The notes under the pieces: model-generated | Seen by the model: the letters and a program-made list of their open reading frames with translations, nothing else | What the model was told of the DNA's origin: nothing | Database searches by the model: none | Assembly (NCBI GenBank): GCA_051294905.1 | Contig: CM119373.1 | Coordinates: 34,038,001-34,102,000, forward strand | Reading direction: 5' to 3' | From: Botryllus schlosseri | Lineage: Eukaryota | Length of the DNA: 64,000 nucleotides | Shown: positions 1 through 64,000 of the stretch, piece by piece | Numbering within the stretch: the first letter of the stretch is position 1 | How the letters are laid out: each line of letters starts with the position of its first letter | Made by a program: the position numbers and the translations under genes

Positions 1-94
1 ACAATTTCACTCACAAATGTGGTGCAACTGTAAAACTAAAACAATACAGAACTCACGGTGATCTGTATCACGACATGAAGACAATGCCTTATTG

Positions 95-1498
95 CAGCGT
101 TTCTCAACCGGGGGTCCGCGAAGCAATTTTAAGGGGTCCGCGGGACCTCTGAATTTTTAAAATGGTTGATAACCTAATTTTTATTTTATTTTTTAATTTG
201 AGAAAGCATGAGGCAGTTTCGCACCACAACTGCTAAAACCTCATGACTCATATCATCATAATAATCGTCTGACATGGACTATCGTAGTGTGGAAACTCAT
301 TTTCATTGCCAATTGTTCAATAACCTGCTGATACAAACATATTGCTGTTTGGTCCGTTTTGTTGGCGTTTGTGGAAAAAATAAAAATATGGAGATAGTAA
401 CGCCAGTCAGGGTGACTTCGTAATGTCTGCGAAACCTTCTCGATTTGAAGTTGTCAGTCTCATCAAATTAGTGAACAGTCGTTTGAAATAAAATTTCTGA
501 AGTATTTCCATAATTTGTCCCAATGCAGGGAACAGCTTCTTGGAGGTAGAGAGCTTTAATACACAATTGCATAGTATATTCATATTGAAATGAACCCGAA
601 TATTTTCGGCTGACACTCGTAATAAATCGGACAATGATATACGTGCTCTTGAAGCTCGGCTATCAGATTTGGCTCATTCTTATTGCGGATGCCGTATCGA
701 CAAGGCTGATGTTTTGATGAACAGGGAGTGTTTCGTTGCTATCAAAGCATTACGCTCCAACCCTGAAATTCATATCACCATTGTATGAAGCCTTGTCTTG
801 TTAATGTTCAATTGTTCATGGTCGAAAATGTTTGCTCGTAAATATATATGTACAGAACAAGTCGTTTCATGACAGTCTTTCTCTGGTAGAAAAACTTGGA
901 TCCATTCTTTGGAGCATAAAGTTTGTCTATAATACTTTTAGATGAGGATTTCACTTTGACGGTAGAAACTGTCTGCATGCCGATCTAAATGCCGTCGCGG
1001 GCTGAATCCGGCCCGCGGTCCGTATGTAGCCCATCCCTGCGCTAGATGCCGGACGTGATATGTTCATAAAATATGTGTTTCTTCATTTTGGTGCCATAAA
1101 TGTTGCGATCACACCAAAAGTATCGTCGGAAGCGTTATGCGTTAATATTGCATTAGCCTCCATCTATCTTTGTGGAAATGGTTTCGGCACTCCTCGTTCA
1201 TATCAAAACAAAGACGCAGATTATCAAGACACGACCCCGTAGCCTACTTCAAGAAATACAGCAACAAAATTAGCTATGAGATAAGAAAAGTTCACCAATT
1301 TCTAGATAAATAGTATGATGTTATCTTCAAGAAAACTCATTATTTTCTGTTTATCACACGCCTACAGTTCATATTTGCACAAGACAGACGACGGTTGTAC
1401 CATAATAGAGCTAAAATTGAACTAAAACTTGAGGGGGTCCGCGAGGGGCCGTGACGGTCAAAAGGGGTCCGCGAAGCCAAAAAGGTTGAGAACCACTG
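95..1498. mobile_element. Non-autonomous hAT (Charlie-like) DNA transposon, 1404 bp
   Basis: Imperfect TIRs CAGCGTTTCTCAACC / GGTTGAGAACCACTG; perfect 8-bp TSD CCTTATTG at 87-94 and 1499-1506; subterminal GGGGTCCGCG repeats at both ends. Confidence 0.92.
621..788 (+). mobile_element. Penelope-like element fragment (region just upstream of the RT core) nested in the hAT element
   Basis: Translates as NKSDNDIRALEARLSDLAHSYCGCRIDKADVLMNRECFVAIKALRSNPEIHIT, resembling the PLE segment preceding KPDKG; abuts a truncated hammerhead-bearing repeat (593-620, minus). Confidence 0.65.
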
Positions 1499-1989
1499 CC
1501 TTATTGGCATGTTCGAAAAATAACATATTATCTATATGTGCTGTTAAATTGCCCGTTTTTTCTTTCTGGCTGAATATGAGTTGCATATATCAAGATTATC
1601 ATCGCCATTATTCTATGATGCAATAATAAGTGTTACTCGAATACACACATTCAATTCCCAGTCTATTACTCAGGTACTAGATTTTCCCAAGCTCTACTAA
1701 CAATCATAGAACAAACTTCAAATTTTTCAAGCATCTGTATGATACATGCAGGCATACATGCAACACAGAGCGAGAAATAGAAAAATATAGTATGAAAATG
1801 CACAAGCAACATAAATTGACAGGCACACGTCGCTACAGAATTGGCTTGATCAATGACAAAACGGTACAGTGAAGTGAAGTAAAGTCGGCTGCATATCCTC
1901 AATCAGCTGATAAAGACTAGGGGAATATTGAGAACCGTGATATCAACCAGAGCCTTGTATCGCGAATAAGATGTTGCCAGCATCAATCA

Positions 1990-2140
1990 ATTGACGTCAT
2001 ACTTTGTGAAACAATTGTTGATTATACAATGTTCTTTCCAATTCTCTACTAGTTGCTGAAGATAACCCCTGACGAGTGTCAGGCGCAAATATTCAGGTTC
2101 ATTTCAATATGAATATACCATTTAATTGTATATTGAAGTT
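1990..2140 (+). mobile_element. Penelope-like terminal repeat (pLTR) remnant
   Basis: Reverse-complement homologue of 40444-40540, 48353-48440 and 57775-57890; contains a hammerhead motif. Confidence 0.6.
2064..2099 (+). ncRNA. Minimal type-I hammerhead ribozyme motif, probably inactive (GAAA to GCAA)
   Basis: AACCC-CTGACGA-GTGTCAGGC-GCAA-ATAT-TC-AGGTT; A13 equivalent mutated and first stem-I pair mismatched. Confidence 0.6.
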
Positions 2141-2503
2141 TTGTACCTCCAAGAAGCTCTTAAAAACTGTTAAACTACGAAAATAACGAATTCACGGAGA
2201 TCTGGTTTACGACATGAAGAAAATGCTTTACCTATAATACAGAGACCATAATGCAAAACAATAATGGAACAAAATACAGAAATGTCGAGAATGTTAAGAG
2301 ACATCCATCCTGCAAATTGCATGCACGTTTGCACATTCCAAATGCGAAGTCCAGTATATGACCCGAAAATATCATCCATCATATTTAATTTAGAAAAGCA
2401 TGCAGATTCCCCATGACATGCCAATTCACATGACAATGAACGTCATGTAAGGTTTAATTCAGGTATATTGAAGTGTTAATAAAATAAAGTAATCGTTACA
2501 TAC

Positions 2504-3844
2504 TCAAAGTTCCTTCGTATCAAAATGGACCAGCATGTGGTTCCTCAAACAAGAACTCCTGACAAATAACCTGCCACATATTTCACACCCAAAATCTTTG
2601 ACGTCCAAATGGCTCTTGATATGTTGCCTCACAGAATGTTTTTGAACGAACGCTTGACCACACGTTTCGCACTTGAAATCTTTCATATTCAGATGGATAC
2701 GCATATGCCTATTCAAAGAACACTTTTGGTTAAATGAAAGGTCGCATCGCTCGCATTTAAAAGCTTTCACGCCATAATGAATGAGCATGTGTCGCTACAG
2801 GGATATCTTTTGACTAAAATATTTGCCACAGACTTCACACTCGAATTTCACGCCCAAATGAATGAGAGTGTGTTTTTCCAGATACAGCAGGGTGGTGAAC
2901 TATTTTCCACATGTCTCACACTCATGTCTCTCATCTTTAGTATGGGAATGGATGTGCATGTGGCGCGCTAAATCCGACCCTCGCTTGAAAGATTTGCCGC
3001 ATATTTCACACGAGAAATTATTCACATCCAAATGGATTGCCATATGTCTTTTCAAATTACTCTCTCTGCTAAATGATGAGCCGCATATCTCACACTTGAA
3101 CTCTATATCATCAGTGTGTGTCATTGAATGATTTCTCAGACAATCTTTCTGCCGGAAAAGTTTACCACATACTTGGCACTCAAAGCTTCTGGCAGAGTGG
3201 ATGAGCATATGTGATTTCAAACCTGTCTTTGAGCAGACTAATTTCGCGCAAATTTTGCACTCGTATTTTTTGACACTGGTAACGGTATGGACGTTCCTAT
3301 GATTTCTCAAATCTTTCTTTGTGAAGAATGATCTTTCACAAATTTCCCATTTGAAACCTTTCATGTCAAAATATCGCAGCACGTGATTCTTCAAACCTCT
3401 CATTTCTTTCAGAATTTTGCCGCAAATTTCGCACGTGAAATTTTTAGTGCTGGAATGGAACTGTATGTGCTTTTTCAGATCATCTCTTTGTCCGAAGGGC
3501 AGAGCACAAGTTCGACAGGTCACAGTTTCTGCAGCAGTATGGAGCAGTAGGTGATGAGTCAAATTCCATTTAGAGGACAATGATTTGAAACAAACGCCAC
3601 ATTGGAAAGGCTTCATGCCAGCATATATCCGTGAGTGTTCACTTGAACAGGATTTACTGGAAGAGGGTTTAAAACAAAATTCACATTTGAAAAGGCTCAC
3701 AGTACAAGTGTGAGTCAGCAAGTGCTTTTCCAAATCACTTTTTGTGCTGTAGAATCGACCGTAAACGTCACAATTCGTGGTATGGTGTGGCGGAATGAAT
3801 ATAGTGTTCCTCGTGACCCGCTTTCTAGAGGAATGACTTGCCAC
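2504..3844 (-). pseudogene. 15-finger C2H2 zinc-finger pseudogene (ZF1)
   Basis: ORFs 2900-3844 and 2504-2788 are in frame; in-frame TAG stops at 2900-2902 and 2795-2797; +1 insertion at 3772-3773 relative to paralogues; Zn-ligand losses (VCG to VYG, FKC to FKW, His to Tyr in fingers 2 and 5). Confidence 0.9.
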
Positions 3845-4528
3845 AAATTTGACAAAGCGTCTTTATCTGTGTGCTCCTCTACGGACTTGCTGAGTGTCCT
3901 GTACCTAAAACTACCGCCAATTGTTCCAATTCATAAGTCAATCAGAGTTTGAAAATTCGAGGTATTGACGAACGACTATGGAAGCAGAGCTGCAGCAGAG
4001 ATATGCCAATCTAATAATCTTTACGCCTCAATCTGCAAAAGTAAGCATATCTGTTATTAAAATTGTGTAAATTTTGTTTGTGGAAACCGATTGCAGCAGT
4101 GATCAAATGATATTTATCTTCAGGGCTGACATAACACAGTATTATTCCAATTAGAATTGACTGCAAAAGTGCAGTGTGACAGTCGCGTTTTTCCAGCTCG
4201 TCAAAAAATGGTCGAAACACATCAAGGGGTGCCAAGAAGTTCACAAATCTCGAAGTTTTCTCTGTAACGTCAGTAACATATTGATTGGCTCACGTGAGCT
4301 CAACACTACAAAATTGAGGGAAATTGGAAAGGAAGGAACACAAAGTCTGAATCAGCTGGGCTTACAGATAGTGGGAAAGCGTCATTAACACAGTTTTATA
4401 AAACAACAGGTAACGGACAAAAAACTAAAGAAAAGATCCATGCTTTCTCGCAAGATGTATAAAACCAAACGCAAGATGTGTGCAAAATCACTAATTTTAA
4501 AAATTTGATCCGTTAACGTATTGTGGCA

Positions 4529-6181
4529 TCACAAGATGATTGCCGAAGCATGGATTCTATTATTCAGATATTCCGGGTCATCACTATGGAAGTCTATCAA
4601 CGTACTCAACAAATTAGTTTTCGGATTGAACTCGAGGATATCATCGCAGAGCATTTCATCATTGTATCCACCACATATGTATATCTTTCCGAGAATACAA
4701 TGAGTTTTGAAATCCATTCGCTTCCATCCACGCTTTTGAACTGGAATTATCGTCCACATACATTCATCACTGGGTAGCCAAAGAATGTCGGTTGCATACA
4801 TACAGTTCACAGTTTTTCCGCCAAGAAGGTAGATGGCCTTATTCAATGTACATGCACTTGCATCAGTTCTCTCAACTGGCAATGATGGTCCACGCGACCA
4901 AGTAGATACTGAAAAGTTGTAACATTCCACATCCAGCACAAATTTTGATGAAAATATATCAAAACCACCAATTGCGTAAAGCTTATCCTTAGATATAGTG
5001 AAGGCAGATGCATCCACAATGGATTGCATGTTAGGAAGCTTCGACCACTTGTTATTGATTGTGTCATATTGGGCCAAAGACTCGATCCCATTATGACTTG
5101 CTAAGTAAAATTTCCCTGATTTATGTGCAACTACTTCACCGTATCGGAATTCTGGTAATGGACGTTCAAGTTTTATCCAGGGTGAATGATATTCAAGAAG
5201 ATTACGACGGTACAAATCAGAATTATTATCAATGACATATATGTAGCAGTCCATCACAACTATTGCATTAAATCGTGTCATACTATCTTCATAATTGAAA
5301 TGCCGCTGCTCGGTCAAAGACTTTCTGTCCATGTCAAACCACATAAAACGTTTAACTTTTCCATTCGTCATTATAATGCCAGGAGTGCAGTCACCTTTGT
5401 AATCACTGGCTTCTACATCTGATCTCTCAGGTAGTGACTTCATGATGTGCATCATGCATTCGGTGGATTTGGCAACAGTTGGTTGCTGAGATAAAAATTT
5501 ACGATAGTAGACGGGGATTTTTTCCAGGTCGATGTGCTTCAGTAAATCAAAAAGTTGATCGGCACGATCTAAGTCGTCATTGACCCAAATCATTGACGCT
5601 TTGCATTTAATAACATCCAACACATGCAAATCTTCTAAGGAAATCAAATCCTCCAGGAAATCAAACTCAAGTTCCTTGAAATAGGATGTTTTCATGATCG
5701 AATGAAAGTGATCGCGAGCAAAACTTCTGCATGCTTGCTGTAACTGCTGACAGAAATACTTCTCAGCAATATACCTGGTATCGAAAAACGAGTCTATGTC
5801 CAGATTTTCCTCCAGGTAAAGTGACATTGCATCGCATACTTTATCAATTCCAAACAAATGCGCCACATACATTAGTTTTTCCGTATTTCGAATCAGAAAC
5901 AAGGCTTGTCCAGTGTACATGATTTCAATACAGGTCATCACACATTCAGGGTCTACATGCTTCAAATCAACCATTCCCAACATGTTCTCTTTTGTGTCGT
6001 GATTGAGCATCTTAGCAAAATACTCAGAACTTGCGGCAATGACGCACTTGTGAACAGAGATCTTTTTTTCTCCCGCTTTGATAACGAAGTCACAATACTG
6101 TTGATTGATTCTGAACTCGTCGAATTTCGATAGAATGTCGAGGGCATGACCCGTCTTGCCAATATTCAGAAGATGTTCCAT
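4529..6181 (-). CDS. BTB-BACK-Kelch (KLHL-like) protein, 550 aa from MEHLLNIG (Kelch1; ORF open to 6262)
   Basis: BTB (YCDFVIKAGEKKISVHKCVIAASSEYF), BACK (CKASMIWVNDDLDR), Kelch GG repeats (AIGG, LLGG, ICGG); MEHLL start shared by all paralogues. Confidence 0.93.
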   Translation of the reverse strand: MEHLLNIGKTGHALDILSKFDEFRINQQYCDFVIKAGEKKISVHKCVIAASSEYFAKMLNHDTKENMLGMVDLKHVDPECVMTCIEIMYTGQALFLIRNTEKLMYVAHLFGIDKVCDAMSLYLEENLDIDSFFDTRYIAEKYFCQQLQQACRSFARDHFHSIMKTSYFKELEFDFLEDLISLEDLHVLDVIKCKASMIWVNDDLDRADQLFDLLKHIDLEKIPVYYRKFLSQQPTVAKSTECMMHIMKSLPERSDVEASDYKGDCTPGIIMTNGKVKRFMWFDMDRKSLTEQRHFNYEDSMTRFNAIVVMDCYIYVIDNNSDLYRRNLLEYHSPWIKLERPLPEFRYGEVVAHKSGKFYLASHNGIESLAQYDTINNKWSKLPNMQSIVDASAFTISKDKLYAIGGFDIFSSKFVLDVECYNFSVSTWSRGPSLPVERTDASACTLNKAIYLLGGKTVNCMYATDILWLPSDECMWTIIPVQKRGWKRMDFKTHCILGKIYICGGYNDEMLCDDILEFNPKTNLLSTLIDFHSDDPEYLNNRIHASAIIL

Positions 6182-6799
6182 CACAGTTGACCAGTTTATA
6201 GCCAAAATATATACCTCACTCAAAAACGTTATAATAATATCTGTAACTGTAACATCATTCACATTGTGAGATAAGCTGTATTAGATTTATGCAACGGTAT
6301 CACTATATTCCTAACATGAGGATAGAAAAGTAAATTGAATCCCACATGTCATCGATGAGTGATAGTCTTCGGCTCATGTGACGGATGATAGAAGAGGATG
6401 CTCAAATTGAGTGTTACAGATTCAAGCACATTTCAGGTTTCAACAAAAGATGAGAAAAAATCCCTTATTTTTCTACTGAAAGCAATAAAACGCAGACTTG
6501 TACGGTGGACACAAAAAGATGGCACAAAAGTGGGTTAGCTCTAAAATGGGATGCGACGCTACGGGGAAAGAAAAAAGATTATATCAAAATCACAATTCTC
6601 AACTCCAAATGCAGACTATTACCTTTTCTAATTTCACGGTAATGCAAATGAACATTGTGATCCCACAGCTATAGGATTATTAAAAATTTAAAATCCATGA
6701 GGAAAGGCACTGCTCTTACAGAAGTATACCGTGGCAACAACCATAAGTCCCAGCTGTTTTAAATACATTTGAAGAAGTTGATAAAGTTGGTAGTGGTAG

Positions 6800-7080
6800 T
6801 TTTTCCAGCGTATGCGGTTGCCAGAGACATCTTCGATCCATATCATGACTTGGCTAAAGTTCTATGCTAAATGCCGTCCATCTGCAATTATGACCATCAC
6901 TGGTTTTCATTTGTCAGTTGCCGGATTTGGGGGAAGCCAACAGGAATCGAATCCGCGACACATGGTATGCGAGATCAGTGGTCCAACCACCGGGCAGGCT
7001 TTGTATTTCAATGGTCAGAAGGTCACGTCACCAGCTCACTTCGCAATGGATGGTATAGGATTGATCAGGTATGATAGGTG
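6800..7080 (-). repeat. Copy 1 of an unidentified degenerate segment (X) repeated in the cluster
   Basis: Nucleotide similarity to 30060-30260 and 32600-32830; minus-frame motif GFDSCWLPP here vs GFLFCWLPP at ~30190-30220. Confidence 0.6.
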
Positions 7081-8074
7081 ACAGAAGGTCATATTTTGGT
7101 CATCAAGGAGAATGAAAAAATAATGAGAAATTCAAGATAATTTATTATTGACAATCTCAGTATTTCAATGAACAAGACTCTGATACTACGGAATATGTCG
7201 AAAATTATTGTAAAATGTATGGTTGATAAAAATTGTATTTTCAAAATATACTCTATTTTACGATGAAATCATGAAAAAATTGTGTTTTGAATGATTGATT
7301 TGTTATGATAGTATTTACGGTGAGCAGCATCAACACTGTACATTTTGCAATAATTTTTTTTCTGTAAACGGAACACTACATGGATTTCAAAGTCAAGATA
7401 GCAGTCAAAAGGATGACGTGAAATCTACAAATTACTAAACGCATTGGCTAACAAATAATGATTGAATTAAATGTCGTGCAAGAAATACTGGGAGATCAGA
7501 AGTTGTTCAGATGCTTGACAGTAAAATGCCACTGTGGCGTCAATTCTCACATAAGATGGACCGAACCTGCCCAAACATTTGTACAATCCCCTCAACTCTT
7601 TGGTGGTTGAAAAGTAGCCCTATTAGGCGGGAATATCAATTTCAGAAAAATGTAGAATGACATGAACATGTAGCTGAAGGTAACTAAAAAGAGTTGTAGA
7701 CTAAAAGAGCTAATTACAAATAAAATGAAATGTTTGATATTTTCAATATATTTTGTACAGTTCCGTAATAAATCAACAAGAAGTGTAATTTGCTGCTGTG
7801 GGTTGTGGGAAATACTCCTTGTCTCACAGCTTGTGATCTCAAAGCTACTGGAACAGTACGAGTAACATAGTACCTATCCATCGAAAGCCAAACAACTGGG
7901 ATAATGACATGAAAACAAAATTGGAAAAACTATTTACTGGACGTAACAAAAACGTACCATAAAATTGTAGTTTATGACGCTGACCCCCAGTTTCAGCAGA
8001 ACCGACTTATAGTATTTAAATGAGTTGAATATTTTGAAAATCTTTCCAGCATTCACGAACAAGTAGGACACAAG

Positions 8075-8420
8075 TCAGTTCAGTTTATTAGCAATTTTCA
8101 TCAATTCAGAACACTACAAGACTGTAATACAATGAAAGATGGGAATGTGTTGGAATGACATGGAGTAGTCTTTGAAATCAGACACCCGGTGATGTAAAGA
8201 AGAGGCATGCACATTGAATGAAGAGTAAAAGAAGATATTACAGAAAGACAAGTGAAAAAATAGGGTGACACGTGACGGAAGTCGAGATCGATATGTCAGA
8301 TCGTCGTCTTGTAAACTTGAGATCTGACTGGTATTTATTCAGCAGAAATTGCTTGCATTTTGACTTGAATATGAACTTGCTCGATTACTGTCGGATAGCC
8401 GCCGAGATGACTCAACTACT
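8075..8420 (-). mobile_element. CR1/L2-type LINE 3' end remnant
   Basis: Homologous to 61755-62154; minus strand ends AATAAACTGAACTGA; residual frame FKSKCKQFLLNKY matches a LINE ORF2 tail. Confidence 0.65.
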
Positions 8421-9329
8421 CTAATCCAAACCGTGTATTAAATGTTATGGTCCGAGAAGTGAGAGACGTATGTTTTTCGAGTACTGAGATCATGCGCCCT
8501 TTTCCATTAGGAGGTATATTATCAACGAGAGTTACAGTGTCGATGGTCTTTTCCTAATGTGGAAGTGTCAAAATCCAATTAGTCGTATCACGAAATAGAC
8601 GAAATACATAGCATAGAAATACGCAGGTTACAGGTGATAAAATTTTAGTCAACCCACAGCATGTTCACAAAGTGAAAAGCAATCGGCATGGTCGAAAAAT
8701 TACCATATTATCCATATGTAGTATAAAATTGCATTTATTTTCTTTGTAGCTGCATGTAGGGTGCATATATGAGCGGTACCAATCATCATAGTTCTATAAT
8801 GAAATACTAAGCGATACTTGAATAATCTACCTGATCTAACTATTACCTCAGGTACCAAGCCCTACCAACAAGCATAGAACGGACTTCAAAATCTTTAGGC
8901 CATGGTACGATACATGTAAGCCTACATGGAACACAGAGCGAGAAAACCAGAAAGATAGTATGAAAGTACACAAGCAATAAACAGAAAGATGGTATGAAAA
9001 TGCACAAGCAATATAAATTTATGGGGACATGTCGCTACAGAGGTGGCATCATTAGTAACAAAACTTGCTTGTCCTGAAGATTTAAATGAATACTGTGATC
9101 CTACATGCATCTGTTGGTTGTATTTTGACAGCTTTCTGTGTTACTTAGTTTCAAGAGAATGGTGCATGTACTTGAGTTGAATAGATTTGAAATTTATGTT
9201 CATCGTTACACTACTGACATTTCATCAATTCAAAACCAGAGGTGGTGAAAGTGAAAATAGAAGCCTCGGCGTATATAGTACGGAATTTCAAATAGAAGTT
9301 GCAATATCTAAGACATGTCAAAACTAAAA

Positions 9330-9754
9330 ATGACTGAGTTGTCATGACTCAAGTCACGAATTTCCGTCATCTCGACTTGACCCTAGTAATTTTCTGTACT
9401 GACTCAAACAAGTCAATGGCTTGATTCAACTCTCGTGAATCAGCAACGATACCTGACAATAGGCCCAGAAACTGTGTTTTCGTCTGTTTGAATAGAGCTA
9501 ATGATATTTATAAAAATGAGTGTCTTATAAATTGGAGTCTTTGATATCACCATCACCAAAGAACGTTAAAAATGTGAGTTGAACCTGACTTGAACTCTAT
9601 AATAAACAACGAACACTATGGCTTGGACTCGAACTCGGTAATTTTCCCATTGACTTTAGCTCGGACTTGACCAGGCAGTGAGTTGTAAATGACTCGACCT
9701 CACTCGAGTCAAAGCTATAAAAGTAATATTGACTTGTGACTTGGCTACAACCAT
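9330..9754 (-). mobile_element. Degenerate copy of the GACTCGAGTC-rich MITE family
   Basis: Reverse-orientation similarity to 47781-48350, ending GACTTGGCTACAACCATAG (cf. terminus ACAACCCTG). Confidence 0.55.
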
Positions 9755-10029
9755 AGACACAGCATAGAATATTCTTTAAAAATAGAATCCATTGATATAC
9801 GGTCGAATCCATGCGGTTATTATGACGATTTCACTCACAAATGTGGGGAAAGCTTATTTCAAACCACTTTCAATTTCTCAAAATCCCAATTATGTAAAGT
9901 AATCATTTTAGTCTAAGAACTGTCAAAGTTAAATAAGTCTGAAAATGACATGAGAAAGTAGCACAAGTAACATAAACCCAGAAATATTTGAGTATTCCAA
10001 AAATTACTACATTCCACAGCCAACACTAA

Positions 10030-11155
10030 AGGCTGTATCAGACGAGGCGATGTCGGCGGAGCGTTAGTGTTTGTTTTATCATCGCTGCCATCGGCCGAAT
10101 CGCCGCCGATTTTAATTGACAGTGTCAATTAACTCGGCGACATCGCCGGCGATGAGAGAAGTGAGAGATGCGCTCATGCGTATCCATATATAAACCAGTG
10201 TCGAGACTTGAATAGCGTCACTTTTGCTCAAGCCGTTTGGCGGACGGACCTTCTGGCGAGGCATTGCGAAACGAATTACTGCGATGTAGTACTAAATTAT
10301 TGAGCCGCTCCACTTATCCAGTATAAGCCGGCGTTGCAAAATCGGATGCACCCACCACCTTCGAGTAGCATCAGCACGCGCATATTCTTCTACAGCTATC
10401 ATGGCAGTCAAAACTCGTGCTACCTTCAACTTTTTTGACCAACCCTTACAAATACCATACTACCATGGTTCAGAGAAGGTTTCATTCGACAAGACATTGC
10501 AGCATGAACACATTGGACAGACATCATAACCATATTGCAGAATTAGTTTCGAATATTTTCGGCTAGTTGTAACTTTGTTTCCGGATAATTTTGACCAGAC
10601 GTGACTTTTGACTTCAAGTCGAAAGAAAAAAATCGTCAGCTCGACAACCAAAACTGACAGTGTACCCCTTGTTATAGGACTGGTAGCACTCTAAAGTTGT
10701 TTTGTCAAAGGTCCAAGCAAATATAAACCAGCCAACTCTAGGCCCTAAATGTATCTAGCTCCGCTGCACACTTGGGATTCTTCGGAATATTTGTTCTGTT
10801 CGGATTTTCTGGATTATGGACAAGATTTTTCGGATTTGCAGGGGTATTTGGATGAGATTGTTCGTATTCGGAAGGATTGCTCATCAGAGTTTTGAGCTGT
10901 CGGATGGATTCGGATTCTCAGAAATCACTATCCGCCCATCACCGATCATAATACGGTAGTATGTACGTTGTACAGTACAGTGTACCGGACCTGTACAACA
11001 ACAAAAAACCGATTCGCAGATGTCAATCATCCCCGAGCAGGTTTAAATGCAACGGGTCAACGCCTTCTGAAACTAATCAAGTGCAACGATCTCTCACATG
11101 ATGGTAGAGAAATTATCGGCCGACATCGCCGGCATCGCCTCGTCTGATACAGCCT
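10030..11155 (-). mobile_element. PIF/Harbinger deletion derivative, 1126 bp
   Basis: 23-bp perfect TIR AGGCTGTATCAGACGAGGCGATG; TAA TSD at 10027-10029 and 11156-11158; internal minus-strand peptide RRWWVHPILQRR (~10330-10365) typical of Harbinger transposase N-termini. Confidence 0.88.
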
Positions 11156-11491
11156 TAACTCAAAATATTTTACAACTGTAAAACTACGACAATATAGAAT
11201 TCACGGAGATTTGGTTTGCGACATCAAGACAACGCCTTACCTATAAGTTAAATCCATTATGTAAAACAATGATGGAACAAAGGAATAGAAATCTTGGAAA
11301 GTTAAGAGACTCCATCTTGCAAATTGCATGCAAGTTGGCATATTCTAAATGAGAAGTCAAGTAGATGAGCAAAAATATTATCCTGCAAATTTAACATAGA
11401 CATGTATATAGATTCCCCATGACATCCCAATTCCGGTCCAATACCAAATTGAAGTGTAAATATAATAAGGTAATCGTTCCATACTCGAAAG

Positions 11492-12775
11492 TTACTTTGT
11501 CTTAAAATGGACCTGCATGTGGTTCCTCAAACAGGAACTTCTGACGAATAACTTGCCGCATATTTCACACCCATAATCTTTCACGTTCAAATGGCTCTTT
11601 ATATGTTGCCTCAGAGAATGTTTTTGAACGAACGCTTGACCACACGTTTGGCATTTGAAATCTTTTATATCCAGATGAATACGCATATGCCGATTCAATG
11701 AACATTTTTGGTTGAATGAAAGGTTGCATCTCTCACAGTTGAAATCTTTCACACCATAATGAATGAGCATGTGTCGCTGTAAGGATAGCTTTTGACTAAA
11801 ATATTTGCCACAGACTTCACACTCGAATCTCACACCGAAATGGATGAGAGTGTGTTTTTCCAAATACAGCAGCGTGGAGAACGATTTTCCACATGTCTCA
11901 CACGCATGTCTCTCATCTTTAGTACGTGAATGGATGAGCACATGGTTCGCAAAACCCTGCCTTCTTTTGAACGATTTGCCGCATATTTCACACGAAAAAT
12001 TATTCACATCCAAATGGATCGTCATATGTCTTCGCAAACCATCAGTCCTCCTATGTAATGAGCCACATATGTCACACTTTAACTCTATACCATCAGTGTG
12101 TGTCCTCGAATGATTTCTTAGAGACTGTTGATGCAGGAAAAGTTTACCGCATACTTGGCATTCAAAGCTTTTTACAGCAGAGTGGAAGGACATATGTGAT
12201 TTCAAAGCTGTCTTTGAGCTGAACAACATTGCGCAAATTTTGCACTCACTTTTTTTGATATCGGTTGCACCATGGATGATCCTATTATGGTTTCTCAAAT
12301 CTTTCTTTGTGAGGAATGATCTTTCACAAACTTCACATTTGAAATTTTTCGCATCAAAATGGCGCAGCACATGATTCTTCAAACCTTCCTTCTCTTTCAA
12401 AATTTTGCCGCAAATTTCGCATGTGAAATTTTCAGTACTGAAATGGAACTGTATATGCTTTTTGAGATCATCTCTTTGTTTGAAGGGCAAATCACAAGTT
12501 CGACAGGTCACAGTTTCCGCAGCAGAATGGAGCAGTAGGTGCTGACTCAAATTCCATATAGAGGACAATGATTTGAAACAAACTTCACATTTGAAAGGCT
12601 TTACACCAGCATGGGTCAGCAAGTGCTTATCTAAACTGGATTTGTGGGCTAAAGATTTAAAACAAAGTTCACATTGAAACTGCTTCACCTCACGAGTGTG
12701 AATCAGCAAGTGCTTTTCCAAATCACTTTTCGTGCTGTAGAATCGACCACAAACGTTACATTCGTGGTATGCCAT
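11492..12775 (-). CDS. 15-finger C2H2 zinc-finger protein, 427 aa, no effector domain (ZF2)
   Basis: 15 tandem CxxC-x12-Hx3/4H fingers filling the whole ORF; non-TGEKP linkers (AGVKP, FDAKN, YGVKD). Confidence 0.93.
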   Translation of the reverse strand: MAYHECNVCGRFYSTKSDLEKHLLIHTREVKQFQCELCFKSLAHKSSLDKHLLTHAGVKPFKCEVCFKSLSSIWNLSQHLLLHSAAETVTCRTCDLPFKQRDDLKKHIQFHFSTENFTCEICGKILKEKEGLKNHVLRHFDAKNFKCEVCERSFLTKKDLRNHNRIIHGATDIKKSECKICAMLFSSKTALKSHMSFHSAVKSFECQVCGKLFLHQQSLRNHSRTHTDGIELKCDICGSLHRRTDGLRRHMTIHLDVNNFSCEICGKSFKRRQGFANHVLIHSRTKDERHACETCGKSFSTLLYLEKHTLIHFGVRFECEVCGKYFSQKLSLQRHMLIHYGVKDFNCERCNLSFNQKCSLNRHMRIHLDIKDFKCQTCGQAFVQKHSLRQHIKSHLNVKDYGCEICGKLFVRSSCLRNHMQVHFKTK

Positions 12776-13869
12776 GGCGGAATGAATAAACAGTGTTCCT
12801 TGTGATCAGTTTCTTAAGGAATAACTTGCCGAAAATTTGAGAAAGCGTCTCTAACTGTGCTACGTGATGGATTAGCAGCGTGTCTTGTACCGAAAACTAC
12901 CGGCAATCGTCCCAATTCGTAAGTCTGTCAGGGATTCAGAACTCCTTGTACATATGGACAACTATGGAAACAGAGCTGCAGGAGAGATATGCCAATCTAT
13001 TAATTAATATGCCTAAATCTGAATATCGTGAGCAAACCAATTATTAAAATTGTAGAAATATAGTTTGTACAAACCGACTGCAGCAGTGATCAAATGATAT
13101 TTATATTTAGGGCTGACATATCACAATAATATTCCAATTACAATTACAATTGACTGCAGAAAGTGTATTGTTCCCGTTACATTTTACAAACTCATCAAAG
13201 AATGGTTGAAACACATTAAAGGGTGCCCAGAAGTTGACAAAAGTCGAGATTTTCTGTGTGGACACATATTGAACGGTTTTAGATGATATGATCTAAAGAC
13301 CTCTATTTTTTTTAAACATCCGTGGTGTAAAATGAGTGCATTGAAAACAAGGAGTATCGTCATATTATCTCTCTTATTGTGAAATAAGGTTCAATAAGTG
13401 TAAGATAAATGTAGTCACGATATCGAGCAACATGACATAAAACAAACAAAAATGTGTTGTCTACATAGTATCTCCATTCATTACGATCAATATGTGATGA
13501 GAAAATAAAGTCGACAAAACACAATCTCTTGATACGCAATCAAATTTTAGAAAGATATGGCCAATATTTTACATTGTCCAATCATATACAAGATTACCCT
13601 ACATGTCGCAACAATAATGCAAAGCACTATACAGGCATTGGTTATAATTTCCAAGTGCAGGGAACTATTAACGTGATATGGAATACAGTGGGTAGAGTCA
13701 AGAAGTGAAGGTTAGTAATAGTGGTCCAGATCACTATAATTCTGAATTGAAAACAATGGGCCAATCTCGTAATCGAAGCATGTATTTTACTAGCAGTGTC
13801 GTAGGCAGGCGGGATGTTTCGTGTGTCGGTTAAATCCTATCCAGGATTGAATGCCCCTCCTTTCTAAAG

Positions 13870-14140
13870 CCATGGTATCCTGATGATGGTAGCAGGAAAG
13901 TTACTATTCATGCAACAATTTCATCAAAGTTTTGGATGACGTCTTGCCGGAATACCCTGACCCTGGTGCCAAAGCATTGGAAACGTTGCTGCCTTCTGCA
14001 TATTCATACTTGTGCGAGTCTGAATTCATGATAAAAAAAAATTTGACGCGGATGATGATTCATCGCGGCCATTATAAAGTTTTGCAATAGACAGGTGGAA
14101 ATGTCCTGTCGCAGCAAATCAAGCCCAGTGATCACATTCA
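13870..14140 (+). mobile_element. Charlie-like hAT transposase C-terminal remnant
   Basis: From 13950 reads EYPDPGAKALETLLPSAYSYLCESEF, resembling the Charlie/ZBED consensus ...LLPFATTYLCESGFS; frameshifted. Confidence 0.65.
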
Positions 14141-14582
14141 ATAACAAAAGTGTATGAGATGGAATAAATTATCAATTTTGAAACCGATATGCTGAGTAAA
14201 AGAGGAAAATTGCTAATGACAATCAGTTTGGTAAAAAGTCATTCATGTACTTACATTTCTTAATGATTGTGCACACATAACTTCCAAATGCTTTTCTCCA
14301 TTTCGGAAAACAAAAGGTGGTAGCATGCATAAGATGATTTTATAATGCTGAACACTTGTTTAGAAGACGTAGTCATTAGATCGCTTTCAAATGTAGTATA
14401 GAAATTGAACTGACATGACATGAGAAGCTCAAATTACAATATTTGAAGTTGTCGAGAGGGTGAGGGGGGTGACGAATCATACCCGGTCTATATAATATTT
14501 TAGTTTCTAGTTTCAATTCAATTGACAAGTCTTGAAAAACACAACTTCTTGTACAGAAATAATACTATGAAGACCTCATGCA

Positions 14583-15838
14583 TCATCGCAAAATAATTCC
14601 TGCTGAATAGAGTTCATGATCCAGAGACTTCAGGTCTTGCCAATCGAAATCTATCAATGTATTCAACAAAATAAACTTCGGGTCGAATTCGAGGATACTC
14701 GTGCATGGACTGTTAGAAAAGAATCCACCGCATCTGTATACCTTTCCGTCAACACAATGAGTCCTAAAATATGACCGTTGCAAATTGGGTACGTCCATAC
14801 GCACGCGTCATCAGGCAACAAATGAATGTTGCTTGCATACTGCAAATTACCACCAAGTCCACCAAGAACGTAGAGGCTCTTGTTCCAGGTGCATGCGACT
14901 GCACCAGTTATGTTATCTAGTAATGATGGTCCAATTTACCAAGTGAATTTTGAAAAGTTGACACGTTCCACATCTTGTAGATAGTTGTTTAGTCCATTAG
15001 AGCCTCCACACAGAGCGTATCCTAAGAAATAGTAAAGGTGGACGAATAGTAAATGACTTCTAGATTGTTTGTTGGGAAGCTTCGACCAATGGTTGTTATT
15101 TATGTCATATTGAGCCAAACAGCTTTTCCGAAAATCATTTGCTACATATCATTTACCTGATGTACAGGCAACTACAAGAGTGTAATTTGGAAACGAACTT
15201 TCAAGTTTCCCCAGGGTGAATCATTTTCAATAATATTATGACGGTACAAATCATATTTGTAATCAATAACATACATGCAGCATTCCATTACAACTACTGA
15301 GCCTGGTATTCTGTTATTATCTATATACTTGAAGTGACGTATCTAAGTGACTGACTTTCTGGCTATGTAAAACCGCATGAGACGAAAAAGATCTGCATTC
15401 ACCATCAAAATACCAGGGGTGCAGTCACCTTTACAATCACTGACCTCTACCTCTGATTTCTCAGGAAGTGGCTTCACGACTTACATCATGCATTCAATGG
15501 ATTTGACAGCACCTGATAGTAATTTACGATTGTAGACGGGAATGTTTTCCTGGTCGATGTGCTTCAGTAAATCAAAAAGTTTATCAACGCGATCCAAGTC
15601 ATCACACATTACGGATCTGTTTGCTTCATGTCAACCATTCCTTGTCTGTTCTCTTCCGTGTCGCGATTGAACATCGCCGCAAAATATTAGGAACTTTCGG
15701 CGATGACACACTCGTGAACACACTCGTGAACACTTTCATAATGAAGTTGCAATACCGTTGATCGATTCTGAACTCGTCAAATGTCGATAGAATGCCAGGG
15801 TCGTGAATTGTCTTTCCAATATTCAGAAGATCATTTAT
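14583..15838 (-). pseudogene. BTB-BACK-Kelch pseudogene with internal deletion
   Basis: Start codon lost (ATA at 15836-15838; INDLLNIGK), jump from BTB (VDMKQTDP) into late BACK at ~15610, 12-bp tandem duplication at ~15709-15732, stops and frameshifts; C-terminus ELYSAGIILR. Confidence 0.88.
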
Positions 15839-17185
15839 CGTGGTTGACTAGTTATGAGTGAACCCAAAATATATAGCTCATTAAAAAACTATAAGTTAGG
15901 ACACCAATATCTCATCCTGTAAAATCATACACATGGTCAGTACAGTCGTGTGCGAGAATGAGTCTGGTCATGAAAACATATGAACATTGACAAGTATTGA
16001 AATGGAAAATAGGTTTGATAGTACATTTACACAACAATTTCATCATCTTCCTGACAAATGAAAATAAGAGAAAATATACCCATATATGTCAGCCAAGAGC
16101 AATATTTCAAGGTTCTACAAATTTGAACGTAAGTGATCGGTTACATCGGGTCACTGAAGATATTGTTAGTCGCATGAATGGAAGCTTTCAGAGCAATGCC
16201 CATGTTGGGTTTTGATGAAGTCTAAGAAATATGCCTTGTTCTGTGGTAATAAAATGCACGAATGCGCAGTTGATCCGAAATACAGAAAGTTTGCATAAAA
16301 TTGGGTTAGCACCGAGGGGAAGGGCTGGGCACAATGATACGAGTACTAAAATCTGAATTGAAAATGAATTCTAATGATTCGAGTCGAGTAGTGATACACA
16401 GTTAGTTTATGTGTCACTGAAATTATGTGTTCCTGGCCACTACGAGTAATTTATTATTGGGAATTATGGTTTTAATAGTGGATATGAGATATCTGTGAAG
16501 CCATGATCTTGATCAACCCACACCATTGTAAAAACGTGCCATAAAACAGGTATGGTAGACAAAAAACGTATAATCTTTATTATGATGTAGAACTGGAAAT
16601 GTATTTTTGCGGTCGCAAACAAAGTACATGTTTGAACTTTTCACATCATTCATATTGCTGTTACATCATTATCAGTGATACTTGAATACTCGACTAGACG
16701 CCAACTACTCGATTTAGGATTAAATCATTCAAGTAGCCTACTGAATTTCGTCCTACTGACAAGGCATGTGACGGTGCGAGGAATGCAAAAACGCTACATC
16801 GCAATCAAATCTGAACCTCAAATGCAGTGCTTCGGACCATCATTGCAGTGGCGACCGAAAATAATATTGAAAACCTTTCCGACATTTAATTTCAGCTTTT
16901 TGTCTCTTTGTTCACACACAGAAACACTTTCATTGGCTTACAATATCATTTGACGGCAACACTACAAAATCAAGGGAAATGCAGAAGGAAGGGAAGAGAA
17001 CTTCAAATCAGATGGGCTCACAGATAGTGAGAAAGAGTCATGCACACAGTTTTACAAAACCAAAGGTAACGGACAGAAAACTGAAGGCAAGAGCCATGCT
17101 TTCTCAAAGGATGTATACAAAATAAGGGGCAAGCAACATACAAAATCACGAATTTCAAAATTCGATTCATCACCGTTTTGTGGCG

Positions 17186-18826
17186 TCACAAGATAATTGC
17201 AGCTGCATAGACTTCATGATTAAGAGATTCCAAGCCATGGCTATCCAAGTCTATCAAAGTCGTCAACAAATTAGTCTTGGGATTGAACTCGAGAATACTG
17301 TTGCACGGCAAACTTTCATCATCGGATCCACCACATATGTATATCTTTCTGCCAATACAATAAGTACTTAGATTAGACCGCTTCAATTCGGGTTTTTGTA
17401 CTGGAATTATCGTCCATATACTTTCATCACTGGGTAGCAGAAGAATGTCGTTGACATACTCATAGTTCACAGTTATTCCACCAAGAAGGTAGATGGCCTT
17501 GTTATATGAACATGCACTTGCATTAGCTCTCTCAACTGGTAATGATGGTCCTACTGACCAGGTAGACGTTGAAAAGTTGAAATATTCCACATCCAGCACG
17601 AAGTTTCCCAGAAATGAATCAAAACCACCAATTGCATGAAGTTTATCCTGAGATATAGTGTAGGCAGACGAATTCACAATGGATCGCTTGTTGGGAAGCT
17701 TCGACCACTTGTTATTGATTGTGTCATATTGGGCCAAAGACTCCCGATATGAAAAAAATATTACACCTGATTTACGTGCAACTACACTATCGTATCCTGG
17801 AAATGCACATTCAAGTTTTCTCCAGGGTGAATCATTTTCAAGAAAATTACGACAGTACAAATCCCACTTGTCATCAATGACATATATGTAGCAGTCCATC
17901 ACAACTACCGCGCCAAATCGTCTCATACTATAGTTAGTATTGAAATGCCGATGCCCTGTCAAAGACTTTCTGTCTATGTCAAACCACATAACACGAGAAA
18001 CTTCCTCATTCACTATTATAATATTCGGAGTACAGTCACCTTTGTAATCACTGGCTTCTACATCCGACTTCTCCGGTAGTGACTTCATAATATACATCAT
18101 GCATTCGGTGGATTTGGCAACAGTTGGTTGCCGAGATAAAAATTTACGGTAGTGGACGGGGATTTTTTCCAGGTCGATATACTTCAGTAAATCAAAAAGT
18201 TGATCGGCGCGATCCAGATCCTCATTGACCCAAATCATTGACGCTTTGCACTTAATAACATCCAACACATGCAAGTCTTCAGAGGATATCAAATACTCAA
18301 GGAAATCGAACTCAAGTTCCTTGAAATCGGCAGTTTTCATGATCAAATGAAAGTGACCACGAGCAAAACTTCTGCATGCTTGCTGTAATTGTTGACAGGA
18401 ATATTTATTAGCAATATTTCTGGTGTCGAAAAACGAGTCCACTTCAAGATTTTCATCTAGGAAAAGTGACATTGCATCGCATACTTTATTAATTTCAAAC
18501 AAGTGCGCCGCATATATTAGTTTTTTCATTTTTCTGATCATGAATGAAGCTTGTCCCTGGTACATGATTTCAATACAGGTCATCACACATTCAGGATCTA
18601 CATGCTTTAAATCAACCATTCCTACCATGTTCTCTTTTGTGTCGCGATTGAGCATCTTGGAAAAATACTCAGAACTTGCGGCAATGACACACTTGTGAAC
18701 GTAGATCTTCTTTTCTCCCACTTTGATAATGAAGTCGCAATACTGTTGATTGATTCTGAACTCGTCAAATTTTGATAAAAGGTCGATGGCATGACACGAC
18801 TTGCCAATATTCAGAAGATGTTCCAT
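17186..18826 (-). CDS. BTB-BACK-Kelch protein, 546 aa from MEHLLNIG (Kelch2; ORF open to 18856)
   Basis: Full-length uninterrupted paralogue of Kelch1 with the same domain motifs. Confidence 0.93.
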   Translation of the reverse strand: MEHLLNIGKSCHAIDLLSKFDEFRINQQYCDFIIKVGEKKIYVHKCVIAASSEYFSKMLNRDTKENMVGMVDLKHVDPECVMTCIEIMYQGQASFMIRKMKKLIYAAHLFEINKVCDAMSLFLDENLEVDSFFDTRNIANKYSCQQLQQACRSFARGHFHLIMKTADFKELEFDFLEYLISSEDLHVLDVIKCKASMIWVNEDLDRADQLFDLLKYIDLEKIPVHYRKFLSRQPTVAKSTECMMYIMKSLPEKSDVEASDYKGDCTPNIIIVNEEVSRVMWFDIDRKSLTGHRHFNTNYSMRRFGAVVVMDCYIYVIDDKWDLYCRNFLENDSPWRKLECAFPGYDSVVARKSGVIFFSYRESLAQYDTINNKWSKLPNKRSIVNSSAYTISQDKLHAIGGFDSFLGNFVLDVEYFNFSTSTWSVGPSLPVERANASACSYNKAIYLLGGITVNYEYVNDILLLPSDESIWTIIPVQKPELKRSNLSTYCIGRKIYICGGSDDESLPCNSILEFNPKTNLLTTLIDLDSHGLESLNHEVYAAAIIL

Positions 18827-20124
18827 CGCAGTTGATAGTAAAAATATATAGTTCACTTAAAAACATGAGAATAATATCTGAAATTGTAACATCATACACA
18901 TGGTGAGTAGATTGTCGTACGATGTTTATGCAACGATATCATTACATTCCTAACATAAGGATAGAGAAGAAAATGTAATCCCTAATGGCAGCGAGGAGTG
19001 ATATCCTTGGGCTTAGGTGACAGAAGTTGGAATAAGATACACAAATTGAATGTTACAGATATAAGCACATTTTGGGTGTCAACAAAGGACAAGAAAAAAA
19101 TCCCTTCTCATGTCTACGAGAGCAATAAAACACGGAGAAGTACAGTGGATACAAAAAGATGGCATAAAAGTGGGCTAGCCTGTAAAAGGCATATGACGCT
19201 ACGGGAAAATTATAAACATTACATTAAAATCACAATCTTCAACTTCAAATGGCGACTAACAATTATTCAGATTTCAAGGTGGTGCAAATGAATTGTCAGT
19301 TGAGGGATTTATGGGGGAAGCCATTGTAACCACTGAGCTTCTATGGCTAAAGAAGAAAATTTTGATAACCAGTCAGATATTTACTTTGAGTTGCTGTGTT
19401 TACTTGAAACGTCACACAAGCTAGGCTAACAAATAGGTGATATAACGCATGGATATAAGGCAGTCATGCACACTAAACCACTGATAATCGGCAGAAAACT
19501 AAAAGCAAGAGCCATGCTTTCTTGCCAGATATCGCCTATGCGAAATCAAAATCAAGCAATATACAATATCACTCATTTGAAAAACCCGGATTTGAATAAA
19601 ATAGTATTTACGGTGGACACCATTACAATAAATAATTAAAGAATTGGCCACCATAAATACTATTTTCTTATTAATCCAAATATTTCGACCGCAGTAACTC
19701 TGCTTCCACTGGTTAGAATTGAACCAAATTTGGTGAACATCGTTTCTATAGACAACCTAACACTTTCATGGGGCGAACAAAACATTTTCAATTTATTTTT
19801 TATTTATTTTTATGTAATGGATGGAAACTTTCCTCTCCTGTACCGGTGCGGCTACTGGCTTGAATTGAACAAAATTTGGTACTGTAACCTAACAATTTTA
19901 TCAAGTAGCCAGTACGATTTGAAAAAAAAAGTCATATTTGAACACCCCTAGTGAACATGCTTAACAGTGGGCATTGGGTTATCGATTCCCAGACCATAAA
20001 TCTCAATCTGAAAGCTTTAATAGCAGTACATGCCAGTGAAGGAATAACAATTGCTGATCCTCAGTACACAATTCAAATTCATGTTTGGCCGGGTAAGCCG
20101 TCATTTTAAATTTCATATTTTCAA

Positions 20125-23100
20125 TTATTTTGTATCAAAATGGATGTGCATGTGGTTTTCCAAAGTAGTTTTACGGTTGAACGACATCCTGCATATTTCA
20201 CACTCAAAATCTTTCACCCCAAGATGTATCTTCATGTGTTGTTTCAAAGAATTCTTTTGGACGAAAGAATGACCACATGTTTCGCACTTGAAATTTTTAA
20301 TATTCAAATGGATCAGCATATGTCGATTCAACGAACACTTTTGGTTGAACGATTTGCCACATCTATCACACTTGAAATCTTTCGTACCGTAATGGATGAT
20401 CGAGTGGCGTTCCAAAGGTGCTTTGTGAGCGAATGATTTTCCGCATATTGTACACAGAAAATTTTTCGCACATACATGGACAGTACGAGTGTGTAGTTCC
20501 AAAGATTCCATTGTGCTGTACAATTTGCCGCAAATCATGCACTCGTAATCACAGAAATGAATGAGCATGTGTTTTTTTAAAATCTCGTCTCGTTTGAATG
20601 ATTTTCCACATACTTCACAAGTGACTTTTTTGACTTTTTTAACATTGAGATGGAGTAGTATATGATGGTTTAAGGCATCAAGTCGGTGAAATGATAAGTT
20701 GCATATCTTGCAGTGGAATTTTTTTACATCTGTGTGTGTCCTCCTATGCAGTCTTAAATTGCGTGGATTGCAGAAAGTCTTTCCACAGACATCACACTTG
20801 AATCGTTCTATGGCCAAGTGGATTCGCATATGTGCCCTCAATGTTGCTTTCGTGCAGAAGGGTTTTGCACATATTTCACACTCACGATTTCTCCCACAAA
20901 TATGGCTGGTCATATGTACTTTTAGTAGTTTCTTCGTCTGGAATGATTTTCCACAAATTTCACATTGTACATTTTTCACGCTAAAATGACTCATAATGTG
21001 GCATCTCAGGCTTCTCTTTGTCGTCAATACTTTGCCGCAAAGTTCGCACGTGTAATTTTTAGTACCGGAATGGAACAGCATGTGTTTTCCGAAATCACCA
21101 CTCTGACTGAAGGACAATCCGCAAGTTTTACAGATGTAAGCGGTTACGTCGGAATGGATTAGCAGATGTTCTGTCAAATCACTGTTTTCGGAAAAGGATT
21201 CGCCACAAACTCCGCATTTGGGGTATCTCACAGTTGCATGAGTCAGTAGATGTTCTTCCAAAGAATATTTTCCGTGGAACATGATATATCTCAACTTTCG
21301 TTTGCAGTAATATGTTCAATTCCGCAACAATGGCTCATTATAATTGAACACTAGTCGACCGTGACTGATGTCGCGCTCCGCTCGTAGTCGCCAGGCTTCA
21401 CGCTTACGCGGGAGCTTAACGTTGTTTGCTGCATTTCTTTATCCTTTCAGATCGTAGTGTGATTGGGGTTATTACCTATTAGCTTGCAATAAAACTGTAG
21501 TCACACTCATACTGTGTATTGCGTGGGATTTATTAATGGCGACGAGGACAAATCGGATATACTATCGCAACGCAACGTAACCCCAATGTCGGAACAAGAA
21601 TCCAAAGCTTCAATCGATCGATTCGATCCAGAACATCATCGCAGTAATGTTCATGACGCATTCTGTGAGTTCGTACGCACGTTTCAATATGAATACGCTG
21701 CAATGGCCAAAGAACCTCCTGCCGCAGAGCAGGACAAAGAGGTCTGGATCGAAGGCCATAAAACAAAAATATTCTTGGGTCGGTTTTCTTCACGAAATTT
21801 TCAGAGAGATTTTGAAGATACCGTACCAGAAAACGACCGTAGCACACTTAAATTCAAAGATCTGGTGAAATGTATGAAGTCCCGGTATGAGCCAACCCGG
21901 AACTATACTCTTGCGAATTACAAGTTTCACCGTCTGTCTCAGGCAATGGATGAGAGCTTCGACGGATTCGTCCACCGCTTGAGGCGTGAAGCGAAGGCAT
22001 GCAAATTTGTATGTGAAAATGCAAACTGCAATGTCTCCGACATTATGATCAGGGATCAAATAATAGTCGGCATCAAATCAGATGACATACGGACAAATGC
22101 GCTCAAGAACCAATGGGATCTGAAGGCCTTGGTAGAGAACGGCCGTAAGATAGAAGCGGCTTCACACTCCGCCCAGTTGATCAAGAATGAAACTGAGGCT
22201 GCAGGAGCGTCTGACATTTGTCGTGTGAAACCCAAACAACGCTATCACAAGCATAGGGGTTCAGGTGCAGATGCACAACACAAGGGTCGTTGCAAAACAT
22301 GCTCCTCTAACATCTGTGAAGGAGGAAAATCGTGTGTAGCAAGAAACATGACATGTCATAAGTGTGGTAAAGAAGGCCACTTCCGAGGATCAACAGCATG
22401 CAAGAAAAACAAACGCGCGAAGGCAAACCGCGTAGAATCCGAAAGTGACGTCAGCAGTTCATCAGATGACGACGCTGATTCAGTAAGCGATGCCAGCTCT
22501 GATGCGTCGCGAAAGAAAATGCAGAGCAGGAAAAAGAAAGGAATCAAGAGAGTCAACCAATCGCAGCCTTTCCGCAAGGTGCGTAAGGTATCAAAACCAA
22601 GATACCGGGTGAAGGTTGCAATGGCAGGAAAACCTGTAAAAGCCTATGCGGACACGGGTGCCGATTTGAATGTGATGTCGGCAAAGAGGGCAGCAAAGCT
22701 TAAACTACGTCTCCGATCCACGAAAACGTACATAAAGCCTTATGGGTCGAAGCCAATCCAATGCTGTGGACGCTATGAAGGTTTTGTAACTTTCAAAAGT
22801 TCTGTGGTGAGTGCTCGCTTCTATATCGTCCCTGGTAAAGTAGAGACTCTACTTAGTGGGCGACTGTGTGAAAAGCTCGGCATCATCAAATTCGATGGCG
22901 ACATGGAGACAGAAATGTCTCGCAAAGTGAACAGGGTTGCGAAAGGGGACAAGCTAAAAGCAGATGTGATGAGGGCATATCCATCTGTGTTCACAGGCAT
23001 AGGAACATTGAAGGATCATGAGGTTTCGTTCTATATCGATCCGGAGGTTCCACCAGTGGCCCAAGCCATACGTCCAATCCCTTTTCATCTGCAGGACAAG

Positions 23101-26100
23101 TTTCAGAATCTAATATCACAACTGGAAAGTGATGGAATAATCGAAGAGCACACAGGTCCAGCGCCATGGGTTTCCAATCCTGTGCTTACGCCGAAAAGCG
23201 ATGGCAGCCTACGCATGACGATCGACCTGAGGCAAGTCAACCAGGCGATCAAGGCTACTAACATTCCTATACCAAGAGTGGAGGAAATCAAAGCAAGGCT
23301 GGCAGGCAGCAAAGTATTCAGCAAACTGGACTTTAAATCAGCTTTCCACCAATTGCTGCTGGATGAGCAGTCGAAAGCAGTCACTGTATTCCATGCTGGC
23401 CATAGACTCATGCGTTACCGAAAGCTCACAATGGGTGCAAAACCAGCATCAGGCGAGCTCACGAGAGCTCTGATCCCGCTCTTTGCTAATATCAAAGGGG
23501 CCCATGTCATTCATGATGACGTCATCATATCTGGAGAGACTCCTCAGCAACATGACCTAGCTCTCGAAAAGGTCATGAATCGCATCCAGGACGCTGGAAT
23601 GACCCTGAACGCTGACAAATGTGTTTTCAAAAAGCCAGAGATACCTTTCTGGGGTATGATAGTGACTAATAAAGGTATTAAACCAGATCCGGAGAAGGTC
23701 AAAGCTCTGGAGGACGCTTCCCGTCCGAAGTCAAAAGAGGAAGTGATGTCATTCTTGTGCTTCGTTCAATCATTTGGGGACTTCATCTCGCACCTCTCAA
23801 GCAAAACGAAGCACCTCCGCCAATTGACTCAAAAGCATCAAAGGTTCAGGTGGACATCAGAATGCAGCAAGGAATTTAAAAGCCTAAAAAAGGCTCTTAA
23901 AGCAGATACCGCACTGCGATTCTTTGACGTCAAGGCGAAGACATACATATTTGTGGATGCTCATGTGTCAGGCTTGTCTGCAATTCTGGCCCAAGGTCCA
24001 AGCGCAAAGGAATCTAGTATTGTGGCGTTCGCAAGTCGATCCACACGACCGGAAGAAACACGGTATCCGCAGCTAGACTTGGAAGCCATGGCAGTAGACT
24101 TTGGTTTGAGAAGATTCCGCCACTACGTCACTGGAGGACCAGAAGTACTGGTTGTAACGGACCATAAACCGTTAGAGGGCATATTCAAGAACCACAGGAA
24201 AGGCTCTATCCGTACCGACCGTATCAAGATGCGGCATCAAGATATAGCCTACAAGGTGGTGTGGGAGAAAGGTGTTCTAAATCCAGCCGATTACCTTTCA
24301 AGGCATGCCCAGCCAATCGAGTTAGCCCCGCGTTCATGGCAAAATGAAGCATGTGAGTTGGAACGCACTGTTCTCATGATCCAACATGCACCCTACACGG
24401 AATCGTTGTGTATGGATCGCATCATCAAGGAGACAAAGAAAGATAGCCTCCTTAAGCGACTTAGAAAAAGCATCCGGAAGGGTCACATATCAAAAAATGA
24501 CCCGGATCTAAAAGTATTCCGCAAATTTCAAGATCAGTTAACCATCTCGAATGGTTTGGTGCTGAAACAGGACAAGATCATTCTCCCAGAAAAGCTCTGG
24601 GAAACAGCCATCAACAAAGCACACCAAGGAGGTCATCCAGGAATGTGCAACCTGAAGCGACGCATCCGCAGTCACTTCTGGATCAAAGGCTTGAATGAGT
24701 TGGTGGAACAGAAAATCAAATCCTGTACGTTGTGCCAGCAGTTTACACTGCCAGGCAGTAAACAGCCACAGAAACTCATTATGCCGCCTAAACAACCCTG
24801 GCATGAAGTCAGCATAGATTTGTTTGGGCCAATGCCGGATAAACGTCACGCAGTGGTGGTGCAAGACCTGACGACACGGTTTCCGGATGCGACAATCGTC
24901 AAAAGTACCGCAGCTAAGCATGTTATTCCTGCAATAGCGAAAACATACGCTCATTATGGTCAACCTAATACTCATAGGACTGACAATGGCCCTCCGTTCA
25001 ATTCGAAAGAATTTGCTGAATTTTCAAGTAAGCACGGAATCGACCACAAAAAGACGTATCCGTACCATCCACAAGCCAACCCTGTAGAGACTTTTATGAA
25101 GCCTTTGGGCAAGGCGATGAAAATTGCGTATGCGCAAGGTGTGGACAAACAAACGGCACTGCAAGATTTCCTCATTGGATACAGATCAACCCCCCACATA
25201 TCAACCGGGGAATCGCCAGGGGACTTGATGTTGAAAGGAGGGTTCCGAAACGACTTTCCAAGGAAAGTACTCAACAACGACCAAGTACAGAAAGCCTTGC
25301 ACCAAGACCGTCAAACGAAATTACAAAGGCAACAAGTTATCAACAGTTCAAACAAGCGACAACCAAAACATTTTCTAATGGGGCAGCAAGTCATGACTAG
25401 AAACCACAAAAGAAACAAATTTGACCCCATATTTGGCCCTGAGCTCTACACTGTCACGGAGATCTTCAATGACGGCGTTGAACTGATCAACGCATCAACT
25501 GGTAAGCGGTATCGACGTCATTTCAATGATATCAAACCTTATTATGGAGATGCGCTCACAAAACAAGTGCATGCCAATCCACCCATTGAATGGTGGCATC
25601 CGACGGCGGACGAAGTTGAACATTCGGTAAGCCAGCATCCTGAGGAACCAACAACCGTGCCCGAGCCGGTGATCGTCTCTCAGGAACCAGAGGTGAATGA
25701 TGAGGAGCCAGCGATCATCTCTCAAGAGGCGAGCGACGACGTGCCGAACACTCCTCCCGACCGCACGGCTTTGGCCCTAAGCCGTCTGGCCGATTTTAAC
25801 TCGCCCGGTTTTCTGGAAATGTACTGAGCCTATTTGTCTTCCCAAAAGGGGGAAGTATTGATATATCTCAACTTTCGTTTGCAGTAATATGTTCAATTCC
25901 GCAACAATGGCTCATTATAATTGAACACTAGTCGACCGTGACTGATGTCGCGCTCCGCTCGTAGTCGCCAGGCTTCACGCTTACGCGGGAGCTTAACGTT
26001 GTTTGCTGCATTTCTTTATCCTTTCAGATCGTAGTGTGATTGGGGTTATTACCTATTAGCTTGCAATAAAACTGTAGTCACACTCATACTGTGTATTGCG

Positions 26101-26175
26101 TGGGATTTATTAGAACAATCCACCACAAACTTGACAAAGCATCTCTAAGCGCTCTCCTTCTTCAACTTGTGGCAT
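20125..26175 (-). CDS. Divergent 14-finger C2H2 gene (ZF3), 404 aa when the LTR element is removed; interrupted in finger 1
   Basis: Joining 26175-26118 + one GAACA + 21276-20125 restores MPQVEEGERLEMLCQVCGGLFHGKYSLEEHLLTH... without frameshift; the 13 downstream fingers are intact (20125-21282). Confidence 0.85.
21282..21535 (+). repeat. 5' LTR
   Basis: TGATATATC...GGATTTATTA; identical by eye to 25859-26112; contains AATAAA. Confidence 0.95.
21537..21548 (+). promoter_or_regulatory. Primer-binding site, probably tRNA-Ser(GCU)
   Basis: TGGCGACGAGGA, 1 nt after the 5' LTR; complementary to the ...UCCUCGUCGCCA 3' end known for tRNA-Ser(GCU). Confidence 0.75.
21586..25827 (+). CDS. Gag-Pol polyprotein, 1413 aa from first in-frame ATG
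   Basis: Zinc knuckle CHKCGKEGHFRGSTAC; protease ADTGAD; RT with IHDD; RNase H (FVDAH, TDHKPL); integrase HHCC plus D..DNG..E core; no stop or frameshift. Confidence 0.95.
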   Translation: MSEQESKASIDRFDPEHHRSNVHDAFCEFVRTFQYEYAAMAKEPPAAEQDKEVWIEGHKTKIFLGRFSSRNFQRDFEDTVPENDRSTLKFKDLVKCMKSRYEPTRNYTLANYKFHRLSQAMDESFDGFVHRLRREAKACKFVCENANCNVSDIMIRDQIIVGIKSDDIRTNALKNQWDLKALVENGRKIEAASHSAQLIKNETEAAGASDICRVKPKQRYHKHRGSGADAQHKGRCKTCSSNICEGGKSCVARNMTCHKCGKEGHFRGSTACKKNKRAKANRVESESDVSSSSDDDADSVSDASSDASRKKMQSRKKKGIKRVNQSQPFRKVRKVSKPRYRVKVAMAGKPVKAYADTGADLNVMSAKRAAKLKLRLRSTKTYIKPYGSKPIQCCGRYEGFVTFKSSVVSARFYIVPGKVETLLSGRLCEKLGIIKFDGDMETEMSRKVNRVAKGDKLKADVMRAYPSVFTGIGTLKDHEVSFYIDPEVPPVAQAIRPIPFHLQDKFQNLISQLESDGIIEEHTGPAPWVSNPVLTPKSDGSLRMTIDLRQVNQAIKATNIPIPRVEEIKARLAGSKVFSKLDFKSAFHQLLLDEQSKAVTVFHAGHRLMRYRKLTMGAKPASGELTRALIPLFANIKGAHVIHDDVIISGETPQQHDLALEKVMNRIQDAGMTLNADKCVFKKPEIPFWGMIVTNKGIKPDPEKVKALEDASRPKSKEEVMSFLCFVQSFGDFISHLSSKTKHLRQLTQKHQRFRWTSECSKEFKSLKKALKADTALRFFDVKAKTYIFVDAHVSGLSAILAQGPSAKESSIVAFASRSTRPEETRYPQLDLEAMAVDFGLRRFRHYVTGGPEVLVVTDHKPLEGIFKNHRKGSIRTDRIKMRHQDIAYKVVWEKGVLNPADYLSRHAQPIELAPRSWQNEACELERTVLMIQHAPYTESLCMDRIIKETKKDSLLKRLRKSIRKGHISKNDPDLKVFRKFQDQLTISNGLVLKQDKIILPEKLWETAINKAHQGGHPGMCNLKRRIRSHFWIKGLNELVEQKIKSCTLCQQFTLPGSKQPQKLIMPPKQPWHEVSIDLFGPMPDKRHAVVVQDLTTRFPDATIVKSTAAKHVIPAIAKTYAHYGQPNTHRTDNGPPFNSKEFAEFSSKHGIDHKKTYPYHPQANPVETFMKPLGKAMKIAYAQGVDKQTALQDFLIGYRSTPHISTGESPGDLMLKGGFRNDFPRKVLNNDQVQKALHQDRQTKLQRQQVINSSNKRQPKHFLMGQQVMTRNHKRNKFDPIFGPELYTVTEIFNDGVELINASTGKRYRRHFNDIKPYYGDALTKQVHANPPIEWWHPTADEVEHSVSQHPEEPTTVPEPVIVSQEPEVNDEEPAIISQEASDDVPNTPPDRTALALSRLADFNSPGFLEMY
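25844..25855 (+). promoter_or_regulatory. Polypurine tract
   Basis: AAAAGGGGGAAG ending 3 nt before the 3' LTR. Confidence 0.85.
25859..26112 (+). repeat. 3' LTR
   Basis: Direct repeat of 21282-21535, followed by TSD GAACA. Confidence 0.95.
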
Positions 26176-26640
26176 TTAGAGTGTATAGTTACTTGTACCC
26201 GCACGTAGGCTATTGTTATTTCGATACTTCCTAATCAATAAAAGCACACACACACGCATTATAAACAATATATCAGAAACTTCTCCCGAAAGTCCAGAGG
26301 GAATGAAATATTTCTGATACAATAGATAGCATTTGCATCTGTAATTGCCTTCAACTTGATGTAACGTAGTAAACTGAACCATCACAAGACTTCAATACTA
26401 GCAAAACACAATACTTAAAGCAGGAGTATCAAACTCAAAATGGTCTAAGGCCACTTTTCCAATTCTGCAGCGGTCGCAGGCCGTGACAATTCAAATGCAA
26501 GAAAAATTGGGCTTTACATGAGTACACCTCTGAAAAAAAATAATATCATGATCATCACTTTCAGTCTATTTTAAACTACGAGCTGAAAATGATATCTGGT
26601 AACACTTTTCACCGACAAAAAATCAGTGTTGGGGCTAGAT

Positions 26641-27729
26641 CAGGGGTTCTCAGCCCTTTCTTGCGTGGTAATCGACGGCGCTGATATGCCTATTTCTCTG
26701 AAATATGTGCATTTTTCTCCTGATTTACTGATGAAATTGAAACATAAACATTTCGAGGCATTAAGTCGTGCACTCGTGCCCCTTCTAGCTCCCCCAATTC
26801 GGGGTTTGGGTGCGGCAGTTACGGCTCTGGTAGATCATATACTAAAACTTTTAAGTATTTAATGATCGTCCGCTGCTCTATTAGCTTCGCGAAACACAAT
26901 GATCGAATTCCCGCAGACACTGTGTGATTGGGATTTTAGTTCCACCATTGAGGGGAATAGTATAATCATTCTGGGCCAGCTTCAAACAATTCCTTGGTGA
27001 ATGGGGTACTACAGAGGAGTGAAGAAAGATTTTCTTATTATGTATGCTGTACAATGTACATTGTATGTCACGTACTGAACCAACTGAGGTTGCGATGTCG
27101 GAATATTCAATCCAGTGATACTATCAATTCATGTGACTCTTACATTATGTACATTGATTTCCAGGCATGACATTTTAAACAAAACAGACTACAAATATTA
27201 ATGCGCTCCGCTGAATTCTCAATCCATTACTATTTGTTGCGGTGGTGCAGTATACCTCCACCAGAATTTGCTAATAATTTGCAATTATTGTCATTTTTAA
27301 CTTACAATAATACGACCTGCCGAAGTGCAGTGAATCTATACATCAATTACACTTCATTCCGAGTTTATTGCACACCCCTTTCAACGGCATACGACATATG
27401 ACCCTGCCGGAATACTTGGTTACTTCAGCATAACCTTCCAGGTATTATATACGTAAAATTATTTTAGTTGCTGTTAGCCATAGGTAGTCATAGCCAGTGG
27501 AAAAAGCCACCGTTTCTGCCTCCCATTTTCGACTTGAAATGCTACTCCATACGTACCACTACGTCTCATCAGAGTCGGATGAAAATCTTTACATAGCCCA
27601 CGTATAATCAACTAATATCAATTTATTTTTTAGAGATTAACACTCCAAATATCACTAGACTTAAAATTTTCCAAATAGCTCTGCGGCCCACCTCAAATGC
27701 TCTTGCGGTCCACCCTTTGAGAACCCCTG
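26641..27729. mobile_element. Non-autonomous hAT element, 1089 bp
   Basis: 12-bp TIR CAGGGGTTCTCA / TGAGAACCCCTG; 8-bp TSD GGCTAGAT / GGCTGGAT (7 of 8). Confidence 0.85.
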
Positions 27730-28870
27730 GGCTGGATAAATCCGATACCATAGCTGGAACGCTGTTAGAATCTCTCCACGTAAAGGTGGAGATTGATGTT
27801 CTAAGTATCTCAGTCTTGGCAGTATCTGGGCCATTGCATGTCAATGGAGGCTGTTGCCTTCATCGAAGCCGTTTCGGGTGAGGAAGAGTGATGTTGGGCA
27901 CAATAGCTTACCTTATTTTGAACAACAACAATATTTTAAGACTGAATTTCATTTCATCATTTCAAAATGCTTTCGTAAGCTTTTTTCCGGAATTTCAAAT
28001 CACGCCGTTGGCCGCAAATTATCACCAAGCGGTCCCGGTGTTGGTTACCCCTGATTTAAAGGGATATGGTGAATAAAGATAAAGTCCAAAATTGCCCTAC
28101 GGTGCGAGAAATGCATAAGCTGAAGGCAATATACGCAACCTGAGCACCAGCAATTAATTACTGATGAAGCGTCGATCTGAAGATGAATTGAGGGACAGGA
28201 ACATAATACTGTGGAGGGAAAGCCAATGATACTGCAGAAAAGAATAGACAAGCGTGAAATGGTCAAGAATCATTGTATGTAAGCCTACTGTAGCAGTCGA
28301 CCTGCTGCAAAATACACTCTAGTGATTTGAGTTAATACATTTATGTCATGACTCTCTAGTTATACCGGATAACGACCTGGCTGAATTCTTTTCCAGATCG
28401 CGAGCATAGACGCAGGTTCAAGGAGTCAGCTATTTTATCACAGAAACTTGTACAATGTAGATTGATCAAGTTTTAACCATATTGCGGTCTAGTCAAAATA
28501 ACATATAAGATGAAAATAAGAAAATGGCTAAACCAGGACCTACGACTAACAAGTTTCCCACACTGGAATGAGATATGCAGACTGCTTCCCTGTGGGGAAT
28601 GTATAATCAATTGCTTCACTGCATGACCCAATTGACAGGAAGCTCTAATTGATTTAGTTCAACACAATGCTTTTCAATGTATGACCTAATTTGCATTGGC
28701 TGTATAATTGGCGCCCAACTGTGTTACTGTTACAGTCCCCTATATAATATTGTGGGGCTTTCCATGAAGCAGATTATTCATGTAAATATCCTACAGGGCA
28801 GAGCTATAATATAGTAATGGAATATACCTTCTAACACTAGCTGGCAGCTTCTCTGCATTATACTATACAG

Positions 28871-28992
28871 CAGGGGTGTCAAACAATTCGTAAATGCCTT
28901 TTGAATGTCGACAGTCGCCAACATATAATAATTAAATTACGTATCGACAGCCGCACAAATTTCTTTCTACGCCAGCAGGTTGGGCACCCCTG
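28871..28992. mobile_element. 122-bp hAT mini-MITE at the truncation point of a Kelch gene
   Basis: Imperfect TIR CAGGGGTGTCAAAC / GTTGGGCACCCCTG; right flank continues Kelch BTB sequence, no matching TSD on the left. Confidence 0.7.
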
Positions 28993-29205
28993 CTTTAAAT
29001 CAACCACTTCGAACCTGTTCTCGTTGGAGTCGTGGTTGAGTATCGCAGCAAAATAATAAGAACTTACGGCAATGTGAACAGAGATCACCTTTTCTGGTGC
29101 TTTGAATATGAAGTCACAATACTGTTGATTGATTCTTAACTCGTCAAATTTTGATGGAATGTCACCGGCATGACCTGTCGTGCCAATATTCAAAAGATGC
29201 TCCAT
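28993..29205 (-). pseudogene. Truncated BTB-Kelch gene (N-terminal BTB only)
   Basis: MEHLLNIGTTGHAGDIPSKFDELRINQQYCDF...VVDLK, then cut by the mini-MITE. Confidence 0.85.
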
Positions 29206-30059
29206 CACAGTTTACTGGTTAATAGCCAACCCAAAATGTATAGCTCATTCAATAACTTTAAGATTAAAGGTCATCAAAATCGGATTCTGTAAAATGATAG
29301 TAACGGTCAATACTGTTGTATGCAAAGATGAGTTTGGTCATGAAGGAATATCAACATCAACAGGCATTGAAAGGCAAAATATCTTGGATAGAATATTTAT
29401 TCAACAATTTCGTCGTATTCCTGACAAATGGACAAAAGAGAAAATGTATTCGTCCGTGTCAGCGAGGATAAATATTCTTGGGCTCTACAAATTTGCTTTA
29501 TACACCAATTAAACAGAGATGGGCGATACATTTTATGCTTTCGGTGCATGAACATAATTGATCTTATTCATTGGGTCACAGAAGATATCATTATTTGTAC
29601 AAATTAAAGCATACCGAGCCAGCCGCATTTTGGATTTTGATGAAGTGTAAGAAAAAGTCCGAGCATTGTTCCGAGGATCGAAAGTGATGAAATGCAGGAA
29701 TACAGATTGGATCGCAATACATGAAGATGACATAAAAGTGGACTAGCCCTGAAAAATCATACGACGGTACGAGGAATGCAAACATGTTACATTTAAATCA
29801 CCAGCCTAATCCCCAAATGCAGATGTTATCATTCTGATTTCACGCTTATGCAAATGAATATTGTGATGCCACTGCTATAAGACTATGAAAATATCAATTT
29901 CCACGAAGAGGGGCATAGCTCTTGCACAAGTATATCGTTCAAAAATATACGGCAACAGAAGTCTCAACAGTTTGAAGAAAATATCTCGTATGATAGAGGA
30001 AGCAAATATCTCGTATGATAGAGTTTTCAGTTTTTCCCGTTTGTGAAGTCACCAAAGAA

Positions 30060-30260
30060 CATCAGTGAGTCTTATCATGATTTGGTTTTATGCGAAAAGC
30101 CCATCCTGTGACAGTCACAAGTCACAACTCACAACAATTAACCCGGTTTCGGGACCACATTGGTTTTTATTTGGCAGAAGCTCGATTTTGGGAGGAAGCC
30201 AGCAGAAAAGGAATCCAGGCCCACGTTCTACAAGAACAGCGGTGTAACCAATGATTTTAT
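30060..30260 (-). repeat. Copy 2 of segment X
   Basis: Minus frame AVLVERGPGFLFCWLPPKIE; similar to 6800-7080 and 32600-32830. Confidence 0.6.
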
Positions 30261-30603
30261 TTGGCGACCGAAACAAATATTGAAAACATCTTAGATATTT
30301 ACTTGCAGCTTTGTATCTCATTGTTCCAACACAGCAACATTTTGATTGGCTTAAAATATCACAAGAGTTCAACACTACATACACATGGGAAATGGGAATG
30401 GAAGGGAAGGGAGCTTACATACAGCTTACATACAGAGATAAAAAGTATGGAAAAGAGTCATGCACAGTTTTACAAAACCACAGATAACGGACAGAGAACT
30501 AAAGTCGAAAGCCATGCCTTGACCCATGCTCGCATGTTGTATACAAATTCAGTGGCAAGCTATATGCAAAATCACAAATTTGATTCGTTAACGTTTTGTG
30601 GAG

Positions 30604-32259
30604 TCACAAGATTGTTGCCGCTGCATAGATTTCATTATTCAGATATTTCAGGTCCTGACCATTCAAGTCCATCACTAAACTTAGCAAATTAGTTTTGGGA
30701 TTGAACTCGAGGATAGTATTGCACGGCATTTCCCGAATGGCTCCGCCACATATGTATATCTTACCGTCAATGCAATAAGTATCTAAATGTGTCCGATCCG
30801 ATTCGCAGTAATGTGCTGGAATTAGCGTCCAAATACTTTCATCACTGGGTAGCCAAAGAATGTCATTTACATACTCAGTGTTCAAACTTGTTCCGCCAAA
30901 AAGGTAGATGGACTTATTATAGGTACATGCACTTGCATTAGCTCTTTCCACTGGTAATGATGGTCCAACTGACCAAATGGATGTTGTAAAGTTGAAACAT
31001 TCCACAACCCGCACAAACTTCGTCATATCATTGGCATGAAATAGATCATAACCACCAATTGCGTAAAGCTTATCCTGAGATATAGTGTAGGCAGACGAAT
31101 GCACAATAGCTGGCCTGTTGGGAAGCTTAGACCAAATGTTGTTGATTGTGTCATATTGGGCCAAAGACTCTATCATAAAATCATTTGCTAGATAGAATTT
31201 ACCTGAATTACGTGCAACTACAATAGCGTATTCCGGAAATGAACGTTCAAGTTTTCTCCAGGGTGATTCATTTTCAAGAAAATTACGACAGTACATATCA
31301 GATTTGCAATCAATGACATATATGTAGCAGTCCATCACAACTACTGCGTCGAACTCTCTCATACTATCTTTATAATGGAAATGCAGCCGCTCTGTCAAAG
31401 ACTCTCTGTATATGTCAAGCCACATAAAACGTGAATCTTTCACATTCACCATTATAATACTAGGTGTACAATCACCTTTGTAATCACTGGCTTCTACATT
31501 TGATTTTTCCGGTAGTGACTTCATGACGTACATCATGCATTCGGTGGATTTTGCAACAGTTGGTTGCTGAGATAAAAATTTACGGTAGTAGACGGGAATT
31601 TTTTCCAAGTCGATGTGCTTCAGTAATGCAAAAAGTTGGTCGGTGCGATCCAAGTCGTCATTGACCCAAATCATTGTCGCTTTGCACTTGATAACGTCGA
31701 ACACATTCAAATCTTCCGAGGAAATCAAATACTCTATAAAATCGAATTCAAGTTCCTTGAAATCGGCTGTTTTCATGATCGAATGAAAGTGATCGAAAGC
31801 AAAACTTGTGCATGCTTGGTGTAATTGCTGACAGGAATACTTATCAGCAATATACCTGGTATCGAAAAACGAGTCGATGTCAAGATTTTTCCCCAGGAAA
31901 AGTGACATTGCATCGCATAGTCTATAAATCCCAAACAAATGCGCCACATACATTAGTTTTTCCGTTTTTCGTATAAGAAATGAAGCTTGTCCGGTGTACA
32001 TGATATCAATGCAGGTCATCACACATTCAGGATCTACATGCTTTAAATCAACCATTCCCAACATGTTCTCTTTAGTGTCGTGATTGAGCATCGCAGCAAA
32101 ATACTCAGAACTTGCGGCAATGACGCACTTGTGAACAGAGATCTTCTTTTCTCCCGCTTTGATAATGAAGTCGCAGTACTGTTGATTGATTCTGAACTTG
32201 TCAAATTTCGATAGAATGTCGAGGGCATGACCCGTCTTGCTAATATTCAGGTGTTCCAT
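30604..32259 (-). CDS. BTB-BACK-Kelch protein, 551 aa from MEHLNIS (Kelch3; ORF open to 32301)
   Basis: Full-length uninterrupted paralogue of Kelch1 and Kelch2. Confidence 0.93.
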   Translation of the reverse strand: MEHLNISKTGHALDILSKFDKFRINQQYCDFIIKAGEKKISVHKCVIAASSEYFAAMLNHDTKENMLGMVDLKHVDPECVMTCIDIMYTGQASFLIRKTEKLMYVAHLFGIYRLCDAMSLFLGKNLDIDSFFDTRYIADKYSCQQLHQACTSFAFDHFHSIMKTADFKELEFDFIEYLISSEDLNVFDVIKCKATMIWVNDDLDRTDQLFALLKHIDLEKIPVYYRKFLSQQPTVAKSTECMMYVMKSLPEKSNVEASDYKGDCTPSIIMVNVKDSRFMWLDIYRESLTERLHFHYKDSMREFDAVVVMDCYIYVIDCKSDMYCRNFLENESPWRKLERSFPEYAIVVARNSGKFYLANDFMIESLAQYDTINNIWSKLPNRPAIVHSSAYTISQDKLYAIGGYDLFHANDMTKFVRVVECFNFTTSIWSVGPSLPVERANASACTYNKSIYLFGGTSLNTEYVNDILWLPSDESIWTLIPAHYCESDRTHLDTYCIDGKIYICGGAIREMPCNTILEFNPKTNLLSLVMDLNGQDLKYLNNEIYAAATIL

Positions 32260-32599
32260 CACAGTTGACTGATTTATAGCCAAAATATCCAGCGCATGCA
32301 AAAACTAAAATATTGTTAACTAAAATCTGTTTCTGTAACGTCATAAGCATTTTCAGTGGGATAATTAATACAGATAATATAGATTCATATGCAAAATAGC
32401 TCAGCTACTATATTCATTCAATGATCTAATCTTAATCCTAACATATGAATATGAGCAAAATATTTTCAATGCATGAACATAATTGATCTGACACATATGG
32501 TGACCAATGATTATAAATATATGGCAACCGAAGTCAGTGAAGAAAATAATGAATATGATGAAGCCTTTCATTTTTTCGCGTGTATGAGGTTGGTAAAGG

Positions 32600-32830
32600 A
32601 CATCAGTGCTCCGTATCATGATTTGGTTGAAATTTTATGTTTAACGCGTTACTGCTGCAATGATGGCCATTTACCTGGGATGGGGATCATCACTGAAGTT
32701 TGTTGACGGTGACCGGATTTTGGTGGTCAGTCAACTGAAAACGAATCCAGGACCCATGGCGTATGAGCCCAGCAGTGCAAAGACCGAGTTTCAGCGGCTG
32801 CCGAGGAAAATACTTTAGTCATATATTTAA
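32600..32830 (-). repeat. Copy 3 of segment X
   Basis: Minus frame MGPGFVFS*LTTKIR...NFNQIMIR; nucleotide similarity to the other two copies. Confidence 0.55.
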
Positions 32831-33229
32831 TTGCACTTTTGGCTCTTTGATGCAACAATAACATTTTGATCGACTTGAGAACATCCATGGAGAAAGAGTC
32901 ATGCACTCATGCACGCAGTGTGACAGGACCACAGATAACGAGTAATAGCGATGTTTTCTGCAGGATATGGCATATGTAAAATCAAGCTATACGCAAAGTC
33001 ACCAACTTAAGCTGCGTCGCTAACAATATTGATATAGCCTACATGACCTTCATTTTTTAAGTGGACATGCTCAATTGCTCATCATGCGTGGGCCTCACCA
33101 GCCCGGTTTAGAAGATCGACAAATACCAGTACACGCCAGTGAATAAATTAAAAATACTAATCATTGGTACACAATTCAAACTGATATTTGGAAAGGCAAG
33201 CTGTCCTTTCAAACTACATATTCTTAACT

Positions 33230-33640
33230 ATTTTCTCAAAATACAAATACATGGGGTTTTTCAAAGCAGTTTTATTGTTGAAAGACTTCTGGTATATTTC
33301 AGACCAAGATGGATCTTCATGTGTTGCTTCAAACAATTCTCTTGGACGAACGAATGACCACACGTTTAGCACATGGCAAGTTTTCACAATTAGATAGAGT
33401 AGCATATGTTGACGCAGATAAAAAATCATTTGTCACTTCGTTCACACTTGAAGCCTATCACACCAGAATGGCCAGCTGAGTGATGTCTCAAAGATGCCTT
33501 TTGAGTGTATGATTTTCTGGAGATTTTGCAGAGGTAATTTTTCACACCAAGATGGATAGTACTGGTGTGTTGTTCCAAATTTGTAGTGAACAATTTTGAT
33601 GTAGTACCGAGCTAGGATTGTAGACGGAAATCACATTTCT
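33230..33640 (-). pseudogene. Eroded remnant of the 3' part of a ZF3-type zinc-finger gene
   Basis: Collinear with ZF3 20125-~20560, and its flank 33130-33230 matches 20030-20125; many indels. Confidence 0.7.
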
Positions 33641-34600
33641 ACAAACTCGTGCTGAAGTCACAGCAATGCCAAAACGTCCTTTGTGGTGTAGAACTCTCAT
33701 TATTTTCTTCCGTGATACCCAAATACTCAACTAATACATCTAAAGTCTAATACTCAATTGAGAAACAAATCACGCAGGATATCTCTTCTCGATTTTGTCC
33801 AGCCTTATTAACAACACTATCAACAAGCCCCTAACGCGCTTTGAACATTTTCATCATGTACATCGATCAAGGAGTGACCAATACAGAAACATAGCATGAA
33901 AAAGAACAAGCAATAAAATCTTTGCAGCAAATAACGGTACAGGGTCGGAGAGATTGGTTTTGCATATCATGAAGATGTAAAGGAATATGGTGATCCAACG
34001 TGTATCTTTCAACTTTATTTCAATAGGTTTCCATAATTTCCAGTTTATAAAAATCTCTTAGTATTACTCCAAGATATATGTAAATTGTTCCATCACAGTG
34101 ATGTTTTTAAAACCAGAGACGATCAAGGCAATCATCGTCACTAGAAGTACGGTATATCTGTATTGCAAGTAGAAGTGGCGATTTCCAGGACATATACAAA
34201 CAAAATGGATGGTTAGAATTGGTTTAGGGATCACAATACATCTCGAAGTTAACTGAAGCTGGCCACTTTCGAAATTGTAAGACGGATCCTCCTGACCAAC
34301 GCCAAATGACTGCTGAATAGCGTCGAATATTGTTTACACTGCAAAATTGAGTACAAATCGCAGTGTTAGGTCAAAAAAGTTTACAAAGCCAAAATGTTTT
34401 TGCAAAATGCATTTCGTTGCTGTCGGTGAACTCAACTGTTGACAATTTACACCATGTAGCCTACGTAACAGTCTTACTGTGGTAGATGGTCCACTGTTTA
34501 CTCATTTTTAATCATAAACTATCAAATGAAACAAATGAAACAAATAAGTTGGCATGGCATGATGATCAACACACCTAAAAACGAGTAAAATTTTGAATAA

Positions 34601-35190
34601 GGAAAAACTTTGGGCGTTTTTTCGATATTACCCCTGAGATCAAAATTTATAAACGGAAAAATATATTATTTTTTCATGTTGGGTACGAAATATTAGGGTT
34701 TGAAGTGGGTTAAGGTTATCTTTGAGGTTAGGGTATCCCAATATTAGGGTTGTGGGTGAGGAATATTAGGGTTGTGGGTGAAAGATATTAGGGTTAGGGG
34801 ATGGCAGATATTAAGGTTGTGTGAATGACGAATATTAGGGTTAGGCGTGAGGGATATTACGGTTAGATGTGATAACATCCCCGAACTAACGTCCGCAACC
34901 CACAACACTAATATATTTTATCCCCCAACCCTAACATCCGTCATCTTCCAACCCTAATATCTCCCACTCACAACCCTAACATCCCGAACCCACAACCCTA
35001 ATATCTCCCACCCAAAACCCTAATTTTGCTATTCCCTAACAAAAACCCTAACCCTAACCCGCCTCCAACCCTAATATCCAGCAGCAACATCTCAAATCCC
35101 ATTCCAATCCCAAACAAGAAAAAGAATTTATTTTTACGTTTGTAAATTTTGATCTCGGGGGTATATCGAACAAACGCCGAAAGTTTTTCC
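34601..35190. mobile_element. Foldback/MITE-like element with inverted arrays of ATTAGGGTT-type repeats
   Basis: ~55-bp imperfect TIR GGAAAAACTTTGGGCGTTTTTCG... / ...CGAACAAACGCCGAAAGTTTTTCC; G-rich arm ~34690-34870 faces C-rich arm ~34880-35100. Confidence 0.75.
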
Positions 35191-36117
35191 AAGATCGCAC
35201 CGATATTTCAAATCTGAATCTGAAACTAGACTGCGTGGTGGAAAACAGTTCTTATATCATAGCGTTTGTCAATATATGGGAGGACCACGAGACGTCAACA
35301 GAACTCAGAATACTGTTGCAGTCTAGAAAGTGTGATGGTGAAAAGATAGTCTTTATGAAGTAACAGGTGCGTTACTAGCACTTCAGCTGTATACACAGAA
35401 TTTCAATGCTGCCAGCAGAGAACTGCTTCTGTATAACTTTTTTATTTATTCTTGCAAAGCTACTTCGTAAGGAGATAGATCCAATGAAAAATGTGGAAAA
35501 GTAATCTACTACAACTCTAACATTATGTTCAAAAATGCCTAATTTAAACCCTGGGGTGCAAAATTTTTGCATAATTTGGTTTTATAATGTCATAAACATC
35601 AATTTTTTCATTTTTTTGTGCAATATAATCTGTTTTTAGAGTTATAAAATAATCATTCTGTGATGACACCACATAGAAGAACTGGTCACAGAGTGACACA
35701 GACTATTCCACACGGTTATTATGATTGGTTCACAAATAAAAGTGATGTAAACTTATTTCAAAATTACTTTTTAGTCGGCAAAATCCATTCAAAATCCATC
35801 TTAAAACTGTAAAATTACGAAAATACGGAGCTGTTACTGACCGCAGTGTAAAACAATGATGAAAAAGATATACAGAAATAATTGACAAAGGTAAGAGGCA
35901 CACGTCTGACAAACTGAATGTAAATTGTCACAAAGTATGTATGAAGGTATAAACACGACCCAGTAATATTACCCTGCATTGGCTTAGCAAATTATCATAC
36001 TCAATATGTACATGCATATAGGTTGCCCACGGGCGATGGCATACCGATTCGCGTGGTAGATTTCAGCCCAGTAGAATGGAGTGGATAAATAACAAGGTAA
36101 TCATTCCACACTCAAAG

Positions 36118-37404
36118 TTACTTTGTTCCAAAATGGATCTGCATGTGGTTCCTCAAACACGAGCTCCTGACGAATAGCTTGCCGCATATTTCACACCCAA
36201 AATCTCTCACGTCCAAATGGCCCTTCATGTGTTGCCTCAGAGAATGTTTTTGAACAAAAGATTGACCACACGTTTGGCATTTGAAATCTTTTATATTCAG
36301 ATGGATGCGCATATGCCGATTCAAAGAACACCGTTGGTTGAACGATAGGTCGCATCTCTCACACTTGTACTCTTTCACTCCGTAATGGATGAACATGTGT
36401 CGATGTAGGGAATGCTTTTGACTGAAAGATTTGCCACAGATTTCACACTCGAATTTCAGGCCGAGATGGATCCGAGTGTGATTATCCAAACCGTTCTGCT
36501 TAGTGAACGATTTTCCGCATGTCTCACACTCAAGTCTCTCATTTTTAGTACGCGAATGATTGAGCATGTGTTTCGATAAATCCGACTTTCGCTTGAACGA
36601 TTTCTTGCAGAGTTCACACGAAAAATTATACACATCCAAATGGACCGCCATATGTCTTTTCAAACCACTCTGACATCTATATGAGGAGCTGCATATTTCA
36701 CACTTGAACTCTATACCATCAGTGTGTGTCATCGAATGATATCTTAGAGTCTGTTGCCGTCGGAAAAGTTTACCGCATACTTGGCATTCAAAGCTTTTTA
36801 TAGCAGAGTGGACGTGCATGTGTAGTTGCAAAGCTGTCTTTGTGCTGAACAAATTTGCACAAATTTCGCACTCAAATTTTTTGATGTCGGTAACAGTATG
36901 GCGGATCCTATGGGTTCTTAAATCTTTCTTTGTGAAGAATGATCTTACACAAACGTCACATTTGAAATTTTTCACGTCAAAATGACGAAGCACGTGATTC
37001 TTCAAACCTCTCATCTCTAGTAGAGTTTTGCCGCAAATTACGCAAGTGAAATTTTTACTACTGGCATGAAACTGCATGTGCTTTTTGAGATCATCTCTTT
37101 GTGTGAAGGGCAACCCACAAGTTAGACAGGCTGCAGTTTCGCCAGCAGAATGGATCGACAAGTGTTGAGTCAAGTTATAGTTAGTGGTGAAAGATTTGAG
37201 GCAAAGTTCACACTTAAAAGGCTTCACACCAGCGTGCATAAGGATATGATGACTTAAACTGGTTTTACTGGCCAAGGATTTATCACAAAGTTCACATTTG
37301 AAAGGCGCACAAACATGAATCAGCAAATGCTTTTCCAAATCACTTTTTGTGCTGTAGAATCGACCACAAACATGACATTCGTGGTATGTCGTGGCGGAAT
37401 GCAT
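36118..37404 (-). CDS. 15-finger C2H2 zinc-finger protein, 428 aa (ZF4)
   Basis: First in-frame ATG gives MHSATT, same length as ZF5; the ORF-track extension to 37539 begins at TTG. Confidence 0.93.
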   Translation of the reverse strand: MHSATTYHECHVCGRFYSTKSDLEKHLLIHVCAPFKCELCDKSLASKTSLSHHILMHAGVKPFKCELCLKSFTTNYNLTQHLSIHSAGETAACLTCGLPFTQRDDLKKHMQFHASSKNFTCVICGKTLLEMRGLKNHVLRHFDVKNFKCDVCVRSFFTKKDLRTHRIRHTVTDIKKFECEICANLFSTKTALQLHMHVHSAIKSFECQVCGKLFRRQQTLRYHSMTHTDGIEFKCEICSSSYRCQSGLKRHMAVHLDVYNFSCELCKKSFKRKSDLSKHMLNHSRTKNERLECETCGKSFTKQNGLDNHTRIHLGLKFECEICGKSFSQKHSLHRHMFIHYGVKEYKCERCDLSFNQRCSLNRHMRIHLNIKDFKCQTCGQSFVQKHSLRQHMKGHLDVRDFGCEICGKLFVRSSCLRNHMQIHFGTK

Positions 37405-39662
37405 AAGCAGGGTTCCTTGTGACCAGAGTTCTCGACGAAAAACTTGCCACAAATTTGACAAATTGTTTCTAAACGTGTTCCTCGATGGACTTGCTGCGTG
37501 TCTTGATCCTGCCGCGATATATTGATTCAATCCTCTCAATTCTAAAGTTTGCCAGGGATGCAGCAGAGCTATGCCAGTCGATTAATTTCCATACATCAAT
37601 CTGAAAATAGTAAGCAGAACTATTAGATATATTTTGTGGGTACTGATTTCAGCAGTGAACAAATGATACTCATATTTGGGGCTGATATGTTGACATGAGA
37701 CCAAAAAATAATCCCATATGAATTGACTGAAAGAGTGTGGTGTTCACGTCACATTTGGTTCAGCTCGTGAAAAGATGGACAAAACATATTTAGGGGTGTA
37801 AAGAGGGTGATAAGTATCACACGAATTTTAGTGATGTGATGTAAGCATATGATTCATTGTCCGTGAAAACACCAGACAAAAAAAATGCAGCTCAATATTG
37901 TACCTGTAGCCTGGAGATGAATCTCAAAGCACGAAAAAATTCTCAGTTAAATAACTTGTCAAAAATGTTCATGTCTAATGGCAGCACAATCATAAAAATA
38001 TTTTGACGATTCTGGTGTCCAATACGTTCAATTTCCTGGGTTTGGCTCAAGCATACCTGACCAGTGACCACTGAGCCGACATGGGTTAATCACTTCGCGA
38101 ATGTGATTGATTGCGATTAAGATTACTTCCAAAGGAGGCGATTGCAATGGAAAAGTAATCACGATTATATTCATTTTGATTCTTGGAACTTGAGCCTTCC
38201 AACGCATTGTAATGGAATAATTTCAATTTTAATCAGGGGTCGAAACTCTCTCATCACAAATCGGAAGCCTCTGTCTTTCAAAATGCAGATTCTATCTCCA
38301 ATACTTCATCGCTCATTTGCAAATTTAGAAATTCGAATTATCAGTGCTGCCAATTAGGCCCAATAAATTTATGCTTATCTTGATAAATAGGATATAAAAT
38401 CACACCCTTCTCTCTTTTCGACTGGCTACATACATGCTGATGCATAATAAGATATAGTCAATATTATGAAACGAATCAAATGACTAAAAGCACAGCTGAC
38501 GACAAACAGGCCTCTCATGCTCACTGTGACTCATGTAGACTGAGACCACCTCCCACGAGGAATTGATCATCAATTACTTCAATGCATGAGCTATTCAGAT
38601 GAATGATATGATCATATTTTAAAGGTACACTTTACACTACATCACTTAACTTACAATAGGTGTATAATTGGCACCCAACAGTTGCACTATTCCTTAGCTA
38701 TTGTGCGATTGTCCATGAACTTTTATTGCAGTCAGATCATAATAATAGTAAATACCGGCTTGCCTGCATTACACTAGATCAGAATATTTTATCAAAATTG
38801 TCTTCTTTCCAGGCGACCCATTATCACAATAGGCACATGAGATTGAGCAATTACAGAATCTATCACTGTGAAAACCTCAAAGTCCAAGAAAATCTCATCA
38901 TTAAGTAAGTAATTATGCACCCACCTGCTGTTCATGAGTGGCCTTTGCTGCAGGTATCATGTTAAATAACACAGGACTTGAAAAAACATAAGCCTACCAC
39001 TTTCACCTACCCTTTACAAATCAGTTAGATTGAAAAGCTGCGATAAAGAATGTAAACATCACTGTTAGTGACCCGAGATGTCATTTCACGATCATACATG
39101 CATCAATTACATAAAAGTAAAAAGCACATGCAATTAAAGAGGTACTAGATAATTGCACAGTTGCATATACGTTTACATTACGCTTGTTACACTTTGCTAG
39201 TTACGTTAGAAAATTACACAAAACACACTGGACATGGCTTGTAACACACAAACATCCAAATTAGATTGCAGAAGGTAATATTCAATGCTAATTACTATCG
39301 ATGCTGCGGAGTTCAAGATATGATACATCAACAGCTTCGTAACCAAATGATAAGAGCAAGTATATAGACAGTTTAAGAAATCACGAACTCGTACCTTGAA
39401 AGTATTCATCATGTAGCAGAAGTGGCAATCTATATTTTGCTGTGGAGCTTTTTGTTTGGGGCAGTGTATATTGCTGGGGGCTGATGTAGAACTTGATGTG
39501 CAATTAATAGCTTGAATTGAGTGTATTGCAGATGCAGCTTTGCACGCACAGCTACAAAGTAGCGATTGATACCAAAGCACTGGCTTTGGTCCCACATTCA
39601 TCTCCATTTAGACCAGTCGTACCCAAACTATTTTGATTCATTGCCCCCTTATCAAACCTATC

Positions 39663-40237
39663 TTTACCAAGTCACAAGGTCACAAGTCACAAGTCAATCT
39701 CACTTTTATAGTTTTGAGTCGAGTCAAGACAAGTCATTTTCAATTCATCACCGAGTCAAGTCCAAGTCCAAGTCATCGAGCAGAGGGTCGAGTCCAAGTC
39801 ATGGTATTATGACTCGAGTCAGAGTCCAAGTCATAGTGTTGACTGCTCAGTTTCCAGTTAAAGTTTTGTTAAACCCACTTTTTATAACTCTGTTTAGTGA
39901 TATCAAATGGTTCACTTAATAATATCCTAATTTTCCTCACTTTAGCAATTTCTGGTCGCATTTCCAAATACCAGTACCAATATACGAAATCCCATTAGTG
40001 GGGTCACTTTACTATTCTTCGAAATTACAATGAAATGCTGGTCTTGGCCATCCTAGTGCCTAGTCATATAACTAGACTCGAGTCATGCGCACTGCCCCGA
40101 GTCCCTAGTTGATACAAAGATTGACTAGAGTCGAGTCATTTCCGTATTTTAAAAAAATGACTCGAGTCAAGTCGAGTCATCAGAAAATCGTGGTTGTCAA
40201 AGGGGGTGATCCATCGACTCAAGTCATTACAGCCCTG
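39663..40237. mobile_element. GACTCGAGTC-rich hAT-type MITE (left end eroded)
   Basis: Ends ATTACAGCCCTG followed by CTTCTACA; duplicate of 47781-48350. Confidence 0.7.
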
Positions 40238-40443
40238 CTTCTACATCAAGTATGTTTCGCCCCGTGTATCCCAAAATCATCATCTTTGACAACCACTAAT
40301 TGACTCTTGTGCATTGTTATTGTACGAATTCACCAATGCTTACACTGCTATACTGAGGTCAGCCTTGTCACTCAAGTAGAACTATAAATACGCTATAAAT
40401 ACAGACTTAATTACAAGCAAATAGATATATTCATATTGGAATG

Positions 40444-40479
40444 AACCTGAAAAATTTCGGTTGACACTCATCAGGGGCA
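40444..40479 (-). ncRNA. Minimal hammerhead ribozyme motif, core intact but stem I and loop 3 degenerate
   Basis: TGCCC-CTGATGA-GTGTCAACC-GAAA-TTTT-TC-AGGTT on the minus strand. Confidence 0.55.
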
Positions 40480-41198
40480 ATTGTCAAAAACTAGTAGAGG
40501 ATTGGAAAAGAACATTGTATATCGACAATTGTATCACAAAATATGATGGCATGGCATTTCGATGGTACACGAACTCCTTCTGCAGGCACAGATTAGCAAT
40601 TTCCAAGACGTGTCAAAACTACTTCATGCGAATGTTGCAAATGAAAGATGTTGGAAGCAGCCTACCCAAGTCGTTTTGAAAAGCAGATGAGGGTTCGCAT
40701 ACTGTTGGCAGTTACTCAGTGGCGGCTACTTTCGAAATAATAAGATACGCGTGCTCGACTCAACCTAAAGTGACCATTGAAGATACAATTTATAACAATG
40801 TATGCAGGGCCGCACAAAACAGCATGTCCTCAGATTTATTAGAACACGGGCACACTTGGTGAAAGGATAACCCTTGACTCATCCCCTAAAGCTTGATCCA
40901 GAACAGGCAAAGGCCATAAAATCTGCAATTGGCAAACATCTGATGGATAACAATGTTTGCGCAAAAAATCGGCTCGGCGTACGACAGATTTCGTGTTGAC
41001 CGTGTTGTCGGGAAGGCTGTTCGGACTTACATTTGGGTACCTTGGAGCCAAATTTTATATAAAATACGCCCCCGAAGTCTGTCTACCATCTACACATAGT
41101 ACATTGAGCTTAAGCACTCTCTTTGCACAGATTATTCGAAATTTCATGCTGATGACGTCATATTTTGTGATACCATTGTTGACATACAATGTTCCTTA
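40444..41198. mobile_element. Penelope-like remnant: inverted pair of GIY-YIG 3' ends
   Basis: Plus strand ~40915-40960 reads AIKSAIGKHLMDNNVCAK (GIY-YIG C-terminal segment); left end is a minus-strand hammerhead-bearing terminal repeat. Confidence 0.7.
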
Positions 41199-41819
41199 CA
41201 ATGTGTTGATCCAACGTGTATCTCTCAACTTTATTTCAACAGGTTTCCATAATTTCCAGTTTATAAAAATCTCTTAGTCTTACTCTAAAATATATGTAAA
41301 TTGTTTCATCACAGTGATGTTTTTAAAACCAGAGACGAGCAAGGCAATCATCGTCACTAGAAGTACGGTATATCTGTATTGCAAGTAGAAGTGGCGATTT
41401 CCAGGACATATACAAACAAATTGAATGGCTTGAAAAGTACTTGAGTGATTAGAATTAGTTCAAGGATCACAATATATTTAGAAATCAACTGAAGCTGACC
41501 ACTTTCGAAATTGTAAGACGCATCCTCCTGACCAACGCCAAATGACTGGTGAATAGCGTCGAATATTTTTTGACATTGCAAAATTGAGTAAAAATTGTAG
41601 TGTTAGGACAAAAATATTAACAAAGCCGGAATTTTTTTGCAAAATGCATTTCGTTGCTGTCGGTGAACCTATCTGTTGACAATTTAAACCATGTAGCCTA
41701 CTTACTGTGGTAGATGGTCCACTCTTTACTCATTATCAATCATAAACCATCAAATGAAACAAATAAGTTGGCATGGCATGATGATTAACACACCTAAAAA
41801 TGAGTAAAATTTTGAGCGT

Positions 41820-42098
41820 TGGGTGAACTTTGGGCGTTTCTTCGATATACCCCCCGAGATCAAAATTTATAAACGGAAAAATATATTATTTTTTCATGTT
41901 GGGTACGAAATATTAGGGTTTGAAGTGGGTTACGGTTATGTTTGGGGTTAGGGTATCCCAATATTAGGGTTGTGGGTGAGAAATATTAGGGTTGTGGGTG
42001 AAAGATATTAGGGTTAGGGGATGGCAGATATGAAGGTTATGTGAATGACGAATATTAGGGTTGGGCCTTGGGCGTGAGGGATATTAGGGTTTTTCCAA
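41820..42098. mobile_element. Half-deleted copy of the 34601-35190 foldback element
   Basis: Left TIR and G-rich arm present; joins directly to TTTTTCCAAG, so the C-rich arm and most of the right TIR are missing. Confidence 0.7.
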
Positions 42099-43037
42099 GC
42101 CCGCACCGATATTTCAAATCTGAATCTGAAACTAGACAGCGTGGTGGAAAACAGTTCTTATATCATAGCGTTTGTCAACATATGGTTGAACCACGAGACA
42201 TTAATAGCACTCAAAATACTGTTGCGGTCTAAAAAGTGCGATGGTGAAAAGATTGTCATTATGAAGTAACAGGTGCGTTACTAGCACTCCAGCTGTATAC
42301 ACCGAATTTCAATGCTGCCAGCAGAGAACTGCTTCTGTATAATTTTTTTATTTATTCTTGCAAAGCTACTTCGTAAGGAGATAGATCCAGCCAAAAATGT
42401 GGCAAAATAGGCTACTACAACTCCAACACTATGTTCAACAATGCCTAATTTAAATCCTGGGGTGCAAAAGTTTTGCAAAATTAAGTTTTATAATGTCATA
42501 AATATCAATTTTTAATTTTTTTTGGTGCAATAGAATCTGTTTTTAAGGTTAAAAATATACGCCATGCGATAACACCACATAGAAGAAACTTTAAAAATAC
42601 AACGCGTTACCGAGTGACACAGGATATTCCACACGGTTATCATGATTAGTTCACAAATAAAAGGGATGTAAGCTTATCCCAAAACTATTTTCTAGTTCGC
42701 AAAACCAATTTAAAATACATCTCAAAACTGCAAAATTACGAAAATACAGAGCTGTTACCGACCGCAGTGTAAAACAATGATGAAAAATATATACAGAAAT
42801 AATTGACAAAGGTGAGAGGCACACGTCAGACAATCTGCATGTAAATTGGCACGAAGTATGTGTGAAGGTATAAACAAGACCCAGTGATATTACACTGCAT
42901 CGGCTAGCAAATTATCATACTCAATATGGACATGCATATAGGTTGCCCATGGGCGATGGCATACCGATTCACGTGGTAGATTTCAGCCCAGTATAATGGA
43001 GTGGATGAATAACAGGGTAATAATTCCACACTCAAAG

Positions 43038-44324
43038 TTACTTTGTTGCAAAATGGATCTGCATGTGGTTCCTCAAGCACGAGCTCCTAACGAATAGCTT
43101 GCCGCATATTTCACACCCAAAATCTCTCACATCCAAATGGCCCTTCATATGTTGCCTGAGAGAATGTTTTTGAACGAACGCTTGACCACACGTTGGGCAT
43201 TTGAAATGTTTTATGTTCAGATGGATGCGCATATGCCGATTCAAAGAACACCGTTGGTTAAACGATAGGTCGCATCTCTCACACTTGTACTCTTTCACTC
43301 CGTAATGGATAAGCATGTGTCGTCGTAGGGATTGCTTTTGACTAAAAGATTTGCCACAGATTTCGCACTCGAATTTCACATCAAAATGGATCCGAGTGTG
43401 ATTTTCCAAAGACTGTTGCTGAGCAAACGATTTTCCGCATGTCTCACACTCAAGCCTCTCATCTTTAGTACGCGAATGATTGAGCATGTGTTGCGTTAAA
43501 CTCGCCTTTCGCCTGAACGATTTCTCGCAGAGTTCACATGAGAAGTTATAAACATCCAAATGGATCGCCATATGTCTTTTCAAACCACTCTGACTCCTAT
43601 ATGACGAGCCGCATATTTCACACTTGAACTCTATACCATCAGTGTGCATCACCGAATGATATCTTAGAGACTGTTGCCGTCGGAAAAGTTTACCGCATAC
43701 TTGGCATTCATAGCTGTTTACGGCAGAGTGGACGTGCATGTGTAGTTGCAAAGCTGTTTTTGTGCAGAACAAACTTGCGCAAATTTCGCACTCAAATTTT
43801 TTGATATCAGTAACAGAATGGGTGATCCTATGGTTTTTCAAATCTTTCCTTGTGAAAAATGATCTTTCACAAACTTCACATTTAAAATTTTTCACGTCAA
43901 AATGGCGCAGCACGTGATTCTTCAAACCTTCTTTCTCTATCAAAAGTTTGCCGCATATTTCGCACGTGAAATTTGCGGTACTGGAATGGAACTGTATGTG
44001 CTTTTTGAGATCATCTCTTTGTCCGAAGGTCAACCCACAAGTTAGACAGGCCGCAGTTTCTGCAGCAGAATGGAGCAGTAAGTGCCGACTCAACTTATGT
44101 TTAGATGTCAAGGATTTGAAGCAAACTTCGCATTTGAAAGGCCTCACACCAGCGTGCATAAGCATATGCCGACTTAAACCGAATTTACTGGTCAAGGATT
44201 TATCACAAAGTTCACATTTGAAAGGCGCGCAAACGTGAATCAGCAAATGCTTTTCCAAATCATTTTTTGTGCTGTAGAATCGACCACAAACACGACATTC
44301 GTGGTATGTCGTGGCGGAATGCAT
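43038..44324 (-). CDS. 15-finger C2H2 zinc-finger protein, 428 aa (ZF5)
   Basis: Intact ORF; recent duplicate of ZF4. Confidence 0.93.
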   Translation of the reverse strand: MHSATTYHECRVCGRFYSTKNDLEKHLLIHVCAPFKCELCDKSLTSKFGLSRHMLMHAGVRPFKCEVCFKSLTSKHKLSRHLLLHSAAETAACLTCGLTFGQRDDLKKHIQFHSSTANFTCEICGKLLIEKEGLKNHVLRHFDVKNFKCEVCERSFFTRKDLKNHRITHSVTDIKKFECEICASLFCTKTALQLHMHVHSAVNSYECQVCGKLFRRQQSLRYHSVMHTDGIEFKCEICGSSYRSQSGLKRHMAIHLDVYNFSCELCEKSFRRKASLTQHMLNHSRTKDERLECETCGKSFAQQQSLENHTRIHFDVKFECEICGKSFSQKQSLRRHMLIHYGVKEYKCERCDLSFNQRCSLNRHMRIHLNIKHFKCPTCGQAFVQKHSLRQHMKGHLDVRDFGCEICGKLFVRSSCLRNHMQIHFATK

Positions 44325-45052
44325 AAGCAGGGTTCCTTGTGATCAGATTTCTCGAGGAAAAACTTGCCAGAAATTTGAAAAATTGTTTCTAAGCGTGTTC
44401 CTCAATGGACTTGCTGCGTATCTTGATCCAGCCACGATATATTGATTCAATCCTCTCCCTTCTAAAGTTTGTCAGGGATGCAGCAGAGCTATGCCAGTCG
44501 ATTAATTTCCATGCATCAATCTGAAAATAGTAAGCGGAACTATTAGATATATTTTGTGGGTACTGATTGCAGCAGTGAACAAATGATACTCATATTTGGG
44601 GCTGATATGTTGACATGAGACAAAAAATAATCCAACATTAATTGACTGAAAGAGTGTAGTGTCCACGTCACATTTGGGTCAGCTCGTGAAAAGATGGTCG
44701 AAAAATATTGAGGGGGTAAAGAGGGTGATAAATATCACACGAGTTTTAGTGATATGATGTACGGATATGATTCCTTGTTGGTGTCAAGTTCCATAATTCC
44801 TAGGTGGAAGTGGCTTGGCGCAGAAAACCGAACCCATGACCTTATAGTGTATGAACTGCGAAAGAAAGAAATCAATTTTGAACATTTTGAAACCAGTTGC
44901 CGATGCCTGTTTTGAACAGATGAATATAGCAAAAGCTGTGTTTATATGTGGTGGCTAAAACGAATTCTAATATGCGAAAATTTTGCAGAAGGATTGTAAT
45001 CGTTCAACTGGAGTCTGCTCTCGAGATAAAGTAGACACGCTGAAGCTTATGG

Positions 45053-45745
45053 CAGTGCCGGCCAACCCGTGGCCCGCGAGGTTTGAAGTGGCCCTTGAGG
45101 TAATTTCCGAAATTAGTAATATTATCAAAAATGGATTGCACAGTTTGTGAACTTGCAAGGCCAACAAAAATTTGATTGGTATGCTTGAGGTGATGACTAA
45201 AATATCAGTTCCAACGCATTGGCAGATCCATGAGCCAGTCACATTTTGGTAAGTCTTCTTACACTACAATAAAGCAGAATACTTTGCAATAGATTTATCA
45301 AAAGTAAAAATTTTCAACACGCTTCGCGCAACATGTTGTCACTCGATTTCTTGCTCTTAATATTGTTACCCCTTTGTGAAAATGAAAGAACGTCTAATGT
45401 ATTAGATTGAGTCTAACTATATTCGCAATTACGAGACAAAGTGTCGTTCTACATATGCGACCTTGCGTTTGCGCTCGCAGAAAGGCCGTCGACTATGAAA
45501 CCCTGGCAAAAAATGATTGACGCATGTTATGGTCAAAGCTTTCGATATCGATTTGTCCAGGCGCCGAATAGTTCATTCAATGCAAACTGAGCCCGGCGAT
45601 ATACAGCAGGCCAGCAATACAGTCAAGTGACAATATTATTGACCTGTGAACTTCGAAAAAATTTCGCGCTTGGTGCGGCTAGTGGCCCGCGCAATAGTTC
45701 GTCGATCAAATGTGGCCCTTTGGCTGAAAAGGTTGGCCACCCCTG
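45053..45745. mobile_element. hAT MITE, 693 bp, present only in duplication copy 2
   Basis: TIR CAGTGCCGGCCAACC / GGTTGGCCACCCCTG; TSD GCTTATGG / GCTTAGGG; homologous to 61114-61600. Confidence 0.82.
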
Positions 45746-47780
45746 GCTTAGGGTGTGATTTTCTTAGAAGAAAATCAAGAAGAAAGAAGAAGAATAAACT
45801 CCAGATTCAAAAAAACAGCTCATTATTGCACCTGTAGCCTCGAGATGAATCTCAAAGCACGAAAAAATTTTCAGTTAAATAATTAGTCAAAAACATTTTG
45901 TACAATGGCAGCACAATCATATACATATTTTGACGATTCTGGTGTCTAATACTAATACGTTTAATTTCTTGGGTTTGGCTCAAGCATACCTGACCAGTGA
46001 CCACTGAGCAGACATGGGGTGATTACTTCGCGAATGTGATCAATTGCGATTAAGACTACTTCCAAAGGAGGGGATTACAGTGGAAAAGTAATCACGAGTA
46101 CATTCATTTTGGTACTTAGAACTTGAGCCTTCAACACATTGGAATGGAATAATTTCAATTATATTCAGGGGTCAAAACCTCTCTCCTTAAAAACCCCTGC
46201 CTTTTAAAATACAGATTCCATCTCCAACATTTGATCGTTCAAGCCCCTGCTTTTCAAATGGGAGACTCTATCTCCCATATTTCATCGCTCATTTGCAATT
46301 TAGAAATGCGAATTATCAGTGCTGCCAATTGAGCCCAATAAATTAATGCTTATCTTGATAAATAGGAAATAAAATTACACCGTTCTCTTTTTTCAACTGG
46401 CTACATACATTCTGATGTATAATAAAATATAGTCAATATCATGAATTGAATCGAACGACTAAAGCACAACTAACAGGCCTCTCACGCTCACTGTGACTCA
46501 GGCAGACTGAGGCCACCTCCCTGGGGGAATTTATCATCAATTGCTTCCATGCATGACCTAATTCAGATGAATGATTGGATTGTATTTCAAAGGTATGCTT
46601 GACACTACATCACCTAACTTACAACAGGTGCATAATTAGCACCTAACAGTTGCACTACTCTTGAGCTATTGTGAGGTTGTCCATGAAGTGCTACTGTAGT
46701 CACATCATAAAATAATAGTAAATACCTGCCTGCCTGCATTACACTATAGGAATATTTAATCAAAATTGTCTTCTTTCGCAGGCGCCAATTATCACAATGG
46801 GCACATGAGACTGAGCAATTACAGAATCTATCACTGTGAGAACCTCACAGTCCAAGAAAATGTCATCATTCAGTTGTTAATTATGCACCCACCTGTTGTT
46901 CACGAGCGGCCTTTGCTGGATGTATCATGGTCAATAACACAAGACTTGAAAAAAACATAAGCCTACCGCTTTCAACTAGCCTTTACAAATCAGTTAGATT
47001 CGAAAAACCTGCGATAAAGAATGTACACATCACTGTTAGTAACTTGCGATGTCATTTCACGATCACACATGCATCAAGTTCATTAAAAGTAAAAAGCACA
47101 AGCAATTAAAGAGGTACTAGATAATTGGGCAGTTGCATATACGTTTACATTACGCTTGCTACACTTTGCTAGTTACGTTTGAAAATTACACAAAACACAC
47201 TGGACATGGCTTGTAACATACGAACATCCAAATTAGATTGTAGAAGGTAATATGCAATGCAAACTATTATTGATACTGCGGATTTTCAAGATATGATACA
47301 TCGACAGCTTCGTTACCAAATGATAAGAGCAAGTATAGAGACAGTTAGGTAATCACAAACTCGTACCTCTCAAGTATTCATGATGTAGCAGAAGTGTCCA
47401 TATATATTTTGCTGTGGAGCTTTTTGTTTGGGCAGTATATATTGCTGAGGGCTGATGTAAAACTTGATGTGCAATTAATAGCTGGAATTGAGTGTATTGC
47501 AGATGCAGCTTTGCACGCACAGCTACGAATTAGTGATCGATACCCCGATACCGAAGCCAGTGCTTCGGTCGCACATTCATCTCCATTTAGACCAGTTGTA
47601 CCCAAACTATTTTGATTCATTGCCGCCTTATCAAACATATCTTTATCGCCGCCCTCCCACCCCTACCCCAAAAAATAGGGGTCATCAATAACCTTATCAT
47701 ATACTTCTACCATTCAGTAGTATCCAACTAGGTTGCAACAATCCATGCAGTTTTACTGGTAGGTCTATACTACTTCTACG

Positions 47781-48350
47781 CAGGGTTGTAACCAAGTCTC
47801 AGGCTCCGAGTCATGAGTCAATCTCACTTCGTTTTGACTCCAGTTAAGTCAAGTCATTTTCAATTCATCACCGAGTCAAGTCAGAGTCCAAGTCAGCTAG
47901 CAGAGGGTCGAGTCCAAGTCATGGTATTATGACTAGAGTCAGAGTCCAAGTCATTGTGTTGACTGCTTAGTTTCCAGTTCAAGTCTTATTAAACCCACAT
48001 TTTATAACTCTGTTATGTTTCACTTAATAATATACTAATTTTCCTCACTTCAGCAGTTTCTGGTCACATTTCCAAGCACCAGTACTAATAGACAAAATCC
48101 CAATAATGTGGTCACTTTACTATTCTTCGAAATTACAATGGCATGTCGGTCCTGGCCATCCGAGTGGTCGAGTCATATGACTTGGCTCGAGTCATGCGCA
48201 CTGACCCGAGTCCAAGTCGAGTCAATACACAGATTGACTAGAGTCGAGTGATTTCCGTATTTTGAAAAAATGACTCGAGTCAAGTCGAGTCATCAGAAAA
48301 TCGTGGTTGTCAAAGGGGGTGATCCATCGACTCGAGTCATCACAACCCTG
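47781..48350. mobile_element. GACTCGAGTC-rich hAT-type MITE, 570 bp
   Basis: Termini CAGGGTTGT / ACAACCCTG; left flank CTTCTACG matches right flank CTTCTACA of the duplicate at 40238-40245 (8-bp TSD). Confidence 0.8.
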
Positions 48351-48352
48351 CT

Positions 48353-49370
48353 TTCACACTCGTCAGCGTCAATTGTCCGCAACTAGTGGAGGATTGGAAA
48401 AGAACATTGTATATCAACAATCGTATCACAAAATATAATGTCACCAGCATGGCATTTCGAATAATCAGGGCGAAGAGAGAGCTTAAGCTTAATGCAGGCC
48501 TACTATTTTTAGATGGTACACAAACTCCTTCTGCAGGTACAGACTTGTTACTTTGATAGAAGTCGACTTCAGGGCACCCAAATGAAAGTGTGAAAGACCA
48601 TTCTGTACAACACGAAATCTGTCGTCTGTCTCGTCTCGATAAGTTTTTCCGCATACAGGATTAGCCAACAAATGCTTACCAATGCCAGAATTTAGCAATT
48701 TCCGAGACGTGTCAAAACTACTTCATGTGGATGTTGCAAATGAAAGATGTCGGAAGCAGCCTACCCAAGTCGTTTTGAAAAGCAGATTTGGTCGAGGGTT
48801 CGCATGCTTTTGGCAGTTAATCGGTGGCGGCTACTTTCGAAATTGCGTTCGCCAAAACGCGTTCGCGACTCAGTTAAAATTACTATTGACGATACAATTA
48901 TAACAATGTATGCAGGACCGCACAAAACAGCATGCCCTCAGATTTATTAGAAAACGCACACACTCGGCGAAAAGCTCACTCTTGACTCATCCCTGAAGCT
49001 TGGTCCAGAATGGGCAAAGGCCATAAATTCTGCAATTGGCAAACATTTGATGGATAACACTGCTTGCGCGAAAAATCATCGATGTACGACAGATTTCGTG
49101 TTGTCGGGAAGGCCGTTCACACTTACATTTGGGTACCTTGGAGCTGAATTTTATCTAATATACGCCACCCAAGTCTGTCTACCATCTACAAATAGTACAT
49201 TGAGCTTTAGCACTCTCTTTGCCCAGATTATTCGAAATTTCATGCTGATGGCGTCATATTTTGTGACACCATTTTTGACATACAATGTTCCTTCCAATTC
49301 ACTACTAGTCCCTGACGAGTGCCAGCCGAAAATATTCGGGTTAATTTCAATATGAATATACTATTCGAAT
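48353..49370. mobile_element. Penelope-like remnant: head-to-head GIY-YIG 3' ends with hammerhead-bearing termini
   Basis: Minus ORF 48489-48698 SGIGKHLLANPVCGKTY...FHL...LYLQKEFVYHLKI and plus-strand NSAIGKHLMDNTACAKN (~49025-49075) match PLE GIY-YIG C-termini. Confidence 0.78.
49307..49342 (+). ncRNA. Minimal type-I hammerhead ribozyme with complete catalytic core
   Basis: AGTCC-CTGACGA-GTGCCAGCC-GAAA-ATAT-TC/GGGTT: stem I 5 bp (2 G-U), G10.1-C11.1, A15.1-U16.1 closing palindromic AUAU loop, predicted cleavage after C49337. Confidence 0.72.
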
Positions 49371-51455
49371 GTAAATATAACAACACACGAAAATACATTC
49401 ATCAGTTACTGTGATGGCTGTTTCACGTTCCCATGACGACATCACACATACAATTAAGGCACACTTACTACAAAACTACCTTCTGCATTTTAAATCATAA
49501 CATGCAAAAAGTAACCAGTTTTACCTAATGTACTGATCAAGCAGTAAGACATAACCACTTCAGCAAGTAGGCCTAGTACAATTAGACACACCCGATATTA
49601 CTGACCAATATCCGTTGCAATTATTCAAGAGAAAATTATCCTTTCATTATTGCTGCATGCAAAACTACAGGAACAATCAACACACGATAGCAGTTATCAA
49701 TCTCTAAGCACACTGCGAAATGGCAGTGCAAGTGGACCGTTCTGGGACGTGTACCTATTGACTTTTCATTACCAATATTGAAATAAATTGTAGCGTGCTG
49801 GGCTTTAGAGAGGTAGACCCACATAATCAATCATACCAGAAATGTTGCCTTTGAGCCGCTTTGGTACCATAGCTTGGCTAAGTGCTAGGGATGGGAGTAC
49901 AAATCGCGAAATCAAAATGCAAAATAATTCTGATGGGTCTGGTCTGAATCAAACATGTTTTAGATCAAATCCGCTTGAACCGCAAGCGCTCATTCAAAAC
50001 ATCGGTATTGCAAGTACTAGCATGGTGTAATTTAGTTATTGAAAAGACTATTCAAAGAGGGTTTCAATTCGATTCGGGTGGGCATTGATGGCGAGTTTGT
50101 CCATGAGCTATGAGCTATGAGCCATGAGTTCTACTAGACGGGACCGTAAACTTTGAAATTCTGCTTCGATAATGTGGATTTACAAGTGGTAGCCACAAGG
50201 GTCGGATAGCAGAGGTGATATACGCACACAATCGTAAAACAGTACGTGCTCTCAAGGACACCTTTACATCAAACAGAGGAACGGTCAAAGCCTGTATCAA
50301 ATTGCGAGCATGAGCAATTGAGCATGTAAATCATTTTAAATCATCATCGATTTTGAAATCAAGCATAGCAATCTTAAGTTAACACAAAAACGAGTAATGT
50401 TGGTGTAAATATAGACTGCAGTGCAGAGTGCACGCAGCACTATTTATGACTATACAAATCCATGCAGTTCATTCCAACAGTAAAACCCAACATCAAAATG
50501 ACAAACAAAAATTAATCAACTCCATTTCGTGCAAGCTGCCCTGTTTGTCGGCTAACGTGGTGGAAAAACATGCTTTTCAATGCAAATTCAACAGTTTCCA
50601 GTGTTTTTCTTGTTTATTCAAAATTACTTGGATAACAGTGCGAAGTAAAATCTGCTGCGCTAAATTTGGGCTCGGCGTTCAAAATTTTGCCCGCATAAAG
50701 TTTCACATGATATATGACAATGACATACATCTACAGAACATAATATGAATCTGTAACGTTTTGCCTCGGGATAGCGGCTCAATAAGTTAGGTCTCCATTG
50801 TCAAATGCGAATAACTCCTTTTCAAATTGCAACTAGGAAATTCAAATATCTACTGAAAATCAGCAAATTTACATCACGATTTGCATCTTAACAGACAGTC
50901 GACTGTTACACCCACAATTTAACAAGGACAGATTAGTATATATTTAGAGCGAGTTCCTACACAATATATTTATAACAATATGTATTTGTTTATTAGTAAC
51001 CACGACAGCTTCGAATCGAGTTCAACTAATTATGAGGCGACAACACTCGAAAGTTCAAATATGTGTTTATATCCGGGAACAAGGTCAATAGTGGCAGTTA
51101 CGCATGAAAAATAATTTTGTGCTTCATGACCATGATTTCAGAGCACTTTGCGACCACGCTGAAGCCTGATCACGGAGATTTTAGATGCTATGACACGACT
51201 AATCGAGGTTTCAATGGGAAGAAGGTATCATAATTGGAGCATGACCAATAATCGGTCTGTAGATAGCAACAAGTCTATATCACACTTTAAAAGAAATATC
51301 GGTATTGGCCTTTCGAGGTTAAAAAATTGTTCATGACCTCAAAACGTGGTAGTAGAGACTCAGAGAACTATAACCTGTGACATCTAGACTGGGAATATAG
51401 ATGCATTTCGTACAGGTTAAAGGTGTCCAATTGCCCATACGCAGCCTTTCAAGTC

Positions 51456-52281
51456 CCGTAATTTTCCGAATATAGTGCGCCCCGATGTATAATACGCACC
51501 CTTAAAATGACGTGTATATTCTGGGAAAAAGCCTGTACCCATGTATAGTACGCACCCTGCATTCGCAGTACATGAGTACATTAATAGTTTCGGTTTAGTA
51601 TTCGATGTTGTTATGTTTTGCGATGTCACCATCAAACAATCATGACATAATGATCGCTAATCGTAATACAATTAACGGCATTGTCTCTTAACGAGAGTAG
51701 ATAGTAGCCAAAGCCTATGAGGTTGGTGACGCGATAGCTCAGGCTAGCGCCACACGACATCTTGCGCACATGGCCTATTACAATTACAGATGCGATTGCT
51801 CAGGCCAACGGGTATGTCGGGTTGGAGATGCGACTGATTACGAAAGCGATTATATCTTGCGCACATGGCCTCTTGTGTAGGCGATTGTTAAAGCCTGTCG
51901 TTGACGCGATGAATCAACAAGGATTGCCGCGCATGCTTGTAGCAATCAGCGACCTACTTTCGCTCGCGTACAAACGGCAAAACAACTCAGCAAGAGATCC
52001 GCGTGCTTTGCAGACGACTCTCGTTAATTAGAAACACGCTTTTCGTTAATTGGCAACACACTTCTCTATTTGGCAGCGCATTACACTCTATAATACGAAT
52101 TACGGGACCCAATGGCTAGAGGTGATGCGCGATTTAAACTAACATGAAGAAAGGTGTGATTTCAAGTTTTTGATCGAGGGATTTTTTTTCAAGGCTTGCT
52201 GTACCCATTTATAATACGCACGCCCCTATTTTAGGGCAAAAAATCGGTAAAATTTTGTGCATTATACATGGAAAATTACGG
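51456..52281. mobile_element. Tc1/mariner (pogo/Tigger-like) non-autonomous element
   Basis: TIR CCGTAATTTTCC / GGAAAATTACGG, TA on the right flank (TC on the left), subterminal TATAATACGCAC repeats. Confidence 0.7.
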
Positions 52282-52599
52282 TACAGTAGTGAATATCATG
52301 TCCAAGAATAGCAATAGGCTGCAAATCCGTTTTGGAGATACATTCCATATCTTTTGAAATGTCGACTGTATATATCAAAATTATCAGTGAAGGGGCTGGT
52401 TATCAGTATTATTGGTATTGACTCAAAAACCTGATCAACTTCTAATCGAAACAATATTGCTAGTTAATGAAAAAACTCTTGGCGGCAGGATTGTATAAAT
52501 TCTTTACTCGATAAAAGCAACTCTTACTACCAGACTCAGAATCGAGTCCATCAATACTACTGAACATCAAGCAGCGTAACAAAGACATCGCCGACATAA

Positions 52600-54591
52600 T
52601 CACCTTGCCCCGCGCGGAACCATGCCCTTCACCCTTTCGACTAAATTCGCGAGTTTCAACGCAGGTCCTAGCTTCATGCTCATATATTTCACCGCGATCG
52701 AGCTATTGATCAGCATTAAAGCGGGGCCGTCTATTTCGTGGATTTGAAACAAACGCACCATCGGCGCTAGCGCCGAATCATGGTCTCGTACATAGTCTAT
52801 GACATCGCCAACTGTCCATTTTTCAGGGTTTCTGGAATGGCCTCGAGGGAGAGTGTCATCGCTAGGGAGGGCTAGGCCGCCGAATGGCCGGACTTCTGAT
52901 AATGCAGAAACGACTGGTTTATCATCGACGGTCGGTGGATTCGTCGTGGAGGACACAGTGTGTGATGATATTTTCTCCGTTGTCGAGTCAGGCGTCCCAC
53001 GGTCTTTACTCTCTGTCGTTTCTGCGTTCGGAGTGAACGCCAACGTCTCCCCCACGTCTTCGGCCCCCTGCACGGAACTATCCGGAAAGTTTGGTGTGCC
53101 GAATCTGGCTAGCTTGTTGTCCGAGGTGACCACGCTTTTCGGAGTCATTAAACGCGAAGGCCAGCCGTCGGTTGCCTTCTTTACGATGTCATCGCGAGCC
53201 AATCCGAACAAGCTTGGCGGCTGGTCTTTATCGGTGAAGCATGAAGATTTGTCTGCCGGAGAATTGGGCAGATTTAAATTCTTGTAGCTGGTAGCAAGCG
53301 GGGTGTCGCTTTGCTGCATTAATTGCTTTTTTGCTTTCGATCCTGCGCTTAGCAATTCGTCCTCTCCTAAAGAAGCGTATCGTTTCCTGCTGTTAGACAG
53401 TCTGCGATCGCGCTGTCGCAAATCTGTACTGTGAGAGTTTGGTTGTTTTATCTCGACTACAGATTCATCGATTTCGCTGTCTTCCGATTCTCGTTTTTCA
53501 GCTGTTTCGTCAGGATTTTCCTCGGAAGAATCAGAGGAATCCTCGGAAGAGACGGACGAGTCGCCCGTTTCAGACTCGGTGACCGAAGACGCGATAAGAG
53601 ATTGAGACGCGCGTGGCTGCGTGAAATTTTCAGAGTTTTTTTCGACGGTTTTAGGCTGTTTCGGTGATTGGTTCGTACGGGCGAGACGCACACGTGGTCT
53701 GTTTCGGGGCGTTTTAGACAGCGCTGGCTCGTATTTCAACGGGATAGCGGGCGTTTCTTGTGATTTTTGAATGTTTCTGTCAGCCTCCGACACATTTTGA
53801 GCGCCGCTACGAGTCTTCCTCCTAGCGTTCTCGGCTATAATTTTCAATTTATCCACCACAACGGGATTATCACCCTTAGAACCCGGATTACTCAAAGGGT
53901 GATCATTTTCCTCACACCAGCCTACAGGAAATAAGTCTCTCGACGTATAGTCGCACCAGTAATCCATAGCTCCACGCCATCCATCAAAAGCTACGAAGAC
54001 TTGATCGAGCTTTGTGTCTCCGATTGTGGCCGGGCATATAAGATACGGGTTTTTACGATCGACGGCTTCTAATTTCATGCCTACTTCGAATAAATTCGCT
54101 TCAGGTGGTGAGGGTTTGGGCAGAAAGCATTCTTTACCGGCTTTTATGCCTTTTTCACGAGTTTTTGCTAAGAACGTGGCCCACGTCGACATGTTTCTTG
54201 TAAAACCGAGCGGAGGTTGTAGTAAGACGCCTTTTTCTTCGTGTGTCCCAAGCGGGAATATATCTTCCGAGTCTATAAGTTTCCAAAAATCATTGCGATC
54301 GTCACCGCCGTCAAGGCGAATCAGTAGACGCGGACCTTGTAACGCCACGACAGTTGCCAGGCATATGGAAGTCGGATTCCTGGGATCTTGAGCTTCCAAT
54401 TTGTATTGCAGTTTGAAATTGTTGACGATTTTATCCGTTTGATTTTGGGTGAAGCAGTGTAACGGCGCCGCCGGAAGATTGCATAGTTGCAGATATTTGT
54501 CCCAGTTGAATCCGTCTTTGAAAAGGTTGACGTTGTCTTTCTTGAGCGAGCGGCGTACTTTGCCGCCACCCGACTTGGCAGTTTGACTCAT
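52600..54591 (-). CDS. Scm: Polycomb Sex comb on midleg (SCMH1/SCML2)-like protein: 2 MBT repeats, disordered linker, C-terminal SAM; single-exon CDS, 663 aa
   Basis: MBT motifs KLEAQDPRNPTSICLATV and KLEAVDRKNPYLICPATIG...FDGWRGAMDYWC...FPVGWC; SAM WTVGDV...HEIDGPAL...KYMSMKLGPALKL characteristic of the Scm family. Confidence 0.9.
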   Translation of the reverse strand: MSQTAKSGGGKVRRSLKKDNVNLFKDGFNWDKYLQLCNLPAAPLHCFTQNQTDKIVNNFKLQYKLEAQDPRNPTSICLATVVALQGPRLLIRLDGGDDRNDFWKLIDSEDIFPLGTHEEKGVLLQPPLGFTRNMSTWATFLAKTREKGIKAGKECFLPKPSPPEANLFEVGMKLEAVDRKNPYLICPATIGDTKLDQVFVAFDGWRGAMDYWCDYTSRDLFPVGWCEENDHPLSNPGSKGDNPVVVDKLKIIAENARRKTRSGAQNVSEADRNIQKSQETPAIPLKYEPALSKTPRNRPRVRLARTNQSPKQPKTVEKNSENFTQPRASQSLIASSVTESETGDSSVSSEDSSDSSEENPDETAEKRESEDSEIDESVVEIKQPNSHSTDLRQRDRRLSNSRKRYASLGEDELLSAGSKAKKQLMQQSDTPLATSYKNLNLPNSPADKSSCFTDKDQPPSLFGLARDDIVKKATDGWPSRLMTPKSVVTSDNKLARFGTPNFPDSSVQGAEDVGETLAFTPNAETTESKDRGTPDSTTEKISSHTVSSTTNPPTVDDKPVVSALSEVRPFGGLALPSDDTLPRGHSRNPEKWTVGDVIDYVRDHDSALAPMVRLFQIHEIDGPALMLINSSIAVKYMSMKLGPALKLANLVERVKGMVPRGAR

Positions 54592-56569
54592 AGCTTTAAT
54601 TTACTTTCTGAGAATATATAAGCACACTGATTAAAAAAGAAGTTTGGTGAATATGACCAGAGCTAAGATCCACATGGGACATTGCTAGAGTCTAGTTAGA
54701 TTTTACTATCGACATACTTACCCGGTTAAAAAGGCGGTTTGGAGAAAGAGGAAGCCAAGAGTCACAAGGGACATTGCTCAGGACTAGTCTACTTGCTTAT
54801 TCATAAGGATATGGCCCTCACTCACACTAAGTAACAAAATATATAAATTGTCCTTGGGGAATAATTGCCTGTATTATGTTTGCCTATCCCAAAAATTCAT
54901 GAAAAATCTTAGTTTAACACGATAACTCCGGGTATGTGTTAAATTATACGGATTATATAATATCATTATAGCTATATTATAGGGTATTTTAACGTATAAT
55001 TAACCATTATTCATTAAGCTTCTGATTTGGCTGAACATTGTCTCAAAACATCATAGAGTCTATCTGAGCCAACATCAATTATTTCAAATGAATTACAAAA
55101 TTATTTCATATGAATTACTAAAGTATTTTTCAAGTTATTGCATGATAAAAACAAGCTGTTTCTGCTCACTCGACCATAAAATTGACGAGCTTATTAAGCA
55201 GACTTGAAATGGTGTTTAAATGAGATATTTCGACCATGAAAAGCTTTTCTTTTTGTTTTGTTGCATAAATTGTTCGGTTTCGAACTGCAGTATTGAGCGT
55301 TCTTCAGAGAAAGCGAGTGATTGTCGTATACATTTTGTCGAAAAATGTTACCGATTCCATTGTAAGACATCACTGTTGAAGTGAAAAACTTGACCCTAAC
55401 CCCAGCCCTAACGACCTCCATCTATAACCCTAACATTACAGTGACTGTCTTCATTCCGCATGTAACGACCGATCTTATCTTGCATGTGACTTCCCTTAAC
55501 GTGCATGTCGGCACTGCTCACAACATCTTCAGATTTAGGATCTAGATAACGAATTTCAATGTTGATAGGAAACATAAAAATTTGACAGTACTGTGGGATA
55601 AAAATTCAAATTTTATTAACAAAAAAGTTGGACATCTTCAGATTTAGGATCTTTGGATATCAAATTGCAATGTTGATATGTAAAAGTAAAATTTTTGTCT
55701 AAAGTTACTATAGGAAGCATATTCTAAATTTGATAGCATAAGAAAAAGGTTAGCTAGCCTACGGTATGCAATTTGGCTTCATTTTGCATTCAATCACACC
55801 AACCTTGTATGAGTTCACCATACACATATAAATTTTTACGGTCTTTGTAATTGGTTGAAGGTTGGGGTGTCGCAAGATTAGGGTTAGGTTGGCGTATCGT
55901 AAAATTGGTGTGGGGGGTCAGAGATAGGTTGGGGTATCGTAGGACTAATAGGGTTGGGGGTAAGAGTAGTCAATGCTCCTGTCCTATGATCGAAAGAATA
56001 AATTTGACATGTTCATAGCGGATCCTGATTGGTGATGGTCATGCCGTTGTGGAAAAGAGTAGACCAGACCCATTGCTCAAGTCCTCGCGATATATTATTT
56101 CAGCAAAACACAGGGGTTGTGCAGCATTGATAGCGCATTGTTGCAATGCATTCAAGCGATGCCAACAGCGATAATTTTCATAATACCAGACACAATTTTG
56201 GAGGTTGAGTCGTCTAATCAGAAGATTAGCTAGAGGACGGTGGGCCTCTAGTACTATACAAGAATTACAATACATGAATAAAAAACTCCTTCAACGCTAA
56301 AGGAGACAATACAGTATCAGCGGACACAGACACATGCAGAAAACAACATACTAAAACACAGCACTATATTAAAACGCACGACACATTAGTGCATTTATTA
56401 TAGCCATGCGGCTGATGCCAGTTACGAAAATATTGATTTTTTATTTTTCCTTATTGAATATACGGTACATTTAAAAAGATGTGGCCAAAATAACTGTCAA
56501 ATCCAGTTGTATGGTATTGTAAGTTTCTGTGTCCTCAGTACTGTACTAGAACTGGGCTGCATTTATGGT

Positions 56570-57680
56570 TGTCGGTGAACTCGGCCCTCGGGAAATTATG
56601 TATTAAAGCGTATGAACAACCATAAATACGAATTAATAAACTAATAATCATATTATCAAGTGATTGGTCGATCTTAGATAGGGAAGAATCACGTGACGTG
56701 GTAGATCTCGCAGTGCGAGAGCCTGATATCGAAGACTCCTCCACGCACGCTACCGGTTCGGTTGCCGGTAAACTCGGCCCTCGGGAAATTTTGTAATCAA
56801 GTGTATTAACAAGTCTTAATATGAATTAATAAACTAATAATGTTATTATCAACTGATTTGTCAATCTTGTAAGGAGGTCAGGGCATGCGTAGATCACGCA
56901 GTCACGGCGTGATCAAATCACGCTATCACGGATTGCGTAAGCTTGGGAGATAACGCGACGCTCACATATCAACCACGCGTGGTCTGCTCGTTATTGCAAC
57001 TGTAGGTTGGGAGTGGGGCATTAGGGTAGGGTAGGCGGGATATTAGGGTTGGGGTGGGGGATATTAGGGTTGGTGGTGGATTAAGGTGTAAGTTGGGGTT
57101 AACGTATCCCAAGATTAGGGTTAGGGGAGGAGGGACATTAGGGTTGGGAGAGGGGGATATTAGGGTTGGTAGTGGGTTGGGGGAGGGGGATATTAGGGTT
57201 GGGGGAGAGGGAATATTAGGGTTGGAGAAGGGTGATATCAGGGTTGGTAGTGGGTTAGGGTATTACAAGATCAGGGTTAGGGGAGGAGGGACATTAGGGT
57301 TGGGGGAGGGGGATATTAGGGTTGGAGGCGGGGGATATTTGGGTTGGTAGTGGGTTAGGGTCAGGGTATCCCAAGATTAGGGTGCCCTGACATGAATATC
57401 CCAAACCATTTCATTTATATTATCGGAATCAGTGCGACAGTAGCTTTTGATCAAGACCAGATTCAGTAAACTCTGCCCTCTGGAAGATAAATTTTGAATT
57501 GTCAGAAATCCTACAGTCGTTGCCGCAAAATAATTCCGAAAATAGCCTCAGCGAAGCTTTAGTTTATTAATTCGTATTAATAGTTGTTTATACGCTTTGA
57601 TACAAAATTTCCCGAGAACCGAATTCACCGAGCGCCGAGTTAGTGAGGACGAGTTCACCGAGGGCGGAGTTCACTGGTAA
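56570..57680. mobile_element. Foldback-like element with long inverted ends and an internal G-rich ATTAGGGTTGG array (~57005-57390)
   Basis: Left unit GGTGAACTCGGCCCTCGGGAAATT...GAATTAATAAACTAA (twice, ~56570 and ~56765) is inverted at ~57558-57680. Confidence 0.65.
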
Positions 57681-57807
57681 TCGCGTTTATGATTGCAGGA
57701 TCAAGTTTTAGACATGACACGTCTATACCTACTATTAGTTACGAGCTTCTTCGAAGTACAGAACTTCAATATACAATTGCATAGTAAAGGCTATTCATAT
57801 TGAAATG

Positions 57808-57843
57808 AACCCGAATATTTTAGGCTGACACTCGTCAGTGGTA
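57808..57843 (-). ncRNA. Degenerate hammerhead motif (G12 mutated) in a PLE terminal-repeat remnant
   Basis: CTGACGA-GTGTCAGCC-TAAA-ATAT-TC-GGGTT on the minus strand. Confidence 0.55.
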
Positions 57844-58626
57844 ATCGTCAGCAACTAGTAGAGAATTGAAAAAAACATTGTAGGCCCCTATACCACAAAC
57901 GTATCACAAATAGCCCACCTATTAGTAAAACACACCTCGGCACCCATACGTTGTGTCTGTGTGGCCACTCGCAAAATATGAACGCCGCAAAATAGCCTCC
58001 GTTACCCGAGGAAAATTCCAGTAACCCCCGAATTATTGCTAAAATGTACTGAGAGATACCACCCACCTGGTACCGTATCTTATAATGGTAATAAGTAGTT
58101 GAGCATTACCACCATTCATTGCATTAGAAAATGTAGGTCAATTTGTAAGGTCGGAACTAGCTTTTGTCACCCCAACTGTCCTGTACCATACAGCGCAGTT
58201 GCTGTACCACTCATCTTGTGAATATGACCATAAGGAACTGAACACGAGCTATTGCTATTATTAATATTCTTGTGAATCGTGCGGGCTCTACTGGACCATC
58301 GCCTTTCTATAGTATAGGCCTACGGGAGAATCGGCGAAATAATTCCGATTTCAAGTGACTCTAGTGAGCAACAGCATCTGTATCCGAGACTTGGACTGAG
58401 CTGACAATCGGAAAATCTTGAGCTTTTTCATATTAGATTAGAACTATAATTATAATAACTATACAGAGGTTTTTCCCAAATTATAATATCAATACTGCAA
58501 GCTCCCAAAAAACTAGAAAGAAATTATGTTCAGTCAATTTCATATCAGACTTCGTTCTCATTAGAATGACAATGGCAAATGTTTGAACACCAAGCTTGGC
58601 TCGTTCCGCACTACACAGTTCTTGGT

Positions 58627-59725
58627 TGCCGGTGAACTCGGCACTTGGTGAATTCGGACGCACAAACTCGCACTTGGTGAATTCGGCCGCACAAACTCGG
58701 CACTTGGGGAGCTCGGCACTTGGTGAATTCAGCCATTGGGAAATTTTGTAATAAAGTGTATTGACAGCTATTAATATGAATTATTAAACTAATAATAGTA
58801 TTATCAAGTGATTCGTCAATCTTGTAAGGTCAGGGCATCCGTAGATCACGCAGTCACGGTGTGATTAGATCACGGATTGCGTAGCCGCGGGAAGTAACGC
58901 AGCACTCATATACCGACCACGCACGGTCTGCTTGTTATTGATGATCTGATGGCGTGAGTGACGGGCGTGTGTCGTGCAAGTTCTGAGAAGATGGATCTGG
59001 GCGTTGTACGTGAGATCAGAGCTTAAGAGGATTAAGCGGCGCTTCTTCGTTCAACGATCACGACAAACCAGTATTCCTGGTCAACAAATGTTTCGCATGA
59101 TCACATCAAAATATATTCTTTTTTGAATTTGGAGACACGGATATCAATGTTCGGTAGGGGGCATATCAGGGTTAAGGGAGGGGGTATTAGGGATGGAGAT
59201 GGGTTAGGGTTAAAGTTGGGATTACTGTATCTGAAGAGGGGAAGAGGTACAAGGGTTGAGGGAGGGGGATATTAGGGTTGGATATGGGGGATATTCGGTT
59301 TGGGGTGGGGATATCAGGATTGGAGGTGGGTTAGGGTCAAAGATGGGGTTAGGGTATCCAGAGATTAGAGTTTGGAGAGGGTCTAATGAAGTTGGATGTG
59401 AGGATATTAGGTTTGGTTTCGGGGTGGGTTAGGGTGTCTCCATAACAAGGTTGAAGGATCTCAAGATTACGAGATCTACCGCGAGCCCCGACATATTTGA
59501 ATTTGCTTTTTGATAATGTCCCGGAGTGGAATTGGTGGCAACGTCACGCAGGATTTTCTGTTTAATTCCTTAATTATTCTATATAAAAAAGCTCTCATCA
59601 CGCAGGATTTATTTCAAAAAATGGACAGAGATTCCATCTAGGATAATGTCCATTCATATTAAATGCATTTCTAAAGGCAAGGTGTTCTAGTGCCAATTCC
59701 TCCAAGGGCCGAGTTCACCAAGTGA
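58627..59725. mobile_element. Second member of the foldback-like family, G-rich array ~59155-59450
   Basis: Left end similar to 56760-56990 with tandem ACTCGGCACTTGG units; right end GGCCGAGTTCACC is the inverted repeat. Confidence 0.6.
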
Positions 59726-59985
59726 TGAGCGGTTGTCATCTAAGATTTCAAATTGTTTTCTGTTGTGCCAGATGAAGGACTTGTACAAGATAACGAAGGA
59801 AAAGGACAAGAAAATCACTTACTCCGATCTCTTCACCACATTATGTATTGCGTATCGCATTTATATCGAAAATATAAACATAAAACGCACGACGCCTATG
59901 CTGTCAAGTGTGCTTTTCGGCCAAGATACTCATGTAGATACTCTCGCTGTCTCGCATAGTAGGCTATAGTCGGGTTCCCTTATAG

Positions 59986-60362
59986 TAGGCTTACCATATT
60001 TTGGAAATCTAAAAAGAGGACACTTTTCCAGAAATGCAGACATGCAAAACCGGAGAAGAATTCTCAAAAACCGGTAACCTTTATCTCTCCACATTGCAAG
60101 GTGGATGACTAAAAAAAAAAAAGGTCATCTTTTCGCTCAGAGATAAAATCACCGTTTTTCACTCCGAAATACCCGCCGGAGCTTCACTTAACTGTGCTAA
60201 TTGGCGGAATATCACTCGCAATTTGCTCTAAATCTGACCTAAATTTCAAAAAAAGAGGACAAAATCTCAAAAAAGAGGACAAAAGGCCGTCCTCCGAGGA
60301 CACTTTCAAAAAAGTCAAAAAAGAGGACAAATCCTCTTAAAAGAGGACGTATGGTAAGCCTA
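59986..60362. mobile_element. hAT MITE, 377 bp
   Basis: Perfect 13-bp TIR TAGGCTTACCATA / TATGGTAAGCCTA; perfect 8-bp TSD CCTTATAG (59978-59985, 60363-60370); internal AAAAGAGGACA repeats. Confidence 0.93.
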
Positions 60363-60835
60363 CCTTATAGCATTTTCAGGAAACCCATAAATTAGATTAG
60401 AATTAAAATATTACAGTAGCTAAGAAACATTTCAGAAATCCGATGAGAATGAGATAACCGGCATTTGACTCTAATTAATCGAATTTAACAACTAGAATTA
60501 CTCCAAATATTCCTCAATCCCAGCAGTCTACACTGCACCATTACCCTGCACCGGTTCCGACTGGAGGAAAGCGGCTGACCTCGAGCGCCCAGCGGCTGGT
60601 CCTCTGGATTTTTATATCGAGATGAAGACTGCGCGCGACACGATAGCGCTACCTAACGTACATATCGCAAGGAGTCGTTCAGGAAGAGGCAGACATGGTT
60701 GCCAGTACATTCGGACGGACATAACAGGCAAATTCATGGAATCAAGTGTTTATAAATGATACATTTCAAAACTACATAGCGAAGATGAAAGCTGCAGCTT
60801 TATAAAGAGGCTAAAATGCGACGGCAGAGGGGCTA

Positions 60836-61015
60836 CCAGGGCTATGGAGTCGGTGTCGGAGTCGGAGTTTGGGTAATTTTTGCTTAATGGAGTCGGAGTC
60901 TCTTTTTGGCACGCCTTAGAGCTGGAGTCGGAGTCGTGAAAACTATAGTGGCTGGATGAGTCGGAGTGGGAGTTTGTGAATATGTCCCCGACTCCGACTC
61001 CGACTCCAACTTCTT
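60836..61015. repeat. GGAGTC/GACTCC-rich MITE-like repeat
   Basis: CAGGGCTATGGAGTCGG... with multiple GGAGTC units and inverted CCGACTCC units. Confidence 0.55.
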
Positions 61016-61113
61016 TATTATATAAACTTTCAAAGGTATCTTTAAATTACTAATAATAACTAAAATAGGATTTTTATGTACCATCAATCGCTGTTATTAG
61101 TAACGATATAAAT

Positions 61114-61600
61114 CAGGGGCGGTTAACCCGTGGCCCGCGGGCCAAATGTGGCACGCGAGTAAGTTTTGTGTTCTCGAAATTAGGTATACCATTAGGTAAA
61201 CTTGCAAAGCCAACCAAAATTTGATTAGATTACCGCTAAATTTGATGATGACGAAAACATCAGTTACGACGCATTGGCGTAACCAGAGGCCAGCGACATT
61301 TATCGCAGACCTTCGTATATGACCATGAAGTAGAATATTTGCCTTGAGATTTTTCTTAGCAATTCGCATGATTTATTGTCACTCGATCTTTTGTATTTAG
61401 TATTGGAGCCCCCTCCTGAAAATTATAAGTAGCCTACGCGTAATTTTCCGAATTGAGTCCAACTATACAACTAGATAACGTGTCGTCCAACATGCGACTT
61501 CGCTTGTGCGCTCGCAGCGAGATAGTCGGCGATGTACCATTTGCACGAAATGATAGAGGCATATGTTCACCGAAAACCTTCGATATTGCTATGTCTCAGT
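61114..61600 (+). mobile_element. Partial hAT MITE, relative of 45053-45745
   Basis: Starts CAGGGGCGGTTAACCCGTGGCCCGCGGGCC; collinear internal similarity; right end lost. Confidence 0.65.
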
Positions 61601-61609
61601 ATTGGGATC

Positions 61610-61754
61610 AAGTCACTACCTTCGAGTCACAAGTCATCTCGAGTCATTGCTCATTTTGACTCGAGTCAAGTCAACTAATCGATTTTTGAAAGTGACTCGA
61701 GTCAAGTCAAGTCACTCGATTTTTGGAGGTGACTCGAGTCAAGTCATCATCATT
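61610..61754. repeat. GACTCGAGTC-family fragment
   Basis: Multiple GACTCGAGTCAAGTC units like those in 47781-48350. Confidence 0.6.
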
Positions 61755-62154
61755 GGTTTATTAGCAATTTTATCAGTTCAATACACCACAAAAAATGCGA
61801 TACAATGAAGAGACAGGAAGATGTCGAAGCGACAGGAGTAGTCTATGGAATCTGACACCCACCTTGGCCTAGGCGATGTAAAGAGGAGGCATGCACACTG
61901 AATGAAAGTAAAGAAGATAGTATAGAAAAAGAAAGCGACAAGAAATAGGGCGGCATGTCATGGGAAGCGGGATCGATAGGTCAGTCGTGGTCCGGTAATC
62001 TTGAGGATGGACTGTATTTATTTAGTAGTAGTTGCTTGTATTTCGACTTGAATGTGGACATGCTCGTCGACTGTCGGATGGCCGGCGGGATACTGTTCCA
62101 CACATCAGGTCCGGCATATTTGATAGAGCGATGATCTTTTCGGTCGATAATATG
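61755..62154 (-). mobile_element. CR1/L2-type LINE 3' end
   Basis: Minus frame SIKYAGPDVWNSIPPAIRQSTSMSTFKSKYKQLLL is the typical ORF2 C-terminal tail; 3' UTR ends at GCTAATAAA. Confidence 0.75.
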
Positions 62155-63000
62155 CAGGGTTGTAATGACTCGAGTCATGACTCGACTCGAGTCAGACTCG
62201 AGTCACGATTTTTTTGTGACTCGACTTGACTCGAGTCATTTTCTTGAAATGGGAAAATGACTCGACTCGACTCGAGTAAATATTTGGATTGACTCGACTT
62301 GTACTCGAGTCATTACGCATGACTCGACTCAAGTCATTGACTCGGCTTATTTTATGTGACTTGAAGGTGAAGAAAGTTGCGAATCACAATGGTTAGATCA
62401 ACGCATGTGACGAATTCTGTCGACATCGCTATTTGTCACCACTGCTTTCGTTGCACTCGCCTGATATCAGATATGCGCCGCCGTAAAAACAAAAGACAAT
62501 GGTACATAGTAGCAAAGAGCAATGCATTGTACAATATAATCCAGTGATGAAGAGGTAATAGATCCTCCGCAATCAAAGTACTCAAGACTTTTCAATTATA
62601 CAAGCAAACAATCGAAGCAAAGTCCAATTAGAGCCAGAGAAATGACTCAGATGATCAAGTAGCCTACTTGGAAGAGACTGATAAGCTCATGTGTAGATTT
62701 GAAGGCGATGATTATTTGCATTTTTGGCCGACCAGAATAGATGAGTATCTAATGCTCTTCAGTGTGGTTCAAAATTACTTTTCAATTCCTGCATCTAATG
62801 CACCAGAGGAACGTGTATTCAGTGGATGTGGATTATTCTAAGGCCATGCCGCCTCAACATATATGAGAATCTCCTCTCCACTTTAGTATTTTTCAAGTGT
62901 AACTCATTGATTTGATCTGCTGTCTGTGAAAACACACAATACCCTCCGCCCGTTTGACGTTTTGTTAGGTATGTGCATTGTGCACGTGTTAATGAAAGGC
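62155..63000 (+). mobile_element. hAT element with GACTCGAGTC-rich 5' end and transposase dimerisation-domain remnant (62653-62841); right end undefined
   Basis: Starts CAGGGTTGTAATGACTCGAGTC; internal frame DYLHFW...YFSIPASNAPEERVFSGCG matches the hAT C-terminal motif. Confidence 0.72.
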
Positions 63001-64000
63001 TAATGTTGTGTGATATTTGTACAATAGGGCCGATCAAAAATACCTTCTTTTTTATTCTACTGGGTGGCTACTTGATAAAATTGCTACGTTGCATAAAAAG
63101 AACACTGAAAAACTGGCCTAATTTGAAAAAGTGCAATCAATGAAATGAGAGGAGAAAATTTTGGATTTGAAAATACATGGAGTATTTTTAGTGAGAAATG
63201 ATTTCATATAATATAATTACATATTAGCAGTAAGTCGACTATTTTTTCATATCCAAATTATTCCACTCTAATAACTCCGCTTCTTCTAGTTGGAATTGAG
63301 CCAAATTTTCTATGAATCATATTTTTACACAATCTAACAATATCATGAGGTATAGCCGGTATATTTCGAAAGTCTCTATTTGTAATTAATCCAAAATATT
63401 TTCTCTTAGCATTGCTTGCTACTGGTTGGAATTAAGCCAAATTTAAGTTCTTTTAGATAATCTAACAATTTTAAGAAGTAGCCTCTTTTTTTAGATTCTG
63501 TCCTCATTTTTGAGAATTTTTTTGGTAAATGTAGGGCAAATTAGACTAAGACAACAGTAAATCAGCACTAAAGTAACGCTCCGGCGACTATTTCGGCAGC
63601 TGAGCAGGAAAGTTGACCTTTTTTCTGGTCAACCACCTGATATGATGTGAAAGCAAAACTGTACCTCTACATAAGCGTTTATCTGTTGATTCTTTACCAG
63701 CTTGTATCTAGCTAGACGTGAATTCTTAGGTCCTCTATCAGATAGTATGTAGACGTGAATTCGTTAATTCTCTATAAGCTATTTGTGAGCGGTCGTCGAT
63801 GTGCTCGTAATAAAAACTGAATGCTTTTATTTGTGATATATCAGACTGACAAGACAGATATTTGATTTAAAGTTCTAAGATTAGTAACGTTATCGTATTG
63901 GCGGCCTGTCTCGTCTATCTGTAGCATCGGTATATGAGGCCAGGAATTGCCTGTTATCTGCCTAACTAAATAAACTTGTGCCAAGTCTATGATAGGGACA

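Follow-up and report, generated by a model that had tools for sequence, protein, structure and literature searches.

An interrupted gene in a tandem zinc-finger array

The window considered here is a stretch of 64,000 nucleotides from Botryllus schlosseri (C3:34,038,001-34,102,000 of a 495.5-Mb assembly), which reaches into an array where pairs of BTB-BACK-Kelch and poly-C2H2 genes follow one another in tandem on the minus strand, and along which zinc-finger matches span C3 33.80-34.08 Mb. One member of this array, ZF3, is found in two pieces at either side of a 4,831-bp LTR retrotransposon, which occupies positions 21282-26112 of the plus strand and lies antisense within finger 1 of the gene. 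The 3' part of ZF3 (20125-21281, minus strand) comprises codons 21-404, which encode the latter half of finger 1 and all of fingers 2-14, and the stop codon, and the minus-strand open frame at 20125-21294 translates as a run of C2H2 fingers. On the other side of the element, an orphaned 5' part (26113-26175, minus strand) keeps codons 1-21 (MPQVEEGERLEMLCQVCGGLF), including the CxxC of finger 1.

When the two flanks are joined and one copy of the duplicated GAACA is dropped, they rebuild an intronless gene of 404 codons and 14 C2H2 fingers, whose start codon is the ATG at 26175-26173 of the minus strand and whose protein begins with MPQVEEGERLEMLCQVCGGLFHGKYSLEEH. All 14 fingers (C-x2-C-x12-H-x3-4-H) keep their Cys and His ligands in a frame devoid of stops or frameshifts, and the run matches the Pfam family zf-C2H2 with an E-value of 6.7e-65. 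ZF3 is therefore a poly-C2H2 zinc-finger protein in the sense of tandem C-x2-4-C-x12-H-x3-5-H units, and a search of the protein for ZAD, KRAB, BTB and SCAN domains found none of them. At the insertion site, the minus strand of the restored gene reads GGT GGA TTG TTC CAC (G-G-L-F-H), with the TTG codon that the original prediction had placed there, and the break falls between Leu20 and Phe21, past the CxxC of finger 1.

An independent view of the uninterrupted state is provided by a close paralog. When the genome was scanned for the pattern of the empty site, a single hit with 2 mismatches came up, located 85 kb from ZF3 (C3:33951791-33953005, equivalent to L001:3792-5006), which corresponds to an intact ORF of 404 aa colinear with ZF3. 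Both genes share 93.4% nucleotide identity with a dN/dS of 0.40, and by blastn the ZF3 flanks align to positions 3554-4948 and 4944-5041 of L001, overlapping by exactly 5 bp. Roughly two dozen more distant zinc-finger matches, partial ones counted, are also found in the array. A protein search with the 385-aa ORF that remains downstream of the element gave only generic poly-zinc-finger proteins with 44% identity at most and no full-length allele from the same species, and neither ZF3 nor its paralog nor any of three other proteins of the window has an identical entry in the protein collection. The array is thus lineage-specific, as ZF3 has no relative above 44% in the protein database. Elsewhere in the window, an Scm-like MBT protein counts ascidians among its best named matches, with Styela clava (49%, full-length) followed by Ciona, Clavelina and Phallusia, which by itself would indicate a host that is probably a tunicate.

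The surroundings of ZF3 carry further marks. An older, high-copy interspersed repeat of ~1.07 kb (26662-27733) precedes the start codon by about 0.5 kb; 1,693 first-look candidates were obtained for it genome-wide, with the scored copies being 84-91% identical, and it is missing from the paralogous unit, where it shows as a gap in the alignment. Moreover, the BTB-Kelch partner upstream of ZF3 is reduced to fragments (~28879-29230), whereas the paralogous unit retains a 550-aa ORF. Together with the dN/dS of 0.40 against the nearest paralog, suggestive of relaxed constraint, both observations would fit a ZF3 that had fallen silent or begun to decay as a duplicate before the element arrived, so that the insertion was tolerated and functionally neutral. 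We consider such a history possible, if rather unlikely, given that the 404-codon frame was still open with the ligands of 14/14 fingers in place, and that the dN/dS, relaxed or not, stays below 1. In any case, it is compatible with the main explanation put forward below, from which it differs only in whether a function was lost.

Anatomy, family and age of the inserted element

The element is delimited by a 5' LTR (21282-21535, plus strand) and a 3' LTR (25859-26112, plus strand), both of 254 nt, with termini TGATAT...TTATTA and 100% identity to each other. It is flanked by a 5-bp target duplication, GAACA, found at the end of the left flank (21277-21281) and at the start of the right flank (26113-26117). 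One nucleotide past the 5' LTR begins the primer-binding site TGGCGACGAGGA (21537-21548, plus strand), which is complementary over 12 nt to the 3' end, CCA included, of the tRNA-Ser(GCU) of the same genome; the corresponding tRNA-Ser(gct) genes, ending in ...CCCATCCTCGTCG, were located with a tRNA pattern search. At the opposite end, a polypurine tract region (25843-25858, plus strand), made up of AAAAGGGGGAAG and then TAT, abuts the 3' LTR, and GGAAGTAT stands at the same place in other copies of the family.

Between both ends runs a single open gag-pol frame (21586-25827, plus strand, the first ATG being at 21586), which, as listed from 21514 to 25827, amounts to 1,437 codons and carries in order a gag region with a zinc knuckle, an aspartic protease, a reverse transcriptase, an RNase H and an integrase. 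Pfam places Asp_protease_2 at residues 366-404 of the 1,437-codon ORF, RVT_1 at 560-716, RNase H at 780-895 with RT_RNaseH_2 at 780-874, Integrase_H2C2 at 1025-1077 and rve at 1099-1186. Such an order of domains is that of the Ty3/gypsy type, and the element is an apparently intact, single-ORF LTR retrotransposon. The element resembles Ty3/gypsy (Metaviridae-type) elements in its LTR-PBS-gag-pol-PPT-LTR layout, its order of domains, its 5-bp duplication and its length of ~4.8 kb, and departs from their norm in the ends of its LTRs, which are TG...TA instead of the canonical TG...CA both in the ZF3 element and in 18 other LTRs examined. Such termini are a common minor deviation and are not decisive against membership among the LTR retrotransposons. 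With its one gag-pol ORF, its short LTRs and its priming by tRNA-Ser, the element is reminiscent of the Mag-like lineage within Ty3/gypsy.

A genome search revealed a family of about 9 full-length copies that are 95-99% identical to the ZF3 copy, in addition to fragments and solo LTRs, the comparison being made from copy to copy. Eight other loci (7 full-length copies and 1 solo LTR) show the same TGATAT...TTATTA termini, each with its own 5-bp duplication, and the LTR-LTR differences of those 7 full-length copies amount to 0, 0, 0, 1, 1, 2 and 4. With 0 differences between its own LTRs over 254 nt, the ZF3 copy is very young, and its family has been active recently. In a search with pol residues 450-1250, the closest public proteins were no more than 69% identical and came from contigs of ~4.4-5.3 kb.

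These data also bear on whether the junction is real. As the element is multi-copy, one might think of a retrotransposon copy misjoined into ZF3 during assembly. However, we face a complete element bordered by a perfect 5-bp duplication, of the same length as those at the 8 other loci, and flanks that, once brought together, restore an uninterrupted 404-codon ORF, run colinear with the paralog and overlap on it by exactly 5 bp. Neither the duplication nor the colinearity with the paralog is expected of a misjoin, and an artefact of this kind, which the original prediction had named among the outcomes that would refute it, is therefore effectively excluded. Its central claim, the truncation of ZF3 by an LTR insertion, is borne out by the identical LTRs, the GAACA duplication and the reconstituted reading frame.

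A stop and a start codon at the two junctions

The insertion left a new codon at each of its borders. At the left border, the TTG of Leu20 is replaced by an ATG at 21280-21282 of the minus strand, whose A is the complement of the terminal T of the LTR (21282), and whose TG belongs to the duplicated target, so that the minus strand now reads GAGATATATC ATG TTC CAC (...ATATC ATG TTC CAC). The codon sits in the context GATATATCATGT, with an A at -3 and a T at +4, and opens an ORF of 385 aa that ends with the stop at 20125-20127 and retains 13 complete fingers. Both the origin of this ATG and the unbroken 385-aa frame with 13 of the 14 fingers had been anticipated from the letters of the window, and hold at the junction and in translation. 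At the right border, the 3' LTR read on the minus strand gives TAA TAA directly past codon 21 of ZF3, so that translation from the native start codon now yields 21 residues followed by two stops.

The concurrence of a stop at one junction and a start at the other follows from the LTR termini, since T...TTA reads TAA...A in antisense, and is no evidence of function. The ATG itself is a by-product of an LTR that starts with T and of a staggered cut inside a TTG codon. An in-frame ATG of this kind is expected at 37 of the 1,215 antisense insertion points of the ZF3 coding sequence (3.0%), as the gene has 37 NTG codons and a duplication starting at the second base of any of them suffices. The junction ATG is thus statistically unremarkable and looks accidental. 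Moreover, the next in-frame Met after the junction corresponds to residue 87 of the pre-insertion protein, and hence the new codon merely lengthens an ORF that would be open anyway to any 5'-truncated transcript.

How could the junction ATG be reached by a ribosome? Sense read-through from the element is ruled out, because the element lies on the plus strand and ZF3 on the minus strand, whereas read-through from the native promoter would meet TAA TAA past codon 21 and would still have 4.8 kb of antisense element ahead before the 385-codon ORF. Two other routes remain: a promoter acting in antisense within the 5' LTR, or, in view of the tunicate-like host, trans-splicing. As to the first, ATGs occur on the antisense strand of the 5' LTR at 21510, 21434 and 21338, with reading frames of 12, 27 and 15 codons that in every case close before the junction ATG is reached; in the frame of ZF3, the nearest stop lies at 21318-21316. 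The junction ATG is consequently the first AUG only for transcription starts within ~55 nt of the junction.

Precedents for such a promoter exist in mouse, where antisense promoters in IAP LTRs drive host genes in Avy and other alleles (PMC6466679). For Slc35d3-IAP, the element sits antisense in exon 1 and gives rise to a fusion transcript joined in frame, and Plcd3-mNab may be a further allele governed by an antisense LTR promoter (both in PMC6466679). As in ZF3, the LTR element of these alleles is oriented opposite to the gene and placed at or near its 5' end (codon 20/21 in ZF3); a transcript running from the LTR into the gene is equally conceivable at ZF3, and the element of Slc35d3-IAP likewise supplies an in-frame 5' end. 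On the other hand, chimeric transcripts have been observed for the mouse alleles, whereas none was found for ZF3 in the RNA sample described below and promoter activity at ZF3 stays hypothetical; besides, mouse IAP is a class II ERV, unrelated to the Ty3/gypsy element found here. As for the second route, which would act near the junction on an antisense read-through pre-mRNA, spliced-leader trans-splicing is reported to be widespread in ascidians (PMC1488885).

From these premises, an incipient exaptation could be envisaged in which a cryptic antisense promoter of the 5' LTR, or the addition of a spliced leader, would bring a 13-finger ZF3 under retrotransposon control. It would count on an in-frame ATG that heads a 385-aa frame free of stops, in which 13 fingers are intact, on a tolerable start context with A at -3, on the mouse IAP antisense promoters and on the trans-splicing reported for ascidians. 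Nonetheless, three upstream ATGs with their short ORFs precede the junction in any transcript that begins more than ~55 nt away from it, about 3% of all insertion points would offer such an ATG by chance, the lack of LTR differences makes the element too young for selection to have acted, and an intact close paralog removes the need. We hence hold this exaptation to be very improbable. That carriers of the insertion make, wherever the LTR is active, a 13-finger DNA-binding protein from a junction-ATG mRNA initiated in the antisense LTR or trans-spliced to a leader seems to us very unlikely, and expression from the junction ATG by whatever means is scarcely to be expected; there is no sign of its use. 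In this regard, the original proposal of a trimmed ZF3 driven by the LTR or by read-through goes unsupported, as it faces the wrong strand, the TAA TAA and the three upstream ATGs, and relies on a conjectural antisense promoter. If it did occur, it would add one more example to a mechanism already known, with a zinc-finger gene rewired by a still-segregating element and caught in the act.

Public reads, a probable empty-site contig and the likely fate of ZF3

Transcript evidence was sought in X23, a raw bulk RNA-seq run of which ~6% was sampled (12.9 million records). In that fraction of one run, of unspecified tissue and genotype, depth was zero over 20010-21173, and the junction itself drew practically no reads; the 46 reads that could be placed all fitted only in part. 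This silence is a weak sign against the exaptation described above and might also favour a ZF3 that had decayed before the insertion; nevertheless, intact neighbours are as silent as ZF3 in the same sample, the adjoining BTB-Kelch gene also being at zero depth, and hence the silence is not specific to ZF3. Reads from X23 that fall on the LTR have an A at 21454, where the ZF3 copy has a G. This G was considered as a private mark of the ZF3 copy and discarded as such, being common to 6 other LTRs of the young subfamily, and since it is not private, the A-bearing reads show only that they originate from other copies.

Two further public samples, X5 and X6, contain low-depth ZF3-like contigs that end short of the junction; if these were RNA libraries, ZF3-like sequence would be transcribed at a low level. 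The X6 contig over 20197-20844 turned out to be a mosaic of ZF3 and its paralog, with the paralog base at 13/15 listed variants and at only 13/32 of the ZF3-paralog differences in that interval, and was set aside as evidence on ZF3, since it may correspond either to a gene-conversion haplotype or to a chimeric contig.

A more informative contig was found in X8, another sample from another study, whose contigs add up to 441 Mb, a size suggestive of whole-genome DNA. It measures 512 nt and has a depth of 86.5, as other single-copy pieces do; over its first 120 letters it corresponds to 21162-21281, where it carries the ZF3 base at 11 of the 13 sites that distinguish ZF3 from the paralog and 2 differences from the window. 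Precisely at 21281 it leaves the reference, and its remaining 392 nt fall outside the stretch that was compared and are unlike the LTR. Such a contig very probably represents an empty-site allele of ZF3, and the insertion would hence be polymorphic, in agreement with what had been suspected from the window itself. With regard to the search for an empty site recommended along with that suspicion, the assembled genome offered only the paralog and no copy from a second haplotype, whereas the X8 contig suggests that the site exists.

Taken together, the anatomy of the locus, the family data and this contig make us rather confident that a recent antisense insertion of a Ty3/gypsy element split a redundant ZF3, with loss of function as the most likely outcome, in an allele that is likely near-neutral and segregating. 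The element integrated antisense in finger 1 through a staggered cut within the TTG codon, and the native start is left with a 21-residue peptide closed by the TAA TAA borne by the LTR, while the 385-codon ORF is kept apart from its own promoter by 4.8 kb of antisense element. Loss of ZF3 is probably buffered by the intact paralog, which is 93% identical, and by the more distant zinc-finger members of the array, and it is from this buffering that a near-neutral, still segregating allele may be expected; the phenotype of the allele would probably be null. Between the two fates originally contemplated for the locus, knockout or incipient exaptation, the former is thus likely in view of the 21-residue peptide and the split ORF, and the latter is left unsupported.

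In comparison with known segregating knockouts caused by transposable elements in tandem gene families, ZF3 shares a young element with identical LTRs, a disrupted exon, a nearby paralog and a probable presence/absence polymorphism. Nothing essential differs, and the ZF3 junctions just add an in-frame TAA TAA and an ATG. The locus offers a textbook-clean example of a young LTR insertion, where the hallmarks can be read directly and where the flanks, as well as the paralog, reveal how the gene looked before. For the genome of B. schlosseri, the insertion is a marker of the recent activity of its element family and, probably, a natural knockout of one member of the zinc-finger array; population studies may also make use of its probable presence/absence polymorphism.

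The BTB-Kelch and zinc-finger array

The minus strand carries a large tandem array of gene pairs, which occupies positions 1-45000 of the window and C3:33.80-34.08 Mb of the same assembly (G000). Each pair consists of an intronless BTB-BACK-Kelch ORF of ~550-580 aa and an intronless poly-C2H2 ORF of ~404-430 aa, and the zinc-finger matches of the array extend over ~280 kb (C3:33.80-34.08 Mb). A protein search of public protein data found no relatives of the array zinc-finger proteins above 44% identity.

Upstream of ZF3, the zinc-finger gene split by an LTR retrotransposon, a decayed BTB-Kelch remnant at 28879-29230 keeps a 109-aa ORF resembling a BTB N-terminus, and the same place in the paralogous unit (L001, a C3 region ~85 kb away) is occupied by an intact 550-aa gene. 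The coding sequence of another BTB-Kelch paralog, at L001:320-1856 (G000:C3:33948319-33949855), is divided between two ORFs that overlap, one of 286 aa and one of 242 aa, which suggests a frameshifted pseudogene inside the array.

Sequence flanking ZF3

A repeat of extremely high copy number (19428-20009) closely follows the stop codon of ZF3; its summed contig depth reached 77,000-174,000 versus ~88 for single-copy sequence in X8, a public run from a different sample and study with 441 Mb of contigs suggesting whole-genome DNA. Many variant joints skip the stretch 19736-19883 of the repeat. Directly upstream of the ZF3 start region there is a unique 209-bp segment (26210-26418), which is missing from the paralog and has no second copy in the genome; it is an indel, either an insertion in the ZF3 unit or a deletion in the paralog.

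tRNA gene pairs and an Scm-like gene

In both loci scanned for tRNA genes, tRNA-Ser(GCT) and tRNA-Ala(CGC) genes lie head to tail with 1 nt between them (L003:1440-1595 and L004:1425-1582). Clusters of the tRNA-Ser 3′-end motif occur at many further loci, including C8:4.10-4.13 Mb and C6:7.42-7.47 Mb, which suggests that these loci may hold additional copies of the pair.

The window also contains, at 52600-54591 of the minus strand, an intronless gene whose 663-aa product is Scm-like and carries MBT repeats. The top named matches of this protein come from ascidians, with Styela clava as the sole named full-length one (49%), followed by Ciona, Clavelina and Phallusia over shorter spans. On these matches the genome is probably that of a tunicate.

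Similarity between ZF3 and its paralog

Between ZF3 and its 93%-identical paralog in L001, a stretch of 100 nt (20420-20520, coding positions 700-800) shows no differences, and a contig from X6, a public run of unknown library type, is a mosaic of the two genes. The difference-free stretch and the mosaic contig both hint at gene conversion among members of the array.
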